NCBI GenBank assembly: GCA_004022145.1
Contig: RCNU01000004.1
Direction: 5' to 3' (one strand)
Length of the DNA stretch: 64,000 nt
Origin: Paecilomyces variotii
Lineage: Eukaryota
This document shows positions 1 to 64,000 of the stretch, piece by piece. Numbering within the stretch: the first letter of the stretch is position 1; every line of letters begins with the position of its first letter. The position numbers and the translations under genes were made by a program. The notes under the pieces are model-generated. The model worked only from the letters and a program-made list of their open reading frames with translations. It made no database searches and was not told the origin of the DNA.

Positions 1-474
1 TGCAGAAACTCTCTGGTAGAGTATGGCTATGGCGTCAGGTTCAGGCCGGGCTGCCGCTTTAAGTAGGTGTTCGGTCAGCCCCGAGGTTTCCCCGCGTAGA
101 CTACTTGTGGCTTGCTTCCAGATGGGTAACAGAGAGCGTCTGGATTGTCTTGGGTTCAGGAAAGATATATAGTATTCTAAGCTAAAAAAATAGTGATGTG
201 CAATAGAGTGCCTGGAATCTGTGGCGTACTAATGCCCTTAATAGTACTATTGCTGTGTTCTTTTCTTTGAGAGCTACCTCATCGTTTATGGATTGGCCTC
301 GAGTATGTGGAGGGAAGATGGGAAAGCCTGATAGAGCCCAGACAAATATCTATCTATATATCTATATAGAAATAAATTTACGCGGCACAATGTTCGAGAT
401 AGAAAATACCCAAGGCCCCACGATTCATCTTTCTGAATATCCTGGATACCCGAGTCTAATCCGTTCAGTCCCCT

Positions 475-1993
475 TCATTTGCCCAATCCATCATATATAA
501 TCTTCTCCACGCGCTCCGAACAACCCATGACCTCGACATCTACACCATGAACTTATCAGTCTCCAACCGCATACTAGAACCTGGATTCCGTACCTACCTC
601 CAAAAGGAAGAATTTGCGACGCAACCATTCCACCAATTCCATTCTGTCGGTCAGCAAACCAGAACAAATTCGCTATCCCTGACCAGGAGGCCGACCCTAC
701 TGCGCTTCCAGTTGGACTTTTCGTATGGCTCAAAGAGAACGATAGCCCCCATCCCTCAGTTAAGTCATCGGCAGTAGGAACCATAGGGAAAGTTTTGGTG
801 AGTAACGGCTTCGCTGCCGGTATATACTCGTTGCAATGCCTCGGCATGTGTGGAATTTGATCCGTAAACATCTCTGCAAGAGCATTAGACGGGTTATGAG
901 TGATTTTTGAAACCCGGTAATAATGACTAATTTCCTACCTTTAACAGTTTCTGGTCTGAGAATCTGCACGCCAGTGTGTGGACTCGTCCCATCGTTTAAC
1001 AGAAGAGCTAGAATCCCTAGACGCTTTCTATCAGCATCTTCTATCCATCAAGTTACGTTACTTTTCCCACTTAGACGAATCATACGGCAGTACTCAACTG
1101 GATTCCCAAAACAACCTGCACCACCCATACAAAAGCGCCTTTCCTTTCCAGATCTAGGAGGAAGGAAAGGATATCGAAAGACATGATCCGTGACGCTCAA
1201 TGACCCATCCTTTCCTCGTTGATGCATAAAAGCCAGGTTAGCCTTCATCTTAGCATTTGGAAAGAAAGAGATATTCTCGATCCCCAAAGGTTGGAGAATG
1301 AACGTTTGGAAATAATCTTCTAGTGACAGGCCTGTTACCCGCTCAACGAGGACACCTGCCCAGTCTAATCCGACACCGTATTGGAAACGGGTTCCAGGCT
1401 GATTAACGAGTGGGAGATGCAGGACGTCGTTTTCATGGCCTGAAAAGTCGTCGATGCCGATGGGACGAGACCAGTCGCGTAACTTGAGGTCCTCATGGGC
1501 ATATCCGAAGCCGGCTGTTTTTAGCCCAAAGAAGTCAACTAAACAGGACTGCTATTACAAAATATCGCTTAGGTTTCGATCTCTCACATGTATGACATAG
1601 TAACATCCGCATCGTGATAGCTCTATCCTTCTCCACCAGGCAAAAGTCGCCATCAGGAGCCCGCTCCAGGACCCGAACATCTCTTAACTCCGGCGCAAGA
1701 GATTCGATCTGACTGGAATCATCCAAGGATATTTTCCCTTTCTCGACCAGCTGCATAACAGCGATACTCGTGATTAACTTCGTACACGAAGCTATCCAAA
1801 ACGTCGTGTCCAGAGTCATTGGGGTCTTGTTACCGAGACCCGTCTTACCGGAGGCGTGGCTGAAGATGATCTCTCCGTCCTTGTTTACGGCGCAGTAAAC
1901 AAGGCCAGGAATACCGGGTGAAGTGCCAGAAGTCCTGCTGTCTATTTCTGTGCGAGCGGCGGCTTCTGCGCTGGGGGAAAGTATCGTCGACAT
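475..1993 (-). CDS. Beta-lactamase-family serine hydrolase / LovD-like transesterase (5 exons)
   Basis: ATG 1993 (MSTILSP). Catalytic SxxK in IASCTK, then LLCHT|SGFGY, FQYG and WSGIANLFWFAD motifs. GT-AG introns at about 1587-1515, 1085-1017, 938-874 and 597-540 restore one frame ending TGA at 475. Confidence 0.9.
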
Positions 1994-2660
1994 TGTGAGG
2001 AATGCGAAGTAGTGGGAATCCAAGAGTTGGGAGAGATCGGAGGGATTCTCTGCTAATTCGAGATTGAGTCGTCCGAAGAGATAAGACCGTCACCACCCCT
2101 GCGAGCACCAAGGAGGCCAAGGAGTATGATACACAGTAGCCATGAACGACTGAATTCGGTTAGAAGGATATAAAGATCAAAGAGCTGTCCTACCCCGCGA
2201 CCCATAAAATATCGCTAAATCTTAGAGGCGGAAGGAGCTGGCGGTCTCCACTATAGAAGCTCAGATAAATATAATCATCTATTCAGGAAATCAGGATACA
2301 AATGAAGTCCTGGCTGGTTGGCAATTTGGTGGATTGCACTAGATAGAGACAAGGTTACAGGAATCTTAGCGTTCAGGACCTATATCTACAGTAGAATTGG
2401 GATAACAGGAAAGAGGTATTCTACGTGTATACTCTGCTCTGATAAGTTGATTCGAATGGGAGTTATGAAAATCCTGGAACTTCGCAGTAAATATAAGAAC
2501 TACTGATTTATCGTGAGGCTCGTCATGATGTTGATACGTCTTCTGCCGTGGGACATCGCGCTGGAGAAGAGGAAATAAGAGGGGTATATAGCTATGAATT
2601 AGATAGCAGCTGACAGTAGGCTGCAGAACATGAAAAAATCAACACGCAGAGTCTATATCA

Positions 2661-3504
2661 TTACAAAAAGAGGCCGGCCAGCAGCAATGGAAGCAGGTAA
2701 AGAACATTCAAGGGCGATACTCCAAGATTGGAGGCAGTGGACGAGGTGGTGGATGCTGTCGTGTAGACTTGCGCAAATGAGAGATCGCTGGAATTGAAGC
2801 AGTTATCGCGCGTCACCTCTGCGACGTCTGCTGGGTCTGCGAATTCGATGTCGACGCACTGAAGATAAAAGACCGTGTTAGCTGGCGCTTCAAACAGTAT
2901 CACAATAGCCGCAAATTGTCACGCACGTTATATAGTGAAGCACCGTGTTTGGCTACTTCGATGACCTGAATGGTCGCATGGTCACCAACATTGACGGAGA
3001 TGTTGGCTGGCAGCGGGACTTGGGGTAGACAGAAGGTTCCTGGATACGGTTGATCTGTTGGGCCGACGAGCTCGAAGGGGGAGATCATGACATGGCTCAT
3101 GTTTGGAGGGACCGTTCCCAGACCCAAGTTGATATAAAAAAAGGCCGTTGCATGTCCCTGGAACCAGCCTGGTTGGAACGATACCGCCCCTCCTCCGACA
3201 GGCCATTTTGTTCGATTTGTTGAGGTAGGCATTCCTCCGCCTGCGTGTTATTGTTAAGGGAGGTCACACCGACTGTGATTCTGGGCAACTTACAGGGATA
3301 CTGCCATTGCATGCCGTATGGAAAAATCGAACTCCCATTCACAACCGTCTCGCCGAGACCATTTGCTTCTTCTACGGTGCCGTTGGTCATGAGATTGTTC
3401 CCTCGATATCCAGGATACACGATGACCGTATGGGCACTGGCTAGCCCGGCATAGAGCAGCGCAGCCACTGCTGTCCATATCGAGATCGTTATTCGCGAAT
3501 ACAT
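2661..3504 (-). CDS. Secreted GPI-anchored Bim1/X325-like (LPMO-like) copper-binding protein (3 exons)
   Basis: Signal peptide ends ...LASA and is followed directly by His (HTVIVYPGYRG). Motifs YPC|GG, FQGH, FCLP and YN|CVDI. Ser/Thr linker and hydrophobic C-terminal GPI signal. Introns 3293-3241 and 2926-2859. Confidence 0.85.
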
Positions 3505-5449
3505 GGTGGGCAGTCGACCGTATAGCGGACCCTGGTGGGAGCAGTGCTTTCACAGCAGCCTCCGTCCGGGAGCAGGACTTGGAGATAAAGAGTATATAAA
3601 CCTGCGCTGTATTCGCTTTTTTTGACTCTGCGAAGACTGTCTCGCTGTCCGGGAGAATCAAGAATCCATGATGATCTTTTGGCCATGCGGATCGCACGTC
3701 TTTTTGAGGGGACCGACTGCTCGTCTTTTCGTCGCGCAGGGAATCTCAGCAGAGACATCAGATTGGCTCACTGACCTGCGGAGGACGATGTGATGGAGCA
3801 GCATAGTCGGCGGCCATGTCGGCGATACTGCGTCTCTGCCGACTTGATTCGATGAGCGCTGACGGGGATCTTGCTTCCCTGTCTGTCTGCCAAACCACTC
3901 AGCGCTGTCCGTCCGCCATGAAGAAACACAAACTGGGCTGCGGCGAGTGACCAACCGATGTTCTGCGATCAAAGGGACGAGGGGATCAAAAGACCGTTGC
4001 TGCAAGTGCCATCACATCCGCTCAGCGATGCCATCCCGTTTGTGCTATCTTATTCGTTCACCTTCGCGCACTATGCAAGCGCCCAAACCAACGCTAATGG
4101 AAACTTTGGGTGTTTAAGTAGTCGATCCCACCGTTCTCTAGACCACGGCGCGTACAGCTGAACGGTGACTCGACGAACTGGAAGCAGATGGCCCATTCAA
4201 CGTGAAGGGCGCACCGGAGGATTGACAGACCCGAGGCCTCATACTTGGACGAAGGTTCTTTCTATGGCCCATCGGATTGTCACCCGACATGGGCGCTTGC
4301 AGAAGAAAGTATCTATGCTGTCCCACGCCGCTTCCGCGTCGTGGGACAGCATAGTCACGGATAGTTGATTGTCGGATAAGCTTCTCTCGTGCTATTGCAA
4401 TGATAATACCAAAAATAATAATAGATCATGACGCCTACATGCATTGTTCCGATCGACTGCTATGTATCTGAAGAATTGCGGGGCCGTCGCATCCGATGCG
4501 ATATGGATGCTCTTCACCACAAGGTCAGCTATTTTCGTCCCTAAGCAGAGTACTTTTGAACACGGCGAAAGTTCCTGCGTATATTCTCTTCGCGTTGTTT
4601 GAATACCAGGGCAGCTAGCTAGCTTGGTACATGCGAGCACCATAGGAACTAGCTGCTCTGAATCTTTGATCGTATTTTCCACCGGCACAAGGCTCCTTTC
4701 CTGTATATGCCAGGCATTCGGGGGAAATCCATCCTGCGTTAGCGCCCTGAAAGGCCACACAGAGTCACAGACAAGCTCTGGAGGTAGATGAACGCTCATC
4801 TCGTCCTGCTGTTCTTTCAATCAGTTGCTCCATCTGGTCTCTGCCGTCGCTCATTGGCCCCCGTCTGGGCGGAGAGCTCTCATCTGCGGCGTTTATTCCT
4901 GTGCATGATCTCGGGCGACTTCCTCGACGGCGGCAGGATGAGCACGGTGCGGGCGAAGGATTTTTCCAGACCGTTTGATCGATTCGATCTATATGGCCAG
5001 GGAGATGTGATGACTCCAACCAAGATCTGTCGAGAGGCACATACAGATATCCACCGGCGGCTTGATCTGCAGCGTGCTCAGGTGATGTCGTGACCTGTCT
5101 CGACCTGTACCCTGTGTTGCGCCTGAGATACCGGGATGAGCTCCTCTCAACCTAAAACTCTATATATTCGCTTTATTTTGAGTCTCTTTATCTCTCAATT
5201 TGAATATTGATCCTGAGACTTTTAGCCAGTATATGTCACTCTAAATGTGTAGACAATTATGTGGCCTTTTAAACAACTGTGAAGAAAGCTCTATTTTTTC
5301 ATCTCGGCCTTTGACAGATTCATGAAAGAGTACGGCACATGCCTTGTGACACACACTCAAATCTTTCATCTCCCTCGTATTGATTCTTGATGACTGAGGA
5401 AACAGAAGTGAGATTGATGGAAGATTAAAACGGTATCTCCACATACCCG

Positions 5450-6835
5450 CTACCTCTCTGAAGAAAAACGAGCAGTGCACTCTTCTTTATATGCCTTCAG
5501 CTGCTCCATTTTTGTTTGTATAAATGACTCCATCTCTGCATGTGCCTTGTCGTCCAGTAACTCAACATCCACATCACCGTCATGTAGTGCAGCCCAATAG
5601 ATGGTGTCCACATCAAAGCTCTTTCTTGCTGCATAATCAAACCAGAAACGCCCAGTCCTCCATGATTCGCGCATCTGGGTAGAAAGAAGTGGTCTATCGG
5701 ATTGCTTGCGCCCTAATGCTGTTTCCTTTTCCACTTCTTCTAACGCTTGCAGGAACTGCTCCATTCTGGGCTCATAGAGGGCCAAAAATTCGTTCATAGA
5801 GCCGCGGTCAAGCCACATTTCTGGTCCAGATAGCAACAACCACCAAGGCGGGTCATACGTGAACTCGGCCGGCATGGAATTTGTGAACTCAAAATCGAGC
5901 ACAGCGGTAATACGGAGTGTTTCTGGGTTTACAAGCATGTTTGAGGGTCGCATGTCGTCGCAAAAGGGTATAAATGGCCCACTGTCCTTAGTACAGTACT
6001 TTGGGATAAGCTGTGCAAACCGATGACGGGCAATGAACCGCCACTGAGCTATTTCCGGATCATCGGCGAGGTTGCGCTGGGTCCAAAGGTGGGCCAGGTG
6101 CTCGTTCGCGACTGATCTCAGGTAATCGCTTGCACGGTCAAACCGTGCGGTAGGAAACTGACCATCAGGGTAGCCAGCAACAGTCACCAACTCGTTCATG
6201 TTGTATGTTAATGGCCGCCCGGCAACGTGCCATGTATCCGAAGCGTGATCCTTCGAGATGGCTCCGATGTGAGTAAACGTAAGTTGAGAAAGTTGAAGCA
6301 TGTAATAGGCGATTTGATGATAAATCTTTTCTAGTACTGTGTTGTCGATGTTTGGGTTTAAAACCACGTCTTCTTGATCTGGTTGCTTTAAGATAGTCGA
6401 CAAAAGCTCTCCATCAACATAATCCATGATAATAAATGGACCAAGTTGTTGTGGGCTCTCAGCAATTAAGCCCCAGCTGTGAATGCGAGGGACAGGAATA
6501 TCAGTGTTTTGGCGAAGGTATTCCATGATCTGGACCTCGTTTGTAACCTTTTCGTCCCTATAAGCTGTAGCCGTGTGTCCCGGTTTGGGGAATCGAATAA
6601 TAGCGTCCGGCCCTCCATCGCTGAAGCTGAAGCGGAAGCTGAAGTTGAAGGAACCCTTAAGAAAACCCACATACTTTCCAGTTCCCACTCCGGCTCGGCG
6701 ACTAGCAACAAAGATTGCTAATTCAGCCCTTGAGTCAAAAGCTTTATTTAACCAAGCCCTGCATTCATCATCACCGTTGGTCTCTTGTAACTCGTCAAAA
6801 TATGTCTTGAGTGACGATGTCGTCTGTGGCGGCAT
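5450..6835 (-). CDS. Aminoglycoside-phosphotransferase (APH)/kinase-like family protein, intronless, 461 aa
   Basis: GSFN glycine loop, IIRFPKPG, NEVQIM, IPVPRI, IIMDYVDG hinge, CDDMRPSNMLV catalytic loop and VLDFEF. Confidence 0.9.
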   Translation of the reverse strand: MPPQTTSSLKTYFDELQETNGDDECRAWLNKAFDSRAELAIFVASRRAGVGTGKYVGFLKGSFNFSFRFSFSDGGPDAIIRFPKPGHTATAYRDEKVTNEVQIMEYLRQNTDIPVPRIHSWGLIAESPQQLGPFIIMDYVDGELLSTILKQPDQEDVVLNPNIDNTVLEKIYHQIAYYMLQLSQLTFTHIGAISKDHASDTWHVAGRPLTYNMNELVTVAGYPDGQFPTARFDRASDYLRSVANEHLAHLWTQRNLADDPEIAQWRFIARHRFAQLIPKYCTKDSGPFIPFCDDMRPSNMLVNPETLRITAVLDFEFTNSMPAEFTYDPPWWLLLSGPEMWLDRGSMNEFLALYEPRMEQFLQALEEVEKETALGRKQSDRPLLSTQMRESWRTGRFWFDYAARKSFDVDTIYWAALHDGDVDVELLDDKAHAEMESFIQTKMEQLKAYKEECTARFSSER

Positions 6836-7108
6836 CTGAGGAAGTGGGATATAGATAGATGGTAAGTGAAAAGAAAAGCCGGCTAGACAGAGTAACTTCG
6901 TGGAACCTAGCAGCAGCCCGTTAGTAACAGAACTTTGACCGGGTCAGATAATATAACGTAGATGGAATGTAGAGGATAAGAAAGGCTGCCGGCGTAGATT
7001 AATATTATGCTGTTTCAGATCGACAACCCCTGAACTTAATAATTAATTAACTGAAGGGAGCGGTGAAAAGCTTGCTTAGTAAAACTAGCTAATAACTAAC
7101 TAACTACC

Positions 7109-7621
7109 TATCTTGACTGTTCTTTGCAATTGGAAGGCGGAAAGCTTCTCAATGCTAGGATAGGTAATGTTATGTGGCGCAGCCCAGAGGCGCAAGTTGG
7201 AAAAGGTATTGGGAAACCTTCAGGATTATTCTCTTATGGACTTCTTGTAAGTTGAACTATTGCCAATTTGCCAGGTTAAAAGGTTGTTGCTTAAAGTTGT
7301 TTCAGTGTCTCTATGTGATAACAGGTATCGAAACACTACACCCAGATTTTAGAGAGCTGAAGGAAGCTGGAATTGAGCCTGAGCTGGAGATCATGAGCCG
7401 ATTAATCACATTCTTCGGTCCTGTCCCGTCTGGACTAATAAGTAACTTGTGTTAACGATGAAAGATGGGGTGCCATCTTAATGGAACTTTCAGAGACAAC
7501 AGCTGAGAATCCAGACATGCGATTTAATCAATGGACAGAAGAGACTTTCCCGAATCTCGATACCGAAACAAAGACAGTGATAGCCATGATCTATCTCAAT
7601 GTATCAGGTTTAAGTATGTAA
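7109..7621 (+). pseudogene. Fragment of a fungal Ser/Thr protein-kinase-like gene (C-lobe only, frameshifted)
   Basis: Manual translation gives LDCSLQLEGGKLLNARIGNVMWRSPEAQVGKGIGKPSGLFSYGLL, then intron 7247-7305 (GTAAGT..TTTCAG), then CLYVITGIETLHPDF...FFGPVPSGLI. After a frameshift near 7445 it continues VNDERWGAILMEL...FPNLDTETKTVI. No N-lobe or catalytic loop upstream. Confidence 0.75.
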
Positions 7622-7883
7622 AATATATGCAATTCTTTGATGCTTGTTGTCACTCTTGTCCTCCGTTCCAAATACAGGGCACGGCTCGCGCTGATTGGCT
7701 GAGACTCTGGCCAACCGTCTGCCGTATAACCGCCGAGATCCCATCGAGCAGATTTCGTCGCACTGCTAAAAATGTTCCGCAATAATGAGTAACTGAGGAT
7801 TCTCCAGGGACCAGTGCCCTCAAGATATTCGTACCCCTAGACAAGTCGCGATTACGACCAATCTAGGTACTCTCTGTCGCATC

Positions 7884-8704
7884 ATGCCGCACACCTCGCG
7901 GAAGAAAAAAGCCACTGCGCAGAAGCGCCTGGAGATCGCCGATGACGATGGCTGGACTCATGTTACTAAGGGCGGAAATGTCCCGAGAAGGGCTGTCAAG
8001 ACGGCTGAAGGGGAATTACTTCCAGCGGAACCGCCATCTCGGCTGACTATTGGAGAATTGAAAAAGCAGTACGAGGCGCATAGGCAGAAGTGGGACGAGT
8101 CGTCAACGAATGAGACTCTCAACCATGTACTACGGGAGCGACTTTCACAATCCATGAAGAATATAGACAATATCGTCTGCATAGGTCTCGGTAGTCCTAG
8201 CGGTTTTCTTCGCGGTGGATGGGTGGACCGCAGAAGCGTATCATTGTATCAGCTGGCGACTCTAGCTGCCATTGCTGGGCTCTTTGGTATGTCCTCCGTA
8301 AGTTTGCAATCGCCTTGCTATTCTGACAGCAATCTACCACAGAAACTCTTGATACACAGTCTGCTGCTGTGCAAGTCTTTGCCCAAGACCCCGTCTTCAA
8401 TGACTTTGATAAGGAGCTCTTGCAGTCCCTTGGAATTACCGTGGTCGAAGACCCGAAAGCTTTCGAGCTGGTTAACGAGGGCACCTTTTTATACTGTCCT
8501 GGAGCCGAGAGAGCTCATCTGGACCGTATACTTGCATCAAATCCCGCTATTCTATTCGGAGGGCCCCTTGACAATCTCTCTCCGGAGCAAGAAGTCCTAG
8601 CATCCTATGTTCAGACACGGAGCTCGTTGCAATTGCCTGCATTTGAGCCTAATGAGCATGCTTTCTGGAATATGCGCTTGTATTGGAAAGACGAGGACAA
8701 TTGA
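7884..8704 (+). CDS. SRR1 (sensitivity-to-red-light-reduced)/Ber1-like domain protein (2 exons)
   Basis: DDGWTHV, IVCIGLGS, SLYQLA and AQDPVFNDFDKELLQSLGITVV motifs. Intron 8287-8342 joins the two ORFs in frame. Confidence 0.88.
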
Positions 8705-10349
8705 TCATGGACGCAGCTCATCTCGAGGTTAGGTTTCTGCGGTCCAATGTGCTGTTCCCTAATCGAAAGTTATGCACTTCCTGGCCATCTCCCTTGGAAG
8801 AAAGTCGCCTCGGTTGCCCGTCAATGAAGTGGGACAGTGATGCCATCATATCTAGGTGATCCTGCTGACGACGGTTGGGGGTCTAGTTGTCGGTCCCAGA
8901 AGTACTGACTGGAGATCCCGGAAAATCGGATTCCGGGCGTAATGGGCGATCAACTGCTGTTCATACCAGGATGCATCTGTTCTACAGCCGTTCCGAGTCG
9001 ACAGAGGTAGTCGGTGCTGGCCCATATTATCAGGAGTGACAGAGACCTACCACTCATGTTTACTCGGCTCGCCCAACATCATTCCGAAAAAACAAAGAAA
9101 TCAAAAGAAAGCTACTCAGCGATACTTTGAAGTGGACCCACTATTCTCTATGCTCATGCATTCCAGAGCTAGTGCACCCATCTATGCTATCAGTTGTGCT
9201 TGCCCCTTGTCAATAGCTTGGAGCTCGATCCTAGAGGATGAAGCATTCTATTATCATCCTCTAGCGCCTCGAAGAAATCTCAGCGCAATGTTAAAAGCAT
9301 TTGGACGACTATCTGGCCCAAGAACTGTCTGCATGATAATGGCCGCGGAGGATTTGTTAGCATCGCCTAGGAAGCATCTCAAGTAATTCAAGAAGAATCA
9401 ATGCCACCATATCGTAATTATCCACTAGGTTATATGGAAGAATAGTGAGTATAAATAGGAATGACTCCGTGCCTCGACAGTATATGCGCATAATTCGATG
9501 GGAGATTTCCTTGGTCTACAGTCAGATGGTTACTTTGCCAAGTCAAGACGTAATGTTTTCCATTTGATCTCAATATATGTTCGCTATTTTCGGTTTAGTA
9601 GTAGCCGTCTCTGGAAACTTTAGGTTTCAGGAGCTTTGATAACAATCAGGATATGCATATATTACATAGCATGTGGGCAGATAGGTAGGGCTTCGATCGT
9701 GAACGACGATCTCTCAGCTCACAACCCGGGGCAAGCCAATAATTATTAAGTGTTTCCATCACTAGCACTAACGTGGATGTTTCACGAGCCACCGTCAGGG
9801 ATGGATCGGTTGGCTCCAGAATCCCCCGCCACTGATCTACGGAGGAGATCTAGATCGGGACAATTTTGAATCTGCATTTATTTGATACGAACTAATGTAC
9901 GTACATACATTACCAAGGTAGTACTATTATGCCTCAGTCAAGCACCTAGCAGGGTTGGAATCTAGATGGTAGTGCGATCTGGTTTACTGCGGCATTGGAT
10001 GCCCTGTATGTATGTACTGTAGATCGACGTGACGTTGCTCAAGTATTGGCTCCACACTCTCGATGGCTTGGTGACCGATCAATCTGCTTCCTGACTGCTC
10101 GCTGCTGACTGTTATTTCGAATTGGACCGATTGACATTGGAGCTCCCTTGCTGCCTGTCTCACCTATATATGACTGTCGAGAAATTAGGTAGCTTCATAC
10201 ACTACTTGCATTCCTCGTCAGCATACATACCTTGGCTGACCCCACATCTGTACAGTACCTAGCACAACCCATAATCACTTTATAACTTAACCACCACCAT
10301 CCACTTCACCTACCTACCTGCTCTCAACAAAGGAAAGCAGATACACACA

Positions 10350-10928
10350 ATGCAGTTCGAGCTACGCTTCGCTCATTTCAACGACGTCGTAAGTACATAC
10401 TTCAGAGTCAAAACCGAACCCTAACCCTACACATTCAACCAAACTCATACCTATCTGGCAGTATCACGTTCCATCAGCGGATCTACTCTCGCGTTTTTTA
10501 CACTTACAAAAATCCTTCCTCAAAAAAGAAATCACTGGCGATAATGGCCTAACAGTCTTTAGCGGCGATGGCTTCTCCCCATCGCTTGAAGCAAGTGTTT
10601 TGAAGGGCGAGCATATGGGACCGGTGCTTGATTTTGTGAACGTCGATATAGCATGTTATGGGAATCATGGTCTGATCGTTCTTTCTTAGCAAACGCGGAT
10701 TTCACTGAAGTACCTATTGCTGATGGGGCTAGATTTCGACTTTGGTGACGCGAGACTGAGGCATCTTTCGGATGGAGTTGATTTTCCTTGGGTGCTTTCG
10801 AACGCGTTTCACGAAACAGGAGGGCTCCTTGGTTGTGCAGAAGAGTATGTGATTAGGGAGGTTAATGGGGTTCGTGTTGGATTCTTCGGACTGGCAGGAA
10901 CGTATGTGATACGAAACAAACCGTCCTT

Positions 10929-10964
<36 letters not shown>

Positions 10965-12449
10965 ACCAATATCCAGTTCTGAAGGTGACGACAGCTCGCT
11001 AATAAGTAACAGAGACTGGCCATCCAACTGCGAGAATCTTCCTCCATCAACCATCGCGTCACCCGCAGAGGTAGCCAAACGAATATCGCGCCATCTCCGC
11101 GTAAATAAGGGATGCGATCTGATTATTGCCCTAACCCACATGCGTCTGGCCGAGGACATGGAGGTAGCAGACATGACAGCCTCTGGAGACGGTAAAGTAG
11201 ATTTATTCTTCGGCGGTCACGATCATGAGGTTATTCGACGATATGTCGGCGATACAGATTCAAATCCAGAGAATATTGAGCAGGGTCGCGACAATACAGA
11301 TATTGTTATTAATGGATTGGTTAATTATACCGAGGGGAATATCAGGATCATTAAAAGCGGAACAGACTGGAGAGGCTTGTCGTTAGTGCGAGTGGTTGGA
11401 CAGAAGGATGATAAGGGAGTTGCGAGTGTCTCTCATGTGGAGCGTAAGTATACCTACCTTAGGTACCTTAGTCAATGACCATTAGTTAACTATGGCTTAT
11501 ACCTACTGTACTAACAGACCGCAGTGAGTCAGTACACCGACATCGAGGCAGCTATCCCAGCCCCCGAGACATTCCCACCACAAATCAGTGAGGTTCTGGA
11601 ATCCATTCACAATCGCGTGGATTCACTAGTCCAGTCGCCTTTGGTGCATACATACACCCCTCTCGAGGGTCGCAGTTCAATTGTTCGAAGACAGGAAACC
11701 AATCTAGGCAATATGATTGCGGATGCAGTACGTGGATTCTACGATACAGATATAGCCTTCTTCAACAGTGGCGCGATCAGATGCGATCGTCTACTCGATT
11801 CATCATTACCAGGAGGTAGACCATTGCGAGTGAGAGATATTATCGGTAATACACCCCGGGCCAGATGGCTCAGTAACGAAGACTAGAGACTAACAACACA
11901 GATATCTGTCCATTCGACAACGCCCTCATTGTGAAACGAACCAGCGGCAGAGTTCTATACCACGCCATAGAGAACTCCCTCGGGGACATGCACATGGACG
12001 GCCGTTTCCTCCAAGTCTCAGGCCTGCGTATAGTAGCCACATGGAAAAAGAAAGCCGGTGAGCGCGTCATAGATATCTTCTTATTCATCGAAGGACCCGG
12101 GACAACAACAACAACAACAAAGCTAGAGAAAATCGATCCTTCTCGCATGTACACAGTCGCTCTTGCGGGATTTATTGCTCGTGGTTATGATGGGTATACG
12201 ATGTTTCCGGAAGAAGAGACGATAGTGAATGAGGAGGCTGCCATGACAGATACGAGTCTGATGCTTCGGATATTTGGACATGGCGAAGAGGAATCGGATG
12301 GAGATCGATCGAGAAATGACCATCATGTCAAGGGCGTTGAGAGGGCTAGGAAGAGTATAATTATTGGAAGGAATGATTCGGATGGATTGCCAGTTGTTAA
12401 TCCTAGAGTGGACGATAGAATCAGATTTATTGATTATCCTGCTTTGTAG
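10350..12449 (+). CDS. 5'-nucleotidase (metallophosphoesterase plus 5'-nucleotidase C-terminal domain), no signal peptide (6 exons)
   Basis: HFNDV|YH, FSGD, YGNH|DFDFG, ALTHMR, GGHDH, ETNLGNMIADA, NSGAIR and GRFLQVSGL motifs. Exons 10350-10388, 10462-10669, 10733-10901, 11013-11443, 11525-11845 and 11902-12449 are phase-consistent. Confidence 0.92.
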
Positions 12450-13431
12450 AAGATATACAGTTATACATAAGACAGAAAGATAAAGTAGCTTGATAACTTT
12501 GGGATATGCTTCGATATAAGGATGTCTGACTCTTTTCCAAGTAAAGTGCCAGTTTACTACGGAATCAAGGTTTATTACATATATCTATCAATCTCTGTAC
12601 CGGGTGAAAACCTGTCGAAGACCAGCCAGATCTCACCCTTCAGACATACATAATCCATCCGCACAAAAAAAGAGTACCTAAAAGTCAAAGTTAACCAATA
12701 CACCAAAAACCCCGCTGCAATAATACCAGATCGTCAAGTCTCGCTTTATCTTCAATGATATCTCCCCCCAGATTTCTTTACAGAGATAGATAGACAATAG
12801 CCCGCATAAGGGTCGATTCCAGCTATATACTACGTAGCAGCTAGTTATGCATTATAATACCCCTTCATTGGTTCCTATGTATCTTCCTGTCTTGCTCCGT
12901 TTCTGGTATCTCATGTATTATCTACCAAAATCTCGGAGTCTTCGATCAGAAGTGAGGGACCAGAAGAAAAACACCACTCCCGATAACTATTCTTGCATTC
13001 GGTTCTTCCCGAACCGAGGAATCAGTCACAGATGCCCATGTCGTCAAAACAATAAGTAAAGAGATCCATAGGAAAACGAAACCATTAGTGTTTGTCAATC
13101 ACACCGTATGCGCCAGGCATCCACTACCTGATGATGAAAAACTCGCTGAAGTAAAAAAAGAGTCGTATCACACACAGCCGTAGAAAAGGAGATGAGTCTA
13201 CCGCAGCCATCCATTATAACCATCATCAGAGAAACGGTGACAGACAGGAGTGCGGGATAAGGGAGGTGAAATGAAAGGAGAAATATATCATCAACCGCCG
13301 TCAAGATGCATGCTTGTGGGAGGAGAAGCATGCATCGGTCATGCTCGCTGGAGATGCACCAAAGATAGAAACTCGAACTCAACGCGCCGAGCCGTAAATC
13401 GCGGTCCTCTTATACCTGTAGCAAGATCTGG

Positions 13432-13545
13432 ACCGGGTTTCCAGTAGCATAGCGAGACCATCAGATCTCACTTGCCCCCAATTCCTCACGGGCCATACTA
13501 GATCTTCCACCAGTCATCAAATACTGCGAACTCAGGTAACTCTTG
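13432..13545 (-). pseudogene. Decayed remnant of the BtgC GH17 C-terminus
   Basis: Reading on in the same frame past the TAG gives QELPEFAVFDDWWKI*YGP*GIGGK*DLMVSLCYWKPG. This resembles the GH17/BtgC ending FEAFDEPWK...WEDKWGLMD..R.LKPG as I recall it, with three internal stops. Confidence 0.7.
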
Positions 13546-13581
13546 AATCACCAGGTCGGACGTTTCAATATCGACCGTGGT

Positions 13582-14724
13582 CTATGTTGTTTCGCTATCA
13601 CCGCCGTTGACGTCTGTCTTGCTGTCTTTTCGGTTGCCGTAGACACCACCCACGGCACCCCCGACAATGGCTCCAATAATGATGATACCGAGGACAACAC
13701 CGACAATCCATCCTTTCTTTCGGTTTCCATCACCCCGTCCTCGGGCATACTCGCTCTTATAGCCGACTTCAAGCCCGGAAACTTGGCCATATGGTGATCC
13801 GTTGGAAGCGCCAGATCGCTGCGCCTTTTTTCCGAATGCGCCCGCCATGCCTCCTCCTGCCGTGCCATTAGTTTCAGCGGGCAAGGCTTCGCTGGATCGA
13901 AAACCCAGGGGCAGCATCGATTTCCGTTGAGGCGTTCGGAAAATGTCGTCATCGCCATCATCCGCAATCTCCTCGGCGTTGATCATCATCGGGTTGACAG
14001 CGGCACCGTAAGCCGACTGTCTCTGATAAGGACCATCGTACCAGCTTCCTGTACTCGGATATGATGGGTAATGATCGATCAGACTCCGTTGGGAGGGATT
14101 CGTCGTTGGTGTGAGATGCGGCGTGCTACCTGCAGGACTGACATGTCCTGCCGGCATAGCGGCTGCCCCTAGGGGAGAATAATTGGAGGCGTAGGAGTCC
14201 CGTGGTCGTAGCGGTCCGAGCGAATCGTGACTGGGGCAACTGGGTGTTGATGGAACATATGGTGTATCTGATGCTGTGTTGGCGTTGATGTTGGTGTTGA
14301 TGATGGTGTTGTTGTTATTGTTGATGTTGTTGTTTTGGCTTCGTTCGGCCGGCCCAATCCACCGACCGTTCACCGGACTCTGTATCTCTTTCGTGGCCTC
14401 GAGACCACTTTGACGTTCGTTATTGCCAGCGACTCCCAGGGCGATTCCACTGATACCACCGCCTGCAGCTGTGGCCCCCAGGTTGTCCATCCCCGGCGTC
14501 ACCGTCGTGTTTGTCCGCACCGAGGGCGAGTGTGCCAATTGTCGAGCTGACTGCAAGGCTGGCTCGCCGTGAGGAGGCGGTGCAGGAGGCACGGCAGACG
14601 CATTCCCAACGATGGGGGCGGCCGTGAGAGCATCATCGGTCCCCTGGGGCGCTTCAGCGGCCTGGTTGCTCTGGAACCGTTCCTCCCCAGGTTCGAAACT
14701 GAATGACCGGTGGGTACCGGACAT
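13582..14724 (-). CDS. btgC: BtgC-like type II membrane protein, C-terminally truncated (GH17 catalytic domain absent)
   Basis: 380-aa ORF with BtgC-type N-terminal motifs (TPGMDNLG..AAGGGISGIALGVA..NERQSG, INAEEIADDGDD) and TM segment RKKGWIVGVVLGIIIIGAIVGGAVGG. It stops about 18 aa after the TM. A degenerate GH17 C-terminus lies just downstream. Confidence 0.8.
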   Translation of the reverse strand: MSGTHRSFSFEPGEERFQSNQAAEAPQGTDDALTAAPIVGNASAVPPAPPPHGEPALQSARQLAHSPSVRTNTTVTPGMDNLGATAAGGGISGIALGVAGNNERQSGLEATKEIQSPVNGRWIGPAERSQNNNINNNNNTIINTNINANTASDTPYVPSTPSCPSHDSLGPLRPRDSYASNYSPLGAAAMPAGHVSPAGSTPHLTPTTNPSQRSLIDHYPSYPSTGSWYDGPYQRQSAYGAAVNPMMINAEEIADDGDDDIFRTPQRKSMLPLGFRSSEALPAETNGTAGGGMAGAFGKKAQRSGASNGSPYGQVSGLEVGYKSEYARGRGDGNRKKGWIVGVVLGIIIIGAIVGGAVGGVYGNRKDSKTDVNGGDSETT

Positions 14725-17537
14725 GCCTGTTGACGACGACGGCCGAGCGCTTTATTTATCACAAATAATGATTCCGCGGAGGTATGCAAGGCAGGATGAC
14801 AGTCCTTTCTTTTTTCTCCCCTTCGGGAATGCGTGCCTGCAGCGTGGGCTGTCTCATTCAAAAAGGGCTATCTGGATCGCCGATCCGGACGGAGTTCAGC
14901 TCGATGCCACGACGGTGACAGCTCACCTTCAGCGCCCAAATGTGTCGTTGATTGAATCCGCGTTGTGGTCTTATCTAGCTGGGGGGGGGGGGGAAGAGCA
15001 AAAAGAGAATATCCCCTGTTGAAGCGCGAAGTTACACGGTCGGGGACGTAGGAGAGAGTTCAGAAGAAGAAAGGTTGCCGGGTCGACTAGTTTATCAAGC
15101 AGGGACAGTGACTATCAGCTGGCCCTATCTATGGCGAGCGCGAGCAGGAAGGTGTCAGTGCGATTGATGGCGGCTGGAGTGCATCAACCCGATGTGTCTG
15201 TCTGCGACAAATTCCCTGCCACCGTCTTGCTGCCGTGAAGATCGCGTTTCGAAAGAGGTGCGGGGGAAAAACACCACCGGGGGATCCTCGACTCTAGACT
15301 CAAAATGGAGAGGAGAGATGATCGACCCCCAAGAGTAAGTAAGTTAATTACTTCTAGGAATTGGAAAAAGCAGGGAAAAGACTAAAAAAGAAACGAAAGA
15401 AGAAAAAAAAAAAAGAAGAAGGTCCAAAGAAGAGAAGAGAAACGAGTGTTGACGACGAGCTGGGATGGCTTCTCTGCATCCGGCTTTTTTGCCAGGGACG
15501 CGGATGGGGCTGAACCTCAACCAAGCCTTTGTTGGTCTGTGTTTTGCCAGGGAATCGGATAGGAGAAAGATCATAATAATAATAATATGGTAGATAGTTA
15601 TCGCATGGGAGCTATGGCGAGAACTAGTGGCTTAGCTCGTCAGCTAAAGTTAGTAACTGGGAACTGGTGAGTTATTCGCCAGTAACTAAAGTAGTTAGAT
15701 AGATAGTAAGACAAGATATTGTGATCATTATTATTATTATTCCTCTTCGTGGATCTGAAATTCTGAACTGGATTTAGTTATCTGGAAGGAAAAACAAAGC
15801 TTTCTGTCGCACTTTCTCTTTACTAAAATAATAAATTGAAGTATAAATATAAATAAAAATAATAATAATAACAATAATCACAATAAATAAAATATAAATA
15901 AATGCCCAAGGCCGGCGCCTCGCACGTGCCTCAGTCCGCTCCCGGCCGACCGGCTTCGGGTCGCTTCGCTGTGCTTCCTGTGGCTTTTCGGGACCAGAAA
16001 ACCATGCCATGACCATCGCACAGAGACAGGAAAACCTAGGCAAAGCCACTGACCTCAGCCCGCTGCTGGTTGGTATTTATTGGTATATTATTACTAGAAG
16101 GATTATTACATAGGTAACTACTAATTACAGAGTAATTAAATTATGGTACTCTGTGCTACATAGATCTCGACGAATGTACATACATACATACATGCTGGGT
16201 TTCGTCTGTGCTTAGAAGAGGATCTAATAGGATAAGCTTCTTTTTTTTTTCTTATCAGTATGATCATATAACAAGAGAGTATTGTAACTACTCTAGTCTC
16301 TAATTAATCAACCAAGTGTTCTAAGCAAGCAAGTTAGTTGGTTACTCACTGACTGCTATCTTTATCTCATGCAGGACCCCACCACTGCACCAGTCTAACA
16401 GGTTCCACCGCTGTCAAGACTCAAGAGTCAAGAGTAAGAACACACTACTACAATTTTCGCTACTCTAGTCTCTGCACATCCACTTCCCAATTAAGAGTGT
16501 CCAGCAGATTACAGAGCATCAAGTCTGTCTCTTGCCTGTTTTGCGCGTACCATAGGACTGATCGGGTGGCCGAGAGCGGAAATCGTAAACGGCAAGGTAC
16601 TGTATGGTATGTAATACTGTAGATAACTAGAAGAATCTCGAAAACCCCAAAGCAACTGAGTATGGTAAAGACTACAGCTGCAAGTCAGTCAACGAGCCGA
16701 ATTCACCGTCTCTGCATTCACGCTCGCTAGTTACAATCTCACTGATAACACATACACGCCAGCGAAGAGAGACCAGACAACCTGCCCTCTCTCATCGAAT
16801 TCTTTTCTTTTTCAATATCGGCCTTCTCCACACCGAACTTCAACTCGCTTTCTTCCACCAAACCACCCTCCTTCTCTTTCTCGCATAATAATAAATAGTA
16901 ACAACTAAAGAAACAGAGAACCGAAGAGTCCTGTAGTAATCTGACCATTTCGCCCTTGAATCCCGAACAGGTGGTTTCCATCCACCGCTGACTCCCATTC
17001 CATGTACAATGCCATATCCGTCAATGCCATCGATACAAACATGTCCATGCGACCCGAGAAGAACAAGGTGCTGCTATCCCATCCATCACGCCAAAGGAAC
17101 AGACCCATTATGCTGCCTCGCATGTTGGCCTCCCTCGTATATCTCACTCCGGCCCATCAATCCTTCCGAACTTTTGCTGTCTCCAGCCGCATCCTGTCAA
17201 TTTCCCCACCAATAACCCCCCAAAGCCAGAGGGGTCTAATCGCACATGAAAAAAACATCATACAAAATCGAACACAAGAGGGTATAAACGGTAAGGACAG
17301 ATATTGTACATCCAAGTCAATAATAACACGAACTGTAAGGGAAACAATCGGTAAAGACGGAAGAAGTGGTATCTTAAGGGCACCGTGGAATGGTAAAAGG
17401 GGGCCAATAAGGAGAAACAAAGGAGAAGAGGTAAAACAAAAGAAAATTTGGTACACAGTCTCCTGACTTGCGACGGTAGCATGCTCAATTGGCCACAGCC
17501 ATCGACGGGCACTTCAGGAGTACTCCAAAGCCAGGCC

Positions 17538-20500
17538 TCAGCCTTCTACTTCTTCCGCACTGCGTTGAGACGCAGACGTAGCCACCGCAGCCGTTGCCGC
17601 ACTCAGACTAGATTTCTTCCTGGACCGCTCAAGGAATTTCCTCTTCCCGATCCGCGTCTCAAAATGTGGAGCGATGGACGTAGTTTCTTGGCCGGCATTC
17701 AGCATTGTGTTACGCATCTTGTTACGGTAGGCATCAACTATAAGATACCACCGAGTTAGCCTCTGCGCACGGAGGGATGACGGGTGGGAGAAGTCAACCT
17801 ACGGGATCTCTGGAGGAATAATGTCCTTCCCGCAAATACTCTGCTCTGACTCCAGCTCATGCGATACCCAAGGTCATTCAACAGGATCTCCTTGTTGTGC
17901 TTGCTCCTCGACAGCTTTGGAACCGCAATGTCGGTCTCCCCGTCGATGGATGGTGCCGGCACCAACGTCCTTCCCACAGTCGCAGTGCTGCCATCATCAT
18001 CTTCTTCATCGTCATCGTCGAAGTATCTCTTCCCTGGGACGACGCGACCGGGTGGACTCTTCATCTGCACGGGAAAATAGGTCCTCGGATAGACCGAATT
18101 GGACTGACGGTAAGAATCCGGGATCTCGTTCATGTCCACTTGGTCAAGCATGACTTTGACACGGACGCGACAGCCGCGCTGCGAATCATCCACCAGAATA
18201 AACTTTCGACGCTTGCCCTGGGGGAGGTCGCCGAAGAGCGCGGCATTATCTGGATTGCGCTCGTCATCGTCGTTGTCGTCCTCCTCGCGTCTGTTGGAAG
18301 ATGTCGCGATAGTCCCGTGGCGACTAAAGGATCCCATGCTGCTGGCCTGGAGGGGAGGCATTGAAGGCCCACCTGGTGCCCCTGAAGCACTGGCAGAAGG
18401 GGGGTACATTGGGAAACCGTGGAAAATCTGACCAGTCCGGAGGTCTGTCGTCCCATGTCCAGGCGGCTGGTGGCCACTTGTAGCATCAGACGAACGATGA
18501 GTACCGTTCGTATATCCAGTGCCGCCTATATTCCGCGGGATATTAGGGATGTGGAATTAGCCTACGCTTTTGTGGCATCTCGTAAAGGAGGGGCAGGCGC
18601 GCAACAGGGTACCATGTGATATCCAGGAGGGAAACAGGAAAAGAAAACCGAGAAGGGCATGGGAGGTGAAAAACACAAGGAAAAGGAACAAGATAGGACC
18701 CGACTCCGACAAGTAAACACAGATCCCAGCAGACAAATTCCAACCTCATCAGAGGTATCCTTAACCCGTCTTTACAGAACAAATAATACATGGCGATCAT
18801 CACACTCTCCACCATAAAAGTATTGACAAGTCTCAAAACGAAACGCATCACATCTGGTGGAACATACCGCTGACTTCCTCGTTACCTGTGCTCCCATCAT
18901 GGTGAGCGTGGTGATGGTGTAGTTGCCCGCCGCCTAGCGACATAGACCCAGGGGGTGGCCGTGGTCCTGGCGCTGTAAGGCCAGGTCCAGGAACTCCTGG
19001 AAGAGCGCTAGTTGGGGCAGCAATATGGCTAGGCTGCGGCGATTGAACAGTTTGCCTCCTGTTTATCTTTGCCAACCTCCTCACTCGGCGACTGCGAAGT
19101 CGAGGGTCTTGATTGCTATTTCTCCAACTGTCGACCGCTCGTTGGATCAATCCTCGTTTACCTCGCAGTGGGGGGTTCAGCTCGGCCAGCGCCCATCCAA
19201 CGGCATTGCATTCGGTCTCGTAGACCAATCGGTTGCCTCTGTACTGGTCCTTGCTGCAGCAAGCTCGAGGATAGACGCAGTTCTCTGTCTTGAACTCTTG
19301 ACTAAGATTGTCCACGTTCACAGATTCTACGTCACAGCGGATGGTATATTCCATCTTGACGCGGTCACGTGAATACTCAAAGGCAATCCACTGCACTCCA
19401 TTGCTATCCTGTCGCACAACAAGGGGAGTCGTGGCTGGGATCGGGCCTGGTGCCGCATTGGGATTCGCCGCTGCAGCTCCGTTTGCATGTACGTTGTTCT
19501 GAGGAACTTGTCCCGTCGCGGGCGTCGAGTGAGGCGGGTTGATGGGCGTCCTTTGAGGCGGCGTAGCCTGAGACGGTATAGAGTCCAGTTTCAGTTGCTG
19601 CGGGCTGTTGGTGGTCATAGCAGCTGGATGTCCCTGTGGCTGCGGGTGCATTTGAGCAGCGCCTGTCTGATGCGGGATCATCAGCGACTGCGATGTGAGG
19701 GCATGCTGTTGAGACGCCGGGTGTGGTGCATAAGGCGACGGGTGCACCGAGTTCATCGAGGAATACGGCTGATAACCATACATCTGCGAGGGCATTTGCG
19801 GCGATTGCGTATACAAATTCCTTCCATGCTGATCGTGTGTTTGTGACGCCACGGATGCCGGGGAGTTAGACTGGGGTGTATGGTAGATTGGAGGATAGGG
19901 CCTCTGCATTTGTGCGGTAGCTGCCATCAGATCAGGAGGCCCTAGAGCGCGTCAGTACCTGCAACCCAAGTATCAGATCCCTAATATTCCTCCATCCAAA
20001 GGAAGTTAAGCAATATAACCAGCGCATCTACATGCCTCGCAACAAGGCGTCTGCCCAACTCAACACTTTCCATGCTACCCTGCCATTTTTGAGTATCAGA
20101 AAGAGCAAACTTACCGCTTGAGGGGTATTGTCCAGGAGCGCTTGTCGAGGTATAGTGACTAGGATGCGTAGTATAATAGGTTGGTTCTTGCGTAGGTTGT
20201 CCGTATGGAGTTTGATGTTGCAACGGTACACCGTTCCCTAGACCATGCGCAGTCGCATATGTTCCCGACGGTATGGAGCTATTTGGTTGATGCGGAGAGT
20301 TCGGTCGTTGCTTCTGGTGTTGCGCAAGACTTGTCGGTCTAGGATGTTGCAGAGCGTGATGCGGGGGAATTTGATGGCCCGAGTTCTGGCGACGAAGCTA
20401 TAGATGGACGGACATTGTCAGCCTCAAGACCAATCCACATACTGTTCACTGATTATGGCCGATTGATATCCATGTGAAGGGGAAATGACTGAAAATGTTT

Positions 20501-21198
20501 TATGGCAAATAGAATCTCTCAAAAGGAAATAGTTAAAAAAAGTCTGTGTCCTGGCAGCCCCTTTCAAACAATTGTGCATGAAAATCAGCACAAAGTGCCT
20601 GATATGGACCAGAAGAACAGTAATTTAGGTAACGCCCAATTTGTTCCCCAGTCATCATAGGTAATATTTTTTTTTCAGGTTCATTCCGCTGGCGAATCCG
20701 ATGTAAGTTCAAGGGAGACAGACTCTCCCCAGAAAGAGAAACCGCTGTGGTCCTTTTCGGAGAGAAACAAGTGCTGAAATAGCAATAGATCCAATTATAT
20801 CTAAAGGGTGCGCCCCAACGGCCCAATCGAGAGCGTAGAATAAGCGACGGCAACAGGGGTATCTCCGAAGATGTCATTGTCTGTACTCGCACCGTGCTCA
20901 TGGAACAGGTCACGATGCAACGACACTCTTGAAGGAGGGAGGAACGTTGTACAGGAGAGTGGTGGCCTCTCCGTGCTGATGGCTCGTATACACCTGGACT
21001 GGATCTGCACGTGGAACCTCCAATTGCGTTTCATGCACCATATATGCAGAATACATGGCCTTGAAAGCGCGGATTCCAAAGGACAGATGTGCGATTCGCC
21101 GTGGCAGTGACCAACAGAAGGCAGTCGATTCGACTCCGGGCCTCTTATGGCCCCCATACCTCAGTCAAATCCAACCCAGGTGACACCAGCGCGCACAT
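17538..21198 (-). CDS. Conserved uncharacterised fungal protein, Q/P/H-rich, with two related domains (DUF8032-like); start codon uncertain
   Basis: Exons 20397-20115, 19941-18868, 18525-17803 and 17737-17538 are phase-consistent. Tentative first exon 21198-21160 (MCALVSPGLDLTE|GTATGG); the alternative start is ATG 19927. Domain 1: WIAFEYSRDRVKMEYTIRCDVE...IQRAVDSWRN. Domain 2: KFILVDD...RVRVKV...LQRS|LDAYRN. Confidence 0.8.
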
Positions 21199-23796
21199 AA
21201 ACCAGAGGCTTGTGAATGGGCTTTCAATGGGCTTCTTGTAGCACAGGACGAACAGGCAACCGGTAAATCATACGAAGATACCGGCCACTGACAATGATGC
21301 AAGATCAAGCGCTGACTGTATGGAAGCTCAAAAGGACAATTCTCAAGAAGAACTGTGTAAAAGAAGACATTGTACTGAGCAAGCTGCCGGGGTATTGTTC
21401 GTGGTCGTGTTGAAGCAGGGGCAACAGTGGCAGGGACAAGGGCACAACATACGCAACACGCGAAGATTGTGACGCGCAAAAAAGAGAAAAAAACAATAAA
21501 CGAATAGAAACAATACCAAAGTAATTCTCGTCAACAACCAAGAGATCGACGTAAATATAACATATGATATATGCTATACTCTGTGCCTTTCTTGACTGGT
21601 GGTTCGGTATTGTTGGTCTTGAATGGTTTTGGGGGGCGGTGTTCGTAGCAACGCGGAGGATGGGGCGAACGTGCTCTTTTCCAACAACGGACGATCAAAG
21701 GCAATAGATAATAATAATGGCACTTACAGGATCGTCGGCCGAGTCATCCTTATACTTGGCAGTTGGGGGAGGACCCAGATCGGTCTGGACCATTGCGGTC
21801 ATGACTGCTGGACAGCAATTTGGTTCTCTTGATTGACAGAATCGCGAGAGCCTTTCAAAGGCCCTTCGGATACCACGAATGGCCCGGAAGTAGTAAACGT
21901 CTTTTTGCTTGATAGAAGAAAGCTCGAGCACCTGTGACGGGGCTCGAGGGAGTGGCAACGCTCACGCCAGGAGGCTAAGCGGGTTCAATGCCCGCGAGAG
22001 GCTGAGACGACTAGGAAAAGCTCGACGACTAGCAGAGAGTGGAAGCTAGGCATTGGGGGTGAGCCCTGGAAGAGGGGTAGGGGAAGCTTCGGATGGGGCG
22101 TGATGGTTGACGGTGCGATGCGAGTGCCAGTGGAGGGTCCAGGGTAGTTATTTAGGTGTTCAAAGACCCAGCGACAGGCTTGATGCCCGCTTGAAGAAGA
22201 TACCAGCAACGCGAACCCGATGCGGATGGCGGCGATTGGAAATTATTGGGACAGGAGGACGGCAGGCAAGCAACGAGAATGCTAGGAGGGAGTCGCAGAC
22301 CGGTGGGGTTATTCCAGAGGGAACTTGTAACTAGCGGGAGAAGTAGTGTAATATTGACAAGGATCCGAAATGGATGGTAGGATGCAGCATGCACGACGGG
22401 GGGACTGGACTCGAGAAATGAAGACAGCTGCGGCGGAATGAACGCCAGAAAAAGATGATGTGCAGCGTGCAGCGCGACGGTGCGTGGAAAGGAGAGACGA
22501 GAGGCGTTCAGGACCTTCAGGTCGACTGAGTTGCGTCCTGATGGATTTGACCAGACCAGCACCGACCAGGGCCGTTGAACTAGTGGAGGATAGCAGACGG
22601 ATGAAGATTTCGGTCAGATCGTCCACCAGAGAAGGGGATCAGGAAACGAAGGGGCATCAAAGACGTTAGACAGGGAAGACCGTTGGATTATGATAGATAG
22701 TTCGATCGAGACATTTACAAGGGCCACGGAGAGTTCAGGAACGTTTGCTGAATGAATAATAATAATAATGTCTGCGACAGGTCCAAGAAAGTCTCTTTGG
22801 ACTAAGTCCGGAGTAGAGCTCCAGAAGACGACTTTGCACTAGACACAGGCCTCCACTATGAGTTTTAGTAGTTAGTAGTATCAAATTACGCTTCCAGACC
22901 ACGCGGCAGACTTGGTATTATTATTAACTGTCTCGTGCTGGTGTGTGTGTCTATTAGGAACGGCTGCTGTCATCGAAGCTGTTGGGAAGCATTCTTGACC
23001 TTTCTCACGCAACCAACACCTACTTACTAACTAGGTGGGAATCGTTTAACAGGACAGATTGGACCGTCTTGTTGAGCTATCCCCTCGAAGTGTTCACGAT
23101 GGTATTACCAACTTACTACAGAAGATGCTAACTAATTACCCTTTGGGGAAACGATGGAGGTGGTGGATGTCGTCTTTTGCTCCTCCTCCTCCTCTCCCTC
23201 TCCCCCCCCTTTTTTTTCTGGAACAGTCCGTTGCTGCATCACTGGCTCGATGGATATCGGGATCTGGATCTTGATAGATAAAGAATGACCATCGTGCAGG
23301 TGGTTGTTGACATCTGACGGGGGGTATTATTATTATTCTTTGCCCAGGAGATTTTTGTATGTGTACCATAGCTCGGTCGATACGGCGCCATGCCCTGACA
23401 GCTCGCGGCCTCCACTTGATCCGTGAGCCCCGTCGTTCCGTATCGACCATGATCGTCCATCCTGCCACCATCGGCCGCCCACCTCGCATGGGCAATGCTC
23501 CAATGGCCAAATTCTCCCATCCGGGTATGTTGCCGGAACGAAGTCCAGACGAGCGATCTGACTGCAACTGTCAGCCTTGTTTCCACGGGCGCCACACGCC
23601 CCGAAAAGACGACATTATTGAGGGCATTGAGCGCGCGTCGTATGGGGCTTCACCACTGCGCTCCACCAACCACGCCCAGAACGCCAGAGAACCCCCCGAC
23701 CGTCACCCTACCCACCCTCCTTAGCCCCGTTAAATAAACTCGAAACAGCCTAAACGGCCTGACCGTGTGCTGCTTTTCCCCCCTCGAACGTCCGTG

Positions 23797-23820
23797 TAAC
23801 TAACTAACTAACTAACTAAC
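23797..23820. repeat. (TAAC)6 microsatellite
   Basis: Six perfect TAAC units read directly. Confidence 0.9.
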
Positions 23821-26800
23821 CCCAGCCCATGAGAGCGCAGCGGCTGATCGATCGCGGTGATCCCCTCTGGCCGCCGCCGCGACGGACATTGGCCCCTCTT
23901 TTCTCTCAGCGCTGGCCAGTAGCCGTCTAGCGGCCCAATCGCAACGCACATCCGCCTTCCGCGATCGAGGCTTTCGGGTGGTTCCAATCCCATCAGACGT
24001 TGAAGCCGTGGACGAGCGAGCTGATTCCCCACCGCCGCCCCTGTGCCATGCAGACATTGGCTTTCCGTGGTTTCTTGGCGTTGGATGCTGATAGTCCTCG
24101 AAGAAAGACCGAACAGCAGCAAGTTGAACAGAATAATAATACTAGATACCAGAATCATCTTGCCAGAGCTTAACGAGGCATCTGTCGTCATATGGCGCCC
24201 TATGTCTGGAGATTATGATTCGGCGTACTCCGTATAGTCCAAGTGGTAACACACGAGTTCTTCCGCAATCGAAACAGATCACCCATCACAGCCTCAGGAC
24301 GGACATCCAGGCACCTGTCAGGGGAGGGAAAAAGGGAGAACGTCCAAGCACGCGGCGCATATCTGCAACGCGTATCTGCAATACAGAGGCTGCATCTCTC
24401 CCATAATTACTACTCTCTCCCATCTGGACTTGAACACCCCTAGTAGGACAAAAAAAAAAAAAAAAAACAAGCAGCCGGCTCCGAGCTGCGCCGCAATAAT
24501 CCCACGGATTCCGGAGGCGGCATGAATCGCAACTTGGGAGCTGCAAGAAGCATCGACGGTGGATGGAGGAATTCCAGAATCGGGTTAGCTCTCCGGTCTA
24601 GTCGAGGAGGACGTCGCACCGTTGGCATCAGCCCGTCCGGTCCCAATTTCCCGCCATGCGTGTGGCGCCCTCGCGATTGGTGGTGTCACACCCCCGGCAG
24701 GCAACCACAGTGATCGATGCAGGGCGCGCAGCACCGTCTATCGCTCGTTCGAAGCTTCTCTAACCCTCGACAGTGCTCCGCCATCTGCTTCGATTGCATC
24801 GATGTTCCATGGACGGGATAGCACGGAGGAGAACAGCCCGTTGCGAAGGTATCCCACTGCGGCCACACCGCGAATCAGAAAACTGCATCGTTCGAGACGA
24901 TGTCCTGCGTACGATATGATATTATGGCATGCTTAGTTAGTTATTTTATTGAGAGCAGATGAGAAAACGGAAACTCTCGGGTTGGGTGCTTCTTGATTGG
25001 CCGTCCAGTCAAGACAGATTGGCCTTTGAGTCTTTGACAATAATAATAATAACGTCCCCTGTTCGGTGCTCCCGCAACAGCGCTCCTGCGCGGCTCCCGC
25101 TGCCTCCCGAACAAGGATTATTGGGCAAGTCACAGGGGCGATTGGCTTTTAGGCTCAGATAAGCTGGACTATCGAGTATACTAATCTGAGCTGGCATGGC
25201 ATGGCATCATCCATCTGGGATTCGAAGATCTCCACAAGATTGTTCCTACGCGCCTACTCCGTACAATCAAGGTTGAAAGCGATTTACCCTGAATGGAGTA
25301 ATCGATAAATGGTGAGTTTGGAGAAAATGCCCGAAGACTCGGTACACAGGGATTGCGTGACTTCCGGACGAATATCGTATGGGCAGCATGCTGTGCCTGT
25401 TATGTGTCGGACCTCCTGGCGAGAAAACAGGTCAATCGGCCAAAGGCTTGTGATTCACAGTGCATGATGCTAGTTCTCCAGTGATTAATAATGGCAACAA
25501 ACCGTCGCATCTGTGCCGTTATCAATCTTCATGGTGAAGTAACTGGAGATCGGTTGTTTTGATTCAGTTCAGGTCAGTTCAGTTCAGGTTCGCTGCCAGG
25601 CACGGACATGGGCTCTAAAGCTTGGAGGGATCCGGGGCGCCGCAGGATACAGGGTTATGCCTCTTGATCGAGCTTTCCACCCCGGAATCACCCCTGAACT
25701 TTGAGCGTTGACAACTTGAAGACAAGCGTGATGACCCTGGCTAGGACATGATCCGCGACATGGAATCTAAGTACGGAGTACGGAGTGCACCTGGCCAAAC
25801 TCGGATCTACGTACGGAGTAGTGGAGTTAGATTTGTGCTTAGCACATGTTCATTGAAATTCAGTAAGACTTAAGAACGCTTTCTGAGCCTCATAGCTCTC
25901 TTCAAACAACAGTCCGTCCTTCTGCGTCATTTATCGAAGCCACCGCGCTGGTCCAGTCTTTCTACGTCCGTAAAATGTGGGTAGGTATTACAGTAGCAGT
26001 TCCGGAGCGTTGATGGATGCGAAACATAACCAGCAATTTGAATGGCCTTCCATTCAGTGTCGATGCAACTGCGACCGGCTACTAGGCGCATCTCAATAAC
26101 ACGAGCCTGTCCACCGCCAACCACGATTTAGCGAATTGAGTTGATGAGATGAAAGAACTCCTTTCCAACTGGCAACGACGGATATGCATACGGCTACGCA
26201 CATACAAAGGACAGAACAGTCAGCACTATCATTTCTAAAGTGATCAAACCGATTTGGGGGTGGGTATTATTTGGCTCCGCTCAAACCCCACTTTCTCAGA
26301 ACCTGCTCTAGAGTACGGAGTAGGGTAGCAACACCAGCGTATTCTGGTATCACTCGGATCCATGGATCAAGTGCTAGATGCACCGGAAGAGGGAACGGAA
26401 CAGCTAACAATGCTGGTCCCAAGCCTCGAGCTTACAAAGGCGTCTATTCCAGAGCAATCAACCCTACCGACCAGATGTCGCTAGCATAAATAATAGAGAA
26501 GCCTTGAATCTGAAAGGCCCAACAGCAGTGACAAACTGACCACCACGACCGTATGTGCGTCTAGTCTCGGGCTATGCGATCTTTCCAGGAAGAACTCCGC
26601 TGCAGAAGGCTGTTGTTATCTGGGGGCAATCTCATCGAAAAAAGAAATGTTCAGTGGATCATCCTGCGACCCCTCCTCCTCCAGAAGCCATCCATGACCT
26701 AGCTGGGCTTGTCCGAGTGGATAAACCTGGAGTCATAAGTTCCCAGCGGGACGTCTGTGCTCTCTCACGGCAGAGAGCTATACCCAAGGCAGACGGAGCG

Positions 26801-29800
26801 CACGTTCATGTCCTCAAGCCACTTGATTTTAGTGTCGAGTTATACTTAGGTACCTCGCAGTAGAGTAGGCGCCCGCCGCGTCTAGAACCTGGTCAAGCTG
26901 AAGTTCTCACGAGAATAAGCCTGCCTAGACCTAGCTTTCCACATGCTGTCCGATCAGCTAACCCTTCCGGCCGCTCTTCAAACTCAATATGCACGCGATA
27001 GGGGGTAGATACTAGATAGTCTACTCCGTGCAGTGCTTGTTCAATAATAATCTCTGCGGGCTTAATTGTTGAACCATGCCGAATTCGAGATTGCCTGATG
27101 ATGACTACTAGCCAGCCCCATCGTCGTCATTCTTTCCTTTCTTCAGATGTCAACCCCCCACTACGCTCTAAAATGGAAGGTCATGACAAAACAGTGGCCG
27201 AGGCCCTCTAACTAGTTAACTAGGCAATATCTTTCCAAGAAGAGTAGTAACTGGGTAATCAATAAAGGACTAGTGTTAGCAAGAACATGTGATCCGAGCC
27301 CGCCGTACTCCGTAGTTCTGCTGTCAATGCGAGAGTAACTAACTATGGTAGTCCTCCACCAAGATCGACTCCAAGCCGGCATGTAACCGACGGGTCTAGC
27401 GACCGAGGCTTAGCTGAGTCTGGCAACAAGCTGCGTTCAGATGACCAGACTAGTATCTAACCCTCCAGTCGCCAACGTCTCGTTTCAGAAATCAACAACA
27501 CAAGTTTAATTTTAACAATCTCAGGTGAGAGTGCCAGTGTAGCTGCATTATTCCCTTTCTTTCTTTCTTTTTCTTTTTTCTGCGCAGGTGACACGTACTC
27601 ACTTTAAAAAAAAAGGTATCTATTCTAGTGCTGGATCCACAATGGGCTGAGATTCATAATCTATGTCATAGCGGATCGAAAGCCACTTAAATCCGATAGG
27701 CTATGCAGTACGCACGGCATCCTTTGAAGGGAACAAGCTACCATCGTTTCATTCGTTCCCAGCCCATTTAGCATCGGTCAGCCTGTTGTAAGGGGATCAG
27801 ACCCGGCAGATCGACAGTAAGGGCCTGGGATGATGGCTTACAGGATGCAGAAGCCAAAAAGAAAAAAGAAAAAAAAAATATCAATCAGACATGGGGGAAG
27901 ATCATAACGCAATGAGGAAGTTAGCTGGTACGGTAACTGGCATGTTCGACGCTGCAAGTTCCCACTCCTTCGAGTTCGGTCTTATACGGAGGGAGGCATT
28001 ATTACGGCATCATAAGCTGAAGGTGCAGCACCGACTCTAGTAGGTACTGTAGTAGTAGTGTCCCGACTCCCTAGATGGCCTCTATTACCAGCGAGAGATC
28101 ATGGCGGGAGTATGTGCGTTCCAAATCCCGAGTCCTTATCAGTATTTGCATATGGCACTGATGGAGTGTTACACAAGCTGCACAGCGTGACTGGAGCCCT
28201 TTCCAGGCAACAACTGCACATATCTAACGTAATGGCTAGGTAGTCTTGGGGGATATATGGTATTCGCTGGATTGAGCACAGAAGTTGGCTTGACATAGAT
28301 AATAATACAGTCCAGCGGTAGTTAGCTAGGGAAGTACAGTAGATTAGAGTTAGATGACCATGTCTTCTGTGATATTGCTATATCCCTATCTCACTTCTAA
28401 ACTCAAGCTACATACACCTAAGCCCCTAAACCCATTCAAGATCTATAAGTCTCCAGGAACCTAAGAGCAGGATTATTATTCATTCACTGCCCGCTGAACA
28501 GACAATCCTGACTCGATCAATGTACCGCTGCGAACGATCCGAGAGCAGTTTCGGTTTAAATGACCGTTCTCGCCGACGAATCCAGAAATAGAAAGGCCTC
28601 GACCTGACAATGTCGCATGGGCGTTCGCCTAGGTAGGTTGCATGATCGTAGAGTGGAGCTATCTAGTCGTTCCTTTCGACTGTTTCTTTCAGCCCTGATA
28701 GATAGTTATTATTATTATACTGTGCATGCCTCTTACAACTTATCTCTTTTTAGAAAACGGTGTATACTATAACCGCCCAATGGGGATAGACAGACAAGAC
28801 CCACGTAATTCTGAGAAGAGGACGCAGAAAAAAAAAAAAGAAAAATAAAACCCCCTAAATACTTGAAGTTCTTCAATAAAAAAAAATATCCAATACCAAT
28901 GCACAAAATCCAGTGCATGGCATCAGCTACGGCCAGAACTCCAGAGTCCCCGTGCGCAATCAGGGGACGGACCTGGGGCTAAATTACGGGGATGAGTTCC
29001 CGCGGCTCCCAAAATCGAAAAAGAACAAGAACAAGCGTGATGTGATCCCTGTTTCCCGTCGCTTTCCAACGTTCAAAACGTTAGTTAACCCACGATTTCA
29101 GCTTATCTATCTAGCGGATATATTCGCTTCTTCTTCCTCCAGTTTCGATATCTGGAGTGTTTCCTGTTGCGTTAGTTGGTAGGTATCTAATAATTTATGC
29201 TCCACCTCGAAATGCCTCTTATGGCTTCATGAAAAATTCTCCGAGAACTTAATCAATAGCGACGTTTCATGATGCTAGGTGTACAATTCTATTGGATAGG
29301 GAACAAAAAGATGAGAATTTCTGCGTTATTGTCGTTATTGCGGCGTTGTCACGGACTCGAGACCTTGGGGCATATATTTGACGATAAACGGCTTCTGAGA
29401 TCCGAAGCCCGCTCCAGTTTAGGGATCAACTAGTGGCTTGCACTGCGGGAATGAGGTCCGACGGTTTCGTGAATGGTTTAATTATTGGCCTGACTCACAG
29501 GTCACTTCTGGAGATGAACAATCATAATGATAGTAATAGAAGCTGGCAGAGGTGATCCGCCAAGACTTTCGACTCAAGTCGCGGCGCACAGCTTGAGACG
29601 CTACCCTAACGACCGGGCCAACTCTGATATTTGCCATCCTTTATTCCCATTACGAGTCATTAGGAGGTCCCCCATTTGAGTCTCTGGAGAGATAATCATG
29701 ATTCTGCGGAAGGGAAAGTCCAGAACGATCTCTTAATCGACACGCCTCCTTGATTGCTCCCGTCCCGTCTCTTACTTGGGTCTAAATTAGTCGACTTAGG

Positions 29801-32213
29801 GCTTTCCGGGATGTCTCGGAACATAGAAAGCGACACGATGTGATTGCAGGATCCTGGAAATCAGGCATGCAGAGTCACTTCGGGGGGAGTTGGTCATCCA
29901 CAAGGGTTATTATCATTCGAGGTCGTTAGGAGGAACTCCATCTGCGTCAGCCTATCGCGGCTTACTCAGCTGCTATACTTCAGCCAGATCAATTGAGATG
30001 ATGGTCGACGGACTTGAAATATCGGACATTTTCCATGTGACGCTCCACCAACGTTCCTTGAATCCGTGGTTCTCTTGAGAGTCCTGTTTCTATGATCATG
30101 CCATAAGTGGGATCTGCGAAACCGGTGCGCGGTCGCCAGTACTCCACTGCAACTTACCTATGCTTGGAATTTTCGTTGAGAAACCCCATGCGGACGACAT
30201 CGGATTTTATCATTTCACATCCGACCTGCTATTCTCATTCGATCTAATCGATGAATTGGCGAATGGCGAAATTACAGACAATCACCGTAACCGCTGTCAT
30301 CATTCCATTGCCCTCTTTGGAGCTCGGCATTTCAACAATTTGATAGAGGCAATGTTTCTCGGAATGTTACTGTTCTCCTCAGTTCGCTATCTTTCCCCGA
30401 ATTTCCGTCAGTGGGGGATGCACCGATGCCTCTATTTGGGGGGTCTCCTACTGTTGTGTATGGCAATAACTATGTGCTGAATGCTGACGGACAATCTGAA
30501 ATCGCAGGCATCGTCGTGGTTAGCCCGTCTAACGGTCCTGTTTGTCATTACCCCTGCAGACTTGCATTGCAGTTGACATGATGTTGAGACCTTGATGCTG
30601 GTATATCGAACAGGCTTCTCCGCAAAAGAGCGCAATTATGACGGAGCTGATCGTCACAAATCTTGCCATGTGTTGCTATGCGGAATCGGCATCAGGGCCA
30701 CTCAAGGTTAAACCATCAATAACGTTATACCTGGTGATCTACTTGATCAACATTGACACGTGTAGGCAGGCATGAAAGGCTTTATGTCTAATATGATTCC
30801 ACGTCTTCGTCAGTGGTGATCTCTTTCCCTGCCAACATAACCTATCCCCGTACTCTGTTGTTGACGTAAACAGTGGGTTACTCGAACACCCCTGTTTAAG
30901 AGTCTTGCACTCTCAGGAGACTGACTATACATACAAATCTTGTGCACACTTTCTGATTCAGTCTCAGAATGGAGGTCTGAATGGCCGTAGGAGAAAAACA
31001 GATATAGAAGCTTTTCTTCGAACTATTCTTGTTTTGCCTCAAGCAGTATACGCATCTATTCTCTTATTTTACTGCTACACATAAGGACCTTTCGCGTTAT
31101 TGTCCGTATTTGGCCATATAAAAAGCACTAGACTTGATATCTTATAATAACGGCGTAAGCAGTTCTGATTCCATTGCATGAGGTTAAACCCGTTCGTCTA
31201 TAAGTTATTTCCAAGATCGAAGTTTGCTTTATAGAATAGAAAACTCGAACGGCAAGGAGGATATATACTTACCACGTGCCCACTTTTGACGAATAGAGAG
31301 CATGTATTCAATCTCAGGGCTGATACAATAAGATTCCGAAGTACGCGCATAACTGCCAAACATACTAAAGGAAGTACGAAGAGAACCTATCTTAATCATA
31401 CATTAATCATAATACAACAGAACACACTACATGTGTAACTATATAACTACACCCCGAACTTCCAGCAGCCAACAAACCTGGACTGGAGATCCCATCACCC
31501 GTTCTCTACATTTAGTCCAGTGGTCCCATGCTAGACTGCAACCCAGCCCGTGCGCATAACTCTACATGTATGTACCTGTGATATCTCACACGCTGGAGAT
31601 GATTTTCCTTCTAGAAGCTACCAGGTTTAGACGGATGCGAGTCAGGATCATTGCGGCCGGGGGTGTGATAAGTCGGCGACCCTTGAGGGATGAACTTCAG
31701 GGTATAGAAGATAATCCCTGAGTCTGTCTGCCCCTGACATGTCCATGTCCATGACCTTGTCCGATCCTTGTCTTTTATATAGTGCTACTAGGGGTAAATT
31801 CAAGATATATTGTTCGTCTTGTATCCAATCTAGTGTGGTCTTTGAAGAGTTTCTTATGTCTTTCCTGCTCGTTGCTGGGCTGAACATACGACAAATCAGA
31901 ATTCCTGCTTTTCGTCTGCTATCGTGAGTTGTTGGTGTTCACAATGAAGTTTTAGAGTATATGATTTCAAGCGTCCAGATACCTACTTCACATGTATCGG
32001 AACTTACCGGTCAATCTTTTGATTGGATGCAGAGGAACGTTTTAGATTGGAGTTGAAGTCTCAGGCTTATGGATGTCACAGACCGAAGAGCAATTTGATA
32101 ACCCTATCAAACTATGCTCCCAAGCGCTGTCTAACTAACTAGTTAACTGAGGCTTTGAGTAGATAAAACAGTCATACTTGCTCCTGCCAGCCCCGCGACG
32201 ATGGCGCGCCTAG

Positions 32214-32294
32214 ATCACGTGATGCTACCACATAGCCCTCAAAAAAGTACAGCGAATTTGGCAATCGCGCTAAGGACCCCTCCCCTTTGACTCA
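32214..32294 (+). promoter_or_regulatory. E-box palindrome ATCACGTGAT (32214-32223) and Gcn4/CpcA element TGACTCA (32288-32294) upstream of Asn-tRNA ligase
   Basis: Exact consensus matches about 150 and 80 nt upstream of the ATG. Aminoacyl-tRNA synthetases are known cross-pathway-control targets. Confidence 0.6.
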
Positions 32295-32367
32295 TCGGAA
32301 TCGCAACGAAGACCAGCGCGCGCTGTGCCAGACCTCTTCTGGTCGCTTCTTCAGTCAATCTTGCACA

Positions 32368-34260
32368 ATGGCGGTCATATACATCGACGAGGAGAGAGGC
32401 ATTGATGCGCCTGAGACTCAGGGCACTGAGGCCGCGCCCTTCAAGAGTCTGCAGGAAGCATACCTCGTGCGCGGGGCCGATAACGAGTACCAGGTGAAGA
32501 AGAAGGGCGAGGAGGAGTACAAACCCGCGGCTAGCTCCGCTCTGAAGAAGGCCGTTAAATACGCAGATGTCCAGCGCAAGAAGCGTGAACAAGCGGCCAA
32601 GCAAGCCGAGAAGAAAGCGGAAGAAGAGGCTGCGCGTGAGGCTATCCTGGAACAGGCCAAGAACATCAAGATTTCGGAGGACGAGTCGCTACCCAAGGCC
32701 GTTCTCATCAACATCGCAGAGACGGATCCCAAGGTTATCGGAAAACTGCGCAAGAACAAGGATGAGCCCAAGGAGGGAGTTGTGCGCGTGCGAGTTCAGG
32801 GACGTGTCCAGCGTTTGGCCAAGCAGGGTGGACTTATCTTCATCACGCTGCGTCGTGGACTGAACCTGATGCAGTGCTTGCTTTCCGGTCAGCTTTCTAA
32901 GACATACGATGCCCTGACCCTCACCCGTGATACTTCGATCGAGATTTTTGGAGAGCTTTTTGAGGTCCCAGCTGGCGCTCACGCTCCTCTCAACCGAGAG
33001 CTGCACGCTGATTACTTTAGAATCATCGCCAAAGCTCCTGGAGGAGATGACGCTTTGGCGACCCGGGTGCCTGAGGACGGTGACCCCCACACACTGCTTA
33101 ACCTGCGCCACCTTACTCTGCGTCATGATAAGCCCAGCGCTGTTATGTACGTCCGTGACGTTCTGGAGTCTGCTTTCAACACTTCCTACAGAGAACTTGC
33201 GATCAAGAAGGTCAGCCCGCCGGCTCTCGTGCAGACTCAAGTCGAGGGTGGTGCTACACTGTTCAAGCTCGACTACTATGGTGAGACTGCCTACTTGACT
33301 CAGTCCAGCCAGCTTTACCTCGAGACTGTCCTTCCTGTTCTGGGAGACGTATACTGCATTGAAAAGTCTTTCCGTGCTGAGAAGTCCCTGACCCGTCGCC
33401 ATGTAAGTTGTTCCTCTTGTTAAATTGTGTACTAGTTCACTGACAAACAAAGCTCTCTGAATACACACACATCGAAGCGGAACTCGACTTCATCACCTTC
33501 GATGACCTCCTCGCACATCTCGAACACCTCATCTGCCGGGTTATCGATTTGACATTTGAGGACCCTGTCGCCGCTGAGCTTATCAAGAAATACAACCCCG
33601 AATTTAAGAAGCCTGCCAGACCATTCTTGAGGATGCGGTATGCGGATGCCATTAACTGGCTGGTTGAGCACGGTATTAAGCGAGAGGACGGCAACGACCA
33701 CGAATTTGGTGATGACATGTAAGTTTCAACTCCATTCGCCTTTTCTCATTTCAGATCCGAGAGCCTATCTGGGTTGAGAAAGCATTGTGTTGACATAGTT
33801 GAATAGTGCCGAAGCTGCCGAGCGCAAGATGACCGACGAAATCAACCGCCCTATTTTCCTCACTCACTTCCCCGCGGAAATCAAGTCTTTCTACATGCAG
33901 AGAGCCGACGACGACAAGCGTGTTACAGAGTCTGTTGACGTCTTGATGCCTGGTGTCGGTGAAGTGGTCGGAGGTAGTATGAGAACCTGGGACTACGATG
34001 AGCTCCTGGCCGCCTACAAGCGCGAGGGCATCGACCCCAGCGGCTACTTCTGGTACTTGGACCAGAGAAAGTATGGATCCAGCCCTCACGGAGGTTACGG
34101 TTTCGGTGCTGAGAGGTATGTTGATTGATTTAAACACATTTGCTATTTCTAGGACCCCAAAAGCTAACATTAAGAAAGATTCCTGGCCTGGCTCATGAAG
34201 CTCTGGACCGTCCGTGAAGCGTGCCTGTACCCGCGTTTCATGGGCAGATGCACCCCTTAA
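32368..34260 (+). CDS. DED81: Cytosolic asparagine--tRNA ligase (4 exons)
   Basis: [22 protein letters not shown], motif 2 [37 protein letters not shown] and motif 3 [15 protein letters not shown]. Introns 33403-33452, 33719-33806 and 34116-34178. Confidence 0.96.
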
Positions 34261-34593
34261 ACGAACAAGGCAAGACAAAAAAAAAGCAAGATGAACCAAA
34301 GGCACTACGATGTTATGATGCTTAGATATGCGTTTATCGAAAGAAATATTAGAAAGTTTCAAAACCCTTGCATGGGGCCTTATCGTCGATGAAGTTGTCC
34401 TATGACATTTCCTTCCTTGACCGGATTTCTTTTCGGGATCCCAGGTCTCTGATGTCGTATTTTATCAACATACAGTAGTAAGACATGCTACTAGGAACAG
34501 TAAGATATATCAATGTGATTCATGGTTGTAATGTGCTGTGATCCCTAGTTAGAAGTTTGCAATTAACATAGTAGCACTTTGCCGGAGACTTAG

Positions 34594-34612
34594 CCTCTCT
34601 CTCTCTCTCTCT
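34594..34612. repeat. (CT)n microsatellite
   Basis: About nine CT units read directly. Confidence 0.8.
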
Positions 34613-35138
34613 CCACGGTGCTGGGAATGACTCGTCCCATGACCATGGTCTTGGATAGATATACTGTACTCGTTACCATGAACTCATATCCAAGGGAACA
34701 GGACATCTGATCATCCATGGGATAATTCGTGATAGAGTTTACCAAACAAACCCCCCACGTGTTGACCCAGAGACTAATATAAGCATAAACAAACCCCTGT
34801 ATCTGATCGGATATACAGTAGTCGGGTGAACAATCCACCATTTATATTCTCAGCAAAGACCAAAAAAGGGAGACTTGTGGTAATTGTTCATAATATTCGT
34901 ACAGAACGTAATACGGTATCATCTCTTCATGCAGTGTATCGTACACATATCTTGCAAATGTTCGATGGGAAAAGCAAGCAAGAAAGACAGATACATCGTG
35001 GATCGCATCGCTTGCTCGTCTAGTCTGGTAGGAAAGGGGAACGGAAGGGAAAGGAGAATGCATATATAAAGAAAACAACACGCCCGTCTCTAGGGGGTTA
35101 GTTTAAGATATGAGTCTAGGCTCTATAAAATCACGGTA

Positions 35139-37317
35139 TCACTTCCGAACAGGTTCTGGGTTAGGCACGTTGGGAGCGCGAGATTGCGCTTGTGGTAGTA
35201 GTGGAGGCTGGTCTTCCGGAGGTGCCTCGAGCGCCAAGGGTGTTTTGTCTTCATCGGTAGTATCGTCATCGTAGCTGGAAGAGTCGCTCTGCCCTCGGAG
35301 GCCCTGGCGACGAGCCTCTTCTCTGCGTTGACGGCGTTCTCGTCGCTCTGCTTTGTATCGAGCATCTGGTTTTATGTTAGTGTGGCTCTCAATAGGGGCG
35401 GGTATTAAGGGAGGATTTATGGCCGAACTCACCTCTGATCTCCTGGGTCTTTACAGCGTAGGCTTGGATCTCTTCCTTTGTCAAAACACGCAGAACAATG
35501 ACGTACTCGGACCGCTCTTCAAAGCGCTCGTGGCCGGCTTCTAACGCGGCCGGGTTGACGAGACGGCGGTCAATTTTAGTCCACCGAGCACCTGGGGGAA
35601 TTCCATTCTTCTGCGCATCTTTGAGAGGCGCAACACCCTCCCTGACGGCAGTCGGCTCTTCAGGGAATTTCTCACGAGGAGGCTTTAGGATTCCCTTCGG
35701 CGGGGCTTCAGGTTCCTTGGGAGCAGCAGCGCCTACCGTGACAGACCTCTTTTGGCGATCTTGAGGCTCCTCGGAGGTCTCCTTGGCGATAGATTCATCA
35801 GAGTGGCGAGAATCACGATTGCGGCGTCGAACCCGTCTCATCCTCTGACTGTCGGAACTGTCCGTTTCAGAATCCAACGACCGCCCATCTCTGGCGTAAT
35901 CGGAGTTCTTGAGCTCGCCAATTCTTCGATGTTGCGATCGGGCTCGCGTATATTGATGGAGGGCTTCATCGGAACTATAGTCATCTGAGTCACTTCCAGG
36001 GCGGCGTAGAGAGGAACGCGCTCTCCGTCTGCGGTGCTCCCTGTGTCCATCGTCCGCTCTGGTTTTCGAATAGCTGCGTGAAGGATCGCGGGATCGATGA
36101 CGATGCTTTGAACCGGCATCAGGGTCTAATAGATCCTTGGAGTATCCGCTAGCCAGTCCAGCCGTGGCAAGTCCTCCAGCCATGGCAGGATGAAGCTTAT
36201 CGCTTCTGGAATCTCTGTCATCACGGCGATCGCGACTTCTCAGGTCATCGTCGTGGCGCCGGTGGTGGCGACGGGAATGTCGACGATCACTGTGGTCCTC
36301 CCTATACGAGGAATAGCCTTCGTCTCTATCCTGATGCACGACGGCTGCTCTGTGCCGCGGTGCGTGAAGGGAACCCGACGATTCACGCGAGGCGTCACTA
36401 CCTGCGCGAGTACGGCCCACTCGTCCGTGCTTTTCATCCTTGTCCAGTCTATCAAAGCCCCGTTGCGACGGCGGAGGTCCGAATGCTCTTGGTTCTTTCC
36501 TCGACAGGTACGGTAGATATGATTCGAGTCCGGTCATACTCACTGGCCGCTCTCTCCGGTAACTCTCTCTTTCCGGAGCGGGGTTGCCCGCGAACTCTTT
36601 CTCAAACTGCTCTTTTGCATTGGTGTATGAATATGCATCATAGTCGTCGACGTCGTCTCTTCTCAGGTCACCTGTGAGTGGGTGTCCATGGCGGCCAGAG
36701 GATCTATAAGCACGGTAACCACCGCGGTCCCTGCGTGCTCTCTCGGGGTCCAGTCGACCGGTGTCGCTAGCATAATCATGGCTGTATATCCTGCGATGAC
36801 GTGGGCTATGGATGGACGAAGCTGGCAGGAGGTATCTCTCGGAATCCTCTCTCGAGTGTGTAGATCGTGGGTGTAGTGGACTCGGAGGTCGATCATAGAC
36901 GGTCGTGATCAAGGGAGGCGGACGGCTGGGCGAAGTCGGGATAGCCAGGCTCAATGGATGTCGATTCGAGTCAGCTCCTGACGCAGTATTGCTCCTTGGT
37001 CTTGGTCGAATGGCATACTCCGTCCGTAACTTAGTCGATTGACCTGGATCTCTGAAAGCTTTGGTGGAAATCGGTTGCGCTTCGAGCTTTCGATCGCCTC
37101 CGACCCAGGGGTCGTGGTTGTTTCTGTAGGGAATATCTGCCATTCTCTCCACACTTGATCTTGGGGTCGTATGGGGATCATAGCCATAGTAGTTCGCAGG
37201 CGACGCGTAGACATCCAAGGACGGACCCAATGGAACCGTGCCTGTGGAAGCGCGCATAGGATCCATCAAGCGCTTGCTCCCAGGGGACGCAGGGCGATGA
37301 CGAGTTGAATGAGCCAT
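35139..37317 (-). CDS. Arg/Asp/Ser-rich conserved fungal protein with a C-terminal DUF8035-like domain (2 coding exons)
   Basis: ATG 37317. Conserved C-terminal block PKGILKPPREKFPE..EGVAPL..PPGARWTKIDRRLVNPAALE...YVIVLRVL. Intron 35432-35366 leads to the last exon DARYKAERRE... A probable 5'-UTR intron has a GTCAGT donor near 37735 and GCTAAC branch near 37687. Confidence 0.85.
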
Positions 37318-40066
37318 ACTAGTGGATAGCAATGGGAGATGATACCAGAGGTGATGATGCTTTTTCCTTTCCCTTATCGAGGCGCAAAACTGTTAACAGG
37401 AGGAATGTTTCTGATGCTGGTCCAGATGTGTTAAGATGGCAGTGATGCCAATACTGGTATCTGTTCTGAGCAGCAAAGCGGCCAGAAACCAGTGGAAGAC
37501 CTGGAATTATAAGAAAACTTCCCCAGGGCGTTGAACCACGCGGGATGCTTGACGTTGGAGGGGCAATGGATGAGGGGATTCAGCTGTCATAGGCTTCTAC
37601 GGGGAATCGCGCGTTTGCCAATCAATGACTGGGACTCTCGACGTGTCGTGTCTGCTGTTTGACAGCGCAGAGACAAGGAGATAGTTAGCAGGATAGTGTA
37701 GCGACGTCTAGTCTACTACTGACTGACTGACTGACTATCCTGACGCTGGTGAAGCGCAACGGTCCGTCTGCCGCGTGACGCAAATGGTGGAGATTCGATG
37801 CTTCTTCCACTCCAGATGGCCCGCCACTCCGGAAGAAAAGACACAATCAACAATCACAATCCAATCTTCTTGATGGGATTCGAAATCACAATGACATCCG
37901 ATCTGAGGTCGATCGGGATTGTCGTCCACGATGCGCAAACGGGTAGGACAGGGCGATGGACTAATACCTCTCTTGCGGAGAAAAGGGTCTTCTGGTCTGT
38001 CAGCCTCGGAGGCTCAGCCCTGTTGCACACTTCGGATGGCCCCGATGATCGTTGATCTCTGTCGACGGCGTGGCTTCCGGCCCTTCTCGAGGCTGTCCGG
38101 GGCGTGCCTTGCAGCCCCGCGAGAGAGAGAGAACGCTTACCGACTCTTGATCGCCTTCCAGAGGGATCTCCTCTCCCAGATTGCCGGTGCTGGACCGGTG
38201 TGCAGTTCAGCTACAACCCCCTCTGTCCGCTCCTCGGGCGTTGTCGACCGACTCTCAGTCGCTATTCCGCCCTCCGGGGCTCTGCCTCGTCGTTGCTGAA
38301 CCTTCTCCACTCAGTGTCAAGTACTCTAGGCTGGGGATCGATGACTTGGGGAGCCGCCGCTGGCCGAAAAGTGGTTCCGAAAGACGTTCGTGGCCTCCAC
38401 TAGCTAACGGGATAAACCTGTGTTCCTTCTAGTATCGGTGGTTCGAAAGGATGGGAGCGTCCTGGAACTGGTGAGGGGAATCGACAGATTTCTGCAGACG
38501 GTCTTTCAAAGCGATTTCTTGAGCTCCCTCCTTAGGGCCTATCTTTCCGCTTAATATACCCCCCAAATAACGTGAACTGGGGTTCCCCCAAGGACCAATG
38601 GCAGTCATACTGTCGTTTGGGCCCCTACACGCTTGTCGTGGGTTTCGGGTTCCCAGAGACCGTTCATGGTCCCAGCCTTGCGGACGTAGTCTCACTGGTG
38701 TCCAGTCGTGAGGAGGAACGTGGAGTAATCGCGTCGAGCCAACGTGGTTGGGCACACACTCCAGGCGACGAGATAATCTTTCCTAGATTGCAATTCACAG
38801 GACTATTGGGTGTTGACTATGACCCTAACCTGGCTGGAGGGGTTCTTGTCTTTTTGACTATTTGGGTGGCTCATCGTCTCATACCGCTGATGATTGGCTT
38901 CAAGGAACATCTGCTCAACGGTACAGATTTCCAGTCCGGGTCCTACTTGCATTAAACATGCAGATGCCGCGTCTACCAGAGAGCAAGACTCGTTACATCT
39001 ATTGTTTTACATATTATGAAGTGATTGATCTGCGTACTGAGCTCTACAGCTGATTTTTTGCTTTGCCCTTCTGCCGCTGTCCTTTTTCTGCCTCTGAAAT
39101 AAAAACGCACACAGCGGTCAAGGGAGAGAGAGGCCACCCAGATACTCACTCCTAGGGCAGAAGCTGCATCTAGTGCCATGCAAGAAATCCTCATGCAGCT
39201 ACATCTTAGCTAACCTGCCAAGGAATAAGCAAACCTGGCCTGCGCCCCGGCGGGCGTCGGGTTAGAATGATGCTATGGATTCTCTGTGACTTGTGCTCTT
39301 AAGACAGTATACACGAAAAGGACAATTAAGAATGGTTCCGCGCCCCATGCTAGCTGTTCGGAGCTTCAGTCCGGCTTTAGACGGGGCGTCGTTGGATAGT
39401 ACATACATCTGTTTTGTTACCTCCGAAAACGGCCAAAGGAACACAAATGACCCATGGACCATGAGGGAGCTGACCCAGGGTTCTATCCCCTCGCACTACT
39501 CTATGTTAAAGTTCAGTAACCTTATTCTCTAACACTCTATAACAGGGGTCGATAATGTTACACCCGCTGCTCTGCTAGATCGTACATCAAGGTGCTTACT
39601 GACGGCAGGAAGCAAGCCTGCTTCAGCCTCGGCCTTGGTCTAATTTACTCGCCACATCGGACAATGAATGCGATTCAAGAATTGCTTGTATGTGTATCCC
39701 CATCTATGTATGTACACCGTGACCGGTCCATCCGCCAATGCTATCTAAAACCCTATAAACAACCCTGACCCGAATCCCAGCCTGGATATAAACTAAACTA
39801 AACTATCTAACCCACTAAGCTACCCATGACCCATGACCCATGAAAACAGAAACGCTCAATGCAATGACAATTGAAGTGAATCAAAGAAGAAAAGAAAAGA
39901 AAGGCAAAGAACAAGGAAATAGTACCCAGAAAGTTGTGACCGCAATGCAATGTATATATGACCAACCCATTGGTGACTGAACGCCAGTTATGCGAATTCT
40001 ATAGCGAGCTTGGAAAGATGATTATGAAAGGAAGTGTCCGTCGGCACATATCATGTGCTGTGTGAT

Positions 40067-41801
40067 CTAATCAGATCCACTGGGACTAGAAATTTCGGAT
40101 GGTTGCGAACGACTAGAAGATGCCTGTGACTCTCTGCCATGATGGCCATGGAGGCTATGATGATGAGCGCGGTAGGCTTGCGGCGGCAAGGCCGGACCGA
40201 TCCCGTCACTCGACTGATCTTCAGACGGGACTGAACGAGAAGGGCGATCAGCTCTTTTGTTCTTGTATCGTTCTGGCGCTGGCGTACTGCGCCCGTTAAC
40301 GGCAGCGCCGTTAGGTTGCTCGGGGGGTTCGAGACCGGCTTCTCTTTTCAATTTCTGGATCGCAGGACCGAGGGCAAATGCACTCTCTAGACTGCTGTGA
40401 TCGGCACACGGACTTTGCTTGAGTGGTAGCAGCCAGTCAGCCACTGTATAGCCCATGACTTGCTGAAGGTTCTTCATATAGCTCCCGAGATCCCAAGGAT
40501 TCTCCCCTGGTTGGGTACGGAGAATAGCAAAAACGCGGCGGTCTTCAGATTTCGAGTCCTGCCCTCGCAGGAGTGGGGAGCTTCGCGGTGCCGGATATGT
40601 AACGGTCGGGAATGTAGCGGCCCATTGTGTTTCAGGATCAATTCCAATATCGTGTGGCCGGGGAATATGTACGGCCAGAGTCCAGACCTTCGTCTTGTGG
40701 CCTATGTTCTCGATTGTCGTCAAGTTATTCATGGCAAGTTGAAGCGAACTCAGGGTCATCCCGGATGCGAACAGGCCAAAGAAGCAGGATCTATATTAAA
40801 GGTCAGAAAGAATAGCAAGGAGAAGAGATTACATTTAGTACTCACACGCCCAGGACGACAAGCCAGTGAGCGTTAACACGTCCAGCCTATAAAGCATGCT
40901 ACGTTAATACTGGTCTAACAAGCATCGATGGGCGACCGGCAGGGTAGCACTCACATTTTGTCGTAATTCTGCCGTAAAGACAGCGGTGATAATTATGTTG
41001 AAGATGCAGAATAGGGAGGTATAGAAGACGAATTGGATGAAAAACTTATACGACGTTTCGGAAACGACGCCCCCAACCCTATCTCAAGTCAGCTTTCAGT
41101 TACTTATCGGATATTCACCAGGATGGTATTACCAAGGACAGAAATGATCCATTTTCCGTACGCATCGATCGACTTCGCGGCAATGGTGTGCTCTATCCGT
41201 CTTGAATTGACAGCATTTTGAGCAGTAGCGAGGTCTGCCGTCCTCCTGGCATACAAAGACATCTTTCGTGTAGAAACTTTCCAGACCATATGCATCAAAA
41301 GGATATGCTTTTCCAGCGGCTTTGTAATCTAAGCCGCTTTCGAGATCAGGCTCGGCTTGACCAACTTTCTCCGGTGGAGGGTTTGGCTGCTGTCCGTTGC
41401 TTCGATGCTTCTGATGATCTCGCTGGCCAGCAGCGGTATTCTCCGCTTGTTTTTGCTGGAGATTGCATGCTGCACCTCGTGGAAGAAAGCCTGTGTTCCA
41501 TATGATGGTAGATAAAACCCGTATGTAGGTGGTGAGGACTGCAATCAGGAGGATGTAGAATATGACAATGATGACGACGCCAGCACCGAGGCGGGGAGAA
41601 TGGTGGTAATGTGGGGAAGGATGAATTAAGTAGTTAACTATAACATTGTTAACAGATAAGCTTCAGAGATCGTAACATGGAGAACTCACTGCACAGCTGC
41701 TTTGTCACCGCATAACACACGTAGACAAAGAGACCGATGATCAGCGCAGGTATGATTCTGGCAATAGCGAGACTCGCACGTGTATCCGTGCTGCTGGCCA
41801 T
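40067..41801 (-). CDS. PFA5: Palmitoyltransferase Pfa5 (DHHC family, DHFC variant; 5 exons)
   Basis: Manual splicing gives [44 protein letters not shown] and NPWDLG, with four TM segments. Exons 41801-41690, 41637-41133, 41078-40955, 40886-40846 and 40790-40067. Confidence 0.92.
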
Positions 41802-43720
41802 CTTTGAGATGGTTGCGGAAACCACGACCCTTTTCCGTTCATCAGAAGTCGATAAGCAGCAGAGACGGCAGCAACGTCGACAATGATGGAGGAAGATCAG
41901 ATCGATAAATCGAAAGGCGCAGTGTCGATCCCGAAAGGATGACGGAGGAGAGAGAGCAAACCAGGCAAACAGATAACGGACCACGTGACTGATAGATGCC
42001 TGTTCCTTATCCTTCCTGAACTTTAATTTATCTAAGGCCGTCAGGCATCAACACGACTTCCTCCTCGTTTCTGTTCACAACACGAAGTCCCCCTCCTTAA
42101 GTCCTCAGTTGGCTGGAGACAGCATATTCTACCAGAATGATTTGATGTTATTATGATGCCGAATACCATTCTACTATCGACTTCATAGACAAAGTTACCC
42201 CGAGTCTCTTAGTCCATTCATACGCTTCACTTTCCATCTCATACTTGCTGGTTGTTTGACCATCTCAACCGTCAACCACACTTATTGCCAAGCATATCTA
42301 ATTAACCGAGACTCTCTTTATCTTTGGAGGTCGAGCCAGGAGCAGGACTGGGGTCTCCTCGCGATTTTGTTCATCGCGGCTCAAGGCTGGTTACACATGT
42401 CAGCCTCCAGCTGAACCTCACACCAGGAGACCATGCGACTACATTCGTGCTCATTTGCTATCCTGTGGAAGATATTGCGGCTCTTCTCTCCTAGTGCGTT
42501 ATCAATATGATGTGTGATTATGAAACTGCTTATGCGGCTCTGTGACTGAAACAAGGCTGACGAATAACATCATCGCATACGATTGCTGAGGTTGCAACGG
42601 ATAACGTTCGATCAGAGGCTCTTATGGAATTCAAAATATTTAAATTGAAGCAGATTTCTTCTTTGTGTCACTTTATTCTTTTGCATTCTTCTTTTCAGCG
42701 CTTTATACTGTCTGTTTATGCCGGAGTACTCGATGAATTCTATGTTACAATGAGGTGCCGGTTGAGACATTATTTGGGTATGCCTCGGCAGTTCCTAACA
42801 AAACTAGATCCACCATCGAGATAACACACTACTTGGAGTTCTCGCTGCCATGATATATGACTGGTTCATAACTGAGAGACAAAAACGTTTCCAAGCGCGA
42901 TGCTTCGCATGGGAATCTTCCTCCAGAGCCAGCTCACCCCTCAATTCATGGTCTATGCGATGGCTCCGCCACCTAGCACCATCCGCTACCAGGGTGCCGA
43001 TATGCCTGAGGGGTGTCTTCTCAAGACCTTCCTATGTGTGGCTCCATTCATATGCATCGATATCGAACCAATTCACCCAGTCACCGTGGCTATGGACTAT
43101 CATGGAAGCCTTTCTTGCAATCTGCAGCTTTGCCTGGTGGCTGCAGGTAAAAAGGCCTCGGGCGCATCACCAAACACCCCATTGACCTGCATGTTCGGCC
43201 TTCCCAAATTTCAATCGGACGATACCCGCGCACCCTTTTCGGGCATGTTGCCCTGAAATGGCCCTTGGCTGGGAAAAAGACATGAGATGCCTTTTACCTC
43301 CGTGGCTGTGATTGCGGTACTTCTTGTCTGGTCTCTATCGTGCCCTTGACATCTGACGCTCGTCATAACTGGAGCTCTGTGATATTCCCTAGCATTTTGG
43401 GTGCTGGTGCGGGTTCTAAGCTGGTCTGCTAATGTGAGATAAATTCGTCCGGAGAGGCGTTCGACATGCATCCTCCAGCAGCCCAAGAATAACTTCAGAA
43501 AGAATACGGAAACTGATCAACCTGCCTCACATCTCATCTACATTCCTCAAGCTACCATCCGGTCGTTTCTTTTATCCTGACTGAAGAGTTTGGACCTTGG
43601 AAATGTCGAATCAGGTGAATCTCGCCGTCTAATGTATTTTGCTATATCTGACAGGATCAGGGTTACTATAGTAAACGGTACCAAAAATCGGACCCAAAAG
43701 GGCAGCTGCTTCTAAGCGGA

Positions 43721-44137
43721 ATGACAAGGCATAGCTCTCCACCCTTCCTGCTGTGCGAATCACCTACTTCGCAAGCAGATGCAGAAGAATCTCTTCGACG
43801 GCATGAGACGAATTCTAGTTCTGCGCAAGAAAAGAAACTCGAAGATCCGCGTGGAACACGTGTTGAACCAACACCGACAAGTGATACACAGGCACACGGG
43901 GCTTATACTGGGTCTAGCCAACGATCAACCCAACAACACGGTATTCTCGAAATGAACCAAACCTCAGAACAGGATGGATTTGCTCATCCCACAAGACGAA
44001 GCACCGATATCTGGTATTGCTGTGCATGTGGCTCAAGCTCCGGGCCGCAATCATCTATCCATGCCAAATGTTCCGAATGCCAACACTCGACATGCGGCGA
44101 CTGTTTGGTAGAAAAAGCTTATTTCCCGGGAAAGTGA
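43721..44137 (+). CDS. Small protein with a C-terminal WxCCxC..GP..CxxCxHxxCxxC putative zinc-binding motif
   Basis: ORF ends WYCCACGSSSGPQSSIHAKCSECQHSTCGDC, the same motif as the neighbouring gene. A possible upstream exon (ATG 43603-43614) with a 40-nt intron 43615-43654 would extend it in frame. Confidence 0.65.
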   Translation: MTRHSSPPFLLCESPTSQADAEESLRRHETNSSSAQEKKLEDPRGTRVEPTPTSDTQAHGAYTGSSQRSTQQHGILEMNQTSEQDGFAHPTRRSTDIWYCCACGSSSGPQSSIHAKCSECQHSTCGDCLVEKAYFPGK

Positions 44138-45317
44138 CCATGGAGGTTAGAGTAGGTTCGAATTTCTACATCAATGGGTTTTTTCCCTTTCCGTATGTTC
44201 CTGTGTCCGATTCTTTGTCTTTCAATTATATATACCTTTTATTTCCCATGATTCGGGGAATGTGTCAGTCCGACTTGTCTTTAGTTCCGTAGTTGATGAT
44301 ATCTACATTGTCTTTTTATGTATCTGTGCACATAGTCATACCAAATATCTGTGATTTTGGAGCTGCCATACTCTCTATTGAGGCCTACCGCCCAATTATT
44401 CGCATGAGATTTCCTTATACCACTGCAATGATTCTATTGCAAACCCACAGCAATATTTTACCTTCTGAATACTTCTGTCTATAATCAGGCAGCAATTTCA
44501 CCCATATACCCTCCACCATTCCCTCTGCCTCCACCCCAGATCACTGATTCAGAAAACCGCGCAGCAAGCCGCCAGTCGCTGCCTGAAAACGGACCCTGCG
44601 CAGATCTGATTCGAACCTCGACCTTCAGCTTCACCCGGCTCTTCACCGTTCCTGAAAAGTCATCTGATGATAATACATCATATCGGTTCTCCGGGCAAAC
44701 AAGGACGCCCGGGTCCTCTATGCTCCGCCATGTCTTCGGGACCAATCTTATGCTTAAGTCAATGCTTACCCTTAAAAAAACCCTATTTAAATGTTCGAGA
44801 CATAGAGTAACTGTCCTCAGCGAGAGTATGACAGAACCCTTCAGGGCAAAAAGGCTTAGCTGACCCACTCCGGCACCCAGTGGGCTCCCTAGGCATTCTT
44901 CCACCGGCGCAGCGAATGTCTCCATTTTTTCCAGGCCGAAGCCTATCTTGGGTGCGGACTGCTGATGTAGATACATGAGTGTTCTTTTCTTCTGTTCTAG
45001 AGCGCCCTACAAGCTGCCTTCTATCGTCCTCTTAACGGAGGTCTCCGAAAGCTGTGATCAATAGGGCGTTAGCCTAGTTTCCTTGCTTCTAAGCCACCTG
45101 ATCTCAGTTAACGACGTATATGGTCTCTTTTTAGTTTTGACGATAGCTCTTCATATGGATCTTGAATATTATTTAAAGACGCTCTTTCTCTCTTCTGTGA
45201 CAGATCTCTTCATCAGTTCAAGCTTGTCACACTACTACTTATATACTACACGCTTTCTTTGTCTTCAACATCTCTGTATCAAACGGTATATACCTTCTGT
45301 TTGCAACACCTTTGATA

Positions 45318-45812
45318 ATGGCCACCTGGTACTGCTGCAAGTGTAGCTTTGGTCCTCACAACATGGCTCTCCACACAGCTTGCATTTCATGCGGACACCC
45401 GGCTTGCGAGCATTGCACATACGAAGACGCTGATGCGGATATCACTCTCAGAGGATCTGAGCCTATTTCTCCTTACCCTTGTGGTCCTATACCGTCTTCG
45501 CCAGAAATGCCACAGGACGGAGTCCATCTTTCCAACTCTGAGATGGCTCTTTCCATCCCATCTGCACCCATGCCGGTTCAATCATTATCTGCCGTGGGAC
45601 CCAACTTCTCTCGGATCCAACATGGCTCATTCACTCGAGAATTGTCCACGGCTCTCATTGGCAGCCCCGGTATGAGTCGCACCGACGCTCCAGTTGATGG
45701 CTATCTTTATATATGCTGCCAATGCGGAGACGGACCGAAGGTTTACGATGTCCAACCTCGGTGCGTCACTTGCAATCATTCCGCCTGCAGTCGCTGCACA
45801 CACGTCAGATGA
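45318..45812 (+). CDS. Small intronless protein with two terminal CCxC..GP..CxxCxHxxCxxC putative zinc-binding motifs
   Basis: ATG 45318. N-terminal WYCCKCSFGPHNMALHTACISCGHPACEHC, a P/S-rich linker, and C-terminal YICCQCGDGPKVYDVQPRCVTCNHSACSRC. Pyrimidine-rich leader. Confidence 0.82.
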   Translation: MATWYCCKCSFGPHNMALHTACISCGHPACEHCTYEDADADITLRGSEPISPYPCGPIPSSPEMPQDGVHLSNSEMALSIPSAPMPVQSLSAVGPNFSRIQHGSFTRELSTALIGSPGMSRTDAPVDGYLYICCQCGDGPKVYDVQPRCVTCNHSACSRCTHVR

Positions 45813-48354
45813 GCCTGGGCTCTTTCTTCGACCGATATATCTGCGATTATGAGTAAGTCAAGCCCCATTATAATCTTCCACTTCTTCTGGAATGAAGTCC
45901 TGATTCGGATTCCAGCCTATACGCATCGAAACATCGATCATGAACTACTGCATTCATCGTTAGCATTGGGGTATTGCACTGCATTCTGCATGATTATTTT
46001 TCCATCATCTTTGACACTCTGCATTTGGAACGGAACGGAAAGGAACCATGGTATTGGGATCCTTAGATTGACTTTGCATATGTCTCGCGACGACGTCATT
46101 CAGCATGGTTTAGCATGGGCATGGGATAGGTAGGAAGCATTCACGGGAGAATAGATCTGGTGTTTCTTTTCCTTTTTTTTTTTTTTTTTTTCTTTCTTGA
46201 CATTTGTCCCTTTATCGATCCCCTGTTTTAGCCTAGACAGTATTAGATGAATCATTCTCTTTCATCTTGTCTAGCTTGCTTTTTTTTTGTTAGTTAGAAA
46301 GTATGGATCCAACTTCATCCAAGAGAGATTCTGCCTTGAAGGATGCCTTGGGGGAAAGATCCACTTCACGGGAAGAACTCATCTCGCTCTTACTTAAACC
46401 ACTAAATAAACAAGAAAGTAGAAATGACTCAGTAAGAAACACAGTATAGGTTCCACTCTCGACTGTCGTTGACTCAGGCGAGATTATAACTATCAATAAT
46501 GTAAAATCGAAATAGGGGGCCTTGTTGCCTAATTTCCGCAACGGCTGCCTGGGTATTTAGTCTAGGCTGACTTGGGCCGCTTCACCGCAACAACTCGGAG
46601 TAAATTACATTGGGAGTCTGTGGTCCTGGGGCGTTAAATAGCGGAAGATGTCACCAGCGCGAACTCTGTGGAGGTTCGTAGTCTGGAACGGTTTACCCTG
46701 CGTGCGCTAACTAAAGCAGATCGGATCCGCGCTCTTGGGACGATGTGCATACATACGGAGGAATCCTTGAACGCTGAAGATTCTCCACTTGGCGTTTGGC
46801 GGAGAATGGGGACGAGCAACGTACTAAGTTACTACTGACTGGACTACTCTGATCCTATCGTCGCCTGTGAGAACTGGACAAGGGTCCAGAATTATTCTTT
46901 TTCGGCGAGACTACGAGAAAATCCAGGAGTCAAGGATAACAAACAGGCAAAAGAGTTTCCGCCCTGGCCACGAACCCGTGTCTGTCTTGGAGAAACGCCC
47001 TTACCCGTCTATTATTGTTCATAATGTCGCTTGATTTCCGGGCGTCATAGCTAATAATCAGCGGAATTGCTCCCGCGCATTCTTTAGGGTGAAGAAACCG
47101 CCCGCGCAGCTCTCAACCTCTGATCTCATGACGCGTGAATTGAGTGCATATCCACTCAGCGTCAACTTTTTGCAGCGCTGAGGGTTTAGGCGTGCAAGGC
47201 AACGGGGTATGGTCATATTGGTGCCATATAATTCGAAAACCACGGCGCGTCTGGATTCTTTTCAGAAAGGCCATGCTGATGGCGCAGCAGCTTCAGCCAT
47301 ATTGGATAATTTACAGCTGCAAAATGGCACGCATTGCGCAGTGGGATGGCTTCTAAAGGTTCAGTGCACTTGAGAAAAGGCTTCTAGGGTGATTTCTTCG
47401 TTAGATAGGATACCTATTATCGTGCGGTTGCCTATGTCATCTCATATTGGCAAGCGTTATTCCGAGAAGCATTGATAGATTTCGGTACTGGTATAGGTGA
47501 TTTGCTGTTTCCCATGTACCGCTGCTGACTCTAAAGGAGAATGGTGCCAGCTAGAGTTTGGATATGCGGTACCTTTTACAACTCTGGATTATTGCGGAAC
47601 GCCCAGTTTAGCGCAACTTCCAGTTCTAGATATTCCATAGACAGTTGCGCAGATCAATCTAAAAGTTTATTTAGAATGTGATTCAGAACACTTCTCTTAA
47701 TCATATGTATTCTAAAAGCCTGATCAATGTACACCGGAAGCGGGACGCTAAAAAGCAACTGTACCCAGCTGCAATGACCATTACAAGTCATCAGGCGAGG
47801 TTGGAAGATGAAGCTGAACTTGGAGGAAAGGGTATGTTAACCAGGTAGTCGCCGCCACCCTAGACGGACTCCTTTACTGATCCACTCCTCCCCAAGAGCT
47901 ATCTTCCGTAACCATAAAAGCCTGTGGCTTGTATGGTTTCTCTCCCCTACGCCATGTTCCATGACTCCAACCATTCCAACGCCTCATCTCCACCGTATGC
48001 CAAATAGCAGTAAATAGAGAAGATCAGGCGCTATAAGCGCAGACGAAAATCCCATGTATTGGCGGAAAGATCCCAACGCCTTCAATGCTATGCTCAAAAG
48101 CAGTTCGGTAGCTTCGCGTCAATATAGAAGAGAAAAGACGAATAACAAGGATAGGGTTTAAATAGAATGCGGCTACAGCACTGAGGTTGCAAATCAGCGC
48201 TGAGTCTAGAGGACCCATTCTTAGGTCACTCTAGTCGAGTATATTCCTTTCGTTTGACTTGCCTTTGCTGTACGGGAACAGCGATCAAAGGTCCATCTTC
48301 AGAGCCATGATCGGCGACCACAAGGCGAAGGATAGGGTTGATACCTTCCTTATA

Positions 48355-51300
48355 TTACAGGGGTAGAATGCGCGAAGGGTCTTGGAGGAATCGTCTACGG
48401 TATGCGGCTATTTCGGCAGCGACCGTGTTAAAGTCTTTCACCTTGTCGCGTCGCATGTCATTGATGATTTGTTTCAGACCAGCGATGTAGTTGTCTTTCT
48501 CCTCGGGCGTTCTCCCCTCCCTTTGAGACCCCATCTGGACGAGGATCTTGTCATCTGTGAGAGTTAATAGCGTCCCGGGTCAGTATTCGCACAATGCAGA
48601 CCGATGACGGATTAGGAAAGAGCAACGATTAAGGGGGTCGTAAGGCGTGAAGTGGGCATGCGTAAGTTAGCACCAAAAGAGGTGGAAGGAAGGGGCTGGA
48701 AGCTTGTCAAGTTTATCAACGCACCGCTCAGTGATATATCGCGGAAATGTTGATACTCGCAGGAGTGGTCATTGCACACACCGCCCGCAGTTTCATACGG
48801 ACAGAAGATTTTCGTAGGATCAATGTTGTGACTATAAGTCAGGGAACGAAAGCCATCGGAAACATCTGCCGTAAAATTTGGGTGATAACGATAAGCGGTG
48901 AAATATCTCAGAGGACTGATATATGGCACGAAGTGGTGCTCCAATTCCTGAGATCCGCGATCCCCCTGGTTCTAATGTCAGCGTAGCAATTAGATGCGGG
49001 GCCATCTGAATGAGCCAACTTTACCTGCAGTGTTTCAATGTGAGACTCGTCGAGCGGTTTGGGTTTCTGAACATCTTGCATTAGTTCCTCGCCAGCCTCA
49101 GGTTGAGGATGTGGCGATGGCGCTGCCACTGTATCCTCCGGCTCTATTGATCCAGGGGGAGGAGGGCTGAAAGGGGGAGTATAGACAGTGTTAGCGATAT
49201 CAGGATTTGGCTCTGGTTCTGGCTCTGGTGGTTCGTAGACATCATCAGACATAACCGAAGGCTCACGAGATGTGTGAACTTCCTCGATATTCGATGCAGT
49301 CTTCTCTTGGTCTACCTCATTCAGATTTTCATGTTCCTGCGGAGTTGGCGGCCGCTGCGGCGAAACACGAGGACAAGGCTGGGCGTCTGTCTCTGCCTCA
49401 ACAGGTTCCAAACCACGGGGTGTCTCAGGCAAATCGGGTGGCATTATATGGGGGTTGGACGGGTCTTCATCTGGCTCAGATTGTCCAATGGACATTGGTC
49501 GGGGGCTATCGACAGATTCATCCATCGCAGAGCCAGAAGAAGAGGACGCGCCATCTGACAACTCCTCGGATTCTCCGTCGGCATCCTTGGGAGAATCCTC
49601 GACAGTGGCGGACATAGTCAACTCAATGGCTTCTTGAGACGTCTGCGGAACAGAGACCGGAGCATGTGCAATATCTGTTCTTGATGCAACATCGGTGCGT
49701 AAAGATGGCTCATGGTCCGGGCTGGCGTCTTTGGGTGCTGTTTCATCTACGTTCTGGACGTTGCTGGTATCGGCGCTAGGTGTATTCTCGATAGAAGCTG
49801 AGGATAAGGCAACTAAACCATGAGTATCCGATAATCAAGGGTAATAGCGGTCCAGGTTGTCCACAGAGTGCGATGGAGACTGTTTGTGGAGCTCATAAGC
49901 TGCATTGGGGACCTTGCTTACCTGTTGAACATACGGGTCTTTCAAAGGCAGCTTTCGCTGCCTGGAGTTCATCCATTGATAATCCCTGAGTCTCAACGCC
50001 TAAACTTTCCAACTCTTCCATGAGCTGTCTCTTTCCCTCCCTCCCCTTTGCAATTTCAGCACGCAACCGTTCCTCTTCTCTTTTGAATTCCGCCAGTTTA
50101 GCTTCGGACTTTGAAAGCTCAGCGTCAAGTGCAGGAAGGCCAGATTCGATTTCCTTCTTCCGCATGAACTTCGCCCGCATTCGCTCAAGGTGTGCAGGGT
50201 CAACTGACGTAAGACTTTGAACCGAGGGACTGCGAATCAGAGCCGGGGAGCCTGAACCTTGTGAGCCAACGGAGGAGATAAAATTCGCTTGGACTGTTGG
50301 TTGATCATGGTGCTCTTTGACAGCACTGGAGGTACTCGCATGCATAGAAGGCTTTGACACTAGAGGCGTGTCCAACGAGGCCGATGCAGCACGATTCGAA
50401 TCCGGAGGTGATTGCACACGGCTAGCGGCCAGTTTCGCCCTTTTCCTCTCTTCTAGTGCTGCGATCTTCTTACGCATCTCTTGGATTTGCTGGTCTCTCA
50501 ACCTTAACTCTTCTTGATCTCCAATCTTCAACGGGGTTTGTGGGGTAGACGAAGCTGCCGCTCGCTGATGTGGTTGGGCCCCAGGCTTCTTTAGAGGATA
50601 CTCCGTCGATGATGGGAGACCCGCAGGAGCTTCAGAGACGGTACGGTGCTGGGATCTGTTTGTGGCGGTAGCACCGTTTTCATCATTTTCCCCGTAAAGA
50701 TCTTCATCATCACTGATATCAATCACAAGCCTATCTTCGGGGCAGGCCATTACAGACTCTGTAGTAAGGACCTTTTTAGGCGGAGTACCTAAGCCATCAA
50801 AGTCCGAAGCACGTGGACGTTTCCGCTGAGAATTTCCAACTTGAGGCATGGTAGCCCCAACGTTTGTCTTCGGTGTAGAAGAGAGTTCTCCGGGGGCGGA
50901 TTGTTCCGAACTGGTCATGAATAGACCCGGAATGCGAGCAGGAACAGACGTTTCCGGCTCCGGTGGTCGATTTGGCAGCGGGTGCTGGATTTTTGACACT
51001 GTCGAGGCATCTTGACTGGGCTGAGACTGTGCGCCCACGGCACCGTGATGCTGTTGGGTTATGATGGAGGACTCGCCATCGACATGAGAACGTTGGCTTC
51101 TGAGGATACCTTGCTTTTTTAGCTGTTCCATTCTTTGTCGCGCTAGCTCTGTCTGGGCCTTGTTCTTCTCCTTGACTTGCGTCTCGCTGGGGGGCGCAGT
51201 CTGTACAGTGGTCTCCAGGGGCTTTGATACAGCAGCACTGGAAACAGAGGTGTCCTTTTCGGAGGGTGGTTTAGGTGTGCCGGCCAAAGTGGTAAGCTTC

Positions 51301-52744
51301 CCTGCTTTGGCAGCTAGCATCCGCGCAATGACTTCCTTCCGTTCTAAAGGCTTGCTTTCTGTTTGAGAAGCGATAATACCAGAAGGCGGCACATTCGTAT
51401 CTTTCGCTGTGATCGTCTGCCCCTCAGCGGATACGCCCACAGGCCCAGAGGATGGCAATTTCTCGACAGGCTTTTTCTCAGGGAGTTTCGTAGGATTCTG
51501 GGCGTCTGACAGGACAACCTCAGCCCTCGTAGAATCAGATCTGGCGCCTGGTTGCACAGGAACAACATCAGGTGTGGAGGGCTTTGACGTATCCTTGACT
51601 GGCTTCTGCTCGCCTGACACAGTCGGGACCTTGATTCCCACCTCCTCGTACAGCCGTTTGAGAACTGTCGAGTCGATTCCCTCACTCACCAGCTCATTGT
51701 AGCGGATATTATGAGGCGCAAGGCTCAAAAGAGCACCCTGAGCGAGAACCCGCAGTTGAGCTGGTGATTTGCTAGAATGCAAACTTTGACCGTTGACGTC
51801 CTTGGTCGGGCTGAGCTTATTACTTGCTTCATCTGAGGATGCTGTTGTCTGGGTAATCGTAGTGATTGGCATAAATTCTTGCGCAGTCGGGTCCAAACTG
51901 ATAGAAACAGGAGGGTGATAAGCTATGCATTGTCAGCGTTCGTCCAAACAGTAAGAATGCTGGGTTTAATACGAGAACCACTCTCTTCTCGTCGCGGTGA
52001 TCGATCCGTAGGTGATGGTACATTCGTCGGCTCATAGTCCATTCTCTCAGAGCTATCATTAGATGGGTTCTGTTGGCGAGAATCTCGAGATGTTGCGAAG
52101 CTGCTCGACGGCACTGACTTCGTCATGCGGCCATCTGGTATCTGCTCCCGCGCGCCTAGGAAGCCCTGGGAACTCCCAGAGAAGGGCTGAGCTACTGAAC
52201 GTTGTGATTGTGATGATACCCGCCCATCCCCATCGCTGAGTTCCCCCTCTTCTCGGTCTATAGTATCCAACCCATTCGGGGTCACCCTGCCTGCATTTTC
52301 GCGCGCATCTACTGCTGGATTAGCCCGAGACAGAGCCGGAGCCTGAGAAGCGGATGGAAGAGGATTGATATGAGCAGCTGTTCGAGGTAAAGATGGCAAG
52401 CCCATAGGGGGAACTGGGAGCGTATGGAACGTTGGCGGGGGAATATGAGGCGATTGGAACTGGTTCATGTAAGGAAAGGACGGCGGAGGTGGTGGCAGAC
52501 TGCCATGCGCCCCGAGACCGGGGATTCGGGTATTTCCATCAAGATTTGTCATATTCTGCAAATCAGACGGATTCCCAACGACCGGACCTGTTTGTACCGG
52601 CGGCTGCCCTGGAATATCAGTTGACCCCGAGAAAGGGTAAGAGGGTAAGGCCGATAATGGAGGTGTGGAAAATTGAGGGGGCGGCCATTGCTGCGTATAA
52701 CTGAACGCCCCGCCAAATGAAGGCGTTGGGGGATAATTAGACAT
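48355..52744 (-). CDS. Red1/ZFC3H1-like zf-C3H1 protein (putative nuclear-exosome targeting scaffold; 5 exons)
   Basis: ATG 52744. REEGELSD motif, coiled coils, and YISPLRYF..YRYHP...TYSHNIDP...CPYETAGGVCNDHSCEYQHFRD zinc finger. Exons 52744-51973, 51922-49922, 49812-49025, 48965-48725 and 48554-48355 are phase-consistent. Confidence 0.85.
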
Positions 52745-53172
52745 GTTGTGTGCTACAGCCCAGTTCACCCGCGCAAAAAATGGCGGTTCGCAACACTACC
52801 AAACAGTGAACAGTAAGATGGTTAGTATCCCAAAACACGAGACCATGTAGATAGTGGAAGAACCCCAAGCATCACTATGATGGGAAAGATCTCAGGGTCA
52901 TGGAAAAGCACGGATCATAAAGTCGCGTATCCAGTGGCCTCGAGAATATCTCCAAGGAGATGAGGAATGCAAAACGCGCTAGACGGCTCCCTACCACAAG
53001 TGAGATAATAATGGAAGCAAAGGGAAAACAGTGATACAGCTGGGAGACGTGGCAGAATAGGGGGGAAGAAGGGGCAATGGCCGCGGTGCGCGAGATGGAA
53101 GACGGCGAAGTGATAGGAGAGTTGACGCCCGAGCAAGTTCTTGTGCCAAGACTGCGATGGCCAGCACGGGCC

Positions 53173-53289
53173 TCACGTGACATGGCCATGGCTCGGTCTA
53201 GCATCGGCCCTATCGGGGCTAGCGCGTGCACGGCCCGGGGAACGGGGGTTGCGGCGCTGGAAGGGCTGAGTGACAACAATGTAAACAAA
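53173..53289. promoter_or_regulatory. Divergent promoter motifs: E-box TCACGTGA (53173-53180) and forkhead-type TGTAAACAA (53280-53288)
   Basis: Consensus matches in the 848-bp gap between the Red1-like and myosin II start codons. Confidence 0.4.
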
Positions 53290-53592
53290 CAGGCGGAGTC
53301 GAGCTAGCTGCTCGTATTATTATTATCTACCCGACCACTATCGACATCACCACACGACGCTCTTCTCCTTTCTCTTTTCTCTGTTGTACTTCTTTACTTT
53401 GTCGTTTTGGAGTGAGAGAGCCAGGGGCTTTCAGAGATTATTACGTTATTCGAAGGGGCCGGATATACCTCTTCTTTCGTTCCGTTTACACTCATCTTAG
53501 AAACCCCGGAATTCGCATTACTGTGCATTGTTGGCAGTTTGTGAAAGAGACAGATCAATCTTACAAATGACCTTGCTGGAATACATCCAATC

Positions 53593-56500
53593 ATGCTGCC
53601 GTCACAATTAAACAGCCCGTCAAGGAGGGCCAATCCGTTCGGGCGCAGTTCGGTGTCGCCTTCTCCAGGACCTCAGTCCCTCCCTTCGCGGCCAAGATCC
53701 GCTGTCTTCTCATCACCTGGGAATGCTGCAGTGGAGGCAAAGGGTCACCTGCGCAACTCTTCCACATCAAATCTCTCCCCAGTATCGCTTGCGTCCCCGG
53801 GTGGTCGGCAACGATCCAGTTCAGTTCGACAGAATGCCCAGACAGGTACATTTGCTCCTCAGTTTATCAAATCTGAGGAGTTACGGCGGGGAGCAGACCA
53901 GGTTCGAGTAATGGAAGGAGACAACGACTTCTCAGGTAAACGCTATGTCTGGCTCAAGGATCCTGAGAAGGCGTTTGTCCGCGGCCTGGTGGTGGAGGAG
54001 AGAGAAGGGGCCCAGCTGTTGGTGCAATGCGATGACGGAACAGTATGAACCTTCCATGTTTACTTCTCTGTTCGGAATTAACACCATTGTAGCAGCGTGA
54101 GGTAGATAGTGACCAAGTCGACAAGGTCAATCCGGCCAAGTTCGATAAGGCAGATGACATGGCCGAACTTACGCATCTCAACGAAGCGTCAGTAGTGCAT
54201 AACCTGCACTCACGGTATCAATCCGACTTGATATATGTCAGTATAGTCCCCAGTAAACATCTTTCAACATTCTAACATAGTATACTATAGACATATTCAG
54301 GACTGTTCTTGGTCACAGTCAACCCGTACTGTCCCTTGCCGATCTATACCAATGAGTATGTCAAAATGTATAAGGGTCAAAGTCGAGAAGATACCCGACC
54401 ACATGTCTTCGCAATGGCCGACCAAGCATTTCGAAATCTTGTGGAAGAAGGAGAAAACCAAAGTATCCTCGTCACGTAAGTGGTATCCTTAAGGCATGAT
54501 TCCGGATCTGTATTCTCTAACACTACGATATAGTGGAGAATCGGGAGCTGGTAAGACAGAGAATACCAAAAAGGTGATCCAGTATCTTGCGGCTGTTGCA
54601 ACGGCGGATACCCCGATGTCGAGGTCAGGAGCGAAGCAGTTTTCAAATCTCTCCCAGCAAATCTTGAGAGCAAACCCCATACTCGAGGCCTTCGGAAATG
54701 CACAAACAGTGAGGAACAACAATTCATCTCGATTCGGAAAGTTCATTCGAATTGAATTCACCCGTTCCGGTCAAATTGTGGGGGCCTGGATAGACTGGTA
54801 CCTTCTTGAAAAATCAAGGGTGGTGAAGCCCAATCCCCAGGAGAGAAACTACCATATATTTTATCAACTTCTTCAGGGCGCGGACAGAGAGTTGCGGGAC
54901 ACTCTTCACCTGGGCGACCTGGACTTCGATGGATTTTCTTATCTGAAGGATGGCAATGACTCAGTCGCCGGGGTTTCTGATGCGGACGAGTGGAATTCAT
55001 TGATGGAGGCCTTCCATATCATGAATTTTTCGCCAGATGACCAGATGTGCATCTTACGAACAATCGCAGCGGTGCTCCACCTTGGCAATATCGCAATCGG
55101 TAAAGAGAGTCTGCGAGGCGATCAAGCAGCCTTGGCGCCGGGAGCATACGAGAATGTGCAGAAAGCATGCGACCTTTTGGGGATTGACCCGGAAGCGTTC
55201 GTAAAAGGGCTGCTTCATCCCAAGGTCAAGGCTGGTCGGGAATTGGTCGAAAAGGTTCAGACTCCGGAGCAGGTCACCGCCGCACTCGATGCCTTGGCCA
55301 AGGGTATCTATGAGCGTGGATTCGGAGACCTCGTTAACAGGATAAACAGCCAGCTGGATCGCAATGGTATAGCAGGTGATGACAGCTCTTTCATCGGAGT
55401 TCTTGACATTGCTGGTTTCGAAATCTTCGAAAATAACAGCTTTGAACAGCTCTGCATCAACTACACAAATGAGAAGCTTCAACAATTCTTCAACCATCAC
55501 ATGTTTATTCTTGAACAAGAAGAGTACGCCAGAGAACAGATTGAATGGCAGTTCATTGATTTCGGAAAAGACTTACAGCCTACTATCGACCTCATCGAGC
55601 TGACAAACCCGATCGGTATCTTCTCTTGCCTGGACGAGGATTGCGTGATGCCGAAGGCTACCGACAAATCTTTTACGGAGAAATTGCACTCGCTATGGGA
55701 TCGCAAATCGCCTAAGTACCGTGCCTCTCGCCTGAACCAAGGATTCGTTCTCACCCACTATGCCGCTGAGGTTGAGTATTCAACACATGACTGGTTGGAG
55801 AAGAACAAAGATCCCTTGAACGATAACATCACACGTCTTCTGGCGTCGTCCAGCGATAAACATGTTGCAAACCTTTTTAACGATTGCGGCGATGGCGACG
55901 AGTCTACATCGAAAAGCCGTGTGAAAAAGGGTCTGTTCCGAACGGCAGCTCAAAAACACAAGGAACAGCTCGCGAAGCTCATGAACTCGCTACATTCCAC
56001 TCATCCACACTTTATCCGCTGCATAATTCCTAACCACAAGAAACGCCCGAAACTGTTCAATGCACCCTTGGTTTTGGATCAACTTCGATGCAACGGTGTC
56101 CTTGAAGGCATCCGAATCGCCCGCACTGGATTTCCCAATCGGCTACCCTTCACTGAGTTCCGACAACGTTATGAAGTCCTGTGTCGTGACATGCCTAAAG
56201 GCTATTTAGACAATCAGAGCGCTACACAGATGATGCTAGACAAACTAGGCATGGATAAAGCTTGGTATCGTGTCGGCTTAACGAAAGTGTTCTTCAGAGC
56301 GGGAGTTTTGGCTGAGCTCGAAGAGAAACGTGACAAGCATATTCGAGATATTATGACTCGCTTCCAATCCATTTCCCGCGGCTTCGTCCAGCGGCGAATC
56401 GCAAATAAGCGGTTATACCGTGCGGAAGCAACTCGCATCATTCAGCGGAATTTCCATGGTTACTTGGATCTAAAAGCAAACCCATGGTGGAGGCTCTTTA

Positions 56501-59500
56501 TGCGGATGAAGCCGCTTCTTGGAGAGACTCGGACAGCAACGGAGGTGAAGCGAAGGGACGAGCAGATCCAGAAGCTCGAGTCCAAAATGCAGAAGGAGCT
56601 CGCCGATCGTCAGAAGCTAGAAGAAGAGAGACGGCGAGCAGAGCAAGAAATCCAACGCATCAAGCAAACTCTCGAAAGTGAACGGACTCTTGCTCTTGAC
56701 AAGGAAGAAATATTCAAGCGTCTCCAACTGCGTGAAGTTGAGCTGACTGAGAAGCTATCTGGCGCCATTGCCGATCAAGAAACCCTGGAGGATCAACTGG
56801 ATGATCTTATTGCCGCCAAGAAGAAGGCTGAGGAGCAGCTTGAGATCAGGAGGACGCAGCTTGAACAAGCTGGTCAGATCATTGAACGTCTGGAGGCTGA
56901 AAAGCATGAGCTGCAGGAGCACCTGCTAGAACTCAACGACAAGCTAAAGGCGGCTGAGAGCACGAATCAAGAGAGAGATACACAGGTCCACAATCTCACT
57001 CAGGAAATAAAGATGTTACAGAGTCATCTGAGTCTCAAAGACCGCAAACTGCACGACTTGGAAGCCAAACTACTAAAATCTGACCAAGACCTCGACGTTA
57101 AGCTCGCCAATACCAGTAAAGAGCTGGACATCTCGAAGAAGAAAGTGAAGGAACTCGTCGATGAGAACCGATCTATCAGACAACAGATTGCAGACCTTTC
57201 ATCTACTTCGACAGGTTACGAGGAGATGCTAAGGCGCAAAGAAGGCGAGTTATCCGTTCTCCGCAACGACCTGAAAAAGCATGAAACAGATAGAATGAGT
57301 CTCGAGAACGAGAAATTATCACTATCTACTCGACATGATAATATGCAGAAGCGGCTACGCGAAGTGCAAGCGGAAATGGACGCTATGAGGGCAGAGAGAG
57401 CGAACCTTGAGCGTGAGGCGGCGGATGCTCGCAAACTGTTAGAAGAAAAGATGTCGGAGGATGCCGAGGCAGGACAAAGCCGAGCAATGCTGGATCAGCA
57501 GGTCCGCGATCTAAAAGCTCAGTTATTCCAAGTTCAGGCGGAGCTCAGTCGAGAACGCCAATCCAGAGATGACGTCCAAATGCTCGCGGAGCACGAATTG
57601 AAAGAGCTCAAAGAGAAGTACGAATCGCTGAACGAATCCAAGATAATCATCGAGAAAGAAATGTATATTCAACAGGATTCTCTGCGTCGCGCTACTGAAG
57701 CTCGAGCAGCTGCGGAGAAGGCGCGTAAGGATCTGCAAAACGAGTTGATCGGGCTTCGTGAGCGATACACCGAAGCAGAAAATGCCCGATTAAACGCAGA
57801 GAGTGAGGCTGAGCGGAACATAATCAAGCAAGCAAACGAACGCCAGAACAGCTTGCGGCGTGACCTGGAGGCCAAAGAAAAACAGCTCGATGAAGTGGAA
57901 GCTGAAAGGGGTCGTCTCGCTGGAAGGGTCCAAGAGCTCATGCAGGCAATTGCAGATTCTGAGAATTTCCGCATCCGTCACGATCAGCATAAGGAACGCC
58001 TTGAGAGAGAACTTGTCACAGTAAAAGGCAGGCTAACAGCGTCTGAAAATGACAACCGTGCTCTCTTGAATAAGATCCAGCAGAAGAACCTTGACATCGC
58101 AAGATCCAACTCACGGGCCGGTGAAAACCAGCGGGTCCGCATGTCGCAACTGCAGAATGAGAAATGCAAACTCGAGGAAGAAAACAAGAAGTTGGCTCGT
58201 CAGCTAGGCGATGCGCAACTTTCGATTACGTCTCTCGAGAAGCACAAGGAAAAGCTTTCACTGAGTTTGGAGGATGTGAATCATGAGATTGCTCGAGAAC
58301 ACAAGGCGAGCCGTAATGCAGAGAAAGCAGCATCTGCAGTCAACCTTCAGCTCGCAGAAGCTAACAGGAATCTTGAGACTGAAAGACAGCTAAGGATTCA
58401 AGCACAAGCTAACACCCGAAAGCTGCAAGCTGCTCTGGATCAAGCAAACAAGGAAATTGAAGATTCTCATCTGCAATTGATGCTCTTGCACAAGGTCTTC
58501 GATCCAGAAATTGATGAGACACCAAAGTCTTGGGAATCAGTCCAGCCAGACTTATCAAAGAAAGTCAATCTGGCAGCACTCCTGGAAGCAGCGCACAGTA
58601 ATCTCCGTGTCACTGAAGAGAAGTATGCTAGGGCTGAGAGCCAGCTTGCCGAGATGCGTCGTCGCCACGAGGACGAAATGAAGGAGCTCGATGCTCGCTA
58701 CTCTTCCTCGAAACGCGCACTGCTTGAGGAGATCGACCAGAACCAGGTCGCCACTGCTCGTTCACCCACTCACTTACGCAAGAATTCCGAAGCAGCCATG
58801 AAGAGATATTCTAACCCTACTACCCCTAACCGACGGTACAACATCAGCGACGCGGCTCAGGACTCTGGACGGTCTGACAGAACAGTCGATACCATCACCT
58901 TCCAAAAGCGGATGGATATGGCTGCAGAACTTGAGGAGCTGCAGAATAAGCTCCAGATGACAGAGATGCAAAACCGGCATCTACAGGCTCAAATCGAGCG
59001 ATCCACTCCGGTACGAGATATGTGGCAAGATGACAGCCCATCGGTTCGACGGATGCAGCTGTTGGAGCGCGAGAATGGCCGCCTCCATGAGAAACTTGAT
59101 GACTCTGCTAAGAAGGTTTCAGCTCTGGAAAGGAGCATCCAATCCGGCGAGCTATCCCTCCGAGACGTTCAGGCGAAATCACACGAGGAATTGTACGATT
59201 TGATCAACTCTCAGGAACACTCTCGTCGATCCCTCCTACAAGTCCATAAGAACGCCATGGCTGAGCTAACGGAAGCCAAGTCACAGTCAGAGAAACTCAA
59301 GCGAGCAAAGGCAACCTTGGAGGTGGAGCTTCGTGATGCTCGGTCAGATGCCCAAGAACTGCAGCTTGCCAGGGACCAAGATGCGGCTAGTCGAAACCAA
59401 CTGCTTCAGGAATTCGCAGATCTCCAGATACGTCTAGATGCTGAAACTTCCAAGGCCACTGATCTTGCCTCGAGCTTAAGTCTTTACAAGAGTCGTGCGG

Positions 59501-61013
59501 ATGAATACTTCAGCAAGCTTGAGCAGGCAGAGATCGCCGTACTAAAGGCATCCCGCGCGGAACAGTTCGCCAAGTCTCAAGCTAAGGAGGCTGAAGACAC
59601 TTGTGCCAGTATCATGGCCGAACGCAAGCAGATGGATGCGCTAGTGGAGGACTTGCAGCGTCAGACGCAGTCTTATGAGGAGAAGATCGAGGACCTTTCC
59701 GCTGATCTTGAAGGGGCCTTGCAAGCCAAGAGACGACTGCAGAATGAGCTTGAAGATTACAGGAATCAACGTGCCATGGACATCGAGGATAAGGAGGCGT
59801 CACTCGAACAGACGAGAAAGAAATACCAAATGGAGTTTTCCAGCCTCACCAACGAGCTCGAGATCGAGCGTGAGAACGTTCTTCATGCTCGCGAGGAGAC
59901 CGCTCGTCTCCGTGAAGAACTTGATGATCTTCGCAGCAAATGGGACAATGAAGTGCTTAACAGCTCAACATGGGCTAAAGAAAAGGCTCGTCTGGAAATG
60001 ACACTCCAGGATGTCTCGACTTCCAGGGATGAGGCTGTGGCAGCTCACAATGACGCCCAGGCAAAGGTCGTATCGCTCCTCTCTCAGGTTCGCAACCTGC
60101 GGACATCTGTGGACGATGTGTCGGCAGAACGTGATATGCTTCTCAAGGAGAAGAAGATGCTTGAGGCTAGGCTCACTGAGGCGGGAGAGCGGCTCGAGGA
60201 TCTAGTCAAGGGCGAAAGCCCATCTATGCGTAACGCCGCAAGCATGGACCGTGAGCTCCTCGAACTAAAGTCGAAGCTTGCACAGCAAGAAGATGTCTCT
60301 GCTGCTGCTGTCGGTAAAATGAGGAGAGCCGAGGCTCTGGCGACGGAAATGCAAAAGGAAGTCACCGCTGAACGAGAGACAAACGCACAGCTCTTTAAGG
60401 AAAGGGCAGCTCTAGAAAAGCAGCTCAAGGAAGCACAGCTCAGATGCATTGACCTGGAGACTAAAAGGTACTCGTCAGCAAGTCAGGATGTTAGATTCCT
60501 ACATAAGAGAATCAAAGATGTGAGTTGTTTCACCTAGATTCACGTTACAGGACACAGAAGCTAATCCGACCCTCGCAGCTCGAGACGCAACTCGAAGAGC
60601 AAGAGTCCAAGCGCAACGCGGAGCAGCGCTCAGTACGTAGCATCGACCGCACCGTCAAAGATCTCCAATCCCAAATTGAACGCCGGGACAAGATCAACGC
60701 TCAGCTCACCGATGATATTGCCAAATCTCGTGACAAGACCGAGCGTCTCCTCAAAACGATTGAGGATCTCCAGCAGAGCGATTCTGAAAATCAGCTTCAG
60801 GCGCGACGCGCGGAGAGGGAGCTGCGCGAAGAACGTGAGAAGGCCCTGCGCTTGGAGAGAGAACTTGAAGGCTGGAAAGCGCTACGGATGGAGAGAGGCA
60901 GTGCTGTCGGACGTCCTGGCATGGGCACATTCAGCGACATGGGCAGCCGAAAGGGGAGCGGCGCCTTCGATATGCCTCAGAGGAAGCCCAGTAATACCAA
61001 GGGATTCCTATGA
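53593..61013 (+). CDS. myoB: Myosin type II heavy chain (5 exons)
   Basis: SH3-like N-terminus, P-loop [39 protein letters not shown] region and a long coiled-coil tail. Introns 54043-54092, 54237-54290, 54476-54533 and 60520-60578. Confidence 0.97.
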
Positions 61014-61735
61014 GGAACCACCGGAGCCAGGAATTCGTGTCCATTTTACAGACTGGGGTTTCACTCGGAGTTTTCTTTTATTTACGAGCATTAGTTTGGT
61101 CTTATCCGGAGTACCGAAGGGCAAGGGTCTGATTGTTAATTATTAGCGTGATGTGACGGAAGCCATCCGTGGCTACGACGTGGCATGAAGTTTTGTTTTA
61201 TGTTTTATGTGATATGTATCTAAGTATCTAAGCATCTAGTTATTCCGAGTACTTGTTTTCTGACGCTTAAAGCAATTGAAAAGGTAAATTAATCATATAC
61301 AGACTGTTCAGATTCAATGTTCCAATTTATATATATTTCAAGGTCTGGCTAAATCTGAGCCAGAACGCAAAGTCAAAATCTCTGATATTAGTGTTGCCAA
61401 TATATTTATATTCCGACAATAGAACCAGCCTCTTACTATTTTCCAAAATCCGCAGAGATGCAATTGTGGTGCATAAGGAGTGGTCAGTGAATTGGAACGG
61501 ATGAGGTTGTGCCAAGCATCCGCTGCCAGCCTGCTCGATCAGGCAAGTAAGCTTGATTGGCTGCAGGAATTCTCTAAGCTCGACTTCCACCTTCACGTCC
61601 ACGTCCTCGCGCCTCGAGGATCTTCCCCTCCACCACCTTTCCTCCCAATATATCCCTATGAGGGCCCGATTTCCTGCGTCGAATTCGCCTTTAGTCAATT
61701 AATACTTTTATTCCCGCTCCGCAAAGCCGTTCGCC

Positions 61736-62609
61736 ATGGTAAGTTTCTGGAGCTTCCCCGCTATGGGCTTGAGAGTTCATTGCTCTTCAAACCCCGGGTC
61801 ATCTCGATGAAATCATCCCGGAACAGAAACACTGACTGAGTAAATAATAGGCCCGTAACAGCGAAAAGGCGCAGTCTATGCTGTTCCGCTTCCGGGCGGC
61901 ACAAGCAGCCGATCTGGGCATTCTTGATATCGGCCGGACACGCCGCCCGAAAGCCATCACATCCATCGATTCGATCCCTACCTGTGAGAAATGGCGTGGC
62001 CAGGTCCTCAAGGAGATTTCGCGCAAGGTCACACGCATTCAAGACCCCAGTCTGAGCGACTACCAGATTCGCGACCTGAACGATGAAATCAACAAGCTCA
62101 TGCGCGAAAAATGGATGTGGGAAATGCAGATACGGAATTTAGGCGGGCCTAATTACATGCGGGGTGGAGGGCGGGTCTATGACGATGAAGGAAGGGAGAT
62201 ACCGGGTGGTGGGAAAGGGTATCGCTACTTTGGGCGCGCGAGAGAACTTCCCGGCGTCAAAGAGATGTTCGAGGCGGCCGCCAGGCGAGGGCGTAGACCC
62301 GCAGAGGAGGAAGAGGATACCGGAGGAGGCCGTGGAGGAGATGTGGCCAAGAAGAATGTCGATGCAGCCTATTTCGGATATGGGTTGGATGAAGAGGATG
62401 GGACGCTACTGGCGTACGAGAAGAAGAAGGAGAAGGAGGCTCTCGAGAGTATGATGAAGCAAGGGAAGGAGGACGACGTGGAGGATGGATGGGAACCATT
62501 ACCGGGCGATGCTGGCGATGGTGTTGAGTGGCGATTGCCGACACTTGAGGAAGTGCAAGAAGAACTCGTCGACCGGAGGAGACGGCGATTGCTGGACAAG
62601 ATCTCATAA
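61736..62609 (+). CDS. ISY1: Pre-mRNA splicing factor Isy1 (ATG-only first coding exon)
   Basis: ATG|GTAAGT, intron 61739-61850, then ARNSEKAQSMLFRF...IRDLNDEINKLMREK..WE..LGGPNY and GYRYFGRARELPGV. Confidence 0.95.
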
Positions 62610-62852
62610 CTCATTCAGGGTTTTCATTTCTTCTCTCGGAGTTAGGGTTGTGTATCTCTTTTCCTATGTCATTTCCAGGGCTTTTACATGATGATCTTTT
62701 TTTTTCTTTGTCGGATGTGCCTGCGCAGCCTTCCTCTTTTGATACAACATGCCGTCTCTGAGAATTTCAGGGAAAAAAACAATGGATTGGTGGTACAATG
62801 TAATTCTCTTATCTACTGTACAAAAATATACGTCTACATGATATCATACATC

Positions 62853-63947
62853 TCATGCTGGTGAATTTCGTTGTTTTCTCGCCAGTTTTGCGGCCTTCAG
62901 CGCCTGTGTCATGCTCGGACCAGGCTCTTCCCCAGTGTCGTGTTGGCGCCGTTCATGCTCAGCATCCACATCGTCGAGGATGAATTTCCCCAACTCACCG
63001 GCTCTCCACTTCTGTATGAAACGCAGCGCTGCAAGGTCTATATTCGGGACCCCTCCCTTGGCAAGTAATCCCGTTTGACGTGCAAAAGCCTGGAGGAGAG
63101 GCAGGGCCTCGTTGGTCGGTTCTGACCATCGCTGATACACCTGCGGGTTGTGCAGGTTGATATGATATAATAAATAGTCTGCTATAGTGGTAGGTGGAAT
63201 GATGGTATCTTTCACGCAGCCACAGAGCGCCAGCTTTAGCATCCTTTCGGCATCTGGCATGTAAGGAACGAATACACCGGGCGTATCGAGTACGTAGACA
63301 TCCGAGCCTTCTTCTCGCTCAACGATCTTGACAGGTGTCCCGATCTTTCTTGTTATTCCAGGCTGGTCACCTGTTCTGACAGCTTTTGCTTTTCCCATGC
63401 CTTGGTTCCGGAGAGCGTTGATTAGTGTCGATTTACCCACGTTGGGCATTCCGACAACCATAACGCGACATCCCACCAGCCGATCCGGACCATGAGCATC
63501 ATTCCTAAGATATTTGATGACGGATGCAGTGTCTTTATTCGAAGACGAACTGACAAAGAAGACGGCGCTTTTTGGATCCAGGTTCCGGATCTTTTTCTCG
63601 GTCTAGAAAATATGGATTCCTGTAAGCCGGCGCGTCTTCCACGAAACTCAAGTGATATAAACACGCATAGCGAAACTTACTTGCTGCACTGCCGCTCTGT
63701 GATTCCCTCCCAAATCTCTCTTAGTATAAACTATCATTCGTGATTTATCCCCAAGCGCTTCCTCGAACATAGGATTGATCGAAGTGACCGGAGCGCGGAA
63801 ATCACGGCATTCAATGATATAGTCCACAGACGACAACATATTCTTCATCTTTTCCAGTCCGGCCCGGTGATGACCGAGGAAATAAGATCTGGGAATCGAT
63901 TCATAATGAGGGAAGATCTTGCGCGGAATAAACTTGGCTGCCATCAT
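62853..63947 (-). CDS. MTG1: Mitochondrial ribosome-assembly GTPase Mtg1 (YlqF/RbgA family; 2 exons)
   Basis: YFLGHH, IECRDFRAP, circularly permuted G4 TKRD, then G1 GMPNVGKS, G2 PGIT and G3 DTPG. Intron 63680-63603. Confidence 0.94.
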
Positions 63948-64000
63948 GAGGGAATTGCGAAGGGGTGAGTGATTCTGAATAGAATCTGCAAAGACATCAT

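Follow-up and report, generated by a model that had tools for sequence, protein, structure and literature searches.

Features of the locus

The window analysed here is the whole stretch of 64,000 nucleotides from Paecilomyces variotii contig RCNU01000004.1. On its minus strand lies a gene derived from btgC/Bgt3, recognised from the list of open reading frames (ORFs) together with homology. Its features are the following:

14725..14978, minus strand: probable 5' UTR; in both RNA studies the contigs end at 14977/14978, a weak hint
13582..14724, minus strand: retained btgC/Bgt3-derived ORF of 380 aa, TAG stop codon at 13582-13584 included
13723..14724, minus strand: residues 1-334, the cytoplasmic part, intrinsically disordered by prediction and containing short conserved blocks
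14272..14344, minus strand: Asn-rich repeat of the (AAC)n type within the ORF, residues ~131-151 (NNNINNNNNTIINTNINAN), which differs in length among strains and among species but stays in frame throughout
13639..13722, minus strand: single transmembrane (TM) helix, residues 335-362 (WIVGVVLGIIIIGAIVGGAVGG), from hydropathy and AlphaFold, with the GAIVGGAVGG motif common to the full-length family
13585..13638, minus strand: exoplasmic tail of 18 residues, a remnant of the linker between the TM helix and the GH17 domain (DVNGGD versus VNGDLD in the family)
12848..13581, minus strand: 3' UTR of the present mRNA, from RNA contigs, containing the fossil and with poly(A) sites at ~12887 and ~12848
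13426..13560, minus strand: decayed fossil, very probably genuine, of what were the final ~55 residues of the GH17 ectodomain, lying in the frame of the ORF, with three stops and three in-frame gaps, weak by profile HMM

Downstream, and convergent with the btgC stub, a 5'-nucleotidase-like gene occupies 10717-12449 on the plus strand. PF02872 is found there in two ORF pieces, and the gene is probably split by an intron. Its stop codon is ~400 nt from the poly(A) sites of the stub, and ~1.1 kb separate the stop of the stub from the nucleotidase gene. Other neighbours are an ORF of the APH-type phosphotransferase family (5450-6835, minus strand) and an SRR1-domain ORF (7884-8600, plus strand). 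In addition, a C12 homopolymer (14981-14992, minus strand) lies directly upstream of the RNA contig ends at 14977/14978.

The encoded protein

The 380-codon ORF contains zero internal stops, and 18 residues stand between the helix at 335-362 and the TAG. This confirms the starting observation of a sequence-only reading of this DNA, namely a clean frame of 380 codons that stops about 18 aa past the TM. Only one segment of the protein is strongly hydrophobic (Kyte-Doolittle peak 2.8, residues ~339-358). According to hydropathy and predicted structure, the N-terminus is hydrophilic, the single TM is internal and no N-terminal signal peptide is apparent. AlphaFold2, run with a family alignment of 107 rows, gave the helix 335-362 as the sole secondary-structure element. 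The residues before 335 were modelled without secondary structure and with a mean pLDDT of 50.7, mostly below 60, and the Atlas model of the ORF protein was concordant (pLDDT 0.40). The cytosolic position of the N-terminus would follow from the type II layout of the BtgC family. Within this region, the conserved cytoplasmic blocks are TPGMDNLG..GGGISGIALGVA, GPAER, PYVPS, DGPYQRQSAYG and IADDGDDDIF, and the Asn-rich repeat has differing lengths among P. variotii strains, whose proteins measure 380, 379 and 370 aa.

General searches were poorly informative about the protein. In the Protein Atlas the feature matches, to clusters from Ascomycota, were weak (0.89-0.91), and the structural matches stayed below a TM of 0.25. 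The single Pfam match of the ORF was DUF7856, with an E value of 0.28, and it was taken as noise.

Homology with BtgC/Bgt3 and loss of the GH17 domain

The search for longer proteins yielded 49 relatives of 666-2000 aa at E<=1e-3, most of them with PF00332. The best full-length relatives, which include Aspergillus proteins of the 686-aa class, are ~40% identical over 91-100% of the query. Nearly all the full-length relatives belong to Eurotiales and are named btgC, cell-wall glucanase or GH17. The match covers their N-terminal half, continues through the TM and goes no further. The ORF had been read as the cytoplasmic and TM half of BtgC, and this identity to Aspergillus proteins that bear PF00332 establishes that reading; by sequence, btgC (BGT3 in A. 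fumigatus) has its Paecilomyces orthologue in this gene, and it belongs with the type II membrane glucanases of GH17 group V.

The protein of A. fumigatus, Bgt3/BtgC (AFUA_5G08780, 688 aa, P0012), and its Eurotiales orthologues have the N-terminal conserved blocks in common with the stub. The TM motif GAIVGGAVGG, a start of the form MSG...SF and the lack of a signal peptide are also common to A. fumigatus Bgt3/BtgC and the stub. In contrast, the stub lacks the entire GH17 (PF00332) ectodomain together with both catalytic-glutamate motifs. With no GH17 domain and a chain that stops 18 residues past the TM, the stub is unable to act on glucan.

Concerning the A. fumigatus gene, PMC3627985 describes AFUA_5G08780 BGT3 as a GH17 protein of 688 aa. 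In PMC5872321, Bgt3 is the sole GH17 member of A. fumigatus without a signal peptide and forms a separate phylogenetic group, and the deletion of BGT3 decreased conidiation by 20% and lowered the long-term survival of conidia. The equivalence of BtgC and Bgt3, and the detection of the protein in plasma-membrane-derived vesicles, are given in PMC7426166. In A. nidulans, btgC is listed among the conidial-integrity genes targeted by WetA.

The absence of the GH17 catalytic domain is borne out by several searches. Pfam gave no match to PF00332 in the ORF at E<=1, seven full-length orthologues used as tblastn queries had no match in the 64 kb past the N-terminal half, and a full-family HMM run on the read-through translation reported the TM region alone. 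With the family profile and tblastn taken together, what is left of GH17 is a broken C-terminal remnant of ~45 codons. Counted along the A. fumigatus protein, what is retained extends to approximately residue 366-370 (the VNGDLD linker motif) and the fossil begins at ~626, so that ~255 residues (~370-625) are missing. GNE (489-491) and SEVGWP (589-594), which we take to contain the catalytic residues, are both inside the missing interval. The conserved glutamates of the A. fumigatus GH17 proteins, as given in PMC5872321, are one basis for this assignment. The flanks of the gap align in BtgC order, which agrees with the earlier proposal that an internal deletion took most of the barrel.

A fossil C-terminus behind the stop codon

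When the ORF is read through its stop in the same frame, seven codons (TTVDIET) are followed by a fossil of 45 codons, and the read-through goes on as SDLVIQELPEFAVFDDWWKI*YGP*GIGGK*DLMVSLCYWKPGPD. The string quoted from the sequence in the first place, FAVFDDWWKI*YGP*GIGGK*DLMVSLCYWKPG, is present in the frame of the ORF from the 18th codon after the stop, and the alignment of the fossil reaches 10 codons upstream of it (SDLVIQEL versus SDWVCQAL). The three stops of the fossil are at 13498-13500 (TAG), 13486-13488 (TGA) and 13468-13470 (TGA). As read from the alignment, the family codons are one transition from two of the three (Q to TAG, W to TGA).

The C-terminus of BtgC had been given correctly in that reading, as the fetched orthologues end in ...FEAFDEPWK..WEDKWGLMD..LKPGLKIPDCGGKTA and the family consensus is SDWVCQAL...FEAFDEPWK...WEDKWGLMD...LKPG..PD. 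The remnant aligns to it in the same order, both with eight orthologues and with the consensus of 59 complete family members. Smith-Waterman scores of the read-through against the eight orthologues were 37-49, reached by 0-17 of 1000 shuffles. Against the consensus, 21 of 45 positions are identical, with in-frame gaps of 6, 2 and 3 codons, and the score was 55. None of 5000 shuffles reached this score, nor did any of 4686 background chunks (81 codons each, from the six frames of the 64-kb window); the best chunk, at 54 versus 55 for the fossil, was the low-complexity Asn-rich repeat of the ORF itself. Translated in its other two frames, the sequence downstream of the stop scored at noise level (25-27). 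The C-terminal profile HMM matched the FEAFDEPWK block alone, and weakly (E 0.02-0.05). The fossil is accepted because it appears at the expected position, in the expected order and on the expected strand, and on these alignments it is very probably real.

The ORF and the fossil share one frame, and the lesion was therefore in-frame overall. The presence of the fossil behind the stop also means that the GH17 domain was destroyed in place, which bears on a possible gene fission or compensation, that is, the persistence of the ectodomain function in a full-length paralogue or in a stand-alone secreted GH17 protein of the BtgC type. The Rasamsonia BtgC ectodomain was used as query among proteins of 386-1229 aa, and in the best 120 of 1737 matches the ~104 rows with an organism name (counted by hand) include no Paecilomyces, Byssochlamys or Thermoascus. 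The same rows do contain orthologues, at 67-72% identity, from Onygenales, Chaetothyriales and Dothideomycetes. A stand-alone ectodomain of fewer than 386 aa, or a copy ranked below 120, would fall outside this scope. Within the best 120 of 1737 matches at 386-1229 aa, the search speaks against the presence of a full-length paralogue among Paecilomyces proteins, and together with the fossil it makes compensation very unlikely.

Truncated relatives in Paecilomyces

The same truncation occurs in sister taxa. Ten complete truncated proteins of 357-380 aa were found, with P. variotii strains, P. lecythidis and strain No. 5 among their sources. One of them (P0051, 371 aa, P. variotii No. 5) is 83% identical to the ORF protein and is annotated as btgC, and another (P0052, 357 aa) is 65-72% identical. 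The members of the cluster, with at least 10 accessions, include proteins of 380, 379, 380 and 370 aa from P. variotii DTO strains, two of 369 aa from P. lecythidis and a further one of 372 aa. An exhaustive search of representatives gave no other close relative, and the next matches, ~44% identical, are full-length. Regarding their architecture, the truncated P. variotii and P. lecythidis database proteins are the same as the ORF, at 83-100% identity, and those from P. variotii No. 5, the DTO strains and P. lecythidis are annotated as the enzyme (btgC) or as hypothetical. The truncated form is thus already in public proteomes. In full-text literature searches, no account came up of the missing catalytic domain or of what the BtgC N-terminus does.

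All ten complete proteins (10/10) end 12-22 residues after the TM. The alignment of the truncated proteins comprises 11 sequences, one of which is a fragment, and at least 15 length differences, counted by eye, are every one in frame. A scan of JGI metagenomes with an alignment of three truncated proteins as query gave 109 pattern matches, of which 0 were confirmed.

Two further observations were made among these proteins. The protein of P. variotii DTO271G3 (P0205) is 92% identical to the ORF protein, compared with 99-100% in the other strains, which suggests a cryptic lineage within the P. variotii label. Three other candidates for independent truncation, P0160 (341 aa), P0167 and P0175, look partial or mispredicted and were left uncounted. 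P0160 is a BtgC-like protein from another lineage with 88 residues after the TM that are not GH17-like, and it may represent either another loss, independent of the one described here, or an error of gene calling.

Transcription of the gene and continuity of the junction

Of the 24 public runs listed, 20 contain the stretch, and 9 studies are represented. The RNA data are assembled cDNA metatranscriptome contigs from two runs of different studies, and they inform about presence, not level. Among four runs aligned to the stretch, these two gave contigs, and one RNA run (X15) and one DNA run (X11) gave 0 records, which can be an effect of filtering. Contigs of the first run (X17) cover 12887-13632, with 0 differences, and 13603-13903, and those of the second (X19) cover 12848-13304 and 13431-13724. 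The listed contig cover excludes 13904-14344, which does not count as evidence of absence, and the Asn repeat is skipped at 14274-14344. The stop codon is bridged by X17 12887-13632 and by X19 13431-13724, and the former spans the whole fossil. At 12887 and 12848 the contigs end in a non-templated T13 (plus strand) where the genome has no A-run, and these ends are therefore poly(A) tails on the minus strand. Hence, the gene is transcribed and polyadenylated, and this was seen in both studies. The mRNA is ~2.1 kb long, unspliced where covered, with a 3' UTR of ~700 nt that includes the fossil, and its translation would yield the 380-residue protein.

The sole difference between the contigs and the genome, T>C at 13715, changes K337 to R, and R is the residue in other strains and species. 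At 14425-14507, summed contig depth rises to ~4270 in both RNA runs, and a loose end at 14458 is adaptor-like. This peak probably comes from contigs that are chimeric or belong to other organisms and that match a conserved or low-complexity stretch; as an expression level it is unusable.

The truncation could in principle be an artefact of assembly or annotation, in which the GH17 part had collapsed out of the assembly or was joined by splicing. No evidence in support of it was found. Over 13540-13600, where the earlier reading had asked for reads, the junction is bridged by RNA contigs; the contigs of the two studies cross both stop and junction with no splice joint found in them and without differences. 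In DNA-type data, 14 rows from several studies contain 0.96-0.98 of the sampled words of the stretch. Moreover, independent assemblies of many strains and species lead to the same product of ~370-380 aa, and merely ~1.1 kb is available between the stop and the convergent 5'-nucleotidase gene. The probability of an artefact is, on these data, practically negligible.

Constraint on the retained half

All the tests of constraint were carried out at the protein level. At the columns of the N-terminal half that are at least 90% conserved in 59 complete BtgC proteins, three truncated proteins taken as representatives retain 48/52, 48/52 and 46/52, whereas the fossil keeps 13 of 35 family-invariant positions. 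In a wider set of 124 sequences the truncated proteins keep 42-43 of 46, inside the range of the full-length proteins (5th percentile 0.85, median 0.98).

The maximum-likelihood tree of the N-terminal halves, built with 27 rows after 7 of the 34 chosen ones (including all Talaromyces and Rasamsonia) were dropped for mismatch to the TM pattern, placed the truncated proteins in a clade with 100% support. Path lengths summed from the Eurotiales node are 0.57-0.63 for the truncated proteins and 0.39-1.15 for the full-length ones. The former fall within the range of the latter, and thus there is no acceleration.

Inside the truncated clade, 15 of 88 columns that are at least 80% conserved in the family are variable, versus 42 of 91 columns conserved below 50% (Fisher p=2.9e-5). 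In the cytoplasmic part without the TM, the counts are 14/74 versus 40/88 (p=4e-4). The site constraints of the full-length family are, as far as these alignments tell, still operating after the loss of the enzyme.

These data bear on the possibility that btgC is a dying pseudogene in Paecilomyces, a neutral relic in which the 1.1-kb ORF is open by chance. The catalytic domain is gone, and the mild phenotypes of the A. fumigatus deletion make a loss of the gene plausible. However, the rate of stops in the fossil (3 in ~50 codons) predicts ~20 in 380 codons, and 0 were observed; together with the invariant sites kept, 48/52 in the ORF and 13/35 behind it, this shows that the contrast between frame and fossil first noticed in the DNA is real. 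A unitary pseudogene would carry lesions and evolve neutrally throughout, which is true of the fossil and false for the 380-codon ORF. Furthermore, ten diverged variants, down to 70-72% identity to the ORF protein, are intact and show in-frame indels alone, a count to be read with an ascertainment bias, since the relatives are products of gene callers and frameshifted alleles would stay invisible in them. Substitutions in the clade avoid the family-conserved sites, and there is no acceleration of the rate. A neutral relic is for these reasons quite improbable.

A second possibility is a maintained stub whose role is new and unrelated to ancestral BtgC, or which acts mainly as a regulator, for example as a dominant modulator of membrane proteins. 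The stem branch of the truncated clade, which is fairly long (0.43), and clade-specific invariant blocks such as DDDIFRTPQRKSMLP speak for it. On the other hand, the sites conserved in the full-length proteins are those still conserved after truncation, and retained ancestral interactions therefore fit better than a new function. We regard a new role as unlikely.

Hence, the selection on a non-catalytic membrane protein that the sequence-only reading had suggested is supported by a clade-wide truncation, site-specific constraint (at the protein level) and transcription. The explanation that we consider likely is that btgC lost its GH17 domain in an ancestor of Paecilomyces and that the retained half, which is expressed and under purifying selection, persists as a non-catalytic membrane protein.

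Proposed origin and role of the truncated protein

In other Eurotiales the btgC product is a type II protein made up of a disordered cytoplasmic region of ~330 aa, one TM helix and, beyond a linker, a GH17 domain that is extracellular and modifies beta-1,3-glucan. An internal deletion, in-frame overall, in the ancestor of the sampled Paecilomyces lineages would have removed ~255 codons. A single common deletion is proposed from the near-identical protein ends. What had been the final ~55 codons and the 3' UTR of the old gene would then have become the 3' UTR of the new mRNA, where neutral decay would follow. The remaining stub would likely serve as a scaffold tethered to the membrane and work by way of short linear motifs, and it would retain the cytoplasmic interactions of full-length BtgC, for example with the trafficking, cell-wall or conidiation machinery.

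To our knowledge, fungal cell-wall GH17 enzymes have been studied almost wholly as enzymes. The long cytoplasmic region of BtgC/Bgt3 is, as far as we know, unique among GH17 members, and we know of no role assigned to it. The genus dropped the enzyme and keeps and transcribes a constrained cytoplasmic and TM half; nature thereby offers evidence that this half does something in its own right. It might even be that, across Eurotiomycetes, the disordered region of ~330 aa and the TM of BtgC/Bgt3 together form a functional module that is autonomous, a generalisation to which we give slightly less than an even chance. If it is true, Paecilomyces would represent a natural separation-of-function allele, in which the ectodomain is dispensable and the tethered disordered region is not, and part of the phenotype of the Aspergillus bgt3/btgC deletion (conidiation, spore survival) may be enzyme-independent. 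The family would then consist of a membrane scaffold or signalling protein that usually bears a glucanase, and not the reverse. An enzyme-independent role of BtgC/Bgt3 becomes directly testable.

Pseudoenzymes and glycoside hydrolases with domain loss are similar to the stub in that a member of an enzyme lineage is kept without catalysis. The stub differs from pseudoenzymes in that the catalytic fold was deleted outright, not point-mutated, and what was kept is a disordered non-enzyme region.

The loss may also have changed how the protein reaches the membrane. Tail-anchored proteins have a single C-terminal TM and are inserted post-translationally by a GET-type route. The stub has the same layout, with its bulk predicted to be cytosolic and N-terminal, one TM less than ~30 residues from the C-terminus and, here, 18 residues after the helix. 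Unlike them, it derives from a type II signal-anchor protein, and for it the post-translational route is a prediction. Since the TM is now less than 20 residues from the C-terminus, insertion as a tail anchor is probable, and the co-translational signal-anchor route would probably have been exchanged for the tail-anchor route. The gene would thus offer a clean example of how a type II membrane enzyme can become a disordered protein of tail-anchored-like layout.
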